Shown: positions 1 through 48,463 of the stretch, one piece after another
Layout of the letters: each line of letters starts with the position of its first letter
Position numbering within the stretch: the first letter of the stretch is position 1
IMG/VR virus record: IMGVR_UViG_3300011102_000328
Location: 1 to 48,463 of that record
Length of the DNA: 48,463 nucleotides
Origin: a virus
Lineage: Duplodnaviria; Caudoviricetes
Reading direction: 5' to 3' (one strand)
Translations under genes and position numbers: made by a program
The notes under the pieces: generated by a model
Database searches by the model: none
What the model was told of the DNA's origin: nothing
Seen by the model: the letters and a program-made list of their open reading frames with translations, nothing else

Positions 1-106
1 CCGCCGACGGCGGCCCGGGGTTCGTAGAACTCGGGGGCGACGCTCAAGAACTGGTCTCGCCACGGAACACCGGAGGCCCGATCGCGAGAAATTGTGCATC
101 TTTTTG

Positions 107-925
107 TCATTTCGCGCTCCTTAAGGCATTATTCAATGCAGATGAAAACTCTCGCGCAGCCTTTTTGTCGACGATCTTCTCCGCCGTCCCGCGCAGATCG
201 AACATCCGCCGATACTGCGCCCCTTTGACGAACAGGAACACCGGCGCCACGTCCGCTCCGTGCGTGCCGCGTTTCGCCCATATGCCGGCCGGCAGGTTCT
301 GCACGCGGCCATTGCGCCATGCTCCGGCTCCCTGCCATGTCCCGCGGCCACGAGAGACGAAATACTGCACCCCCTGAATCGTCACGTATCCGCTCGCTCC
401 TCGGCGCTTTTTTGCTAGCCGAGCTTTGCTCTTTGCCGTCATGTTGGCTCGGTATCCCGTCTCGCCGAATGCGCCGAAATATGAGATCAGCCGGGTGATG
501 AGCGCCGCCTTTGGGTTGCCGTAGATGTCGAGCGGGTTCGCCCAGGAGTTCGCCGCAGCCACCATGCGATAACCTGGCAACAAGATGCCCGCTTTGAGAA
601 ACGCCCCCTCCATTTTTTTCCAGTTGCGCGATCCGCCGGCGAAGAGATGCGCCAACACCTTCGCCCACGGGTTACCTTTGCTTGGCGCGTCGGTGCGCAA
701 AAACACGCGCGCGGTGAGGTTGTCGCGCGTCGCCTTCGTCCAGTTCATGGCGCGCAGCGTGTAACTCGTTGGCCCGCCCTGTATTTTCTCTCGCATCTGC
801 TGCGTCATGTCGTTGCGGGTTGCCTGTGCAAGCCGCGTGAGCATGAGCGCGGCAGCGAACCGCATTTGTTTGTCGAGCGACAGCAGCGCCTTCACGTCGC
901 CGGATAGTTTCGCTGAGACGGTCAT
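107..925 (-). CDS. Phage protein, possibly gpZ-like tail completion/neck protein
   Basis: 272 aa basic ORF (FAAALMLTRLAQ...PTSYT...LPAGIW); would precede terS on the circular map. Confidence 0.55.
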   Translation of the reverse strand: MTVSAKLSGDVKALLSLDKQMRFAAALMLTRLAQATRNDMTQQMREKIQGGPTSYTLRAMNWTKATRDNLTARVFLRTDAPSKGNPWAKVLAHLFAGGSRNWKKMEGAFLKAGILLPGYRMVAAANSWANPLDIYGNPKAALITRLISYFGAFGETGYRANMTAKSKARLAKKRRGASGYVTIQGVQYFVSRGRGTWQGAGAWRNGRVQNLPAGIWAKRGTHGADVAPVFLFVKGAQYRRMFDLRGTAEKIVDKKAAREFSSALNNALRSAK

Positions 926-1134
926 CGCCGCCCGTTCCTGCGCTGCGCCTCATTGATCCGGTCCCGGCACCGAGCGCAGAGCCGATCGACCAGACGCGGC
1001 GACTCCTCCCCGCAGTCCGCGCACTCGCCCGGCTCCCCCTCAGGAATCGCCGCCGCTGCACGGCGCACCGCGGCGAGCGAGGATTCCGTCTCGATGGCGG
1101 CGTATTCGTTGGCCACGTCGATGATGTCTGTCAT
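922..1134 (-). CDS. TraR/DksA-family C4 zinc-finger protein
   Basis: MTDIID.AN N-terminus and CADC...CARC. Confidence 0.85.
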   Translation of the reverse strand: MTDIIDVANEYAAIETESSLAAVRRAAAAIPEGEPGECADCGEESPRLVDRLCARCRDRINEAQRRNGRR

Positions 1135-1535
1135 TGTTCATCCCCTATGAGCGATCGCGCCACCGCCGCCCACGCGTCCGGCGTGCCCTCGACGGTCCAT
1201 TCGTATCCATGCCATCCATTCCCCCCGAGCGCTGCCGCCAGTGGCCACACGCAGCGCCAGTCATGGCGATCGAGCCGGTAGAACAGCACCGGCAGCCCCG
1301 CGCCCGTTTTTCGTGCCTGCTCTTCGGCCTGGTGCCACCAGACGCGGATGTCCCCGCGCGCGGCCTGCCGGCGGCGTTTGACCTCGATCACCCAGCCATC
1401 GATGCCCTCGATGTCGCTGTCGCCCTCGTGCTGCCGCACGCGCCGCTTTACCTCGATGCCGAGTAGCGTGCGGATCATGGATGCCACCTCGCGCTCGCCG
1501 CGCTTGCCCTTTTCCCGTTGTGCTGCGCTCATCAT
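1131..1535 (-). CDS. Holliday junction resolvase-like PD-(D/E)XK nuclease
   Basis: QREKGKRGEREVA...SDI...IEVK; start chosen at MMSAAQ. Confidence 0.7.
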   Translation of the reverse strand: MMSAAQREKGKRGEREVASMIRTLLGIEVKRRVRQHEGDSDIEGIDGWVIEVKRRRQAARGDIRVWWHQAEEQARKTGAGLPVLFYRLDRHDWRCVWPLAAALGGNGWHGYEWTVEGTPDAWAAVARSLIGDEQ

Positions 1536-1771
1536 TCGGTCTCCGGTTTGTTGTACTCCCACGCCTGCATCAGCCACTCGAGCCGTTTTTCAACGATCTC
1601 GACCGCCGTCCTCGCCCACAGCTCGCATCCATGCGGATAGCGCGCGCTGAGGTAGCGCCACGATGCGCCATCGCGCGATGCCCGGCATAGCCCTAGCCCG
1701 TGCCGCGCGATCTCTGGAGGCGCATCGCGCAGGCTCCAATTCACGCATTCGACGCAGCGGACCATAACCAT
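1532..1771 (-). CDS. Small Cys-rich hypothetical protein
   Basis: CVEC...C...C; stop overlaps next start; start codon uncertain. Confidence 0.5.
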   Translation of the reverse strand: MVMVRCVECVNWSLRDAPPEIARHGLGLCRASRDGASWRYLSARYPHGCELWARTAVEIVEKRLEWLMQAWEYNKPETE

Positions 1772-1851
1772 GATCAAAAATCCCCCGAAAACGGCCTTAA
1801 AACGGCCTGTGTGCCATTTTCTCTTCGTTACCCAAGTCACCCTACGTACCC

Positions 1852-3243
1852 TCACAGCGGAACGCTCTGCGGCCACGATTTGCGCCTCGCCGGTTTGCGC
1901 TCCTCGCGCGCCTCGCGCAGCATCTCGCGCACGCTCGCATCGGCGTCCCCAAACCGGCTGTACTCGGCCATGAACACGAGCGGAACCATGCCGGTCGGTC
2001 CCTGGCGGTTTTTGCGAATGAGCGCCTCGGTCACCCCGCGATGCGGCGTCTCGGGGTGGTAGTAGTCGTCGCGGTAGAGCATGAGCACCACGTCGGCGTC
2101 CTGCTCGATCGAGCCGCTGTCGCGCAGGTCGGAGAGGATTGGACGTTTGTCCGGCCGCTCTTCGGGTTTGCGCGAGAGCTGCGACAGCAGCACCACGGGG
2201 ACGTCGAGCTCGCGCGCCATGAGTTTCATCGCGCGGCTGATCTGGCTCACCTCCTCGTTGCGGCTCGACCCGTCGCCAACCATGAGCTGCAGGTAGTCGA
2301 TCACCACGAGGTCAAGGCCATGCTTGCGCTTGACCTGCCGAGCGCGCGCGGCCATCTGCGCCGGGGTGAGCGTGCTCGATTCATCGATGAGCAGACGCGC
2401 CGGTTTGAGCCGGGTTGCGGCGGATTGGATTTTGTCGAGGTCATCCTCGCTCATGGTCGGCGAGTGGATCTTCTGCATCGGGATGCGGCCGATGCTCGCC
2501 ATGGCGCGCACGGCAAGCTGGCGCGACCCCATCTCCAAGGAAAACACGAGCGAGGTTTTGCCGGACAGCGCCACGTTCTCGGCGATGTTGAGCGCGAGCG
2601 CCGTTTTCCCCATCGACGGCCGCGCCGCAACGATGACGAGATCGCCGTTTTTCATCCCGCCGAGCATGCGGTCGAGGTCGGTGAATCCCGTTTTCAGGCC
2701 ATCGACCTCATGGCCGCGCTCGATGCGCGCGTGGATTTCGGAGACCACCTCCGGCAGGATTTCGCCGATCGCGCGAGGCTCGCTGCCGTTGCCGGCGTCG
2801 AGAAGTTCGGTGAGCGCGGTGATCGCCTCGTCGATGCGCTCGCGCGCCGGACGGTTTGATGGGTCGGCAGCGATGCCGGCGATCCGCTCGATGGCCGCCG
2901 AGAGCTGGCGCAGGCGCGATTTCTCGTAAATTATCTTGGCATAACCACGCGCATTCGATCCCCCCGGCGTCTGGTTCGCCAGTTCGGCAAGGTACGCGAT
3001 ACCGCCAACGGCCTCGGCGTGTCCTGCCGCGCTGAGGTGCTCGAACACGGTGATCACATCGGGCTCGCCGCCAGCGGAGACGATTTTCTCGATCGCTCGC
3101 CAGATGAGCCGGTGCTCATGCCGGAACAGATCGCGTTCGGTTACGAGGTCGGCAACGGAATCCCATGTGGCCGCGCCGGTGAGCAGGATTGCGCCGATGA
3201 GCGACTGTTCGGCCTCGATCGCCTGGTGCATGGGGTTAGCCAT
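1852..3243 (-). CDS. dnaB: Replicative DNA helicase DnaB
   Basis: EAEQSLIGAIL, Walker A AARPSMGKT, VVIDYLQLM, LSQLSR, SDLRDSGSIEQDAD. Confidence 0.97.
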   Translation of the reverse strand: MANPMHQAIEAEQSLIGAILLTGAATWDSVADLVTERDLFRHEHRLIWRAIEKIVSAGGEPDVITVFEHLSAAGHAEAVGGIAYLAELANQTPGGSNARGYAKIIYEKSRLRQLSAAIERIAGIAADPSNRPARERIDEAITALTELLDAGNGSEPRAIGEILPEVVSEIHARIERGHEVDGLKTGFTDLDRMLGGMKNGDLVIVAARPSMGKTALALNIAENVALSGKTSLVFSLEMGSRQLAVRAMASIGRIPMQKIHSPTMSEDDLDKIQSAATRLKPARLLIDESSTLTPAQMAARARQVKRKHGLDLVVIDYLQLMVGDGSSRNEEVSQISRAMKLMARELDVPVVLLSQLSRKPEERPDKRPILSDLRDSGSIEQDADVVLMLYRDDYYHPETPHRGVTEALIRKNRQGPTGMVPLVFMAEYSRFGDADASVREMLREAREERKPARRKSWPQSVPL

Positions 3244-4135
3244 GGGCCACCTCCAGCTCGCGGACGAGCAGTTTCCCTTTGCCGGTCAGCGCCAGGCTGC
3301 CGTCCGATGCCACGCACCACAGGCCGTACCAGTTCTCGCGCACGGCGTTGAGGAAAACGTGCCTCCAATCGCGGTAGCGCTTCCTCTGGTACTGCGGGTC
3401 GTGCAGGTAGCGGTCGGTGAATTTCTCCCATGCCATTGCCACCCAGTCGGCAGGAATCCCAACGCGATCGCAGTACTCCCAAAGCGGCTGGTAGTCGCGA
3501 ACGGGCCTCTCCCCATTGGCCGTGATCACGTCGAGCCACTGCCGGAACGTGGATTCGTTGCGTTGCGTTTTCGGTTTTGCAGGAGGCGCAGGGGGGGCCG
3601 GCTCGCGCAGCGAGACGGTATCGGCGGCGTGGGCTGGAGGCGGCGTTTTTTCGCGCGCCCCCTCTCTTGTAGTCTCTGTCGTAGTCTCTGTCGTAGTCTC
3701 TGTTCTATATAGACAGTTTGGCGGATTCGTGCAGTCTTGTTTGGCGCTTTCGTGCAGTCTTGTTTGGCGCTTTCGTGCATTCTTGTTTGGCGCTTTCGTG
3801 CAATCTGCACTCATGATCCCGTGCTCGACGAGAGCGTCCAGAATGGCCTCTTCGTTGACGCGGTAATGCAGCTGTGCTGGCATGCCGCGGCGCTCTTCCT
3901 CGATGAACCCGAGCTCGCGTAGTTTGGCCCGCGCCGTTTCCTGCTCGCGGCGCGTCATCCCGGTTTCCTCTTCCCACTCGGCCATCGTCTTGTAGAACCA
4001 CCCATCATCTTCGGTGGTCCTGCGCGACCAGTAAATTGCCTGGGATAGCATCAATGCCGCCGTGATGCTGCCTGTGATCGTCACCAACGGCCGATGAAAT
4101 GCAATCGGCCTGTCGAATATCGATAACAGATTCAT
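3236..4135 (-). CDS. Phage replication initiator (O-like)
   Basis: DRPIAFH...LSQAIYW...WEEETGMTRREQETARAKL winged-helix type N-terminus; internal iterons; directly upstream of dnaB. Confidence 0.85.
   Translation of the reverse strand: MNLLSIFDRPIAFHRPLVTITGSITAALMLSQAIYWSRRTTEDDGWFYKTMAEWEEETGMTRREQETARAKLRELGFIEEERRGMPAQLHYRVNEEAILDALVEHGIMSADCTKAPNKNARKRQTRLHESAKQDCTNPPNCLYRTETTTETTTETTREGAREKTPPPAHAADTVSLREPAPPAPPAKPKTQRNESTFRQWLDVITANGERPVRDYQPLWEYCDRVGIPADWVAMAWEKFTDRYLHDPQYQRKRYRDWRHVFLNAVRENWYGLWCVASDGSLALTGKGKLLVRELEVAHG
3726..3802. repeat. Iterons, putative replication origin: 3.3 x 23 bp TTCGTGCAGTCTTGTTTGGCGCT
   Basis: Tandem copies at 3726, 3749, 3772 and partial at 3795, inside the initiator gene as in lambda ori. 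Confidence 0.8.
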
Positions 4136-4299
4136 ATCAACCCCCTTTCCTCTTCCATCTTCCGCACCCGGCGCGGTGACCGGCGCTGGATGAGTTCTGC
4201 CATGCGCTGCCAGTGGCGGCGTCGCTCGTCGTCGTTTTTGGCCTTCAGCATCCGGCGCATCTCTGCCCGGATCAGGAGTTCGTTGATCAGGTCGCGCAT
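4132..4299 (-). CDS. Small hypothetical protein (MRDLINELLIRAEMRR..., 55 aa)
   Basis: Read by hand; fills the operon gap and its stop overlaps the initiator start (ATGA). Confidence 0.6.
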   Translation of the reverse strand: MRDLINELLIRAEMRRMLKAKNDDERRRHWQRMAELIQRRSPRRVRKMEEERGLI

Positions 4300-4303
4300 T
4301 CGG

Positions 4304-4837
4304 TCACCCCGCGATGAATTCGTATGCGTGGGTGCGCTGGCTCACTTCCATGAGCTCGGCGCACTGGGCGTCGTCCAGGTCTGCTACGTGCTCCATTGCC
4401 GCCAGCGGCCACAGGCGGGTTGGTGGGCGCCAGTCGTTCATCAGCCGGGGATACGTGAGCCCGCCGACCACCCGTGGCATGTCGAGCAGGTGGATGAAAT
4501 TCCCGTAGGCCCTTTTCTCGCCCTCGTCCACGAACAGAATGAAGATCGGCATGGAGTGGCGCCGTGAAAACTTGATGTAATCTTGGTAGTGGCGCTCGGA
4601 AATTCCGGTGGCCGGCCAGCGGTTGAGCCGCGCTTTCGCCTTCACCTCCACCACGATCGCCTCCTGTTTGTTGCGCACGCACAGCATGTCGAACGTATGC
4701 GCCCCGTCGGTTTCAGGCCGGTAGACGATCCATCCCATGCTCTCGTAGAGCCGTTTGGCAATCAGCTCCCCAATCTCGCCCTTGCGCATCGCCGTTTGAA
4801 AACTTCGTGGTTTCGTTGCCAAACGATTCCCATCCAT
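4304..4837 (-). CDS. PD-(D/E)XK-like putative endonuclease
   Basis: KGEIGE...HTFD...VEVKAK; start may be 4789. Confidence 0.65.
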   Translation of the reverse strand: MDGNRLATKPRSFQTAMRKGEIGELIAKRLYESMGWIVYRPETDGAHTFDMLCVRNKQEAIVVEVKAKARLNRWPATGISERHYQDYIKFSRRHSMPIFILFVDEGEKRAYGNFIHLLDMPRVVGGLTYPRLMNDWRPPTRLWPLAAMEHVADLDDAQCAELMEVSQRTHAYEFIAG

Positions 4838-6011
4838 GACGTTTCTCGCGAGAAAAGAAGTCCAGTTTTCGCCCTCTGGTTACGGCCTCGACGAACTGGT
4901 AGAACGATTCGGGTTTGCGGCTGTGCTCGCGCCGCGGCTCACGCAAAATGTCGCGCAGCGAGGTATTGCTCCAGAACGGCCGTCCCCTGATCCCGATGAG
5001 GCAGAATTCGCACTGCATGCGCACCCACGCGCCCATGCCGATCCGCTCTTTGTCCCAGACCAACGTAGCCTTGTACTCGAAACCCCATGTTTTCATGAGG
5101 TTGAACGCATCCGGCAGGAAACGGTGGGTCGTCCACAGGAACAGCACACAATCATCTGCGGCGGGCAGATCGATTGCCGCGATGTCCTCGAGGCTCATTT
5201 CGGGATAGGGATTGGCGACGCGGCTGCCATTGGGGTCGTATTCGCGGCCATAGGGCCATGGCGGGTCGATGGCAATCACGTCGAACACGCCAGATGGCGC
5301 CTGAACGGCACCGGATTCGATTTCCGTTTTCTGCCGGGCGATGTCCTGCTGGAACCGGATCTTCTTCACGTCCTTTACCGACGCCGCCCCGTGCTCGACA
5401 ATTGCCCTTGCCACTTCGCGCTGCTCTTCTTCCGGCATCCGGGCAATCGCCAGCAGATCGGTTTTCGATTCGGCCACCGGAGTCGAGCGCAATAGCTCGC
5501 GCACGTCTTCAGGGATGCGCGTGGCGATTTGGACGTCGCGGTAGATGCTCCGCTCGTTGGCTCCAGTTTTCTTCGCTGTATCTTCGACGAATGTCACTGA
5601 CAAATTGTCAGTGACATTGTGTCCAAGGCTGCTGTGCATCCCGATCGCCTGCGCCACCCCTTTTCTCGTTTCCGGGTGCAATGCCTCATAGATGGCCTTT
5701 CTCCGCGCCAACTGCTCCGCGCGTTCGAGCGCGGTGAGCTCGTTGCGAACGAGGTTCTCGTCGATCTCTGCGAGCTCCGCGCGCATGTCGTCGGCCTGCA
5801 CGATGCGCGCGTCGATCTCCTGCCAACCAAGCTTTCGGCACGCCTCCAACCGGTGCATCCCGGCCACCAGGCGGCGATCCTCGGTGATCACGATTGGTTG
5901 GAGCAATCCGAGCTCAGCGATCGACTCGGCCAGCGGCGTTACGTCGCCGAGCGAGCGTTTGCGCTCTCCGACGACGATCTCGGAAATGGGCACGCGCACG
6001 ACGTCGCTCAT
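4713..6011 (-). CDS. ParB-like domain fused to MT-A70 family adenine methyltransferase
   Basis: GLLQPI...AGMHRLEA, ENLVRNELT; DPPW, LFLWTT, HSRKP, GNET motifs. Confidence 0.9.
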   Translation of the reverse strand: MSDVVRVPISEIVVGERKRSLGDVTPLAESIAELGLLQPIVITEDRRLVAGMHRLEACRKLGWQEIDARIVQADDMRAELAEIDENLVRNELTALERAEQLARRKAIYEALHPETRKGVAQAIGMHSSLGHNVTDNLSVTFVEDTAKKTGANERSIYRDVQIATRIPEDVRELLRSTPVAESKTDLLAIARMPEEEQREVARAIVEHGAASVKDVKKIRFQQDIARQKTEIESGAVQAPSGVFDVIAIDPPWPYGREYDPNGSRVANPYPEMSLEDIAAIDLPAADDCVLFLWTTHRFLPDAFNLMKTWGFEYKATLVWDKERIGMGAWVRMQCEFCLIGIRGRPFWSNTSLRDILREPRREHSRKPESFYQFVEAVTRGRKLDFFSREKRHGWESFGNETTKFSNGDAQGRDWGADCQTALREHGMDRLPA

Positions 6012-6014
6012 GGA

Positions 6015-6482
6015 TCACGCCCCCCGCAGCGATGCGCGCAGTTCGGTTGCCGCCTGCATGAGCTCGGCGAGTAGGTCGTCAAGTTCTTTGCGCTCCAGGG
6101 AATAGAATCGGCCGTCCTCTGCCGCGAGCGCCCCTGCGCCGAGCACAGATGAGGCCTTGCGCGTGAGCTCGAGGAACAGGCGGATGCTCTCGCCTGGCGA
6201 GCGGTGCTCGAACTCCATGTCGATCGGCACCTGCCCCACCAGGCGGCAGAGCTCAAACACGGATCGCTTGGCCTGGATGCGGGGGATGATCTCGAGCAGC
6301 ACTCCGAGCGACGGGGGAGAGCTCGCGAGCTGGTCGGGGTTGATGGCGTTGGCCAGCGTGAATTTGGTCACGCCGACCCGTTCGGCGACGGCGGTGATCC
6401 CGCCGGGGAAGCCTTTGCAATCCGCCTGCAGGGCGAGGAAGAAGGATCGGAACTCTTCTTTTGGCGAGCGTGGCATTTTCAC
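6015..6482 (-). CDS. CII-like phage regulator
   Basis: FPGGITAVAERVGV..TLANAINP HTH; downstream of cro. Confidence 0.7.
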   Translation of the reverse strand: MKMPRSPKEEFRSFFLALQADCKGFPGGITAVAERVGVTKFTLANAINPDQLASSPPSLGVLLEIIPRIQAKRSVFELCRLVGQVPIDMEFEHRSPGESIRLFLELTRKASSVLGAGALAAEDGRFYSLERKELDDLLAELMQAATELRASLRGA

Positions 6483-6536
6483 GATAACCCTCCGGGTGGT
6501 TTGTGCTGTGTTTGGTGCCCCTCGCGTCTCTTCATG

Positions 6537-6572
6537 AAAAAAGCGCGGCGCCGGCGTTGCGCACGGCGCCGC
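6537..6572 (-). terminator. tR1-like intrinsic terminator after cro
   Basis: GCGGCGCCG...CGGCGCCGC stem followed by T6 on the minus strand. Confidence 0.6.
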
Positions 6573-6604
6573 TCAAGGGAGGGAGAGGGGGGGATGGGGA
6601 ACGA

Positions 6605-6847
6605 TCATGCAAGTTCTTCTTGTGCCAGCGTCGTGCCGCGCAGGCACGACCAATCAACGTCCGGGCGCAGCTCTTCGCAGCGCACGGCGCCATTCGTAGC
6701 TCGCTCGATTGCCGGGCAGCGCTCAGCAGGTACGCGTTTTATGCCGTATCGCCACTGGCTGACCATGACAGGGGTGACGTTCAGCTCCTTTGCCAGCCTC
6801 GTCACCCCCCCTCGGCCAGTTAGCGTGAGGTAGGTATCTAGTTTCAT
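6605..6847 (-). CDS. cro: Cro/YdaS-like HTH regulator, probably leaderless
   Basis: LAKELNVTPVMVSQW...VPAERCPAIERATNGAV..EELRPDVDW. Confidence 0.9.
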   Translation of the reverse strand: MKLDTYLTLTGRGGVTRLAKELNVTPVMVSQWRYGIKRVPAERCPAIERATNGAVRCEELRPDVDWSCLRGTTLAQEELA

Positions 6848-6854
6848 GCGCTAC

Positions 6855-6917
6855 ATGTTAGCGCAACGCTTAATGAAATGCAAGCGTTACGCTTTTTCCA
6901 TTTTTTAGCTTTAGGCT
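6855..6917 (-). promoter_or_regulatory. PR promoter with three OR-like operators
   Basis: Minus strand TTGCAT-17-TAACAT, 7 nt before the cro ATG; AGCG-N3-CGCT palindromes at 6860 and 6883 and a degenerate copy at 6907 (23/24-bp spacing). Confidence 0.85.
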
Positions 6918-7005
6918 ATCTAATAAGGCGCATGACATAATAAATGATTATCAGGTAACGCTAGACATCGTCCCATAACCCCATCCCCCCCACATCCCAC
7001 ACACG

Positions 7006-7028
7006 ATCCGCTACGGCGGATTTTTTTT
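7006..7028 (+). terminator. Intrinsic terminator at the expected end of a cI transcript
   Basis: ATCCGC-TACG-GCGGAT followed by a T run. Confidence 0.85.
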
Positions 7029-7040
7029 GCGCGAAGTTTT

Positions 7041-7078
7041 AGCGTAGCGCTTGACTATTTTTAGCGTGGCGCTATAAT
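7041..7078 (+). promoter_or_regulatory. PL promoter with two OL-like operators
   Basis: TTGACT(7051)-16-TATAAT(7073); AGCGTAGCGCT at 7041 and AGCGTGGCGCT at 7063. Confidence 0.85.
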
Positions 7079-7105
7079 GAGAGAACAACATCACCGGAGG
7101 CCACC

Positions 7106-7303
7106 ATGAACACCAACGAGCACCAGCAACCACGCCCTGCCATCGCCTGCGCCGTCGAGGTGCGCACGGAAGACGGAGGGTTCCATCGTTACCACGGCGT
7201 CTTCCCCAGCACCTGCGCCGCCCTCGACCACGCGCTCGAAAAATTCGGCGCTTGGGTAAAAGTCGGCGTCACGCCGATCGGATATTCGGAGGTGCGGCAA
7301 TGA
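7106..7303 (+). CDS. Early hypothetical protein
   Basis: GGAGG RBS; first ORF after PL. Confidence 0.7.
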   Translation: MNTNEHQQPRPAIACAVEVRTEDGGFHRYHGVFPSTCAALDHALEKFGAWVKVGVTPIGYSEVRQ

Positions 7304-7515
7304 AATGTCCAGGATGCACAGGAACCGGTGTAGTGACGTCTCCGGTCTGGCAGATGTTTTTCGATGAATGCCGGTCAGCTGGAGAGTGGGTTGATCCTGA
7401 CGAATGGGCGAGGAGAAACGGCTATAGCGGAGAAATGGACATTGGCCCCGAGGAAATCGAGTGCGAGACCTGCGGCGGCACTGGGGCAATAGTCATGAAG
7501 GGAGAATACCAATGA
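7300..7515 (+). CDS. Small zinc-finger protein with CxxCxGxG motifs
   Basis: MKCPGCTGTG...CETCGGTG; ATGA coupling. Confidence 0.7.
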   Translation: MKCPGCTGTGVVTSPVWQMFFDECRSAGEWVDPDEWARRNGYSGEMDIGPEEIECETCGGTGAIVMKGEYQ

Positions 7516-7826
7516 GCCAGCTACCATGCGCCGTCGAGCGCGACCGTTTCGAGGCCGCGCTAGAGGCCGAAACCAAGAGAATATATTGCAAATGGATAAA
7601 TTCTCTTGAAGAAAAAAGCCCTCGATTCATGGCAGATGCCATACGGATGGCATGTGCCAGTTTTGACCCAGCTTTGGTGGCAGCGGCCAAAGCGTTTGCC
7701 AGAAAAGACTACGAAGACCTTGGCCGCTTGCTGGATGACATCTTCAAAACTGAACTTAGAAAGTCTGCTGCTGTAGAGGCCGAGCGCAGGCTGAAGAAGC
7801 TCATGGGAGAGGAGGAGAAGAAATGA
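7512..7826 (+). CDS. Hypothetical protein (MSQLPCAVERD)
   Basis: GGAG RBS; ATGA coupling. Confidence 0.65.
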   Translation: MSQLPCAVERDRFEAALEAETKRIYCKWINSLEEKSPRFMADAIRMACASFDPALVAAAKAFARKDYEDLGRLLDDIFKTELRKSAAVEAERRLKKLMGEEEKK

Positions 7827-8203
7827 CCAATCTTACATGCGCCGTCGAGCGCGACCTTGCGCGCTATCAGGCAGAGATCGATGAGCGCGACCGCTACCAA
7901 ATGGCGGTCGCCGAAGAAAAGGCGCGGCTTGTTGATGAGTACAGCAAGCCGCTGGATGCCGGATGCGGCGAGTTTTTCGTCGAGCTGGTTCAAGACGCGG
8001 AGTTGAGAAACTGTCCCCGCCTGCGCGCCATGCTCGATGCGCTTGGCAAAGGCGATGACCGCGCCGCCATCACCAACCTGCGCGCGATGCTGGATGCGGC
8101 GATCGAGCGCATCGCCGAAAGGGATGCGGAAAGGGAAGTGAACAACAAGATGGGGATTGAATACCTCGCCAAGAAATTCGGATTCGTTCCCGGCAATTTT
8201 TGA
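7823..8203 (+). CDS. Hypothetical protein (MTNLTCAVERD)
   Basis: GGAGG RBS; ATGA coupling. Confidence 0.7.
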   Translation: MTNLTCAVERDLARYQAEIDERDRYQMAVAEEKARLVDEYSKPLDAGCGEFFVELVQDAELRNCPRLRAMLDALGKGDDRAAITNLRAMLDAAIERIAERDAEREVNNKMGIEYLAKKFGFVPGNF

Positions 8204-8219
8204 CCTTGGAGAAAAAATC

Positions 8220-8993
8220 ATGGGGAAAAGCATCGTACAGGCTGAAGCGAGCAAGCTCGCTCAGCGTTTCGGCATCAACGCCGCGCCGGAGGAGATCATC
8301 GAAACCCTCAAGGCGACGGTGTTCAGAGGCCAAGTCAGTGATTCTCAGCTTGCCGCGTTGATGGTGGTGGCCGGTCAGTACGGACTCAATCCATGGACGA
8401 AAGAGATTTACGCATTTCCAGACCGCAACAACGGCATCGTCCCGGTTGTGGGGGTAGATGGATGGTCACGCATCATCAATGAACACCCGATGTTCGACGG
8501 GATGGAGTTCGAGTTTGCCGAGGATTTTTCCTCCTGCACCTGCACCATCTACCGGAAAGACCGAAGTCACCCGATCCGGGTGACGGAGTACATGAACGAG
8601 TGTTCCCGTGAGGGGCCCGGCCCGTGGAAAACCCATCCCAAGCGGATGCTGCGCCACAAGGCAATGATTCAGTGTGCGCGGCTTGCGTTCGGATTCGCTG
8701 GCATCTACGACCCGGACGAGGCCGAGCGCGTCGTCGAGATGATCGACGCGCAGACGGGGGAAGTGGTCAAGAAAGAACCCCAACGTCCTGCCATCGAGCA
8801 CTACCCCGAGGAGAAGTTCGAGAAAAACCTCCCCGCCTGGCGCTCGCTCATCGAGTCCGGGAAAAAGACCGCGGAGGAAATCATCATCTCCATTTCATCC
8901 CGCGCGACCCTCTCTGATGACCAGATTCGCCGGATCAAAAACTTGGAGCCGTTGGAAATGAACGCCGGGGAACCGGTCGCAGAGGAGGCGTGA
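8220..8993 (+). CDS. bet: Red-beta/Bet single-strand annealing protein
   Basis: QYGLNPWTKEIYAFP, VVGVDGWSRIINEHP.FDGMEF, PKRMLRHKAMIQCARLAFGFAGIYDPDEAER. Confidence 0.95.
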   Translation: MGKSIVQAEASKLAQRFGINAAPEEIIETLKATVFRGQVSDSQLAALMVVAGQYGLNPWTKEIYAFPDRNNGIVPVVGVDGWSRIINEHPMFDGMEFEFAEDFSSCTCTIYRKDRSHPIRVTEYMNECSREGPGPWKTHPKRMLRHKAMIQCARLAFGFAGIYDPDEAERVVEMIDAQTGEVVKKEPQRPAIEHYPEEKFEKNLPAWRSLIESGKKTAEEIIISISSRATLSDDQIRRIKNLEPLEMNAGEPVAEEA

Positions 8994-8994
8994 A

Positions 8995-10614
8995 ATGGAA
9001 CGCCAGATCCACAACGTCGTACAGGGTTCCCCGGAATGGCACGCACTGCGCGCCAAGGCTTTTACTGCGAGCGAGGCACCTGCCATGATGGGGATTTCCC
9101 CACACACGAGCAGATCGGAGCTGCTGCGCAGAAAGGCTACTGGCATCACGCCGGATGTCGACGAAGGAACCGAACGCCGGTTCGCGGAAGGCCATCTCGC
9201 CGAAGCCGCTTTCCGGCCGATCGCCGAGGAGATCATCGGCGACGAGCTCTACCCCGTCACGGTGACGCTGGAAACGGAAGACGGACTGTTTCTCGCCAGC
9301 ATGGACGGTCTCACGATCGACGGCCGAATTGGATGGGAACACAAGCTGTGGAACGAGCAGACGGCCGAGTGCATCGAGCTCGAGGACGAGCCGCCGGAAC
9401 ACCATATCTGGCAGCTGGAGCACCAGGCGCTGGTCTCCGGCGCGGAAACCATCCTCTTCGTGACGAGCGACGGAACGCGCGAGAAGAGCGCGTTCTGCTG
9501 GTTCCGCTCGCACCCTGCGCGCCGCAAGGCGCTGATCGAGGGATGGCGGCAGTTTGCCAAGGAGCTGTCCGCCTATTCGCACACCGCACCGGACATGCCT
9601 GCACCGGCGGGGAAAGCGCCGGAGCTCCTGCCTGCCATCCGCATCGAGCTGCGCGGTGAGGTGGTGACGACAAACCTTGCCGAGTTCAAGGCGGCTGCGA
9701 TCGAGGTGTTTCGCAGCGTCAATCGTTCCCTGTCGAGCGACCAAGACTTCGCCGATGCCGAAAAGACGGCCAAGTGGTGCAAAGCCATCGAGGAACGCTT
9801 GGCGGCGGCCAAGCAGCACGCCTTGAGCCAGACCGCCGACATCGACCGGCTGTTCCGTGACATCGACGAGATTGCAGCCGAGGCGCGATCGACCCGCCTC
9901 GAGCTGGAAAAACTCGTCAAGGCGAGGAAAGAGCAGATCAAGGCCGAGATCGTCGCCAATGAAATGGAGGCGCTGCGCCGCCAAGTGCGCGAAGAGGGTG
10001 CGGAGCTTGGCGAATTCATCCCCGGCATTCCGGCAGACGCGAGCTACCGGATCGCGGAGGCGCTGAAAGGGAAAAAGACCGTCAGCAGCCTCAAGGACGC
10101 GGCAAGTGCGGCACGCGCAGAGATGGCAATCGAGCTGTCTTCCCTGATTGCTCGACGCAAACAAAACCTCGCCACGGCTCGCCGCATGGCAGGAGAGACC
10201 GGAATGGGTCACCTGTGGCATTTCGACCTGCGCGCGCTCATCGACATGGACCCGGCGCTACTGCCGGATGTGCTCAAAGGCCGGATCGCCGAGTTCAACC
10301 TGCGCGAGGAAGAGCGCAAAGCGGAAGAGGCTCGCAAGGCGGAGCCGCCAAGCAAACCCATTCAAACCCCCGCCAAAGCGCCTGTGAGCGCCAAGAAAGA
10401 GGCGGTAAGGGGTGTGTCCCTGGAAGACATCAATGGCGTCCTGTACCCCCTTTCCATTGACCACACAGGAATTTCCCTGTTCGGGTTCGAGCCTGGTCAT
10501 GATGGGACGTACCGGATGGAAGACGTCGTCCAGATATTCGAGGCCATCAAGTCTCACGTCGAAGAGGCTGTGGCCGGTTTCCGGCAGGTTGAGAAAGACG
10601 TGGAGGTGTCCTGA
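8995..10614 (+). CDS. YqaJ-like exonuclease with long coiled-coil extension
   Basis: [27 protein letters not shown]. Confidence 0.9.
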
Positions 10615-11048
10615 TGGCCACGGTCAACAAAGTGATCCTAGTAGGGCATCTCGGACGCGACCCCGAGACGCGGCACATGCCAAACGGCGACGCCGTCTGC
10701 ACCGTGTCGGTTGCCACGTCGGAAACCTGGAAAGACAAGGCTACCGGCGAAAAGAAAGAGGCGACCGAATGGCACCGGGTGCTCTTCTTCGGACGTCTCG
10801 CCGAGATCGCCGACCAGTATCTGCACAAGGGATCGGCGATCTACGTGGAAGGCAGCCTGCGCACGCGCAAGTGGACCGACAAAAGCGGCGTTGAGCGCTA
10901 CAGCACCGAGATTCGCGCCGACGTGATGAAGATGCTCGGAGGGAAAGGGGACGAAGAAGAAAACCGGTCTTCAGAGCAGAAGAGCCAACCCAGGGCGGCG
11001 AATCCGAGTGGAGACAACGGATTCGCTGAGGATGACATTCCGTTCTAA
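10614..11048 (+). CDS. ssb: Single-stranded DNA-binding protein
   Basis: [22 protein letters not shown]-terminal DDIPF. Confidence 0.97.
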
Positions 11049-11060
11049 GGAGAGAAACCC

Positions 11061-11564
11061 ATGAATTTCGTGCTGGAAAACACGTTCAACATCAACCGGA
11101 TCGACCCGGAAGTCGCATCCCGAGAGTTGATGCGCCTTGCGATGAAACACAAGGCTCTGACCCCTCGCATTGTGTTGGAGGCCGCGCGCGATCCAGAAAA
11201 CCCGCTCCATGCGGCGTTCGACTGGGATGACCAGGAGGCCGCCGAGAAGTGGCGTCTGCATCAAGCGCGAGCCTTGATCCGCTCGGTGCGCGTGGTTGTG
11301 GAAGAGCGGGAAACCCGACCCATGTTCGTCCATGTGGCACCCGATGCGGGATACCAACCGCTCTCCGTGGTGGTGAAAAACCCGTCTCTTTTTGCACAGG
11401 CGCTTGCTGAGGCGAATGACCGTCTTGCCGCGGCAGAACGTGCAGTGAGCGATCTGGAAAAGGCCGCGAGGATTGAATCCAGCGATCCTGAGCGGCTGAT
11501 GAGAATTGCTGCAGCTGCTCGTGCAATGGAAATGGCGCGGGTTGCCATATCTGCGCTCCATTGA
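11061..11564 (+). CDS. Conserved-looking phage protein immediately upstream of the GGN-NN array
   Basis: AAGGAG RBS; LTP..VLEAARDPENPLHAAFDWDD.EAAEKWRL.QARALIRSV. Confidence 0.85.
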   Translation: MNFVLENTFNINRIDPEVASRELMRLAMKHKALTPRIVLEAARDPENPLHAAFDWDDQEAAEKWRLHQARALIRSVRVVVEERETRPMFVHVAPDAGYQPLSVVVKNPSLFAQALAEANDRLAAAERAVSDLEKAARIESSDPERLMRIAAAARAMEMARVAISALH

Positions 11565-11567
11565 CGA

Positions 11568-11831
11568 GGTAAGGCGTGGCGCGGCAGGCAAGGCTTGGCG
11601 CGGCGTGGACCGGAGAGGCACGGCATGGCAGGCAAGGCAAGGCGTGGACCGGAGAGGCACGGCATGGCAGGCAAGGCAAGGCTGGGCAGCGCGCGTACCG
11701 GACCGGGAGGGCTAGGCTAGGCGCGGCAGGCGGGGTATGGCGAGGCGCGGCGTGGACGGGCCATGCGCGGTATGGCGCGGCAAGGCAGGCACGGCAAGGC
11801 TAGGTGTGGATCGGATAGGAACGGCAGGCAT
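11568..11831 (+). ncRNA. Array of GG(C/T/A)-NN pentamers divided into units by GGCAGGC; candidate guide-RNA array
   Basis: About 48 in-phase pentamers plus six GGC-A slips at 11583, 11627, 11666, 11725, 11784, 11823; 3' stem GCCGTT/AACGGC at 11841-11865. Confidence 0.75.
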
Positions 11832-11888
11832 CAGCGGCACGCCGTTGGCCGCAGCAACAAACGGCATTTTCGTGAAATGGAGCAAAAA

Positions 11889-12089
11889 ATGGCAACGAAA
11901 ACAGCATCAGTCGAAGTGGCAATCAAACCGCCGAAAATCGAGACGGCGCATTTCCACATCGTCGGCACGAGTCCATATGTTCAGTGCCGATTCAGCCATA
12001 AAGCCATGAACATGATGGCCGAAAAGATGCTCGCTGCAGTTTCTGGTGCAGCACCTCATCGAACATCCGCCGCGTGTGGTGGTTGTTGA
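11889..12089 (+). pseudogene. Truncated putative RAMP/Cas7-like array-associated protein, N-terminal ~48 aa only
   Basis: GGAG RBS; MATK...IKPPKIETAHFHIVGTSPYVQCRFSHKA resembles a RAMP first strand plus G-x-S-P; sequence changes character near 12033 and no C-terminal Gly loop is seen. Confidence 0.55.
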
Positions 12090-12266
12090 GGTGAGAGAGC
12101 CGCAACTTGCTCCAAAGGAAAAGGGAAAACGAAAAAAGCCACGATCCTCTTTATCGGGCAGCGCCGCCAGCAGAAACGCTGGCGGGCGGCGGAGGTGCGG
12201 GCGTATTACGAGCGGAAGAGTAAATAAAAACTATCGACGCTCTGTTTCGGCATAGCAAAAAATCAC

Positions 12267-12295
12267 TTGCATTTTACGACCAATGGTCGTATATT
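12267..12295 (+). promoter_or_regulatory. Sigma70 promoter with a palindromic operator
   Basis: TTGCAT-17-TATATT; perfect inverted repeat TACGACCA-A-TGGTCGTA at 12275-12291. Confidence 0.85.
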
Positions 12296-12355
12296 GACAC
12301 TGTGTTCAGCGAGAACACAACCGCGCCTCGGGAAACAGGGGCTCTGGAGAGGATC

Positions 12356-12577
12356 ATGAAATACTACGTTACAGCAGGGAACAACTCGACTGACCTCGGG
12401 ATCGTTGGTTACACCAACTCCATAGAACAGGCAAAACGCATTGGCCGCAAAGCCGTCAAGACGCAATTGCCTAACGGAGAGGGGGATTTTCGCGTGAGGG
12501 ATTCAGAGACGAAGGAAGAACTCTTCAGAGAAGAACGATCGATTCGTACAGATTTCAAGTGGGTGCGCTACGACTGA
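12356..12577 (+). CDS. Small AT-richer protein, candidate anti-CRISPR/anti-defence factor
   Basis: GGAGAGG RBS; 73 aa; own promoter; TGATG-coupled to an HTH gene. Confidence 0.7.
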   Translation: MKYYVTAGNNSTDLGIVGYTNSIEQAKRIGRKAVKTQLPNGEGDFRVRDSETKEELFREERSIRTDFKWVRYD

Positions 12578-13080
12578 TGGCCAACCACCCCAACCGCAGC
12601 CGCCGGTCCCGCGCCCCGGCGGCCAACCCTACCCCGGCGGAAATCAGCGCCGCGCGGGAGTTCCTCGGCCTCACGCAGCAGGAGGCTGCCGACCTGCTGT
12701 ACCTCACGCTGCGCGCGTGGCAACGCTATGAGGCAGGCGAGCGCCGGATGCACCCGGCGCTGTGGGAGTTGTTCCTGCTCAAAACGGAATCTGGCCGCAG
12801 CCGGCCAGCCATACGTGCGGGAGGAATGAGCGCCGCTCAATTCGCCGCGTGCGACCCCGACACGATCCGAGAGCTGCTCGACGAACGCGATGCGTTGGCT
12901 GCGGAGGTCGAGCGGCTGGCGGATGCGTTGCGGGAACTGGAAGATCGCGCACAGCGCGACGAAGCTCTGCTGCGGCAGGCACTGGATGCCCTTGCTTACT
13001 GGTTGGAGCACGGCGAGACACCCGGATCGCACGACATCATTCAGCGCACGCATGACGTTTTACGGAAGCGATTGAAATGA
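12577..13080 (+). CDS. Aca-like XRE HTH regulator fused to a coiled-coil phage segment
   Basis: MANHPNRS...AREFLGLTQQEAADLLYLTLRAWQRYEAGERRMHP, followed by ACDPDTIRELLDERD. Confidence 0.75.
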   Translation: MANHPNRSRRSRAPAANPTPAEISAAREFLGLTQQEAADLLYLTLRAWQRYEAGERRMHPALWELFLLKTESGRSRPAIRAGGMSAAQFAACDPDTIRELLDERDALAAEVERLADALRELEDRAQRDEALLRQALDALAYWLEHGETPGSHDIIQRTHDVLRKRLK

Positions 13081-13244
13081 GTGGTGATCACAACGCATTT
13101 CAGAAGCGCGAGTCATACGAAGACAAGCGCCGAACACAGTCGCTCGACACCCGCCGCGCTCGTATCTATCAGCGTATCAGCGAAGTGTTTGATCAGCTGG
13201 GTGATCGAGTTCAAGAAACTGGAGCAGAAGGAGAACAGCAATGA
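13077..13244 (+). CDS. Small hypothetical protein (MSGDHNAFQK...)
   Basis: Read by hand; ATGA overlaps at both ends. Confidence 0.55.
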   Translation: MSGDHNAFQKRESYEDKRRTQSLDTRRARIYQRISEVFDQLGDRVQETGAEGEQQ

Positions 13245-13522
13245 ACATGATCAATGACGGAGGCCCGGCGTTTCCGCTGCCGGTAAATGACGAGCAGTGC
13301 CGCGCCAGATTTGACAGCGGCTATGGAGGCATGACCCTGCGCGACTATTTTGCGGCGAAGTTCGCCGCCGCAATGATGACTGCGACTAGCGCGGATCACG
13401 ACTTCCCCAACATCGACTATCAGCGAGATGCCGGTGGCCCAACCGTTGCAGAACGTGTTGCGACCATCGCGTACCGCATGGCCGACGCCATGCTCAAGGC
13501 ACGGGAGGCGAGCAATGACTGA
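13241..13522 (+). CDS. Phage hypothetical protein (GGPAFP...GMTLRDYFAA...ADAML type)
   Basis: Recognisable phage motif; AAGGAG RBS. Confidence 0.8.
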   Translation: MNMINDGGPAFPLPVNDEQCRARFDSGYGGMTLRDYFAAKFAAAMMTATSADHDFPNIDYQRDAGGPTVAERVATIAYRMADAMLKAREASND

Positions 13523-13901
13523 CACTACACACGCGGCGCTGGAGGCGCTGAAGGCCGAGAACGAGGCATTGCGGGCGGAGGTGGCCGCGATGCGAAAAGC
13601 TATTGATAGGGCGTGGAATGAAGGTTTTGACTTCGCTATGAAATCCTGCGGTTGGCAAGAAGATGAAGACCCTGTCACCGAAGGGTTATACGTGGTACGC
13701 GATAGTAAGGGCAATGTCGAGGTCGGTATGTGGTACGCCGAGACCTCTAGTTCTTGGCCTGCCGAGTGGACTCGTGAGTTCCGTGATGTGGACCGAGACG
13801 ACATAGTGGCATGGATGGCAATTCCAGATTGGAGAGCCGCGCGTAACACCTACAAGCTGGCCGACGCCATGCTCCGCGCACGGGAGGCGAGCAATGACTG
13901 A
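13515..13901 (+). CDS. Hypothetical protein, DUF551-like
   Basis: GGAGG RBS; W-rich, ending IVAWMAIP. Confidence 0.6.
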   Translation: MTDTTHAALEALKAENEALRAEVAAMRKAIDRAWNEGFDFAMKSCGWQEDEDPVTEGLYVVRDSKGNVEVGMWYAETSSSWPAEWTREFRDVDRDDIVAWMAIPDWRAARNTYKLADAMLRAREASND

Positions 13902-14148
13902 CCACTACAAGGAAACCCTCGATGCGCTGGCCCATGAAATATGGGCGGCTGCCCAGCTAGCCCCAGGCGAAGGGATCGTGGATGGTGTGGATCGCATCGT
14001 ATCCCTGCTGCGCAGGGAAGGTTATCCAGCGGTCACCCACTGCGACAAATGCGGCTGTGATTGGATTGACAACGGACTGAACCCTATCGGCTGCCCCTAC
14101 TGTGAGTTACGCCGAGAAGTCGAGCGTCGGCGGGAGGCGCGGTCGTGA
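13894..14148 (+). CDS. Hypothetical protein with zinc ribbon
   Basis: CDKC...CPYC. Confidence 0.65.
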   Translation: MTDHYKETLDALAHEIWAAAQLAPGEGIVDGVDRIVSLLRREGYPAVTHCDKCGCDWIDNGLNPIGCPYCELRREVERRREARS

Positions 14149-14450
14149 GAGCGCGCATTACCGCCGATCCTACCAGCGGCGTGGTCACGCTGCGGTACTA
14201 CGACACCGTAGCCCGCGAGGTGCGCACGCGACAGTTCGTCGTCCCCGCCGATGGCGGGTACGTGCTCGAGCTCTTGGCGAAGGGCGATTGTCGCCCCGGC
14301 TATCTCACCCAAGGCGCCCCGCTCATCGCCGAGAGCTCGGCGGAACTGGCCGATGTCATCCGCCGCGAGTATCGGCGGATGCGCGCCGCCGAGCGGCGCC
14401 TTGTATCAAAACGTAACCAAGGAAGCGCTGGCAAAGGAGAAAGACAATGA
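14145..14450 (+). CDS. Hypothetical protein
   Basis: GTGA coupling; GGAGG RBS. Confidence 0.6.
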   Translation: MRARITADPTSGVVTLRYYDTVAREVRTRQFVVPADGGYVLELLAKGDCRPGYLTQGAPLIAESSAELADVIRREYRRMRAAERRLVSKRNQGSAGKGERQ

Positions 14451-14740
14451 GCAATGACCGCTACGAACGCATCCGTGCCGCGCTGGCGATGAGGCCCACG
14501 CCCGGGCCGTGGGCGGCTTGCCGCACCAATAGCGGCACGTTCGTAAAAAGTGAGAGGCTTGCCGGGTATTTTGTGGAGGTGCGCCATTGCCGCACGGCAC
14601 AAGACGTCAATGCTGATGCTCATCTGATCGCCGCCTGCGACCCGGACACCATCCGGGCGCTGCTTGATGAGCGCGACGCGCTGGGCGCGGAGAACGCGAG
14701 GCTGCGCGAGGCGCTGGAAGGCATGGAGCAGAAGGCATGA
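14447..14740 (+). CDS. Ead/Ea22-like protein
   Basis: PTPGPW...ADAHLIAACDPDTIRALLDE. Confidence 0.7.
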   Translation: MSNDRYERIRAALAMRPTPGPWAACRTNSGTFVKSERLAGYFVEVRHCRTAQDVNADAHLIAACDPDTIRALLDERDALGAENARLREALEGMEQKA

Positions 14741-15147
14741 AACCCTGCCGCACCTGCAACCAGACAAAGCCCGCCGACGCTTACCGAGGCACCAGAAGCG
14801 CGTGCCGCGAGTGCGAGAACGCTCGCCGCCGCGAGTGGTACGCCGCGCAAGCCGTCAAGCCGTACCAGCGGCCCGAGATGAAGGCGTACTACCGCCAGTG
14901 GTACGCGGCCCATGCCGAGTCCGTGAAGGCCCGCGCAGTCGAATGGGCAAAGGCCAACCCGGACAAGCGCCGCGACGTGTGCCGAGAAAACACGGCCCGC
15001 CAGCGTGCCAAGCTCAGCGATGCCTACGTGCGCCGGATGCTGGCGCAGGAAATAGGGCTGCGCTGCAAAGACATCCCGCAGCCGCTGGTCGAAGCACAAC
15101 GCGAACTACTCAAGATCAAGAGGTACATCCGTGAACACAGCATCTGA
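14737..15147 (+). CDS. Hypothetical protein with N-terminal Cys motifs
   Basis: CRTC...CREC; LSDAYVR..IP..LVEA. Confidence 0.7.
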   Translation: MKPCRTCNQTKPADAYRGTRSACRECENARRREWYAAQAVKPYQRPEMKAYYRQWYAAHAESVKARAVEWAKANPDKRRDVCRENTARQRAKLSDAYVRRMLAQEIGLRCKDIPQPLVEAQRELLKIKRYIREHSI

Positions 15148-15355
15148 ACTTCGCGCCGAACTGGCTCAGGTATTCGCCAAACTCAAGGCCGAGGAAATCA
15201 AGCCAGGCGAGGCGGCAGAGCTTGCCAATCTGGCGGGCAAGATGATCGCGAGCGCCAAGGTGCAAGTGGAGTATTACGCGCTGCGTAAGGAGTCTCCAGA
15301 GATTGACTTCCTGAAAGATGACGCGCGCCGCACTGTCGAAGGAGAACAGCAATGA
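15131..15355 (+). CDS. Hypothetical protein
   Basis: GAGG RBS; ELANLAGKMIASAKVQVEY. Confidence 0.7.
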   Translation: MNTASELRAELAQVFAKLKAEEIKPGEAAELANLAGKMIASAKVQVEYYALRKESPEIDFLKDDARRTVEGEQQ

Positions 15356-16221
15356 CTGATCGCCAAAGCACCCACGCCGCCGCGCAGCAGCGGGGGCAGG
15401 CCGCACCCCCGAGCGCGCCCGTGGGGGTGGAGGAAATGCAGCGCCGGCTGGACCGTGAAGAATCGGACCACGGGCGGACCATCGACCAGCGCGACGCCGC
15501 CGAGGACGCGCTTGGCCGCATGTTTCAAGCCGTGACCGGCCGAACGGCGGAATGGTCGAGCGCGTGGGGCTACGTGGACGCCATCGAGGAAGTCGAGGAA
15601 CACGTTGCCACCCTCGCCGCCGAACGCGACCAACTAGCCGCCGCCCTCGAAGCGGCGCGGCGCAATGCCGGCATGCTCGCGCCGCCGGAAGGCTACGCGC
15701 TCATCAGCGTGGAGGTGCTGCGCGCTTGGGGCAAGCTGGACGAGCTGCGCGAGTGTTGTCGGTATCCGAAACACGCTACTTCGCAGCCCGAAGCGCAGGG
15801 CGGCGGGAAGGCCGCACCCCCGAGCGCGCCCGTGGGGGTGGGCGGGAAGATGGCAGAGGTCGTTCGCTTCCTGATGGGCGAGGCTCCGCTAGAGGGCAGG
15901 TGGTTCGATGAACCCGGCGACCCGCACGTCGGGGGCGCGTACTGGTGGCGCAAGCACCTGACCGACGCCCTCGCCCAGCAGCCCGCAGCCGTGGATGGGT
16001 CGGACGCACAGGCCGCCGAGATCGAGGCGCTGCGGGCGGAGGTGGCCGAGTGGAAGCGCGTTGCCGCCGCGCGGGGCGAAGCCGAAGCCCGCGCCGAGCG
16101 GCTGGCGGAGGCGTTGCGGCACCAACGCTGGTGCCGAACGTGTGCAGAGGACGGGTGGGAGAGCTGTGAGGAGGGGCGCAAGAATGACGCCCTGCTGCGC
16201 GAGCAGGAGGAAGGGAAGTGA
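15352..16221 (+). CDS. Mosaic hypothetical protein with an internal AAPPSAPVGV repeat
   Basis: Coupled ORF with AAGGAG RBS. Confidence 0.65.
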   Translation: MTDRQSTHAAAQQRGQAAPPSAPVGVEEMQRRLDREESDHGRTIDQRDAAEDALGRMFQAVTGRTAEWSSAWGYVDAIEEVEEHVATLAAERDQLAAALEAARRNAGMLAPPEGYALISVEVLRAWGKLDELRECCRYPKHATSQPEAQGGGKAAPPSAPVGVGGKMAEVVRFLMGEAPLEGRWFDEPGDPHVGGAYWWRKHLTDALAQQPAAVDGSDAQAAEIEALRAEVAEWKRVAAARGEAEARAERLAEALRHQRWCRTCAEDGWESCEEGRKNDALLREQEEGK

Positions 16222-16574
16222 GCGACGAGATGATGTTCGGCATCGCAAAGATGCCATACGAGATGGCGATGGGCGACGAAATGTCCCGCCGCCAGTTCTA
16301 CGCAAACACGCAGCGCCTTGCCGCCGCCCTCGAAGCGGCGCGGGAGGATGCGTACGTGGCGCTGGTCGTCGACATCCGCCTTGCCTGCGGCGACAACGGC
16401 AAGCGGTCGCAGCCGGAGCTGGTGGAATACATCCGAGGGCTGGCGCGGGATGCGGCGCGGTATCGGTGGCTGCGGGATCGGGAAATTCCCGAGTGGCTGG
16501 ACCTGTGGCACCAAAATCCGGATCGCATCGACGCCGCCATCGACCAGGCGCGCGGGAAGGGGGTGCAGTCGTGA
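16218..16574 (+). CDS. Hypothetical protein (DAARYRWLR...IDAAID motif)
   Basis: Common phage motif. Confidence 0.7.
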   Translation: MSDEMMFGIAKMPYEMAMGDEMSRRQFYANTQRLAAALEAAREDAYVALVVDIRLACGDNGKRSQPELVEYIRGLARDAARYRWLRDREIPEWLDLWHQNPDRIDAAIDQARGKGVQS

Positions 16575-16579
16575 AAGCG

Positions 16580-16954
16580 ATGACTGACCGCTACGAACGC
16601 ATCCGCAAGGCGCTGGCGATGACTGAAGACCTCGACGACCTGATGTGCCCACACTCTGCCGCAGGCAGGCCGGAGCGCTTCCCCGCAAAGGTGTGCATCT
16701 TCGCTGGAGAGTGCGGGTGTGTGTATGGCGCTGAATGGAGCCGCGCGCTTCGCCTGGCCGACGACGCGGCCGAGAGCGTGATTTGCACCGAGGGGCACTC
16801 CCCCGCCGCCTATCACTGGGTGCTCACGCACGAGCAAATCGCCGCCGATCCGTACCTGGAGGACTGCATCGCGCATCTGGAGTGGCGAGGGATTGCAAGA
16901 CGGGTCGATGCCGAAGACGGCGTGGCCGTGATCTTTGAGGAGCAGCAGCGATGA
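16580..16954 (+). CDS. Hypothetical protein (MTDRYERIRKAL...)
   Basis: 3' part of ORF 15995-16954; shares its N-terminal motif with the 14447 ORF. Confidence 0.6.
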   Translation: MTDRYERIRKALAMTEDLDDLMCPHSAAGRPERFPAKVCIFAGECGCVYGAEWSRALRLADDAAESVICTEGHSPAAYHWVLTHEQIAADPYLEDCIAHLEWRGIARRVDAEDGVAVIFEEQQR

Positions 16955-17355
16955 TCGACGGCGCCCGCGTCCTGTCAGTCCGCCCCACCCCATACGGCAT
17001 CAAGCGGCGCCGCTACCAGCTCGCGGACGGCCGGCGCATCACCACCTACGAGGTGCCCTACTCCATCCTGAGCCACATGGGGGCCGCCAGGCTGCGCGAG
17101 GCCGCGCAAAAGTGGCAGCGTGGCGAATGCGCGAGATCCCAGGCCCATGCGCGCCGCCAGCGCATCGTCGCGCTGCCGGCCGATGGCTGGAAGCCTGCCG
17201 CCATCGCGCATGAGGTTGGAGTCACCGAGCAGCGCGTGCGCCAGATCCGCGCTGAGTGGCGCAAGGAGCAGGCGTTGCAGCGCCTGCGTGAAGATGATCC
17301 GGCTGCCTACCAGCAGCTGGTCGACATGTTCCCCGAGATCAACCAGCCAGCCTGA
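16951..17355 (+). CDS. Hypothetical HTH DNA-binding protein
   Basis: GWKPAAIAHEVGVTEQRVRQIR. Confidence 0.7.
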   Translation: MIDGARVLSVRPTPYGIKRRRYQLADGRRITTYEVPYSILSHMGAARLREAAQKWQRGECARSQAHARRQRIVALPADGWKPAAIAHEVGVTEQRVRQIRAEWRKEQALQRLREDDPAAYQQLVDMFPEINQPA

Positions 17356-17370
17356 AATCGGAGCAGTCCC

Positions 17371-17595
17371 ATGTCCCCCGACCTGACCGACGAAGAAATC
17401 GACCGCATCTGCGGCGGCCTGCGTCAGTCTGCGGCGAAGATCCGCTACCTGCAGAGCCTCGGCCTGACCGTGCGCCGCAAGCCGAACGGTCGGCCACTGG
17501 TATCCCGTGCCCACTTCGAGGCCGTCATGGGCGGCGCCGCCAAGAAAGCCGCGCCCACGCCCTCTGAAGGCCCCCGCTGGAGCGTACTCGCATGA
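17371..17595 (+). CDS. Excisionase-like protein (DUF4224-like)
   Basis: LTDEEI..ICGG..Q.A..RYL..LG...RKPNGRPLV; coupled to int. Confidence 0.8.
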   Translation: MSPDLTDEEIDRICGGLRQSAAKIRYLQSLGLTVRRKPNGRPLVSRAHFEAVMGGAAKKAAPTPSEGPRWSVLA

Positions 17596-18656
17596 CGCGC
17601 ACCCGAGACCGCCGCAGCCAGCTCGGCCTGCTGCCGCGCATGGAAGCCATCCCCCTCAAATCGGGGGGGTTTTCCTACCGGTACCACCCAGTCGGCGCGA
17701 AGCCGATCCCGCTCGGCCGCGACCGGAACGCCGCGATCCGCAAGGTGCTCGACCTCACCGGCCTCTCGCCTGGCTTCGGCTCGCTGCGCTGGGTGTGGGA
17801 GCGCTACACGGACCCACAGCATCCGGCGCCGCGCTGGAAGCGCCTGTCGCCCGGCACACAGGAGGACTACCTGCAGGCCTGGAAGGAACTCGACCGGGTG
17901 TTCGGCGCCATGCCGGTCTCGGCGATCACGCCGCCCATGGTCGCTCGCTACGTCAACGTCGAGCGCGCTCGCTCGCCTCGACGAGCGGTCATCGAGAAGG
18001 CGCTCCTGTCCAACCTCTGCCGACACGCGATCACGCTCGGCGTGGCCACCAGCAATCCGACGATGGGGGTCGAAACCCCGGAGAGCGAACCGCGCACCCA
18101 GGCGCCGGAGCCCGAGGTGCTGCAGCGCTTCCTCGGCTGGCTCGATCGTCAGACGCCTCAGCGCCGCATCATCGGCATGGCCGCGGAGTACGCCAGCCTG
18201 GCCGGCAGCCGCCGCGTCGAGTTCCTGGATCTGACCTGGCCGCAGGTCGACATCGCCGCTGGCGTCGTGCGCACCAAGCGAGCCAAGCAGCGCGGCAAGA
18301 AGCGCGGCGAGGTCATCGAGCTGGTCGAGATCACGCCGCGGCTGGCCGACGTGCTGCAGCGCCTGCTGGCGCTGCGTGCTGAGCGCAGCGTCGACTGCCT
18401 CTACGTGTTCCCGACGCGCGACAACAACTGCTACTCGGCGCGCGGATTCAAGACGCTGTGGCAGCGCTGCATGCAGCTGGCCATGGCCGAGGGCATCCTG
18501 CAGCCGGAGGAACGCTTCACGTTCCACGACCTGCGCGCCTTCTACACGACGGTGCACAAGCGCGAGCGCGGCGAGCTGCCGGATCTGCATGCCGATCCGC
18601 GGACCACGGCCAGGGTTTACGACCGCAACAAATTCGTCCGCAGAAAGGCGCTGTGA
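17592..18656 (+). CDS. int: Tyrosine integrase
   Basis: GSRRVEFLDL, FTFHDLRA, H...TARVYDR; adjacent to attP. Confidence 0.93.
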   Translation: MTRTRDRRSQLGLLPRMEAIPLKSGGFSYRYHPVGAKPIPLGRDRNAAIRKVLDLTGLSPGFGSLRWVWERYTDPQHPAPRWKRLSPGTQEDYLQAWKELDRVFGAMPVSAITPPMVARYVNVERARSPRRAVIEKALLSNLCRHAITLGVATSNPTMGVETPESEPRTQAPEPEVLQRFLGWLDRQTPQRRIIGMAAEYASLAGSRRVEFLDLTWPQVDIAAGVVRTKRAKQRGKKRGEVIELVEITPRLADVLQRLLALRAERSVDCLYVFPTRDNNCYSARGFKTLWQRCMQLAMAEGILQPEERFTFHDLRAFYTTVHKRERGELPDLHADPRTTARVYDRNKFVRRKAL

Positions 18657-18702
18657 CGTGATCAAATTCCAATTTCTGGAATTTTTACGCCAGGATGTGA
18701 GT

Positions 18703-18723
18703 AGGCCCTCACGGGGAGGGCCT
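18703..18723. terminator. Hairpin between int and the tRNA 3' end
   Basis: AGGCCCTC-ACGGG-GAGGGCCT. Confidence 0.55.
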
Positions 18724-18732
18724 TGATTAATC

Positions 18733-18781
18733 TGGGGTGGCTGATGGGACTCGAACCCACGACAACCAGAATCACAATCTG
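18733..18781 (-). other. attP core: 3' half of tRNA-His(GTG)
   Basis: Minus strand CAGATTGTGATTCTGGTTGTCGTGGGTTCGAGTCCCATCAGCCACCCCA; 5' half absent; flanking ATTTCTGGAATTTTT direct repeats near 18672 and 18817. Confidence 0.92.
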
Positions 18782-18935
18782 CGGTTCAAGCAAGCAGTGA
18801 CGCGGCTTCCGGCCGGATTTCTGGAATTTTTCGGCCGCACTACGCCACGCCTCCATGCGGCCTTCCGGCCCTTCGTTCCAGCGCCCATCGCCAGGGCGCG
18901 GCCTGCCGTCGCCGTCATGACCATGGCCGCATATA

Positions 18936-18951
18936 CTGTATGCCCGTACAG
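18936..18951 (+). promoter_or_regulatory. LexA (SOS) box
   Basis: CTGT-ATGCCCGT-ACAG, 12 nt before the ATG at 18964. Confidence 0.75.
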
Positions 18952-18963
18952 CATTCGGAGGCC

Positions 18964-19206
18964 ATGAAGACGGTGACCATGTACCGCTGGCGGTACTACG
19001 ACGACGTGCGCCGCAAGTGGGTCAGGACCACCTACGCCCTGACCGACGCAGAGGCCGCCGAGCGGCTGCCGCCAGGCGCCGAGCGCCTCGACTGCACCGC
19101 TGAGACGCGGACGATCTACGAGACGCTGCAAGAGCAGGCGGAGGCGATAGGCAACCGCCACGCCAAGCTGCACCGCCTGCCAGGCGAGCCGCGCAGCAAG
19201 GGTTAA
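18964..19206 (+). CDS. Small putatively SOS-regulated hypothetical protein
   Basis: GGAGG RBS; MKTVTMYRWRYYD. Confidence 0.7.
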   Translation: MKTVTMYRWRYYDDVRRKWVRTTYALTDAEAAERLPPGAERLDCTAETRTIYETLQEQAEAIGNRHAKLHRLPGEPRSKG

Positions 19207-19324
19207 TCCCTACCTTTCCCCGCTTGCATGTATAGTCACTCGGCTATACACTAGCAGCCATGGTGATCGAGGTGATCACCACCGCCCCGGCGGCACCGGG
19301 CATCCAGATAGGAGCAACATCATG
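19192..19324 (+). repeat. Promoter-operator-leader cassette, copy 1
   Basis: ~133-bp near-identical repeat with 19583-19715; TTGCAT-17-TACACT; inverted repeat TGTATAG-N8-CTATACA. Confidence 0.92.
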
Positions 19325-19534
19325 ACCATTTGCATCGAACTGAAGAACAAGGCCGGCGACATCTTCACTTTTGTCGCTCGCGAGTCCAGCGGCTACGTCT
19401 TCGTCAATCCGACTCCCACCAGCTGGGGCCGACAGCTTTTTGATCGGCACGGGAATGCGTTCATTGCCGACGACGAAGACGAGCTGCGCCGCATTGCCAA
19501 GCGCTGGATGAAGGCGCAGGCCGCTGCCGAGTAG
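19322..19534 (+). CDS. Small orphan protein, anti-defence candidate
   Basis: AGGAG RBS inside the cassette; hairpin at 19541-19566 follows. Confidence 0.8.
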   Translation: MTICIELKNKAGDIFTFVARESSGYVFVNPTPTSWGRQLFDRHGNAFIADDEDELRRIAKRWMKAQAAAE

Positions 19535-19582
19535 TCCCGCAGGCCCCGCCAAGCGCGGGGCTTGTTGCGCGCCATCAAGTGC

Positions 19583-19715
19583 CGCAGTAAGGGTTAATCC
19601 CTACCGTTCCCCGCTTGCATGTATAGTCACTCAGCTATACACTAGCAGCCATGGTGATCGAGGCGATCACCACCGCCCCGGCGGCACCGGGATTCCTGAT
19701 AGGAGCAACATCATG
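19583..19715 (+). repeat. Promoter-operator-leader cassette, copy 2
   Basis: Direct repeat of 19192-19324, offset 391 bp. Confidence 0.92.
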
Positions 19716-19979
19716 GCTACCACCATCCGCACCACCAAGACCTCCCGCGTCATCGTCGAGATGGACGGATGCAGCGACTACTACGGCGGCGCGCTCGTCC
19801 AGGGCAACATCGCCTGCAAGGTCAGCCTGCCGAAGACCGTCACCGTCCACACCAGCACCGACGGCGAGCAGTTCCTCCGCTTCGAGGGCGGAAACTTCTG
19901 GCCCAGCGACCTGGTGAAGATGGCGCACAGCGGCCAGATCAAGGGCGCCAAGGTCTACGAGTTCCGCGTCATCCAGTGA
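19713..19979 (+). CDS. Small orphan protein, anti-defence candidate
   Basis: AGGAG RBS inside the cassette. Confidence 0.8.
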   Translation: MATTIRTTKTSRVIVEMDGCSDYYGGALVQGNIACKVSLPKTVTVHTSTDGEQFLRFEGGNFWPSDLVKMAHSGQIKGAKVYEFRVIQ

Positions 19980-20124
19980 GCATCGTGCGTCAAGGTGCTG
20001 ATCGAACAGGACCAGTGCTCGACACCTGAGCACGCCGTCAGCGCCTGGCGTGGCACCACAGACGCCTAAATCCGCCGTCAGCCAACTATCTGGGCCGCCC
20101 AGGCGGCCCTAGAAGGAGCACATC

Positions 20125-20469
20125 ATGACCAGCCAAGCCTACTGCACGATCCCGAATTTCATCCTGGACGACCTGAAGACCTGCATCGAAGCCGGCATCG
20201 TGCCGCGGATCCGCCACGGCATCAGCGGCAACAATCACACCACCTGGCGCATCCGGTTTAGCCTGTGGGTGGACCGAGCCCGCGGCTATCCCAAGTACTA
20301 CGACTTTGAAGTCGAGGTGATCGGCAGCTATCAGCGATTCATTGACCACAGACTGGTGGCCGGACCAGGCTTCGACGACGTCGCGCAAGAGTGCACGAGC
20401 ATGGCGGCGTGCATCGAGCTCGCGAAAGCCAAAGTGGCCGAGCTCGAGGCCAAAGAAAGTAGCACGTGA
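20125..20469 (+). CDS. Orphan protein, anti-defence candidate
   Basis: AAGGAGCACATCATG initiation region resembling the cassette end. Confidence 0.75.
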   Translation: MTSQAYCTIPNFILDDLKTCIEAGIVPRIRHGISGNNHTTWRIRFSLWVDRARGYPKYYDFEVEVIGSYQRFIDHRLVAGPGFDDVAQECTSMAACIELAKAKVAELEAKESST

Positions 20470-20894
20470 TGGACACAGCTCTGGTACACCTGCGCGTACC
20501 GGCCGCCACCAAGGCGCGCTGGGTGCGCGCTTCCCGAGCCGCCGGCATGCGGCTCACCGACTGGATCACCAGCGCCGTGGAGGCTCACATGCGCACGCAG
20601 ATCAAGATACCTGACGACGTCACGATCGCCGACCTGAAGCTGGCTCGGGAGCCTGACGGCTCGGTGTCCTTCGACACCAGCGTCATCTCCAAGATCGAGC
20701 GCGCGAGCGGCCTGCCCGAGGGCACCTTCATGGCTCAGCCAGAGGACGCCCTTGGCGAGCTGCTGGCCAAGTGGTACCGCATGCACCTGGCCGCCGGCGG
20801 CGATCCCGACCCGGTGTGGACCGACCTCATCGGCGAGGTGCAGGCCGAGGAGGCCGCCGGCCAGCACGTCAGCCTGCCGCCAGGACGCGCATGA
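20466..20894 (+). CDS. Ribbon-helix-helix regulator with C-terminal domain
   Basis: VHLRVPAATKARWVRASRAAGMRLTDWI. Confidence 0.75.
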   Translation: MMDTALVHLRVPAATKARWVRASRAAGMRLTDWITSAVEAHMRTQIKIPDDVTIADLKLAREPDGSVSFDTSVISKIERASGLPEGTFMAQPEDALGELLAKWYRMHLAAGGDPDPVWTDLIGEVQAEEAAGQHVSLPPGRA

Positions 20895-21130
20895 GCACCG
20901 CATTGACACCTCAGGACTTTGAAGACCTGGCCTGGCTGGCCGGCCTCAAGGAATCGGCATCACGCGAGGCCGCGCGCCTGGCACTTGTAGAGGGCCTGTC
21001 GGCTGCCGAGGCTGGCCGCCGCGTCGGGATCACGCGCGACGCGGCCTCAAAGGCTGTGCGCAAGTGCCGCGAGACGCTCGAGCGCGCCGAGCAGCTGGTG
21101 CGCCGGCGGGCGCAGGTCACTTCGGCTTAG
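20891..21130 (+). CDS. TrfB/KorA-like HTH protein
   Basis: EAARLALVEGLSAAEAGRRVGITRDAASKAV. Confidence 0.7.
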   Translation: MSTALTPQDFEDLAWLAGLKESASREAARLALVEGLSAAEAGRRVGITRDAASKAVRKCRETLERAEQLVRRRAQVTSA

Positions 21131-21764
21131 GCGCCGGCTCTGCGATCATCAGCTCGGCCGGGTACTGCCTGACCATCGACCAGGCCTCGTCAGGCGAGCA
21201 GTCGAGCCAGCGGTCGTAGTCGGCCTGGTCGAGGATGACGACCATGCGCTTCTCGTCCTCCGGACGGTGGAAGCGCCGCATCAGCGGGTGGTCGTCCGCG
21301 TTCACCGTGAGCATGGTGAAGCTGAGCGCCTCTTCGCCGGTCTTCGGATCGCGCCACCAGCCCCACAGGCCGGCGATCCCGAAGGCCGCCCAGCCTCGCA
21401 GGCCGATGCGCCAGCGCACGGCCTTACCGGTCTCGTAGCAGGGCTCGTAGATCCACTCGGCCGGGACGATGCAGCGCTGGCCACGATACCAAGCGTCGCG
21501 AAAGGTCGGTTTCTCGGCGACGGTCTCTGATCGCGCGTTGTAGGTCCGCCGGCCCAGGGCCAGGTCCTTGGACCAGTGCGGCACCAGGCCGAAGCGCCCG
21601 TCCTGCACCTCGCGCCGGTACTCGACCGAGTCGCGGGCGCGGCGGATGAAGGGCGCTAGGTAGCCGGGATAGGCCTCGATGGGGGTCTCGCGCTCGGGCC
21701 GCACGACGCCGAATCGACTCAACAGCCAATCGGCGCGGGTAACCGGCTTGTAGTTGGAGCACAT
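21117..21764 (-). CDS. SOS response-associated peptidase (SRAP/YedK/HMCES family)
   Basis: N-terminal MC, YNARSET, RCIVPA, H...KRMVVIL. Confidence 0.93.
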   Translation of the reverse strand: MCSNYKPVTRADWLLSRFGVVRPERETPIEAYPGYLAPFIRRARDSVEYRREVQDGRFGLVPHWSKDLALGRRTYNARSETVAEKPTFRDAWYRGQRCIVPAEWIYEPCYETGKAVRWRIGLRGWAAFGIAGLWGWWRDPKTGEEALSFTMLTVNADDHPLMRRFHRPEDEKRMVVILDQADYDRWLDCSPDEAWSMVRQYPAELMIAEPAPKPK

Positions 21765-21837
21765 GGCGTCCGGTTACCCCCATGAACTGCGGTGTTGCAT
21801 GCAGGCAACAACCATGCCCGCATGTGATATAATGCGC

Positions 21838-21983
21838 ACCGCTGAAACGCCAATAGCCGGCGGCCACCGGCTATTGAGCGCCCCCGAAGTTGCCTACCGG
21901 GGTAGCAGTTGTGATCGTCCCGATCACTCTCGTGAGGTGTGGATTATATAGCAATTGCTAAACAGTTCAGCGGTAGGCTTTTT
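21838..21983 (+). ncRNA. Multi-stem structured RNA or leader
   Basis: TGATATAAT extended -10 upstream; closing stem ACCGCTGAA/TTCAGCGGT; inner stems at 21851-21876 and 21911-21927. Confidence 0.55.
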
Positions 21984-22008
21984 GTAATCATTGAAAGGAG
22001 GACAAAAG

Positions 22009-22149
22009 TTGTCCAAGAGTCAAACCAAGCAAACCGCCTACCGTAGCGCCGAGACCGGCCGTTTCGTGACGAAGCAGTACGCGAAGCGTCATCCGCAGAC
22101 GACCGTCAAGGAGCGCAATCCGGTCCCCTCGCCGCAGCGGAAGAAGTGA
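22009..22149 (+). CDS. 46-aa basic peptide (RSAETGRFVT...HPQTTVKE)
   Basis: AAGGAGG RBS and TTG start; absent from the ORF track. Confidence 0.7.
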   Translation: MSKSQTKQTAYRSAETGRFVTKQYAKRHPQTTVKERNPVPSPQRKK

Positions 22150-22191
22150 CCGACCAATAGGGGCCCAGGCCCCTATTGCCGCCACCTGCTC

Positions 22192-22220
22192 ACACCCGCC
22201 CTCGCGGCGGGTGTTTTTTT
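22192..22220 (+). terminator. Intrinsic terminator
   Basis: ACACCCGCC-CTCGC-GGCGGGTGT followed by a T run. Confidence 0.85.
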
Positions 22221-22224
22221 CGGG

Positions 22225-23013
22225 TCAGAACAGCCCGGCCGGCTCGGCCTGTCGGTCCCAGGAGTAAACGATCAGCTCTTGGCGCTGCGCCGGCCTGGCC
22301 CCTCCCCCGACGATGTAGGCGATGTCGACCACCTCGACGTCGAAACCGGCGAACACCCGCCTGATGTCCGGGTGGTCATTGATGCTGAGCAGCATCTTGC
22401 CCTGCAGCTGGCGCATGCAGGCCGCCAAGCGCTCGTACTGCTCGAAGGGGAAGTCCACGCCATAGCCCTCGGTCTGCCAGTACGGTGGATCGGCGTAGAA
22501 CAGCGTGTGCGGCCGGTCATATCGCGCTACGCACTCCGCCCAGTCGAGGTGCTCGATGTAGGCGCTGGCCAGCCGCAGGTGCGCGGCGCTCAGATCCTCC
22601 TCGATGCGCAGCAGGTTGACCGCGGGCGCGGTGGTGGCCGTGCCCCAGGTCTGCCCGCGCACCTTGCCGCCGAAGGCCTGGTGCTGGAGGTAGTAGAAGC
22701 GCGCTGCGCGCTGGATGTCGGTCAGCGTCTCCGGCGGCGTGATCTGCAGCCACCGAAACACCTCACGGCTGCTCAGTGCCCACTTGAACTGGCGCACGAA
22801 CTCCTCGAGGTGGTGCTTGACGACCCGATAGAGGTTGACCAGCTCGCCGTTGACGTCGTTGATCACCTCGACGTCCGCCGGCGGCCGCATGAAGTAAAGC
22901 GCGGCGCCTCCGGCGAACAGCTCGACGTAGCAGGTGTGCGGTGGAAAGCGTTGGATCAGCAGCTCGGCCAAGCGGCGCTTGCCACCGATCCAGGGGATGA
23001 TGGGACTTGCCAT
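22225..23013 (-). CDS. D12-class (Dam-like) DNA adenine methyltransferase
   Basis: PWIGGKRRLA, YVELFAGG, INDVN, ADPPY. Confidence 0.95.
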   Translation of the reverse strand: MASPIIPWIGGKRRLAELLIQRFPPHTCYVELFAGGAALYFMRPPADVEVINDVNGELVNLYRVVKHHLEEFVRQFKWALSSREVFRWLQITPPETLTDIQRAARFYYLQHQAFGGKVRGQTWGTATTAPAVNLLRIEEDLSAAHLRLASAYIEHLDWAECVARYDRPHTLFYADPPYWQTEGYGVDFPFEQYERLAACMRQLQGKMLLSINDHPDIRRVFAGFDVEVVDIAYIVGGGARPAQRQELIVYSWDRQAEPAGLF

Positions 23014-23040
23014 GGGCTCCACGCGTCTTGAGTACACTTC

Positions 23041-23139
23041 GCCCGCCATCGCGATGGTGGCAGGGCCTTGGCTGGGCCCACAGGCGCGTCTGTGGGGCTG
23101 GCGGCCGGCCCGGGTGTTGCCGCACCCGGGCCGGTCGCC
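23041..23139 (-). ncRNA. Three-hairpin leader upstream of the methyltransferase, possibly the D12-methyl RNA motif
   Basis: Stems at 23041-23066, 23076-23098 and 23101-23139. Confidence 0.5.
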
Positions 23140-23161
23140 CTGTCTTTTGCTGGGGTAGGCA

Positions 23162-24838
23162 TCAAGGCATGAGGTCGACCTCCAAGCTCACACCACCGCG
23201 CACCTCGATGCAAAGGCGCTGCTGCTCTTCCTGCAGTGCGATTCCGCCGACGGCCGAGACCGTCACGTCGCCCGTGCGTCCCTCCTGGCCGCCCGGCGAC
23301 ATCACGTAGACGCCCAGGGCTGCGCTCAGCCGCTGGCGCTCCTCGACGCCGGCGCTCATGGCTGCCTGCAGGACGCCCTGGACGGCTACGGCCGCCGCCA
23401 CGGTGGCACCGGCGCTGCGCGCCTGCAGCACGGCCACCTGCACGCCCGCAGCCGCCTGCAAGGCCACCAGGATGGCCGCGTCGATCGACGCGCTCGCACT
23501 GGTGCCCGCCTGCACCTGGACGTCGAGCGACGCCCCTGCCTCCCTCAGCTGCGCAAGGACGAGCGAGAGCTCGGCAGACAGTGTGGCCAAGCGCTGGAGC
23601 GCCAGGTCGAGTTGCGCACCCGCACCGCGAGGCAGCTGCACAGCGCTGGCCAGCCCTGCCCCCGCGCTGCGTCCTCCACGCACAGCTGCGTCGACGGCGG
23701 CCTGCGCGCGGCTTGGCAGCAGCACCACGACATCGACGTCGGCGGCGGCCGCGAGCAGCTGCTGCAGCGCAGCCGACAGCGACGCACTCACCTGGCTGCC
23801 GCCCTGTACCTGGACGTCGAGCAGAGCCGTGACCTGTCGGGTGCTCAGCACCCGCGCCTCCAGCAGGGCGCTGGCCGTGCGCGCCTGCGTCAGCACGGCA
23901 TCGAGATCGGCCGACAGGCTCCCGAGCCGCCTCACTGCCCCGTCGACCAAGCTGCTCGAGCTGCGGGCCGCCTGGACGGCCACCTGCACGCCCGCGACCT
24001 TGGCGACCAGAGTCTGCACTGCAGCGGCCAGCGAGGCGTCGGCGCCGCGCTGCCGCGACAGGGCCGCCTGCAGGCCCACCGTGGCCCCACGGGGCGCTGC
24101 GACGGCCGCGCCGAGCCCACTGGTGGTCTGCCTCCTCTGCTGCACGATGGCCGCCATGCTGGCCGTGGCGCTGCGAGTGGCGGGGCCGGAGGCGGCCTCC
24201 GGCCACGCGGCGATGACCGCATCAGCTGGCCAATAGTCGCCATAGCCGTGCGTCGCCGACTGCACCCCCGACACTGCCGCCACGCGATAGGCCGCCTGGT
24301 AGCCGGTGTAGTTCCAGGAGTCGTTCTGGACGTCGATTCGGGTGTAGCCGGAGGGGGCGGCCCACCCGAAGTTGTCGCTACCGCCCTCGGCCACCGCCCC
24401 CGTGACGATCAGGTGGGGGCCAGACGTCAACGACTCGGCCGTCGAGACAGTGACGCTCGTGGCAATCGACGGAGGCTGGCTCGCGGATCCCTTGCCGGTC
24501 GGCGCGCCGGCGGCGACGCCGGACCACTCCATCGCCATGCCGGAGAGGTAGACGTCCGACGAAACGGCGCTGGTGAGGGTCATCGTCGTCGAACCCGCCA
24601 CCGCGTTGTCGGCGTACCAGATCTCGACGAAGTTGTCGCCGTCGTCACCCTGTGCGACCGCCTTGGTCCAGCTGTTTCCTCGGCTGTCGGTGACGGCGGA
24701 GAGGCCGCTTGGATAGTTGGCGACGATCAGGATGAGCTTGCTCCCGGCCGTCACCGGAGCACTGAACGACAGGGTCGCAGTGGCCCCGGATCCGGCCGTG
24801 CGCAGCGCCGGAGAGGTCTGGATCAGCGTTGCAGCCAC
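23162..24838 (-). CDS. Putative fibre/virion appendage protein with a repetitive Ala/Val-rich C-terminal half
   Basis: Beta-rich N-domain; periodic L(D/S)(A/V)xxQ segments. Confidence 0.65.
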   Translation of the reverse strand: MAATLIQTSPALRTAGSGATATLSFSAPVTAGSKLILIVANYPSGLSAVTDSRGNSWTKAVAQGDDGDNFVEIWYADNAVAGSTTMTLTSAVSSDVYLSGMAMEWSGVAAGAPTGKGSASQPPSIATSVTVSTAESLTSGPHLIVTGAVAEGGSDNFGWAAPSGYTRIDVQNDSWNYTGYQAAYRVAAVSGVQSATHGYGDYWPADAVIAAWPEAASGPATRSATASMAAIVQQRRQTTSGLGAAVAAPRGATVGLQAALSRQRGADASLAAAVQTLVAKVAGVQVAVQAARSSSSLVDGAVRRLGSLSADLDAVLTQARTASALLEARVLSTRQVTALLDVQVQGGSQVSASLSAALQQLLAAAADVDVVVLLPSRAQAAVDAAVRGGRSAGAGLASAVQLPRGAGAQLDLALQRLATLSAELSLVLAQLREAGASLDVQVQAGTSASASIDAAILVALQAAAGVQVAVLQARSAGATVAAAVAVQGVLQAAMSAGVEERQRLSAALGVYVMSPGGQEGRTGDVTVSAVGGIALQEEQQRLCIEVRGGVSLEVDLMP

Positions 24839-24860
24839 GTGCCTGGCTCTCCGCGCCGCA

Positions 24861-26297
24861 TCACAGCGGCGGCACGTCGATCACGTAGTCGTCGACGGCA
24901 CCAGAGCCCCAGTTGCTGGCAAACACCACCTTGCTCAAGTCGTGGTTTGGCACCGCCTGGTGCTCGCCGAAGTAGCCGCCGTAGTCGCCTCCCTGCACGC
25001 GGGTGTGCGCCAGGTTGAGCAGGCGGCCGCCCGGCTTCAGCTCGGCCAAGAACACCTTTCGGTACTGCGGCGCCAGCATCGTGTCGGGGCTGCGTTTCGG
25101 GTCGTGGCCCATGTAGTCGGCGTAGGTGCTGATCACGGCCCACCCCGGCTTGCCGAAGGCCTTGCCGCTGATGTGGCAGGCGTAGGCGCTACCGTAGCGC
25201 GGGTACAGCGGGACCAGGTCGAACGCGCTGCTGGCGCCAACGTCGCACCGGATGGCCCGGATCTGTCCGGCGTTGTAGTCGGCGATCACGAGCAGGTCCT
25301 CGCCGCTCGGCCCCATGCAGAGGTCGGAATGCTCTGACGCGCCGTGCAGCTGCACGTATGCAGAAAAATCCGGCAGGTAGGCCCGAGTGCCCTTGCTGTC
25401 GACCCACGACGGCACGACGCGGCTACCGCTTGGCGTGATGCTGACGTGGTCTGGCCGGCTGGTGGTGGACATCGTGTGCACCTTGCCGGCCGCGATGTCG
25501 ACATAGGCCAGGCCCAGCATGGCGAAGCTGTCGGTTTCGACCTGCAGCGCGATCTTCGTGCCGTCGGCCGAGAAGCAGCCTTCGCCCTTCGTCCAAGCAC
25601 GCGCAGCGTTCGACCACGGCAGCTTGCCGCGCAGGTCGAACAGCACCGAGGCCCGGCCGGTGCGCACGTTCAGCGCGTACCAGGTCAGTCCGCCGTTGTT
25701 GGCGGTGTGCAGCACCACGTCCGGGTCGGTCGGGTGCCACTGCGCCTCGCAGTTGCCAGCCAATGGTAGGCGGCCCAGGTCGCGGCCCGTGGCGATGTCG
25801 TGCACGTGCCAGTGGCCGGAGGTGATCCAGATCAGCAGCTTCGTGCTGTCGGCGTTGATCGCCTGCTTGCGGCTGTAGAAGTGCCGCGCGTATGAACAGT
25901 TGTGCTGACCACGCGCGTCCGTCACGCGCCGCACCGTGACGCCGTAGGCTGGGTCGACGTAGGTCTCACCCAGGGGCGGCTTCGGGACGTACTGGATCGG
26001 GTCGGCCGACAGCGCGCGCAGCAGCACGATGGGCGCGGGCGACGGTGCAGGCGGCGCAGGCGGCGCCTGAGGATCGGGCTCAGGGGCTGGCGCCGGAGGC
26101 GCAGGCGGCTCGGGAGCAGGTGCCTGAGGGTCCTCGAGCCCCGTCGGGGGATGGTACAGCTCGGACACCTGGTCCTCGAGCACTGCCACGCGTTGCTCCA
26201 GCTGCGCCACCTGCGCGCGCAGCGCCTGCAGCTCGGCCTGGCTCGCCGCGCCGAGATCCTCAGGCAAAGCCGGGATGGAAAACTCGATCTTGTTCAT
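24861..26297 (-). CDS. Coiled-coil, Pro-rich linker and beta-propeller-like domain; possible receptor-binding protein
   Basis: LRAQVAQLEQRVAVLE; PAPEP linker; NADSTK, SADGTK, TPSGSR, VVFASNW blade-like motifs. Confidence 0.7.
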   Translation of the reverse strand: MNKIEFSIPALPEDLGAASQAELQALRAQVAQLEQRVAVLEDQVSELYHPPTGLEDPQAPAPEPPAPPAPAPEPDPQAPPAPPAPSPAPIVLLRALSADPIQYVPKPPLGETYVDPAYGVTVRRVTDARGQHNCSYARHFYSRKQAINADSTKLLIWITSGHWHVHDIATGRDLGRLPLAGNCEAQWHPTDPDVVLHTANNGGLTWYALNVRTGRASVLFDLRGKLPWSNAARAWTKGEGCFSADGTKIALQVETDSFAMLGLAYVDIAAGKVHTMSTTSRPDHVSITPSGSRVVPSWVDSKGTRAYLPDFSAYVQLHGASEHSDLCMGPSGEDLLVIADYNAGQIRAIRCDVGASSAFDLVPLYPRYGSAYACHISGKAFGKPGWAVISTYADYMGHDPKRSPDTMLAPQYRKVFLAELKPGGRLLNLAHTRVQGGDYGGYFGEHQAVPNHDLSKVVFASNWGSGAVDDYVIDVPPL

Positions 26298-26304
26298 GCT
26301 GCAT

Positions 26305-26679
26305 TCAGAGGATCAGGTCTTCGCGCGTGACGATCACCGTGCTGCCGTCGACGTACACGCGCACACCGTCGAGCTCGGCCACCACCCACTCCATGCGCTG
26401 CGGCTCTGACGTCGGCACCGTGCCGGCGATGGCCAGCAGCCGGGCGACCGCCTCTCGCGCATCCATGTCCGGGCTGCTGACCAGCTCGCCAGCCAGCTCG
26501 TTGAGCTGCGGCAGCAGCACCTCGGCAGCGGGCTTGCGGGCGATGCCGCGGATCCCGCGCCGTCGGAACATCCGAGCCGCAGCGCCGTGCGCGACCACCT
26601 GCACAGCGCCGTTGCTGGCGACGCACAGCCCCTCGTCCTCGCGGACGATCTCGAAGGGCACCGGATCGGCCGCGCCCAT
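26305..26679 (-). CDS. Hypothetical protein
   Basis: TGATG-coupled start MGAADP. Confidence 0.65.
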   Translation of the reverse strand: MGAADPVPFEIVREDEGLCVASNGAVQVVAHGAAARMFRRRGIRGIARKPAAEVLLPQLNELAGELVSSPDMDAREAVARLLAIAGTVPTSEPQRMEWVVAELDGVRVYVDGSTVIVTREDLIL

Positions 26680-27170
26680 CAGATCTCGTCCCAGGCCAGC
26701 GTGAGGGTCTCGGCCGGCGTCAGCCCCCCGGTCGCAGCAGACGTCACCTCGCACAGCAGCACCAGGTGGTCGCCTTGCTCACCGATGCCGGAGTACGGTC
26801 CCGCACCGAGCACCAGCGGCGACCCCGCGGTGTAGGAAAAGAAGTCCTGGTAGCCGCTGCTCGACGATCCCTGCGCCGGCGTGGCGTAGCTGGCTGCCGT
26901 CTTGGCCCACACGTTGATACCCGCGCCCATGTCGTTGCTGCCATCGCTGTAGACACGGATGTTCGTGATCTGCGTGTAGCTGCCGCCGACGACGCTCAGG
27001 CGCAGGTACTTCTCGAAGCTCCACTCGGAGCCAGCCTCCGGCTTGACCAGCGGATCGCTGAGGTCGACGGCGGCGTTGTCGGCCTTCTTGAAGCGAATCG
27101 TGCCGCCCGTCTTGTCGGTAGCGGTACCGCTCGGGCCGTTCTTTTCGATGAGCTGGACGTTTGCAGCCAT
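26679..27170 (-). CDS. Virion structural protein
   Basis: G/S/T-rich beta protein; SFEKYLRL...LAWDEI. Confidence 0.65.
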   Translation of the reverse strand: MAANVQLIEKNGPSGTATDKTGGTIRFKKADNAAVDLSDPLVKPEAGSEWSFEKYLRLSVVGGSYTQITNIRVYSDGSNDMGAGINVWAKTAASYATPAQGSSSSGYQDFFSYTAGSPLVLGAGPYSGIGEQGDHLVLLCEVTSAATGGLTPAETLTLAWDEI

Positions 27171-27171
27171 A

Positions 27172-27558
27172 TCAGAGGTCCTCTCTCACGGTGATGCGCA
27201 CGAGGTCGTGCGGGATGATCAGCTCGGCCGTGTCCAGGTGCTGCAGGCGCACCTCGGCATGCCACTCGCCGGCCGCATCGAAGATGGCGCCAGGCACCTG
27301 CGCCTGCACGCGGCCGCCTGCGCCCGGCGTGTCGTAGGGCGGCTCGGTGTTGATTGAGCCGTCGGGCATGACGCGACCGGGGAGCTTGCTGCAATCGACG
27401 TCGCCGGCGGCGGCTGGGGCGCCTGCGCGCCGCACGCGCAGGCGCACGGCCAGGTTGCTGTCGCTCACGTCGAGGGGCAGCCGCGTCGACTTGTCCGTCA
27501 ACGTCAGCACCAGGCGAGCGCTGCTGTTGCGCACGAGCTGGATGTCGTAGCGGCTCAC
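27172..27558 (-). CDS. BppU-like baseplate/fibre adaptor
   Basis: AGEWHAEV...ITVRED. Confidence 0.55.
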   Translation of the reverse strand: MSRYDIQLVRNSSARLVLTLTDKSTRLPLDVSDSNLAVRLRVRRAGAPAAAGDVDCSKLPGRVMPDGSINTEPPYDTPGAGGRVQAQVPGAIFDAAGEWHAEVRLQHLDTAELIIPHDLVRITVREDL

Positions 27559-28103
27559 GGCGCACCCTCCTCGCTCACGGCATCGGAGAGGCTGGCGCGC
27601 TCTGCGTACAGGCTTCGAGCGTCGGCAAGGTGACGCTCAGCCGCGCCTGCAAGCTCGACCTGAAGGCGCAGACTTTCGCCCAGTACGTCCCCGAGGGCGG
27701 CAGCTCGGGCTTCACAGGTGGGCCCGGGATCCGCGGCGGATTCACCGGCGCCGGCGGCATAGGCGGCGATGGCGTGCTGCAGCTGCTCGACATCACCGCG
27801 ATGCCGAGCAACAGCGCGCTCAAGCTGCGCGACTTGCTCCATGTGCTCACGTGCAGTCTCCTGTGCGACATGCCAGCGCCGGTTCTCCAGGCGCCGGATC
27901 TCGATCAGCTGCTCGACGCGCTCGCGCTCCGCCGCCCACTTCTCGGCGGTATGCTCGGCGCGGACCTTGGCCAGCACTTCGCGCGTCTCGGCATGCGCAG
28001 CACGCTCGCGCGCGAGCCGCACCGACTGCACGGCAATGATCAGCGCGGTCGGCGCCAGCAGCAGCGCCACGACCCACAGAGGCACACCCGAGCCGACCCT
28101 CAT
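27555..28103 (-). CDS. Rz-like inner-membrane spanin
   Basis: N-terminal TM helix plus coiled coil; follows the endolysin. Confidence 0.8.
   Translation of the reverse strand: MRVGSGVPLWVVALLLAPTALIIAVQSVRLARERAAHAETREVLAKVRAEHTAEKWAAERERVEQLIEIRRLENRRWHVAQETAREHMEQVAQLERAVARHRGDVEQLQHAIAAYAAGAGESAADPGPTCEARAAALGDVLGESLRLQVELAGAAERHLADARSLYAERASLSDAVSEEGAP
27575..27871 (-). CDS. Rz1-like outer-membrane lipoprotein spanin embedded in Rz
   Basis: ALLLGIAVMSSSC lipobox-like signal followed by a Pro-rich segment, in an alternate frame. Confidence 0.7.
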   Translation of the reverse strand: MSHRRLHVSTWSKSRSLSALLLGIAVMSSSCSTPSPPMPPAPVNPPRIPGPPVKPELPPSGTYWAKVCAFRSSLQARLSVTLPTLEACTQSAPASPMP

Positions 28104-28741
28104 GCCAGCACCTTGCGCGCGTGTTCGTAGAGCTCTACGCGATCGTCGAGGCCGGTGGTATTGCCGTCCTCATGCCCGTGCAGGCCGCCGTTGATGGCTC
28201 GCGTCACTCCCTTGAAGTCGCCGGCGTCCACAAGCGCGTTGCAGCGCTTCCAGCACCAGTAAGCGCCGGCCGACAGCGCGGCGTATTGCTCCTGCAGCAG
28301 CAGCTCCGGCCTCGACACCAGGTCGACGCCCAGCATGTCGCCGATGCGCCGGTAGTTGTCGCGTCCGGTCAGCTGGATGAGTCCGCGGCCACGATAGCGC
28401 CAGCCATCGCCCGACAGCGGCTCGCCGTTGCCCATGCGACCGGCATAGATCAGGTTGGCAAGCTTCCCGGGCGCGTGCGCAAAGGGTACGGCCGACGCCA
28501 GCGTCGGGAAGCGGCGGGGCCACACCACGCACAAGCGCTGCGCCGTGTAGTTGAGGTTTTCCTCGATGCGCGTCAGCCGCGCGCTCTCGTAGGAGACCTG
28601 CGCCAGGAACGCCGCCACGCGATCGAGAGTGTCGATGTCGTAGCGGTCCATGGCCGCCACGAGGTGCGGGAGCCAGAGCTCTGCGCGGTCGTAGGAGCAC
28701 GGCACCACGCGGGCCAGCAGGTCGACCGTCAGCGCCTTCAT
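28100..28741 (-). CDS. GH19 (chitinase-like) endolysin
   Basis: AFLAQVSYES, ENLNY, YRGRGLIQLTGRDNY, TRAINGG. Confidence 0.95.
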   Translation of the reverse strand: MKALTVDLLARVVPCSYDRAELWLPHLVAAMDRYDIDTLDRVAAFLAQVSYESARLTRIEENLNYTAQRLCVVWPRRFPTLASAVPFAHAPGKLANLIYAGRMGNGEPLSGDGWRYRGRGLIQLTGRDNYRRIGDMLGVDLVSRPELLLQEQYAALSAGAYWCWKRCNALVDAGDFKGVTRAINGGLHGHEDGNTTGLDDRVELYEHARKVLA

Positions 28742-29031
28742 GGCCGCCCCTTGCAGACGTCTGCAGGCGGGCCGTGCCGCCAGCGGCCCGCACCGAGCAC
28801 CATCGATGCGAGCAGCGCGCTCGAGAAGATCAGCGTCCCGAGCCCGGCCCAGGTGCCGAAGAGCTGCAGCTGGAAGGCGCAGGCCACCGCGGCGGTGCCC
28901 TTGAGGATGAACTGCCAGGCGACCCGGCGCAGCACCTGGGCATCGATCATCGCCAGACGGCAGAAGCAGGACCAGGCGATGGCCAGACAGACCAGCAGAT
29001 TGGCGACGTGGATGAGCTCTTTAGTGTCCAT
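28738..29031 (-). CDS. Holin-like membrane protein
   Basis: About three TM helices; lysis cassette position. Confidence 0.65.
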   Translation of the reverse strand: MDTKELIHVANLLVCLAIAWSCFCRLAMIDAQVLRRVAWQFILKGTAAVACAFQLQLFGTWAGLGTLIFSSALLASMVLGAGRWRHGPPADVCKGRP

Positions 29032-29443
29032 CGCTCCTATCCCGGTCCGCCGGCGGCGGAACGTCGAGCCGTCGCTCGATGAGGCGGCCGAGCCTTTCCA
29101 GGATCCACCGGCCGAGGTAGTCGAGGTGCGTGCTGGCGCGCCCGAGGCCGATCGCCACGGGCGCGAGCAGCCAGTTGATGTTCTCGGTGCGAAGCAGCAT
29201 CTGCAGGCCCATCGCGCAGCTGACCGACAGCAGCAGCGTGATGCCGACGGCGAACAGCATGAACAGTGCCGCGGACTTCAGCGAGCTGGCCGGACGCAGC
29301 GACAGTGCCCAGCCAGCGCCCACGATGGCGGACAGGAAGATGACGGCATACGGACCCAGGACAGACGCCAGATGCTCGCTGACGAAGCCAGCGAAGATGA
29401 GCGTGACGACGCTCACCGGATCCAGAGGCGAAGACGCGTTCAC
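29021..29443 (-). CDS. Holin-like membrane protein
   Basis: GTG start coupled to the portal stop; three to four TM helices. Confidence 0.65.
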   Translation of the reverse strand: MNASSPLDPVSVVTLIFAGFVSEHLASVLGPYAVIFLSAIVGAGWALSLRPASSLKSAALFMLFAVGITLLLSVSCAMGLQMLLRTENINWLLAPVAIGLGRASTHLDYLGRWILERLGRLIERRLDVPPPADRDRSDGH

Positions 29444-30963
29444 CGTTGCTGCCCCTCCTCGTCGTCGCTGCGGCGCGCCGCAGCGCCCTGCCCGCTTGCA
29501 GCGTCGGAGTCGAACACCAGGCCCTTGCTGCGGGCCTCGTCGCGGAAGCCGGAGATCTGCTCGAGCAGCTCCCACGGACTGATGCCGCGGCGACGCGCGA
29601 CCTCGACCTCGCTCGCGAAACCGGCACGCACCAAGGTGACCCAGGCGGTCGCTTCCTTGACAGGGTCGATCCAGGGCATCGACTGGCCGATGAACAGGAA
29701 GTCGTGCTCCGTGCCAGGCACCACGTCGGCCGGGCGCGGCACCGCGCCCGACATGTGCGCGAGCAGCACCCAGCGCTCGAGCACCGGCTGCACGAACAGG
29801 CTCACGAAGTCGTCCGTCAGCACGGCGTAGTTGACCCACTGCTCGACGAGCTCCTGGCGCTGCGCGCTGTACGTCCCGTTGTAGTCGCGGCTGGCCGAGC
29901 TGTAGCTGATGCCGAAGCCGGCGGCGAAGGCGCGCAGCTGGCCTTGCCGGAACGTGATCAGGTTCGGGTTCGGCCGCTTGCTGTCGATCAGCCCGATGTC
30001 CTCACCCACCGCCAGCGTGTCGATGATCATGCCCGGAGCCATGCTCAGCTCGCGGGGTCTCGGGTTGCCCTGCTCGTCGGTCTCCGGGGCCATGTAGCCG
30101 CCACCGTCAGGGGCCTGCCGCTTGACGTACGCGGTGAGCATCGCAGCGACTTTCGCGGCGACGCGCTCGCTCTCCTCGTAGTCCTTGATGTCTTCAAGGC
30201 GAGTGATGACCGAGGCGAACTCGCTGATGCCGCGCAACTGGCCGATGCGGTCGACGCGCGAGACCTTGATCATGCGATCGGCCGGCACGCGCTTGAGGTC
30301 CTCGCCGCGCACGAAACGCACGTTCTCGCCCGGGTGCTGCTTGTAGACGTGGTAGGCCACTGGCTGGCCCCAGGCATTGATCTCGATGCCCTGGCGGATG
30401 CGCGCGCCCTGGTCGTAGTCCATCGGGATCAGGTCGGGCTCGAGCAGCTCGAGGCTGTACGGCACGCGCGAGGTGTGCGTCAGGTACGGCACTGGCCCGA
30501 TCAGCTCGTGCGCGAAGGCCTCTCCATCCCGGATCCACGTGCTCGCAACCAGGCGCTGCACCTGAGCCCAGGAGTGCTGCCGGGTCACCTCCGGCCGCCG
30601 CTTCCACTCGCGGAAGGCCTGCGCCAGCGCGTAGGCGTAGTCCTTGTGGATGCTGCCGTCGGCACGGCGCGGCTGGAACTCGACGGCGATCCCGTTTGCG
30701 CCGACGAAGTTGTTGACCATGGTCCGCAGGGCACCGCGCGCGAGGTCGTGATTGCGCTGCAGGTGGCGCGCCTGGTCGCGCAGCGCCACTGCGCTCTTGC
30801 TCACGAGCTGGTTCGGCGAGGAACGATCGCGGTAGAACTTGCGCAGGCGTGACGGTTTCGCCGCCTCGTAGTACGCGAGCACCGTACGAGCCTGAACGCG
30901 ACGCAAGGCGGCCGCCGGCGAGAACCAGCCGATGAGCCTGTCGAGCGCGTTCAAGGCAAGCAT
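29440..30963 (-). CDS. Lambda-family portal protein
   Basis: RDQARHLQRNHD, RDGEAF, QLRGIS, YSAQRQ, PWIDPVKE; alternative start 31014. Confidence 0.95.
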   Translation of the reverse strand: MLALNALDRLIGWFSPAAALRRVQARTVLAYYEAAKPSRLRKFYRDRSSPNQLVSKSAVALRDQARHLQRNHDLARGALRTMVNNFVGANGIAVEFQPRRADGSIHKDYAYALAQAFREWKRRPEVTRQHSWAQVQRLVASTWIRDGEAFAHELIGPVPYLTHTSRVPYSLELLEPDLIPMDYDQGARIRQGIEINAWGQPVAYHVYKQHPGENVRFVRGEDLKRVPADRMIKVSRVDRIGQLRGISEFASVITRLEDIKDYEESERVAAKVAAMLTAYVKRQAPDGGGYMAPETDEQGNPRPRELSMAPGMIIDTLAVGEDIGLIDSKRPNPNLITFRQGQLRAFAAGFGISYSSASRDYNGTYSAQRQELVEQWVNYAVLTDDFVSLFVQPVLERWVLLAHMSGAVPRPADVVPGTEHDFLFIGQSMPWIDPVKEATAWVTLVRAGFASEVEVARRRGISPWELLEQISGFRDEARSKGLVFDSDAASGQGAAARRSDDEEGQQR

Positions 30964-31003
30964 GCGGTCCTGACGGTCGTCCCTCTGCGCCACGCCACGC
31001 TCC

Positions 31004-31234
31004 TTATCGGCCATCCAGGCGCGCCAAGGAAAAGCCGAGCCCTCCGACCGTCGGCGTGCCCTTGGCCGCGGCCTCCTCCGCCGCGACCTTGGCTTCCCAT
31101 TCCTTGCGGCCCTCGCGCACGAGGTCAAGGTCCTCCCTGCGTAAGACGCGGCCGTTGAGACGCACCTCCTTGCCTTCCAGGATGGCGGCCTCGGCGGCCA
31201 GGTACTTGGCCAGCATTTCGGTTGCGGTGCTCAT
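31004..31234 (-). CDS. gpW-like head-completion protein
   Basis: YLAAEAAILEGKEVRLNGRVLRREDL..VR.GR..W; directly upstream of portal. Confidence 0.85.
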   Translation of the reverse strand: MSTATEMLAKYLAAEAAILEGKEVRLNGRVLRREDLDLVREGRKEWEAKVAAEEAAAKGTPTVGGLGFSLARLDGR

Positions 31235-31262
31235 GGCCAGTGAGCATGCCGGCCGGCCAGTG

Positions 31263-31287
31263 CCATTTCTAGGCAAGAGTGGGAAAA
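31263..31287 (-). promoter_or_regulatory. Putative Mor/C-activated late promoter, copy 2
   Basis: TTTTCCCACTCTTGCCTAGAAATGG on the minus strand, near-identical to 45378-45402. Confidence 0.65.
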
Positions 31288-31301
31288 GTGCGCCCGGCGC
31301 C

Positions 31302-32159
31302 CTATGCGAATGTGATGCCGTAGGTGTCCGGCTCGAACTTCGGCGAGGCGCCGCCGGCACTGATCGTCTTGGCCTGTGCCAGCGGGCGCCAGAAGAGCAA
31401 GTTGCCGCCCGCGGCCGCGTCGCGCTGCTCGACCCATCCCACCGTGCCCCAGTCGCCAACCACCGGCGGGAACTGCAGCGTAATGTTGTTGCTGATGCGG
31501 CCACTGGTGCCGTCGCTCGGGTCAGTGGTGTCGGGCCCCTGCGTGCCCGAGATCGCAGTCATCGTCGAAGGCAGCGCCACTCTGGCATATCCGCCACCGG
31601 AGACCTCCGCGCCGCCGCCGGCGTTGCTCGGTGCCGCGGTCATCAGCCCGAGGTACGTGGTCGACGGCCAGCTGAAGGACTGGCCGCGGAACAGCAGGTC
31701 GATCATCTTGTTGGCCAGGTAGTCGCTCATGCCGCCGGACAGCCCCAGCGTGAACACGATGGACCCTGCCGAGAAGTACACCGGGTCGCTGTCGTTGATC
31801 ACCAGCGGGGAAGCCAGCTCAGCCACCATCCACAGCTCGCCGTCGTCATCGAACAGGCCGATGTGGGTCACGGTGCCCCACGCGCTGCCCGCGGCGCCGA
31901 AGTCGACGATCTCGTTGTTGCTGGTCTGGTGGCTGGTGCCGGTGCTCGGTAGCGTGGTGCTCGCTCCCTGCGTGCCCGACCATGCCGACAGAGATCGCAC
32001 GACCTCGACGCGGTCATAGTCGATGCCCGTCACCTCGGTATAGGTGTCGTCGTCGAAGTCGGTCAGCAGGCCGATGTACCAGCTGCTCGGCAGCGTGATT
32101 CCCTGGCCACGCAGGAAGTCGGCCAGCGCGTTCTTGGCGAGATTGGTCAGCTTGCTCAT
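31302..32159 (-). CDS. Tail protein with a tandemly duplicated domain
   Basis: Two homologous halves (RGQ...P...Y.GL...EV.G..Y.RV...SGTQG..T...S.GTS...SNN). Confidence 0.8.
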   Translation of the reverse strand: MSKLTNLAKNALADFLRGQGITLPSSWYIGLLTDFDDDTYTEVTGIDYDRVEVVRSLSAWSGTQGASTTLPSTGTSHQTSNNEIVDFGAAGSAWGTVTHIGLFDDDGELWMVAELASPLVINDSDPVYFSAGSIVFTLGLSGGMSDYLANKMIDLLFRGQSFSWPSTTYLGLMTAAPSNAGGGAEVSGGGYARVALPSTMTAISGTQGPDTTDPSDGTSGRISNNITLQFPPVVGDWGTVGWVEQRDAAAGGNLLFWRPLAQAKTISAGGASPKFEPDTYGITFA

Positions 32160-32167
32160 GATGGTCC

Positions 32168-35068
32168 TCACGCTCCACCGCCACCGCCCGGGTCGTAGCC
32201 CGCGTCAGTGACGTAAAAGTTGACTGTCCAGGTGCCCTGCACGACCTTGGTAGCTGCGTCGCGGATCTCGAACTTGATCGCACCGCGCTGCGTCGTGTAG
32301 TCGGCGTAGACGAAGCTGTGCTCCAGGTACCAGGTGCGCGTGGTACCCAAATTCAACCAGACACCGAAGGTGCCGACGAAGTTGCCGTAGTAGGTGTACT
32401 GGTCCTCGCCGAGGCCGCCGGTCAGCGCCAGGTTGGTCGCGCGCACCTCGAAGGCCGCGCACTGCGAGGGCTCGAACGGCCTACCGTAGGCCCACCTGTT
32501 GCCCCGTTGGGTGACCGTGCCCGAGCCCGCGTCGCTGTAAGGCAGCTCCTCGATGCGCTCGACACCGTCGTTGCGCAGGATGTAGGTTCCGCGTGCCTTC
32601 TGCGACGGGCTGCCGAAGGCCCTCACGTTGACGTTCGCCACGTTGACCAGCGGAATCGCGATCGGGCCGCCGCCACCGTCTTCGACGTCCTCGCCGCGGT
32701 CGACCGGATCCTGGATCTCGCCAGGCCCAGGCAGCAGGTGTGCGTCAGCCGCATGGACGCGGTTGTCTTCGGCAACGCCTGACAGCTCGAAGATCGGCGC
32801 GCCCTCGTCGGTGCGCCCCTGCGGGCGGATGGCCAGCAGCTTGACGATGATGCGGTGCTCGCCGGCAGGGCCGAAGACGAACTTCGGCCGCTCACGCGAG
32901 GCATCGTCGAGCACCAGATCGAAGTCGAGCACATGCGGCAGCACTACGTCTTGCGCAGCGGGCCCAGGTGACACCTGGATGGCATCGGTGACGCTCCCAT
33001 CGTCGCGCAGCAGGCTCAGGTAATGCACCGCACCCTCGCGCCACTGTAGCGGCTCGGACAGCGTCATCACCCTGCTCACGCCGTCCCACGCCACCACATC
33101 GCCGGTCTGCCCCCATCCCGGGATGGCCGGCGCGAAGATCACCGGCGCCCCGTAGGACGGCAGCATGCCCTGCAGCTCGGTCTGCCACACCGGGAACTTT
33201 CGCCGGTACACGTTCGCCGCGGCGTGGTACAGCCCCTCGCGCCTGGCGTGCGTCACCCCGGTGATGCCTGGCAGGCGCATGCGCACAGGGTTGGCCACGT
33301 CCTCCTCTTCGAGGCCAGGCGCCGGGCAAAGCACCTCCTGCCAATCCCAGGAGCGGTTGTCGAAGTACTCGACGATGACGCCGTCGGCTGTCTCTTCCGT
33401 CGGCAGCAGGTAGGACATGCGCATGCTGCCAGGCAGGATGTTGCGCGCCGTGAAGGCGGTCACCGGCACGTCGTCCTGCTGGTCGCGGCGCAGGGTGCGC
33501 ATGCCGTTGCGGTGGAACACGCGCGCGCGGCCGACCTGCGCGATGGTCTGGTCGGCGCTGTCGGAATCGACGCGGCTGTCGAACACGATGTCCAGCCGGT
33601 CCTGGCGCTGCGCCCACACCTGGTCGAGCTCGTAGAGGGTCTGCAGGTCGATGCGATGGTCGGGCAGGCCGTCGCCGTAGACCGGGTTGGTCCACTTGTC
33701 TGCCAGCGCCCAGGCAATGGAGCGCGTTTCCACAGGCACGGACCAGCCGCTGACCGGATGCCAGGTGCGCAGCTTGCGGCGAACGATCGCAGCGATGCGC
33801 CGCTGGGACATGCCCGACAGCTGCTCGCTCGCGCGGATCTTGACCTCGAGGTGCGTGACCGTCGGCGCGAGCGGCGCGTCCAGGTTCAGGTGCGCCCGCA
33901 GGCCGGCCCACTGGATGTCGTTGAGGTGCGTCTGCTTGTTGCTGCGGATGTCCGTGCGCACGACCCTCACCTGCGGCCGCATCGCCTTGGGCAGCTGGTA
34001 GAGGTAACTGCGCCGGATCGGCTCGCTGAGCTTTGCGCGGTAGGACTCGTTGGCCAGGACCTGCCACGCACCGATCGCCACGCCGAAGTCGTCAACTTCG
34101 CGGTACTCGATGCGCCAGGTCACGGTCTTGTTGTCGATGTCGCCATTGCTCTGTGCGATGCCAAGGCCGCGCGGAAAGATGATGTCGATGCCGATCGCCG
34201 TGGCGCGCTGGCGCGGGCCACAGGCATTGAAACCGCCGATGTACAGGCCGCTCTTCATGTCCTGGCCGGCGACCTCCGGCGACGTCACCACGCGCGGATC
34301 CACCAGCGTCGGCTGCTGGCCTGGCTGCAGGATCCTGTACTCGACGTCCTGGAAGTGGTCGATGTCGGTGTCGTCGATCTCGATGGCCTCGAAGGTGTAG
34401 ACCCCGTGCCCCACCGCGAGCAGCGCGTGGTAGTACTGCTGGCCTGTCGGCTCGACCGTGTTGTCGTAGATCGAGTAGGGCTGCGCGGCGAAGTCGGGGA
34501 AGATCTTGTGGCGGCCATAGATCACCGGGATCGGCTCACCCGGCCGGGCCTGGTTGCCGGCCAGCGCCACGTTGTAGGTGTTGCCGCCGCCAGTGCCGTC
34601 GCGCATGCGAGGCTGCTCGACCGGCAGCAGTGCGTTGATCAGAAGGTTCGAACCCAGCACCAGGCCGGCCTGCACCAGCGTCGTGTTGGCGCCGGCGAGG
34701 ATGCCCCACTCGCCGGTCAGGTACGGCGCGAAGTAGACCGCGGCCAGCATGGCCACCACCTGCAGCACCGTGCGCGAGCCCTGGTCGCCACCCTGAGGCA
34801 CCAGATGCAGCTCGATCACGTCGCCGGCGAAGGCAGGCCGCTGCAGCCAGTAGTCGCGGCGCAGCCAGATCCCGTTGATCCGGCAGGCCCATGGCAGGTG
34901 CTCGGCTGGCACCAGGTCTCGCAGCGGCACGCCTGGCCGTACCGTCACGTGCACATCGGGCTCCACGCCCGGCAGCGGGTTGGTGTAGATCGCCAGCGTG
35001 GCACCGTAGGCACCCTCGACGGCCAGCGCCGTTGCCCGCCTGCGGAACTGCTGCAGCTCTCTCAGCAT
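32168..35068 (-). CDS. Tail tip/host-specificity protein (J-like)
   Basis: NQARPGEPIPVIYGRH, ADGVIVEYFD. Confidence 0.9.
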   Translation of the reverse strand: MLRELQQFRRRATALAVEGAYGATLAIYTNPLPGVEPDVHVTVRPGVPLRDLVPAEHLPWACRINGIWLRRDYWLQRPAFAGDVIELHLVPQGGDQGSRTVLQVVAMLAAVYFAPYLTGEWGILAGANTTLVQAGLVLGSNLLINALLPVEQPRMRDGTGGGNTYNVALAGNQARPGEPIPVIYGRHKIFPDFAAQPYSIYDNTVEPTGQQYYHALLAVGHGVYTFEAIEIDDTDIDHFQDVEYRILQPGQQPTLVDPRVVTSPEVAGQDMKSGLYIGGFNACGPRQRATAIGIDIIFPRGLGIAQSNGDIDNKTVTWRIEYREVDDFGVAIGAWQVLANESYRAKLSEPIRRSYLYQLPKAMRPQVRVVRTDIRSNKQTHLNDIQWAGLRAHLNLDAPLAPTVTHLEVKIRASEQLSGMSQRRIAAIVRRKLRTWHPVSGWSVPVETRSIAWALADKWTNPVYGDGLPDHRIDLQTLYELDQVWAQRQDRLDIVFDSRVDSDSADQTIAQVGRARVFHRNGMRTLRRDQQDDVPVTAFTARNILPGSMRMSYLLPTEETADGVIVEYFDNRSWDWQEVLCPAPGLEEEDVANPVRMRLPGITGVTHARREGLYHAAANVYRRKFPVWQTELQGMLPSYGAPVIFAPAIPGWGQTGDVVAWDGVSRVMTLSEPLQWREGAVHYLSLLRDDGSVTDAIQVSPGPAAQDVVLPHVLDFDLVLDDASRERPKFVFGPAGEHRIIVKLLAIRPQGRTDEGAPIFELSGVAEDNRVHAADAHLLPGPGEIQDPVDRGEDVEDGGGGPIAIPLVNVANVNVRAFGSPSQKARGTYILRNDGVERIEELPYSDAGSGTVTQRGNRWAYGRPFEPSQCAAFEVRATNLALTGGLGEDQYTYYGNFVGTFGVWLNLGTTRTWYLEHSFVYADYTTQRGAIKFEIRDAATKVVQGTWTVNFYVTDAGYDPGGGGGA

Positions 35069-35454
35069 GCTGCTTGCCTCCAGAACTCGAAGTCGCGGAA
35101 TCCGGCCAACCGCAGGTCAGCCAGGCGCTGCAGGCACACGCCCGCGCCGCTCACGCTGTGCAGCACATGCAGGCCGCCGTTGACCTCCAGCATGACACCG
35201 ACGTGCCGACCGGTCGGTCCGGTCATCAGCACGATGTCCCACGGGCGCGGCAGCGGGTCCTGGCTTGGCTTCCAGCCGCTCATCTCGGCAGCCCGCTTGA
35301 TGGCGCCGACGTTCTCCGGCGAATCGCGCAGGTCCACGTCGATGTGCGGCATCTCGATGCTGAGCTGCTCGCGGAACACCTTGCGCACCAGCCACCAGCA
35401 GTTCTCCTGCGCGGTGTGCGGGTGGCCGATCAGGTCGCATGCCCAGTGCTTCAT
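35062..35454 (-). CDS. NlpC/P60-like tail assembly protein
   Basis: NCWWLVR...HVGV...VLHS. Confidence 0.85.
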   Translation of the reverse strand: MKHWACDLIGHPHTAQENCWWLVRKVFREQLSIEMPHIDVDLRDSPENVGAIKRAAEMSGWKPSQDPLPRPWDIVLMTGPTGRHVGVMLEVNGGLHVLHSVSGAGVCLQRLADLRLAGFRDFEFWRQAAC

Positions 35455-36020
35455 CGCGCCACGAGCCCCGGGTATTCGCGCGCCAGGTAGTCCTTGGCCG
35501 GGAAGCCGCGGTTGGCGGGATCGCCGAACGACGCCTGGGCGCGGATCGTGGTCTCGCTCACCTCGACCTCCCGCAGCGTCAGCGTCAGCGACGGGTACAG
35601 CGCCGGCCCGGAGGGGTCGTCGGCGGCGTAGATGCGCAGGGTGACCGTGATCGGGTCCAGGCTCCTGAGCGCCGCGTCGAGCTGCGGCACCACGTGCTGC
35701 GACACGCCGTCGATCTCGATCATGAGCGTCGGCGTCTGCCCGCTGTCGGACTCCTCGGGCAGCTGCGCCCGCACCGGCACGGCGACGAAGCGCACCTGCT
35801 CGCCACCGCGCACCGGCGCATCATCCTCGATGCGAGCCACCAGGTCGGCGTGGTCATTGACCACCCAGATGGAGTCCGGGTTGCCCTCCTCGTCCGTGAA
35901 GGAGGGATGCCGCAGCTCGAAGGTCTCGAGCAGCGTGCGTCCCACCGGCGCGACGGTGGCCGCCTCGGCGAAGGCCTCGCTCATGCTGACGCCGTGCACG
36001 GCGTCCCGATAGACGGGCAT
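35451..36020 (-). CDS. DUF1833-like tail protein
   Basis: ETFELRHPSF...FP...Y....YPGL. Confidence 0.8.
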   Translation of the reverse strand: MPVYRDAVHGVSMSEAFAEAATVAPVGRTLLETFELRHPSFTDEEGNPDSIWVVNDHADLVARIEDDAPVRGGEQVRFVAVPVRAQLPEESDSGQTPTLMIEIDGVSQHVVPQLDAALRSLDPITVTLRIYAADDPSGPALYPSLTLTLREVEVSETTIRAQASFGDPANRGFPAKDYLAREYPGLVAR

Positions 36021-37006
36021 CAGCCACCTCCCTCTTCGAGCTTGATCTCGCTCATGCGCGAGCCCTGGTTGCCGCGCACGTGCACCCACAAGTCGGAGTA
36101 CTCTGCAACGTCGATGTCTGACCAGGGCCCGACGAGCTCAGGCATGCCGTTGCGCAGCACGGTGACGCCGGACGCGCTTACCTCCATCGCAAGGTCGAGC
36201 GTGGTTTTGCTGGGCAGCACCGTGTACGTGAAGAGGGACGCCCCGTGGAAGCTTCCTGAGAGGAACAGCTCCACGCCGTAGCCGTCGTACCAGGTGGCGT
36301 ACAGCCGAATGCGGTCGCTTGCGTCGAAGCTGCGGCTCTCTTGGAGCGACACGATCATCGTCACGTCGGCGGTGCCCTCGCCCAGCTCGACGTCCCAGCT
36401 CAGGCGCAAGCTGGCGGACGGTGCAGTGCGGACCACCGGCGTCACCGCCTCCCTGTAGGACGTGGCGCCCGCGTTGCAGACCAGGTAACCACCTGCCAGC
36501 TCCGCTGCCTCGTAGCCGGTCTCGGATGGCCGCTCCCACGGCGCTCCGACCTCGGGCTGGTGGCCCTCGATGCTGCCGACGCCGGCGAAGGTGTCATGCA
36601 GGAGCACCACCTCGCCACCGCCACCACCCTCGTGCACCATCGGCGCCAAACTGCGGCCGCGCACCTCGAGCTCGGCCGTGACCGACCACCACCCGCCCGG
36701 CCGCCAGCTCCACTGCGGCGCGGTGATGAAGCGGAACACCGGCTGGGCATCGCCGCTCGGCACCGGCCACGGCGCGGCAAACCAACGGCCGCCACGCAGC
36801 AGCGCCGTCTCCCACCACTGCTCGAAGGCCGCGGCCTCGGCGGGCTTGAGCAGCCACTGCGCTGACGTGGTCGCCAGGAAGTCGCGCTGCGCGCTTCTGA
36901 ACTGCGTCGGACCCGGCAGGTCCGAGCGGCGCCTGCGCTCCACAGGCCGGATCGGCAAGGAGGCAGGCGGCGGCAGCACAGCCGGGTAGATCGACGGCGT
37001 ACTCAT
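36020..37006 (-). CDS. Distal tail-like protein with an extra C-terminal lectin-like domain
   Basis: FEQWWE..L..G..WF, W.VTAELEV, then Gly linker and LHDTF. Confidence 0.7.
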   Translation of the reverse strand: MSTPSIYPAVLPPPASLPIRPVERRRRSDLPGPTQFRSAQRDFLATTSAQWLLKPAEAAAFEQWWETALLRGGRWFAAPWPVPSGDAQPVFRFITAPQWSWRPGGWWSVTAELEVRGRSLAPMVHEGGGGGEVVLLHDTFAGVGSIEGHQPEVGAPWERPSETGYEAAELAGGYLVCNAGATSYREAVTPVVRTAPSASLRLSWDVELGEGTADVTMIVSLQESRSFDASDRIRLYATWYDGYGVELFLSGSFHGASLFTYTVLPSKTTLDLAMEVSASGVTVLRNGMPELVGPWSDIDVAEYSDLWVHVRGNQGSRMSEIKLEEGGG

Positions 37007-37623
37007 GCCTCACCCTCAAGCTCGACCAGCACTTCTGCCGCCAGCTGCGGCACCGCGGTGACCCGCCCCCAGAGCGGCACTTCGACCTCCGCAGCCAAGT
37101 CGGAGATCGACACGGTCCCCTCCATGGTCACGTCGACCTCGGCAGCGAGCCAGATCTCGGTCGTCAGCTGCGCGGAACCGCTCAGGCCAACGAGCACCTC
37201 TGCCGCCAGTGTCGACAGCACAGGCGGCTCGATGCTTGGCTCGCCAGTGAGCAGCAGCTCAGCCGAGATCTGCCACACCACGCCGTTGCGCGTGGGCAGC
37301 GGATCGGCCCGGTACGCCTCGGCGAAGCGCGCCTCCCACCACACCTCGCCAAGCGAAGGGCTCCTCACCTTGGCCGCGAAGGCCACCTCGCCCGCGCGCA
37401 GGTCGCGCTCGAACCACTCGTGAAACTGCGCGGCCTGCGAGGGCGTGAGCAGCAGGGACACCGACCGCACGCGCGGGGCCGTGGTGTAGACACGCCGCAG
37501 GCGCGCCTCGCCGGTGCTCATCGGCACGCGCGCGTAGACGGTCTGCGGCTGGTCCTCGTGGCCGGCTGCGAGCCAGGCAGGGAAGTTGCCCGGCAAGGCG
37601 ATCTGTGGCAGTGCCACGGTCAC
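37003..37623 (-). CDS. Distal tail-like protein
   Basis: MSTGEARLRR.YT, FHEWFE, WQISAEL. Confidence 0.7.
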   Translation of the reverse strand: MTVALPQIALPGNFPAWLAAGHEDQPQTVYARVPMSTGEARLRRVYTTAPRVRSVSLLLTPSQAAQFHEWFERDLRAGEVAFAAKVRSPSLGEVWWEARFAEAYRADPLPTRNGVVWQISAELLLTGEPSIEPPVLSTLAAEVLVGLSGSAQLTTEIWLAAEVDVTMEGTVSISDLAAEVEVPLWGRVTAVPQLAAEVLVELEGEA

Positions 37624-40322
37624 CTCCCCATGCGCGGCGCGCCGACAGCGCGGTTGAGGCCATAGGTACCCTTGAGCGCGCGCGCCACCCGGCCGCCGCT
37701 GGCCACGCTCTCGGCCACGATGTCCTCGATGTAGACCCGCAAGGTGTCGCCGTCGAACTCGCGGCGCACCTCTCGCTGCGGCGTGCCCATGTTGACGAAC
37801 TCGATCTTCGGCACGGCACGGCCGCCGCGCTCGTACTCGCGCGCCTCCTCTACGCTGAGCACGCGCTCGCCTCGGCGGGCGATGATCGGCACCTCGTCTC
37901 CCACCAGGCCGCCGTTGTGGTAGCGCGGCGCACCGATGAACACGGCCGGATCGACTGCCCGCGTCATCGGCGGCGTGTCCCCGACCGTGCCGCCGGAGTG
38001 GAAGGCGCCGAAGACGCTGAAGATGGCGTCGCCGATCGACTTGACGCCGCCAGCGAGGAATCGGTCATAGGCCAGGCGCGACATCTCGCTCTGGATGAAG
38101 CCGACCAGGTCGCGCGCACTGACCCGGCCAGTGCGGTTCCATTCGGCGAAGGCCTCGCGGCCGCGATCAATGAAGCCGCTCATGAAGTCGTTGTAGGTCT
38201 TGCGCATCATCGCCGTGGTGTCGCGCCAACCTTCGATCAGCTTCTGCCAGCCTGGCTTGAGCTGCTCGTTGAGCTGTTCGTTGCGCAGGCGCACGTGCTC
38301 GGCGAGCACTTGCTCTGCCTCCTCGCGGGCCTGGCTGCCTTCGGCGAAAACGGCCAGGCGCGCGCGCATGGTCTCTTCCTCGATCTGCAACAGGCGGCGC
38401 CCCCGCTCCCGCTCGTCCTGGATCAGCTCGGCAGTCAGCGTGCGGTTGCGGTTGCGCAGTTCGACCATCAGCGAGGTCGCCGACTCGATGCGCTCCTTGC
38501 GCCGCTGCATCGCCTCCTCACGGACGGCGCGCTCGGACTCCGCAACCGCCCGGTCGAAGTCATCGCTGCCGTCGTCGATCGCGGCGCGACGCGCGTCGAG
38601 CTCCACCAGCTGCTTGCGTAGCGTGACGATGCGCGCCTCGCGCTGCAGCTCCTCGGCGGCCGTGGCGGCCACCTTGCGCCGCTCCAGGGCAATCTCGGCC
38701 TCGACGAGCTTGGCCGCAATGTCGAGCGACTGCCGATCCAGCTGCGCCCTGCGCTGCAGGTAGGCGTCCTTGTCGACAAGCTGCAGCGCGTAGCTGCGCT
38801 CAAGCTGACGGCGCGCCGCTTCGAGGCCGGCTTCACGCACGGCACCCTCGCGCTCGAGGGATGCCTTCTCCAGCGCCAGGCGCGCCTCCGCCGTGGCCCG
38901 CGCCTCCTGCAGGAGCTTGTCACCGCCGCCCTGAGTCTTGATCAGCTTCTCCACCAGCTCCCGGTAGCGCTGCAGCGAGATGTCGCCCGCCTGGTAGGCC
39001 TCGTGCAGCGCCTGCAGGCTCTTCATGTAGGTCTGGTTGACCCCGCTCAGCTGGCTGGTCACCTCGCCGAGTGCCTTGAGGCGGCGCTGCCGTGCCTCCT
39101 CCTCCTGGCGCAGGAAGGTCTCGAGCGACTCGTTGTCCGCCTGGCGCAGGGACGGCGCATTGCGCAGCGTCGCAGCCTGCTTGGCCTGCTCCAGCTTGGC
39201 GATCACGCCCTCGAGATAGCCGATCTGCCCCCGCAGGTAGAAGCCGCCACCACCGCGCTCCTCGAGCTCCGCCTTGAGCTCGGCCAGCTCTTCGCGCGCC
39301 TGCTGCAGCTTGCCGTCGAGCGTCTGCGCGCTGTACGAGAAGGCGTTCATCGGGTTCAGGAAGCGCAGCACGGCGCCGGTACCGGCCGCCAGCTGCCCGA
39401 AGAATCCGTCGCCCTCGTCGCGCGCCGCCTCGATCGACTCGGAGATCCCGTTCATGGCATCCTGCAGGATCTCGAGCTGGCCTGCCATGAAGCTCCCGAC
39501 GCCCGAGCGCGAGACGTTCTGCAGGAGACGCTCCCATGCCGAGTGCACGCGGTTGATCGAGGCCTCGGCACGCTGCCCCGCCCGTTCGGAGGCCTCGCCC
39601 AGCTCCATCTCCAGCTGACGGGCAAAGCGCGGCAGGAAGTCCGCGGCGATCACCTGACCTTGCTCGAGCATCTTGCTCAACTCGGCAGTCGTCACACCCA
39701 TCGCGCGCGCTGCAATCTGAAATGCGCCCGGCAGGCGTTCCCCGAGCTGGCCACGCAACTCTTCGGCCTGCACGGTGCCCTTGCTGATCATCTGAGTGAG
39801 CGCGAGGAACACACCTTGCGTCTCGTCGGCCGACAGCCCCATCACGGCCGCGGCCTTGGCGATAGATTCGAAGACTTGCCGAGCCCCTTGCCCCTCCAGC
39901 GTGGTCTCACGCGCACCGGCCGCGAAGCGAGCGTAGGCTCGTGCGGCGGTGTCGAACTGCAGTCCGAGGCGCGACGTCGTGTCGCGCAGGAAGTTGATGT
40001 CGCGAGCCAGGCGCTGCTGGCCCACCGAGAAGCTCAGGGTGGTCAGCAGCCGCTCCGCGCGGACCTGCGGCTGCAGCAGCGCATCCCCGAGGGCCTGCAT
40101 GCGGCCGATCAGGTAGTTCACGGCCAAAGCGCTCGCGCCGCTCGAGCCCAGATTGAGCAGCGTGCGCGACAGCTTGGCCGTCCCGGCGTCGGCGCGTCCG
40201 GACTCCTCGGTCAGCTTCTTGGCACCCACCGCGATCCTGTCGAGCGCCTCGGCCGAGCGCCTGGCGGCCTCGTCGAAGCCCTTGCTGTCCGCGGTGATGT
40301 CGACGACCAGACGACGCGTCAC
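37620..40322 (-). CDS. Tape measure protein
   Basis: QMISKGTVQAEELRGQLGERLPGA tape-measure domain; long helical body. Confidence 0.95.
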   Translation of the reverse strand: MTRRLVVDITADSKGFDEAARRSAEALDRIAVGAKKLTEESGRADAGTAKLSRTLLNLGSSGASALAVNYLIGRMQALGDALLQPQVRAERLLTTLSFSVGQQRLARDINFLRDTTSRLGLQFDTAARAYARFAAGARETTLEGQGARQVFESIAKAAAVMGLSADETQGVFLALTQMISKGTVQAEELRGQLGERLPGAFQIAARAMGVTTAELSKMLEQGQVIAADFLPRFARQLEMELGEASERAGQRAEASINRVHSAWERLLQNVSRSGVGSFMAGQLEILQDAMNGISESIEAARDEGDGFFGQLAAGTGAVLRFLNPMNAFSYSAQTLDGKLQQAREELAELKAELEERGGGGFYLRGQIGYLEGVIAKLEQAKQAATLRNAPSLRQADNESLETFLRQEEEARQRRLKALGEVTSQLSGVNQTYMKSLQALHEAYQAGDISLQRYRELVEKLIKTQGGGDKLLQEARATAEARLALEKASLEREGAVREAGLEAARRQLERSYALQLVDKDAYLQRRAQLDRQSLDIAAKLVEAEIALERRKVAATAAEELQREARIVTLRKQLVELDARRAAIDDGSDDFDRAVAESERAVREEAMQRRKERIESATSLMVELRNRNRTLTAELIQDERERGRRLLQIEEETMRARLAVFAEGSQAREEAEQVLAEHVRLRNEQLNEQLKPGWQKLIEGWRDTTAMMRKTYNDFMSGFIDRGREAFAEWNRTGRVSARDLVGFIQSEMSRLAYDRFLAGGVKSIGDAIFSVFGAFHSGGTVGDTPPMTRAVDPAVFIGAPRYHNGGLVGDEVPIIARRGERVLSVEEAREYERGGRAVPKIEFVNMGTPQREVRREFDGDTLRVYIEDIVAESVASGGRVARALKGTYGLNRAVGAPRMGR

Positions 40323-40334
40323 GGCTCCACCCCT

Positions 40335-40721
40335 TCACTCATTCATGACCTCGCGCGCAGCGAGCTCCATCGCCTTGAGCTGCGGCAGCAGCACGTGCAG
40401 CGGCTGCCGGTGCGGCACATGGCGGCATGCCGCGATCACCACAGGCAGCGCCGAGTAGTCCAGGCCCTCGAACAGCAGGCGCGGCTCTCCCTGCCTGAGG
40501 GTGATCTGCGTGCGCCACTGCGTCTCCATCAGGTTGAACACCTGGACCGCGTACCAGTTCTCCGGCCACACCTCCAACACCTCGACCTTGTGCCGCGCCT
40601 CGAGCACCTTGCGGGCGAAGTCGAGCTGCTGCGGCGTGGCTCCGAAGGCCTTCAGCGCCTGCAGCGGAGTCTCGTCGAACTCCGGGCCGCCACGCGCCCA
40701 TGTCGTGGCGGCCTCGATCAG
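40335..40721 (-). CDS. Tail assembly chaperone T segment (DUF1799-like), reached by -1 frameshift
   Basis: VWPENW.AV.VF..M.TQWR...GLDY; frame open up to the slippery site. Confidence 0.8.
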   Translation of the reverse strand: MIEAATTWARGGPEFDETPLQALKAFGATPQQLDFARKVLEARHKVEVLEVWPENWYAVQVFNLMETQWRTQITLRQGEPRLLFEGLDYSALPVVIAACRHVPHRQPLHVLLPQLKAMELAAREVMNE

Positions 40722-41059
40722 TTTTTTTGCCGTGCCTTTCCGAGGCTGTCGAAGAAGGCCATGACCACCGCAGTGGGCAGGCCCTGCACACGCAGCAGGG
40801 CGTGCTTTGCAGCCGCGGTAACCGGGAGGTCAGAGCCGTCCGGCGCCTGCACACCGCGCCAGCCTTCGAGGATCCGTTCGGCCACCTGCAGATCGCTGAG
40901 GCCCTTCTCCCGGATGTCCTTGACCAGCGCCTCGAGCTCGGTTTCGCCCATCCGCTTGAAGCGAGCCTCGAAGGTGTGTTCCTCGTGCACGCCACCATCG
41001 GTCGGGAGCTGGAAGGTGACCGGCCAGAAGTAGGACGGTGAAAGTGCGAGCTTGAACAT
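40718..41059 (-). CDS. Tail assembly chaperone G
   Basis: MFKL...F.ARFKR...GW; ends CAA AAA AAC TGA. Confidence 0.85.
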   Translation of the reverse strand: MFKLALSPSYFWPVTFQLPTDGGVHEEHTFEARFKRMGETELEALVKDIREKGLSDLQVAERILEGWRGVQAPDGSDLPVTAAAKHALLRVQGLPTAVVMAFFDSLGKARQKN

Positions 41060-41063
41060 TGCT

Positions 41064-42032
41064 TCAGAAGGAAGTGACGATGCGCAGCTCGTCGTTGCCG
41101 CTGTTGGGGACAAAGCGCAGGTCGAAGCCGATCAGGCGGCGACCGTTGAGCTCCTGCTTGCTCGGGTTGATGCGCTGGACGCCGGGCGCGTGGATCATCA
41201 CGCGACGGCCAGGCACGGTGCCGTGGATCCACGACAGCGCGGTCAGCGTCGCCGCCTTGACCGCCGCCATCGCGGTCACCTCGTCCGAAGCCGACAGGTC
41301 CAGGCGAATGTTGCCAGTCACCTGGCGGTTGGTGATGTCGACCGACTCCAGGCCAAGCAGCGGTGTGAACTGCAGGTCGTTGCCGCAGTTGATCACGATG
41401 CCGCCGGAGGCGACGGTCGCACCGCCCGTGATCGCCGGCTCGCCGGTCGTGTTGATCGTGCCGCCGATGTTGATATCGCCGCTGTTCGCGTCCGTCACCA
41501 CCTGCGGCGTCATCCAGGCGCTCAGGTCCAGCGTCGGTGCGGTCGCAGCCGTGTCGCCACCATCGCAGCCGATGAAGCGGAAGCTCAGCACCGGCCGGTT
41601 GCCGACCTCGCCATTGAGTGTGAAGTCACCGCGCGCGCCCAGCAGCTTGTGCAGGACGCCGTCGTCGTAGTAGTACAGGGTCACAGACTTCGCGTCATCC
41701 GTGGTCGGCGTGTAGTCGACGCGCGTGTCCGTCTCGACCGTTTCCTCGTAGCCGCAGGCCTGCAGCAGCGGGCCCCAGGCTGGCGGCTGGCCGGGCGTGC
41801 CGCTGCCGACCAGCTCGATGTCGAAGGTGATCTCCTTGAACGCGGTGCCCACCAGCTGCTCGCTCGCGCCGAAGTACGGACGCACGATGTCGCGGTCGAC
41901 GTTGTTCGCGTTGAGCGGGTTGATGGTCTGGTTGCTGATCAGCAGCGCGTTCGCGCCCGTCGGCGTGGCGTCCGTCTTGTAGGTCGCCTCCAGGGCAGCG
42001 AGGATAGCGGTCTTGCGAGTATAGCGGGCCAT
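41064..42032 (-). CDS. Major tail tube protein
   Basis: GSGTPG.PPAWGPLLQACG; C-terminal GNDELRI. Confidence 0.9.
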   Translation of the reverse strand: MARYTRKTAILAALEATYKTDATPTGANALLISNQTINPLNANNVDRDIVRPYFGASEQLVGTAFKEITFDIELVGSGTPGQPPAWGPLLQACGYEETVETDTRVDYTPTTDDAKSVTLYYYDDGVLHKLLGARGDFTLNGEVGNRPVLSFRFIGCDGGDTAATAPTLDLSAWMTPQVVTDANSGDINIGGTINTTGEPAITGGATVASGGIVINCGNDLQFTPLLGLESVDITNRQVTGNIRLDLSASDEVTAMAAVKAATLTALSWIHGTVPGRRVMIHAPGVQRINPSKQELNGRRLIGFDLRFVPNSGNDELRIVTSF

Positions 42033-42034
42033 GT

Positions 42035-42487
42035 TCAGGCTCCTTGCAGGGTGCGTGCAGTGGTGCGATGGCGCACCGGGAAGATGGCGATCGTGCAGCC
42101 GGCGCGCCGTTCGCCGTCATCGGTGTCCCAGGCGAGCGTCGGATCCTCGACGTTGTCGACCAGGCCGCCGAGCGTCGGGTCGGCCATCAGCCGCTCGTAG
42201 ACCTGTGCGAACAGCCGGTCAGAGGCTTCGTCCGGCGACTCCTCGCCGTCGGCGCGGGCGTAGCACTCGATCGCGATGTTGGTGATCCAGTCGACCGGAT
42301 GGCCTTCGATGGTGGCCCGGTCCTGAGGCGTGGATCCGTCCTTTCGGACGACGATGGTGTACTTGACCTCCCGGGCGACAGCGCGAGCCAGGAATCGGTG
42401 CACGCCGCCGTCGGCCAGAGCCGGCTCGGCGCGCAGGATCTCCACGATCCTCGACACGACTCGGCTGTGCGCGATCTCGCCCGTCAT
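42035..42487 (-). CDS. Tail terminator
   Basis: LMADPTLGGLV; gene position. Confidence 0.75.
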   Translation of the reverse strand: MTGEIAHSRVVSRIVEILRAEPALADGGVHRFLARAVAREVKYTIVVRKDGSTPQDRATIEGHPVDWITNIAIECYARADGEESPDEASDRLFAQVYERLMADPTLGGLVDNVEDPTLAWDTDDGERRAGCTIAIFPVRHRTTARTLQGA

Positions 42488-42810
42488 GGCAGCTCCAGGT
42501 CCAGTTCGGTCTGCCCGAGCTCGAGCAGATCGACGCGGCCTTGCGGAGCGACGCGGAAGGCAATCGCGCGGCCATGTACCCGCACCTCCACCGGCGTGCC
42601 GCCATCCACGCCCGGGGGCAGGTCGGCGGTGACGCAGGTGAAGCTCGGGCGGCTGGTGCGCATGCCGGCGTCTCCGAGCGTCGCCACGTCCAGCCCTTCG
42701 TCGAAGACACCGTCGATAACGGTGCCCTCGATCGACGCACGAGCGTTGGCCAGCTGTCGGATCGACATCTGGCCAAGCTGCGCTTCAAGGGCTGCGAAGA
42801 GCATCGCCAT
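42484..42810 (-). CDS. Head-tail joining protein
   Basis: IDGVFD...P.F; gene position. Confidence 0.7.
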   Translation of the reverse strand: MAMLFAALEAQLGQMSIRQLANARASIEGTVIDGVFDEGLDVATLGDAGMRTSRPSFTCVTADLPPGVDGGTPVEVRVHGRAIAFRVAPQGRVDLLELGQTELDLELP

Positions 42811-42811
42811 G

Positions 42812-43144
42812 TCAGGCGTTGATCTTGATCTCCACCGTCGTGACGCCACTGCCGGCGGCCTTGAAGGCGTAGCCGGCCAGCGTGTTGTCGGTGGACGTCG
42901 TGGTCAGGCGCTTGTTGGTGTCATCCCAGTACAGGAGGTCACCTTGCCCGACCACGTCCGTGCCGAGCTTGGCGATGGTCCACACGCCGGTCACCGCCAC
43001 GGACCCGGACTTGCCATCCGGGATGTCGACCAGCACCACGCCGATGCGCGAGCCGATCTTCAGGACAGTGCCTGACGAGATGATGGCACCGGACGCATTG
43101 GTGTACTCCATCACGTCGCCCGGCTGTACATAGGTCTTGGCCAT
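42812..43144 (-). CDS. DUF2190 family capsid cement/decoration protein
   Basis: MAKTYVQPG...GVW..AK...G..LYWD. Confidence 0.85.
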   Translation of the reverse strand: MAKTYVQPGDVMEYTNASGAIISSGTVLKIGSRIGVVLVDIPDGKSGSVAVTGVWTIAKLGTDVVGQGDLLYWDDTNKRLTTTSTDNTLAGYAFKAAGSGVTTVEIKINA

Positions 43145-43217
43145 GTTGCTTCCTTCAGTTGGCGCGGCCGGCTGGCCGCGCTAGGTTTCGTTCGATGCTG
43201 CTGTGGTCCGACGGCAA

Positions 43218-45314
43218 TCAGGCGCCGGCGTTGCGCACCGCCCCACGGTGGTCGATGCCGCAGACGCCGTAGTCCAGACGCACCTTCCAGCGCGCGCCGT
43301 CGACGGTGAAGCCGTCCTGCAGCTCCAGGTACGGCTCGTCGTTGCCGTCAAGGAATGCCACCTCCAGGACCGGCGCGACATCAGGATCCGCGAAGGCGTA
43401 CCAGGCCGTGCCCGTGAGGCGCGGGGTGTCGACAATGTCGCTGAACAGGCCGCGCACCATGTTCGGCCGCTGCAGCTTGTTGGCGGTGTCCGGGTCGTAC
43501 TGCGAGTCGTTGACCACGCGGGCGGTGCCGCCTAGGCCCAGCGGTCCGAGCCACACAGCCGGACGGATGTCCAGGAAGTCGTTGTTGCTGACGTCCTTCT
43601 GCGAGGCCATCGTGACGCGCGCATCGTCGAAGGTCGTCACCGACGGCGCACCGGCCGAGCCGATGTTGCCGTGGTCGGTGTGGAACAGGGTCTTTCCGTC
43701 CGAGAGGATCGGACCCAAGCCGCTGTTCGAGGTCAGCGTGGCGTACACATCCGCCTCGACGGTGCGCCGCGCCGCGCGGCCCAGGGCCGTCGCCAGGCCG
43801 ACGAAAGCATCGAGGTCGTCGTTGATGATCGCCTCGCGGCTGATGTTGATGATGTTGCCCTTGGTGCTGATCTGCACCGAGGCCTTCTCGCCGTCCGGAA
43901 TCGTCTTGTTCCGGAACTCGCCCAGCTCGGTCTTCGGGTCCAGGTTGCCGAAGCTACCCAGGCGGTAGCGGTTGTGCGCGCGGAAGTCGGAGACCGAGCC
44001 GCGCTTGCAGAAGCGCGACCAGGTGTCGGCTTGGACGGCATAGGCGGCCTGCAGCGCCTTGTGCATCGTGTTCTCGAGCAGGATCGGGAAGTCGCTCGAG
44101 CTCTGCGTGAACGCCAGGGCGACGATGCGCATCGGCTCGAGGCCACGGGTGTCGACGCCGACGCGCTCCAGGCTGGCACGCGCCACGTCGATCAGCCGCA
44201 TGCCGCGGTACGGGTTCTGGCCATCGGCGCGCACGCGCTGGCCCTTGCGGTCCACCGCGCCGGCGCGCGCCAGGAGTGCCATCACCGCGGCGTTGCGGCG
44301 CTTGTCGGCCTCGTCCTCGAGCGTGACGACGTAGCTGCCGGCCACCGGCTCCGCGCCCTTGGCCAGCGCAGCCAGGATCTTCCGGTTTGCCTCCGCGACC
44401 GTGCACTGCACGTCGCTCTCGCACTGCGCGAGCAGCTCAGCCATGCCCTCGCGACCAGCGAACGGCTGGAACGCGGCGCGGATGTCGGCGATGCGTTGAC
44501 GCTCGGCGGCAGCGCCTTCGGCTTTCGCCTGCTCGATGGCCTGGGCGTCCGGTTCGAGCGCCGCCTTGTCCTTGGGGTTGTCGACTTTGCCAGTCATGGA
44601 GATCTCCGTGGGTTGCGCGGCGGCTGCCGCAGGGGTACGCCGCGCCTGCGCGAACGCGGCAGGCACGTCACGAAAGCGGGTCAGGTCGAGGGCGGCCATC
44701 ACGTCCTGGGGACTGCTGCTGATCACCTCGTCGATGAAGCCGGCCTCCTTGGCCTCGGCGGCCGTGTACCAGTGGTCCCTGCCGTCGGTGAGCAGCCGCA
44801 GCATCTCGTCCTCGGGCTTGCCGGTCTTGGCCGCGTAGCTGGCGGCCATGGCGCGCGCCCAGGTGTCCAGGATGTCGGCCACCTCGCGCAGCTCCGCCGC
44901 ATTGCCGGCCGTGTAGGTCCACGGCGCGTGCACCATGTAGCCGGCGTTGTCGGCCATCTCGACGCGATCACCGCCGAGGGCGACCAGGCTTGCGATTGAG
45001 AGGGCCCAGCCTTCGATCACCGTCGTGATGTGCGCCTTGTGGCGCTTCATCGCGTTGTGAATCGCGATGCCATCGGGGACCGAGCCTCCGATCGAGTTGA
45101 TCCGCACGATGATCTGCTGGACGTCGAGCGCGTTGAGCTCGCGCACGAAGTCACTCGCGCTGACGGACTCGCGCAGCCAGCTGTCGCCGATCTCACCGTA
45201 GATCAGGATCTCGGCAGAGCTCGCCGCGGCGAGCGGCGCGCCGGTCGCAGCTGCCAGCGCGGCGGCGGCGATGGCGGTGTGCTGTCGGATGCTGTACCAC
45301 TTGGACTTGGCCAT
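43218..45314 (-). CDS. ClpP-type head protease fused to major capsid protein
   Basis: INSIGGSV, ALSIAS, MVHAPW, W.TA.EA...GF.D; SSDFP.LL, ISREAIINDDL, RLDYG. Confidence 0.93.
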   Translation of the reverse strand: MAKSKWYSIRQHTAIAAAALAAATGAPLAAASSAEILIYGEIGDSWLRESVSASDFVRELNALDVQQIIVRINSIGGSVPDGIAIHNAMKRHKAHITTVIEGWALSIASLVALGGDRVEMADNAGYMVHAPWTYTAGNAAELREVADILDTWARAMAASYAAKTGKPEDEMLRLLTDGRDHWYTAAEAKEAGFIDEVISSSPQDVMAALDLTRFRDVPAAFAQARRTPAAAAAQPTEISMTGKVDNPKDKAALEPDAQAIEQAKAEGAAAERQRIADIRAAFQPFAGREGMAELLAQCESDVQCTVAEANRKILAALAKGAEPVAGSYVVTLEDEADKRRNAAVMALLARAGAVDRKGQRVRADGQNPYRGMRLIDVARASLERVGVDTRGLEPMRIVALAFTQSSSDFPILLENTMHKALQAAYAVQADTWSRFCKRGSVSDFRAHNRYRLGSFGNLDPKTELGEFRNKTIPDGEKASVQISTKGNIINISREAIINDDLDAFVGLATALGRAARRTVEADVYATLTSNSGLGPILSDGKTLFHTDHGNIGSAGAPSVTTFDDARVTMASQKDVSNNDFLDIRPAVWLGPLGLGGTARVVNDSQYDPDTANKLQRPNMVRGLFSDIVDTPRLTGTAWYAFADPDVAPVLEVAFLDGNDEPYLELQDGFTVDGARWKVRLDYGVCGIDHRGAVRNAGA

Positions 45315-45377
45315 GACGTCTCCCGCTCAGCTGCGGGACCTGTTCGACATGGCCGCCAGTTTTCGTTGTCGGCATTC

Positions 45378-45402
45378 CCATTTCTAGGCAAAAGCGGGAA
45401 AA
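45378..45402 (-). promoter_or_regulatory. Putative Mor/C-activated late promoter, copy 1
   Basis: TTTTCCCGCTTTTGCCTAGAAATGG(GAA) with a TTCCC/GGGAA dyad, right after the mor-like gene. Confidence 0.65.
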
Positions 45403-45403
45403 C

Positions 45404-45724
45404 TTATGACCCGCTGTGCCTGGTCGGGTGCCGCCGCACGATGCGATAGACGGTCGACTTGCTCAGGCCGTACTTCTTGCAGACGTCTGCTAGGTTGGTC
45501 CCATTGAACTCCTGGCGCACCGCTGCATCGCGCGCAGCGAGATCCTGCGGCCTCTTCGGGATGTAGATGCGCTGGCCACCAAGGCGCATGCGCAGGGCGT
45601 CGACGAACATGTGTGCGAACATGTCCGCCCATGGATCCTTGAGGCCCATGTGCTCGCGCACCATGGACGAGATCTCGCTCACCAGGCTCTCGGCGGCGGC
45701 CTGCTCGTGTTTCGGCTGCTCCAT
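45404..45724 (-). CDS. Mor/C-family transcription activator
   Basis: LGGQRIYIPK...RDAAVRQEFNGTN...CKKYGLSKSTVYRIV. Confidence 0.9.
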   Translation of the reverse strand: MEQPKHEQAAAESLVSEISSMVREHMGLKDPWADMFAHMFVDALRMRLGGQRIYIPKRPQDLAARDAAVRQEFNGTNLADVCKKYGLSKSTVYRIVRRHPTRHSGS

Positions 45725-47904
45725 CACAGACGACTGCTCCACTCTTCGCTGCCGATCTGCACAGGGCGTGCGGGCGGTCGCATCGGCCTGGCCGCCGGCA
45801 CGGACTGAGGTGTGGGGAGATGTACCGGCGCGGCACCAGCGGGTGCCGGCACGGGCACGGCGACCGGAGCGGGCCTCGGTGGCGCAGCATGGCCGGCCGC
45901 CGGTTCCTCCTCGACCAGCAGCGGCTGCTGCCGCAGGCGCACCTCGGCCATGCGCCACTGCGCCGGCTTGCGCAGGTGCAGCCGCAAGTGGCGGCACAAC
46001 CAGACGGCATAGACCGTGCAGTCCAGCGCCTCGTTGCGACGGTCCTTTCGATCGACCCAGTTGCGCACGCGCGGATTGCGCTTGCTCGGGATCTTGATCG
46101 CTCCGAGCAGCTGCTCGTAGAAGTCGTCGCGCACGCCGCGATACCAATGCATGCGCCCGGGGCCGTTGCCTGTCAGGCGCACGCGGCCACCGTGCTCCGA
46201 CCAGCCGAGGATCAGGTCCTTCGCCTTGGCCGTGCCCACAGTGTGCACCTGGACGCCGAGGCGCGAGGCCTTCGTCGACCGTACGTTGGGGTCGACGGCC
46301 TTCGGCGGCGTCCAGATCTCGACCTTGCCGACGGAATCCGCGGCTCCCTTGACGGCCAGCACCGGGCGCTCAGGGCTGTTGTGCTTGCGGACGAACTGGT
46401 AAACGGCCTCGTTGGTCTGCCCGTCCGAGCTGTCGATCGCGACGCCGATGATCCGCATGCCGGCGCCGCACGCGTGCTTCACGCGCCGGTTCATGAGCTG
46501 CTCGAGCTCTAGCCAGGCGCCCTGGTGCGCGATCACCGTCTGCCCGTAGTGCTCGCCCCAGTACGCGAGCCACATCTCCTCGCCGGCACCGACGGTCCAC
46601 ACCGTGACCGCCAGGCGGTCGTGCTGCACGTCGACCGTCATCAGCGCCTCGAGGCCTCCGGCCGGCGAGGTCCACTCCTCGTAGTCCTCGGCGCGGCCGC
46701 GCAGCTCCTCTTCCTCCGGCAGCTCGCCGCGGTATTCCCAAGGCAGGCCCAGGCAGCTGTTCCAGAAGGCGATCATGTCGCCGGGATCGCCCTCCTCCAT
46801 CTTGTGCTTGGCCTCGAGGTACTTGCGCGCCAGGACCGGCACGTAGGAGCCTGAGAACGTGCTCAGCAGCTCGTTGAGGTAGAAGCCAGGCGTGTCGCTG
46901 GCCGCAGTCGCGATGAACCCGCCGCCGGCCTGCTTCGCGCGCCGGATGTTGGCCACGCGCTCCTCGTCAGACCAGATCGTGCCGCAGTGCGGGCAGGTGT
47001 AGTACGCATCTTCCCAGCGGGCACGACCGTAGATCTCGCGCCGCGGCCACTTCTGGTCGAGCTCGGCCGGCGTCAGAGCCGCGTCCTCTTCGCTGAGGGT
47101 CAGGCCAGGGATCGTCACGTAGTCCCAGCTGGGCACGTGCATCTCGCCGCAGGCGTGGCACGGGACGTGGAAGTAGCGCTGGTCCGTCTTGGCCATCTCG
47201 GCCTCGACCACGCTCGCGCCCTTGGCCGTTGGCGTGCCCCCGATGACGATCAGGTGGTCCGGGTAGGTCTTGGCGCGTTCCTCGAGCAGCTTGACGCTGT
47301 TGCCCTGCCCCTTCACGTCGCCGGAGACGTCGTCTGGCTCCTCGATGATCACGACGCGCGCGCTGGTCGACTTCACGTCGCTGGGGCTGTTCGTGCCGAC
47401 CAGCTTCAAGAGGCCACCAGGGAACTTCTTTCGCAGCGCGCTGTTGCCCTGGGCGCGGCTCTTGAGCGAGATCCTGCTGCGCAGCGCCGGCGTCGCCTGG
47501 ATCATCGGATCGAGCTTCTCGCTCGCAAAGTCCTTGGCCGCCTGAGCGCGCGGGAAAGCGGCCACGATCACGCTCGGCCGGTGGTGGACGTTGTAGCCGA
47601 TGATGTTGCAGACAATGCCGGCCGTGTAGCCGACCTGAGCGCTCTTCTGCACCACGATCTTGCGGGTCATGCGCTCGCCGGCGACCTCTGCGATCTCGCG
47701 CAGCGCCGGCGAGATGTCCCACTTGAATCGGCCAGGCAGCGCCGTCTCCTCGGCGCTCAGCACGCGGTAGCGCTCGGCCCAGGCAGCCGGTGTGAGCGGC
47801 GGCGGCGGGGACAGCTTCGACCACACGCGCGCAAACAGGCGTCGCAGCGTCGCGCGCGCCCACGCGTCGCCAGTGGATGCACGGTCTGCCTGGGCGAAGG
47901 TCAT
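45724..47904 (-). CDS. Terminase large subunit (gpA family)
   Basis: KSAQVGYT, GGTPT, CHACG/CPHCG, TVDVQHDRL, IDSSDG, RNEALDC.VYA. Confidence 0.96.
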   Translation of the reverse strand: MTFAQADRASTGDAWARATLRRLFARVWSKLSPPPPLTPAAWAERYRVLSAEETALPGRFKWDISPALREIAEVAGERMTRKIVVQKSAQVGYTAGIVCNIIGYNVHHRPSVIVAAFPRAQAAKDFASEKLDPMIQATPALRSRISLKSRAQGNSALRKKFPGGLLKLVGTNSPSDVKSTSARVVIIEEPDDVSGDVKGQGNSVKLLEERAKTYPDHLIVIGGTPTAKGASVVEAEMAKTDQRYFHVPCHACGEMHVPSWDYVTIPGLTLSEEDAALTPAELDQKWPRREIYGRARWEDAYYTCPHCGTIWSDEERVANIRRAKQAGGGFIATAASDTPGFYLNELLSTFSGSYVPVLARKYLEAKHKMEEGDPGDMIAFWNSCLGLPWEYRGELPEEEELRGRAEDYEEWTSPAGGLEALMTVDVQHDRLAVTVWTVGAGEEMWLAYWGEHYGQTVIAHQGAWLELEQLMNRRVKHACGAGMRIIGVAIDSSDGQTNEAVYQFVRKHNSPERPVLAVKGAADSVGKVEIWTPPKAVDPNVRSTKASRLGVQVHTVGTAKAKDLILGWSEHGGRVRLTGNGPGRMHWYRGVRDDFYEQLLGAIKIPSKRNPRVRNWVDRKDRRNEALDCTVYAVWLCRHLRLHLRKPAQWRMAEVRLRQQPLLVEEEPAAGHAAPPRPAPVAVPVPAPAGAAPVHLPTPQSVPAARPMRPPARPVQIGSEEWSSRL

Positions 47905-48407
47905 CCCTCGATCACCTCCTCGTCCAGGTCTCCGGCGTCCTCGTCGAGCTCGTCCTCGGGATCCGCGCGCCAGTTGGCCAGTCGGCGCAGGAACTCGTCG
48001 AAGGCCTCGCGCAGCGTCTGTTCCATGGCGTCTCGGTCCTTGCCGATCAGCAGCGCCGCCAGGCGCATCGGCTCGCCGCGCAGGAACTCGCGCGCATTGA
48101 GCACCGCGCTGCGCCACAGCGGCTCGATCGCGTCAGCAGGCACCAGCTGGCCACGCTCGCGCGCCAGCTCCATCTCGATGCGCTCGGCCTGCACACGGTG
48201 CAGGCGATCCTTCGACGACTCCGGTGCCGCGGCCTTGCGCACCTCGCGCTCGACCAGCCATCGGATGCACGCGGCGGAGTCGTACTGGCTCGCCACGCCC
48301 GGCCCGCCGCGCACGGCGACCGGGAAGCCCTGCTCCTGCCACTCGACGATGGTCTTCGGAGCCACACCGAAAACGTCGGCGATAGTCTCTTGGCCCTCGA
48401 TCATCAT
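47901..48407 (-). CDS. Terminase small subunit (Nu1-like)
   Basis: IADVFGVAPKTIVEWQEQGFP...YDSAACIRW. Confidence 0.93.
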   Translation of the reverse strand: MMIEGQETIADVFGVAPKTIVEWQEQGFPVAVRGGPGVASQYDSAACIRWLVEREVRKAAAPESSKDRLHRVQAERIEMELARERGQLVPADAIEPLWRSAVLNAREFLRGEPMRLAALLIGKDRDAMEQTLREAFDEFLRRLANWRADPEDELDEDAGDLDEEVIEG

Positions 48408-48463
48408 GCTTACTTACCTCCTGCAGCCGGCCAGAACTAGCGTTTGGGGGAGGTCCGAACTAC

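Follow-up and report, generated by a model that had tools for sequence, protein, structure and literature searches.

A staggered-type VIPR guide array beside a truncated vipr gene, probably an orphaned remnant

The window analysed here, a virus record of 48,463 bases with a GC content of 0.66, probably carries a guide array of the staggered VIPR type whose vipr gene has been cut after codon 49, and which is best read as a recently orphaned remnant that would need the Vipr of another virus. VIPR is a CRISPR-related DNA silencer of phages that was described in 2026 (10.64898/2026.04.26.720920) and that is also treated, as far as its available text goes, in a second preprint (10.64898/2026.10.21.760802). 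This kind of system has thus already been published, and the locus, judged from its sequence, represents a damaged member of the staggered-array VIPR systems. Kinship with VIPR-type systems had been suggested by the original prediction, and it is borne out by the flanking vap and vipr genes, by the arrays found beside vipr in related loci, and by the variation of the guides. The features of the locus are collected in Table 1.

Table 1. Features of the VIPR locus and its surroundings (positions in the window).
Feature	Position	Strand	Basis or remark
Sigma-70-like promoter match, 11/12 (predicted)	7051–7078	+	Precedes the recT-yqaJ-ssb-vap-array-vipr run; context
vap-type accessory gene, 167 aa, intact	11061–11564	+	95–99% to cluster members; PHROG 15946, unknown function
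Lead-in to first GGC-A-GGC boundary	11568–11586	+	Lattice analysis
Guide unit 1 (U1), 44 nt, 8 NN	11587–11630	+	AA TT GC GT CC GA AC AT
Exact 39-nt tandem duplication over unit boundary	11602–11679	+	Copies 11602–11640 and 11641–11679
Guide unit 2 (U2), 39 nt, 7 NN	11631–11669	+	AA AA GT CC GA AC AT
Guide unit 3 (U3), 59 nt, 11 NN	11670–11728	+	AA AA TG AG GC CC CC AG TA TA GC; three degenerate triplets
Guide unit 4 (U4), 59 nt, 11 NN	11729–11787	+	GG AT GA GC GT CG CA GC AT GC AA
Guide unit 5 (U5), 39 nt, 7 NN	11788–11826	+	AC AA TA GT TC TA AC
Hairpin (conserved loop of 10 nt), separating array from vipr start	11841–11866	+	Covarying counterparts in relatives
vipr stub, codons 1–49 of a 208-aa Cas7-like protein	11889–12034	+	48/49 residues identical to P0010
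Small foreign gene, joined close to its start	12035–12255	+	ORF 12046–12255; deletion or recombination join at 12034/12035

Results

The pentamer array and its guide units

The array is a lattice of pentamers, each made up of a GGN triplet and a variable dinucleotide (NN). Pairs of GG at a lag of 5 nt numbered 42 between positions 11568 and 11840, against 11.9 ± 3.0 (maximum 22) in 2000 dinucleotide shuffles, and the best 300-nt stretches elsewhere in the phage held 10 (plus strand) and 9 (minus strand) such pairs, compared with 43 for the array. No second pentamer-type periodic tract was found elsewhere in the window. The predicted division of the lattice into five units of 44, 39, 59, 59, and 39 nt proved exact, and all five predicted NN strings were reproduced letter for letter. 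The units are set off by GGCAGGC motifs at positions 11583, 11627, 11666, 11725, 11784, and 11823; these six GGC-A-GGC shifts give each guide boundary the one-base offset expected for staggered-array VIPR, in which guides share “1 nt overlapping positions” according to the legend of fig. S18, within the available part of that preprint (10.64898/2026.04.26.720920).

The 44 triplets comprise 28 GGC, 9 GGA, 3 GGT, and 4 degenerate ones (CGC, GTA, and GGG in U3; TGC in U4), so that GGY accounts for 31 of the 44 and GGC, GGA, and GGT together for 40. The original prediction placed the GGA triplets mid to late in each unit. This holds for the array in the window but not as a rule, because GGA is flat, at 7 to 11% from pentamer 2 onward, across 327 units of related loci. 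In these relatives (L002–L111), 516 of the 704 array-like intervals from one GGCAGG to the next have a length of 5n+4; the distinct in-register units number 381, and the distinct units lying between two true phase shifts (n = 163) have a median of 9 pentamers. Avoidance of GGCAGG inside guides was considered and ruled out, because 84 of the 111 AG pentamers within the lattice have the form GGC-AG-GG, which in the relatives is an ordinary NN. Some staggered arrays are very long, with 16 to 22 GGCAGG sites (L009:1682–2464, L073:3611–4194, and L091:1813–2431). An Rfam search gave no match, and in the RNA run X23 the sole piece was 61 nt long and less than 90% alike, which gives no evidence of expression.

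The vipr stub and its intact relatives

The array had been described as filling a gap between two ORFs. The upstream ORF is indeed an intact gene, vap, but the downstream one consists of a vipr stub of 49 codons that runs on into foreign sequence. The stub is 98% identical to intact relatives and is detectable by tblastn at E 3e-28; this search finds residues 1–49 only, and no further pieces of vipr in the window. Residue 37 of the stub (position 11999) is a His, where all seven intact members of the cluster have Gln, a change compatible with relaxed selection.

One of these seven, P0010 (208 aa), was used to characterize the intact protein. On its own, P0010 matches the Vipr of Escherichia phage SUSP1 (PDB 36pp) at E 1e-3, and a profile of the 24-sequence P0010 family does so at E 2.2e-7. 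The predicted model of P0010 (pLDDT 84) superimposes on Cmr, Csm3, and Cas7-11 chains with Z scores of 9.9 to 10.9 over 132 to 147 residues (rmsd 2.8–3.8), and the Vipr of the intact relatives is thus predicted to fold as a Cas7-like RAMP. The RNA-binding residues of SUSP1 Vipr named in the available text of 10.64898/2026.04.26.720927 are R138, D177, and R179. They align with R150, E189, and R191, which are conserved in the P0010 family and which all lie beyond the break in the window. A stand-alone RAMP gene with RRM, thumb, and G-loop is present in the 98%-identical relatives and absent from the window phage. The original prediction had one protein subunit bound to each GGN; since three-quarters of vipr is deleted, such binding is impossible with the phage’s own Vipr.

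Linkage of vap, vipr, and array

Using P0010, we collected 104 vipr loci, many of them close kin, consisting of the best 80 of 151 in IMG/VR and 24 in GTDB genomes; one of them, L096, whose genome is unpublished, supports no claim by itself. A vap homologue was found in 97 of these loci and a pentamer array beside vipr in 97, with 92 having both. Among loci with 1.5 kb on both flanks, the counts were 69 of 70 for the vap homologue and 67 of 70 for the array. The predicted linkage to the flanking gene families was therefore observed, for both vap and vipr. An upstream vap, as in the window, is seen in just 4 of the 97 related loci that have one. Fold searches with Vap gave no clear match.

Among the matches listed, named phage records match the Vipr and Vap proteins at adjacent places (31 and 33, respectively), and the records matching both include Cyanophage Cy-LDV1 and Mycobacterium and Gordonia phages. 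The closest named record for the pair, again among the matches listed, is Cy-LDV1 (BK059895.1), whose g34 and g33 correspond to Vipr (75%) and Vap (37%). Unlike the window, Cy-LDV1 has an intact vipr with vap downstream; both genes are annotated as hypothetical. In records of Mycobacterium (25) and Gordonia (5) phages, members of the vipr family occur as unannotated genes, and a vap match adjoins them among the matches listed. Mycobacterium and Gordonia phages with vipr would provide cultivable models for the clade.

The join at 12034/12035

The transition from vipr to foreign sequence is likely a real break. In run X1, a single 1,810-nt piece spans the join (11653–12400) at a depth of 32.8, with no differences and no loose end. 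The same join occurs in L001, which is 99.68% identical to the window over 8,339 nt and differs from it at 25 positions. Seven other runs were searched. Among the pieces listed, contigs from X2, X3, X6, and X7 track the window to 12034 and then continue into other sequence, which in X2, the one run for which letters were shown, encodes the next residues of intact Vipr. Other contigs, from X2, X3, X7, and X18, begin at 12035, and the sequence upstream of that point ends in a start codon; the join therefore leads into a different small gene close to where that gene starts. Among the pieces listed for the seven other runs, none bridges the join.

A hairpin between array and vipr

The original prediction had a hairpin closing the array. 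The folding energy of the window copy, which has a one-base bulge, is no better than that of shuffles (z 0.42), but counterparts in relatives support the structure. In L010, L011/L012, L088/L089, and L095, the same 10-nt loop on a 6- to 8-bp stem separates the array from vipr. In an alignment of five sequences, 93% of the cells pair and four of six pairs change on both sides; none of 500 shuffles reached this covariation, and slid controls were at most 47% paired. This count is biased, as the five sequences were chosen by loop motif and stem. Of 25 distinct loci whose vipr match has a lattice upstream, 7 contain the loop; some of the 25 are mis-placed starts. Likely roles for the hairpin would be control of vipr translation or protection of the RNA's 3' end. 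The VIPR preprints, in their available texts, do not mention the hairpin; figures or supplements may show it.

Duplication and turnover of guides

Unit 2 is the product of an exact 39-nt duplication, a chimera in which the head is that of unit 3 and the tail that of unit 1. U1 and U2 are thus not independent, because the stretches 11602–11640 and 11641–11679 are exact tandem copies. Run X1 supports the duplication, in that the repeated piece has a depth of 77.5 compared with 33 to 35; a 57-nt piece (11614–11670) of the same run runs across the repeat join.

The original prediction proposed a comparison of orthologous loci, which shows that GGN is kept and NN varies. In the near-identical phages of runs X2, X3, X6, and X7, guides are replaced or dropped between conserved flanks: the X2 contig has 156 other nucleotides in place of 180 nt of the array, the X6 contig skips 11622–11665, and the X3 and X7 contigs diverge within the array after 11594 or 11604. 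Most often shared among these phages are unit 5, which is the best conserved one, and the head of unit 1. Near-identical phages with and without vipr, carrying different guides between fixed flanks, form a natural series, and the 39-nt case, a guide arising by in-register duplication, bears on how VIPR guides change.

Target searches

The original prediction expected the NN strings to match a gapped target. For U1–U5, neither the phage nor 0.52 Mb of VIPR loci yielded a target that exceeded shuffles, and for U1, U3, and U4 none was found in IMG/VR. Specifically, self-targeting in the phage with a 1-nt skip did not exceed shuffles, and the guides matched vipr, vap, and VIPR neighbourhoods in the 0.52 Mb no better than shuffles. 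The IMG/VR searches used an exact 1-nt skip with U1, U3, and U4, the shuffled controls belonging to the phage and VIPR-locus searches. U4 and U3 in full gave 0 loci each; their eight 3' NN gave 31 and 2 loci, with best matches of 20/22 and 19/22, and no gene family dominated. U1 in full gave 60 loci in 16 groups, which were taken as chance matches. These loci all have a GC content of 0.29 to 0.48, compared with 0.66 for the window phage, and 35 of the 60 belong to one low-GC family in which the site lies outside long ORFs. A match of U4 to the phage with skip 0 (18/22; 2 of 500 shuffles) was dropped, being one of 20 tests and following a rule that VIPR does not use.

We also ran a clade-wide test with 252 guides of relatives against 1.16 Mb. 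A 10-NN guide of L058 (3866–3920) matches L057:2611–2639 at 20 of 20 positions with a 1-nt skip, which by a uniform-base estimate would be expected well under 0.001 times. The skipped base falls at the wobble position, and the site encodes the Walker A motif of an ATPase-like gene. A guide of L060 has an 18/20 match near this Walker A site in the same L057 locus. Just downstream of its own array, L058 has a homologue, at 91%, of part of the L057 ATPase-like gene. For skips of 0, 1, 2, and 3 nt, strong hits of the 252 guides numbered 1, 4, 1, and 3, with 2 for shuffles; these numbers fail to tell the rules apart, and support for the 1-nt skip comes from the one perfect match.

Discussion

Comparison with known VIPR systems

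In the available text of 10.64898/2026.04.26.720920, staggered VIPR systems share with the locus in the window that they are phage-borne, that vipr is accompanied by one vap, and that guides of GGY/NN pentamers are offset by one base. Unlike these systems, the window has lost three-quarters of vipr, carries vap upstream, and has GGA at 9 of its 44 triplets. GGA abolished silencing in the SUSP1 tests, according to the text and the legend of fig. S12 of the same preprint. In addition, two of the guides in the window have 7 pentamers, compared with the 9 to 16 reported there for staggered VIPR.

The likeness to the type II VIPR of SUSP1 lies in the homologous Vipr, the intact relatives of the window keeping the thumb Arg and the acid and Arg of the G-loop; the residue aligned with W178 of SUSP1 is a Gly in these relatives. 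The guides of SUSP1 are separate RNAs of about 100 nt, each with a pseudoknot tail (10.64898/2026.04.26.720920), whereas the units in the window abut without tails and a single hairpin closes the array.

Guides without a Vipr of their own have a precedent. According to the available text of 10.64898/2026.10.15.759431, solo vrRNAs redirect the Vipr of a helper in SUSP1 satellites, and 346 vipr-null phages keep one or two vrRNAs. The window resembles these vipr-null SUSP1-like phages and F5 satellites in that a deletion has left guides without Vipr while intact sister phages exist alongside. In the phages described in that text, vipr and vap1 are cleanly lost, one or two guides remain, and many of these target vipr or rival vrRNAs; in the window, by comparison, vap and a vipr stub remain, there are five guides, and we found no target in vipr or a rival vrRNA in the 0.52 Mb of VIPR loci. 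Since the stub is detectable at E 3e-28, the window, although it has no functional vipr, would fall outside the literal no-Vipr rule of that preprint, as its available text gives it.

Proposed mode of action and alternative explanations

By analogy with the published system, the array would be transcribed with the early recombination operon, and the transcript would be processed at the one-base phase shifts into RNAs of 39 to 59 nt. One Vipr would then bind per pentamer, hiding GGN and presenting NN to double-stranded DNA as NN-x-NN-x, and the outcome would be silencing of a gene of a rival phage. In the window lineage, the RNA-binding thumb and the glycine-rich loop are lost and the default is therefore no activity; without Vipr from another virus, the array is likely idle. 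VIPR likely still operates in the intact sister phages. That vap, array, and hairpin lack signs of decay fits a recent loss, and it fits continued use as well.

In the case of continued use, the phage would have dropped vipr but would still make guides, and Vap, that are taken up by the Vipr of a sister phage, either co-infecting or resident, and that redirect or dilute this Vipr. We consider this unlikely, though it deserves the most weight among the alternatives. It draws on the SUSP1 satellites and the vipr-null phages cited previously, on the existence of near-identical vipr-positive phages, and on the undamaged array, hairpin, and vap together with a join that recurs in two slightly different assemblies. 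Against this, the matches of the guides to vipr, vap, or VIPR neighbourhoods do not exceed those of shuffles, the break has left a stub and cut into a second gene as an ordinary deletion would, and the join is unbridged among the listed pieces of seven other runs; moreover, run X1 has no listed branch to an intact vipr, although contigs drop rare variants. A broader scenario of similarly low probability has the vipr-less phage hijacking the Vipr of its sisters, the hairpin acting as a control or processing element bound by Vipr or Vap, and in-register recombination, as in the 39-nt duplication, creating guides without an integrase by joining one guide’s head to another’s tail.

Two further explanations would remove the orphaned array altogether. 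The join could be an assembly chimera, the real phage having a complete VIPR: each of its two sides is seen without the other in other samples, the window may derive from X1, and L001 may have the same origin. The X1 piece nevertheless crosses the join at normal depth without a branch, and L001 reproduces it despite its 25 differences, which makes a chimera highly improbable. We give marginally less credence still to the idea that the tract has no guide function and is a repeat of a microsatellite-like or peptide-coding kind, despite the short ORFs that overlap it, the slippage-like duplication that created one unit, and a target search that found none. The original prediction rejected a microsatellite, and the data agree: the period of 5 with variable NN, the 5n+4 lengths of most intervals in relatives, the tight linkage to vipr and vap, and the perfect gapped match of a relative’s guide all disfavour a simple repeat. 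We therefore retain the orphaned staggered-type array as the preferred reading.

Phage and gene neighbourhood

By its gene content, with terminase, portal, capsid, tail, lysis, integrase, and DnaB genes identified by Pfam among 39 selected ORFs, the window belongs to a temperate, tailed phage. No CRISPR array or other cas genes were noted, the same Pfam scan returning phage genes only and the lattice analysis no other periodic tract of the pentamer kind. No terminal repeat was found at the six lengths tried. The locus lies in a gene run consisting of recT (8157), yqaJ (8995), ssb (10614), the 167-aa vap ORF, the repeat tract, and the ORF starting at 11889, and the run from recT to vipr may be cotranscribed from the promoter match listed in Table 1. 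A search for a host gave no match at E 1e-40 among 300 sampled genomes; the integrase is 54% identical to that of Burkholderia phage Magia, and a vap homologue at 55% is labelled Rhodocyclaceae.

Downstream of the locus, an XRE/MqsA-like HTH (12577–13080) is fused to an Ead/Ea22-like stretch resembling the ORF at 14447–14740. Two adjacent ORFs at 13241–13901 share the terminal motif ADAML.AREASND, which suggests an internal duplication or a module swap. The phage also encodes two methyltransferases, a ParB-MT-A70 fusion and a Dam-like enzyme (4713–6011 and 22225–23049).
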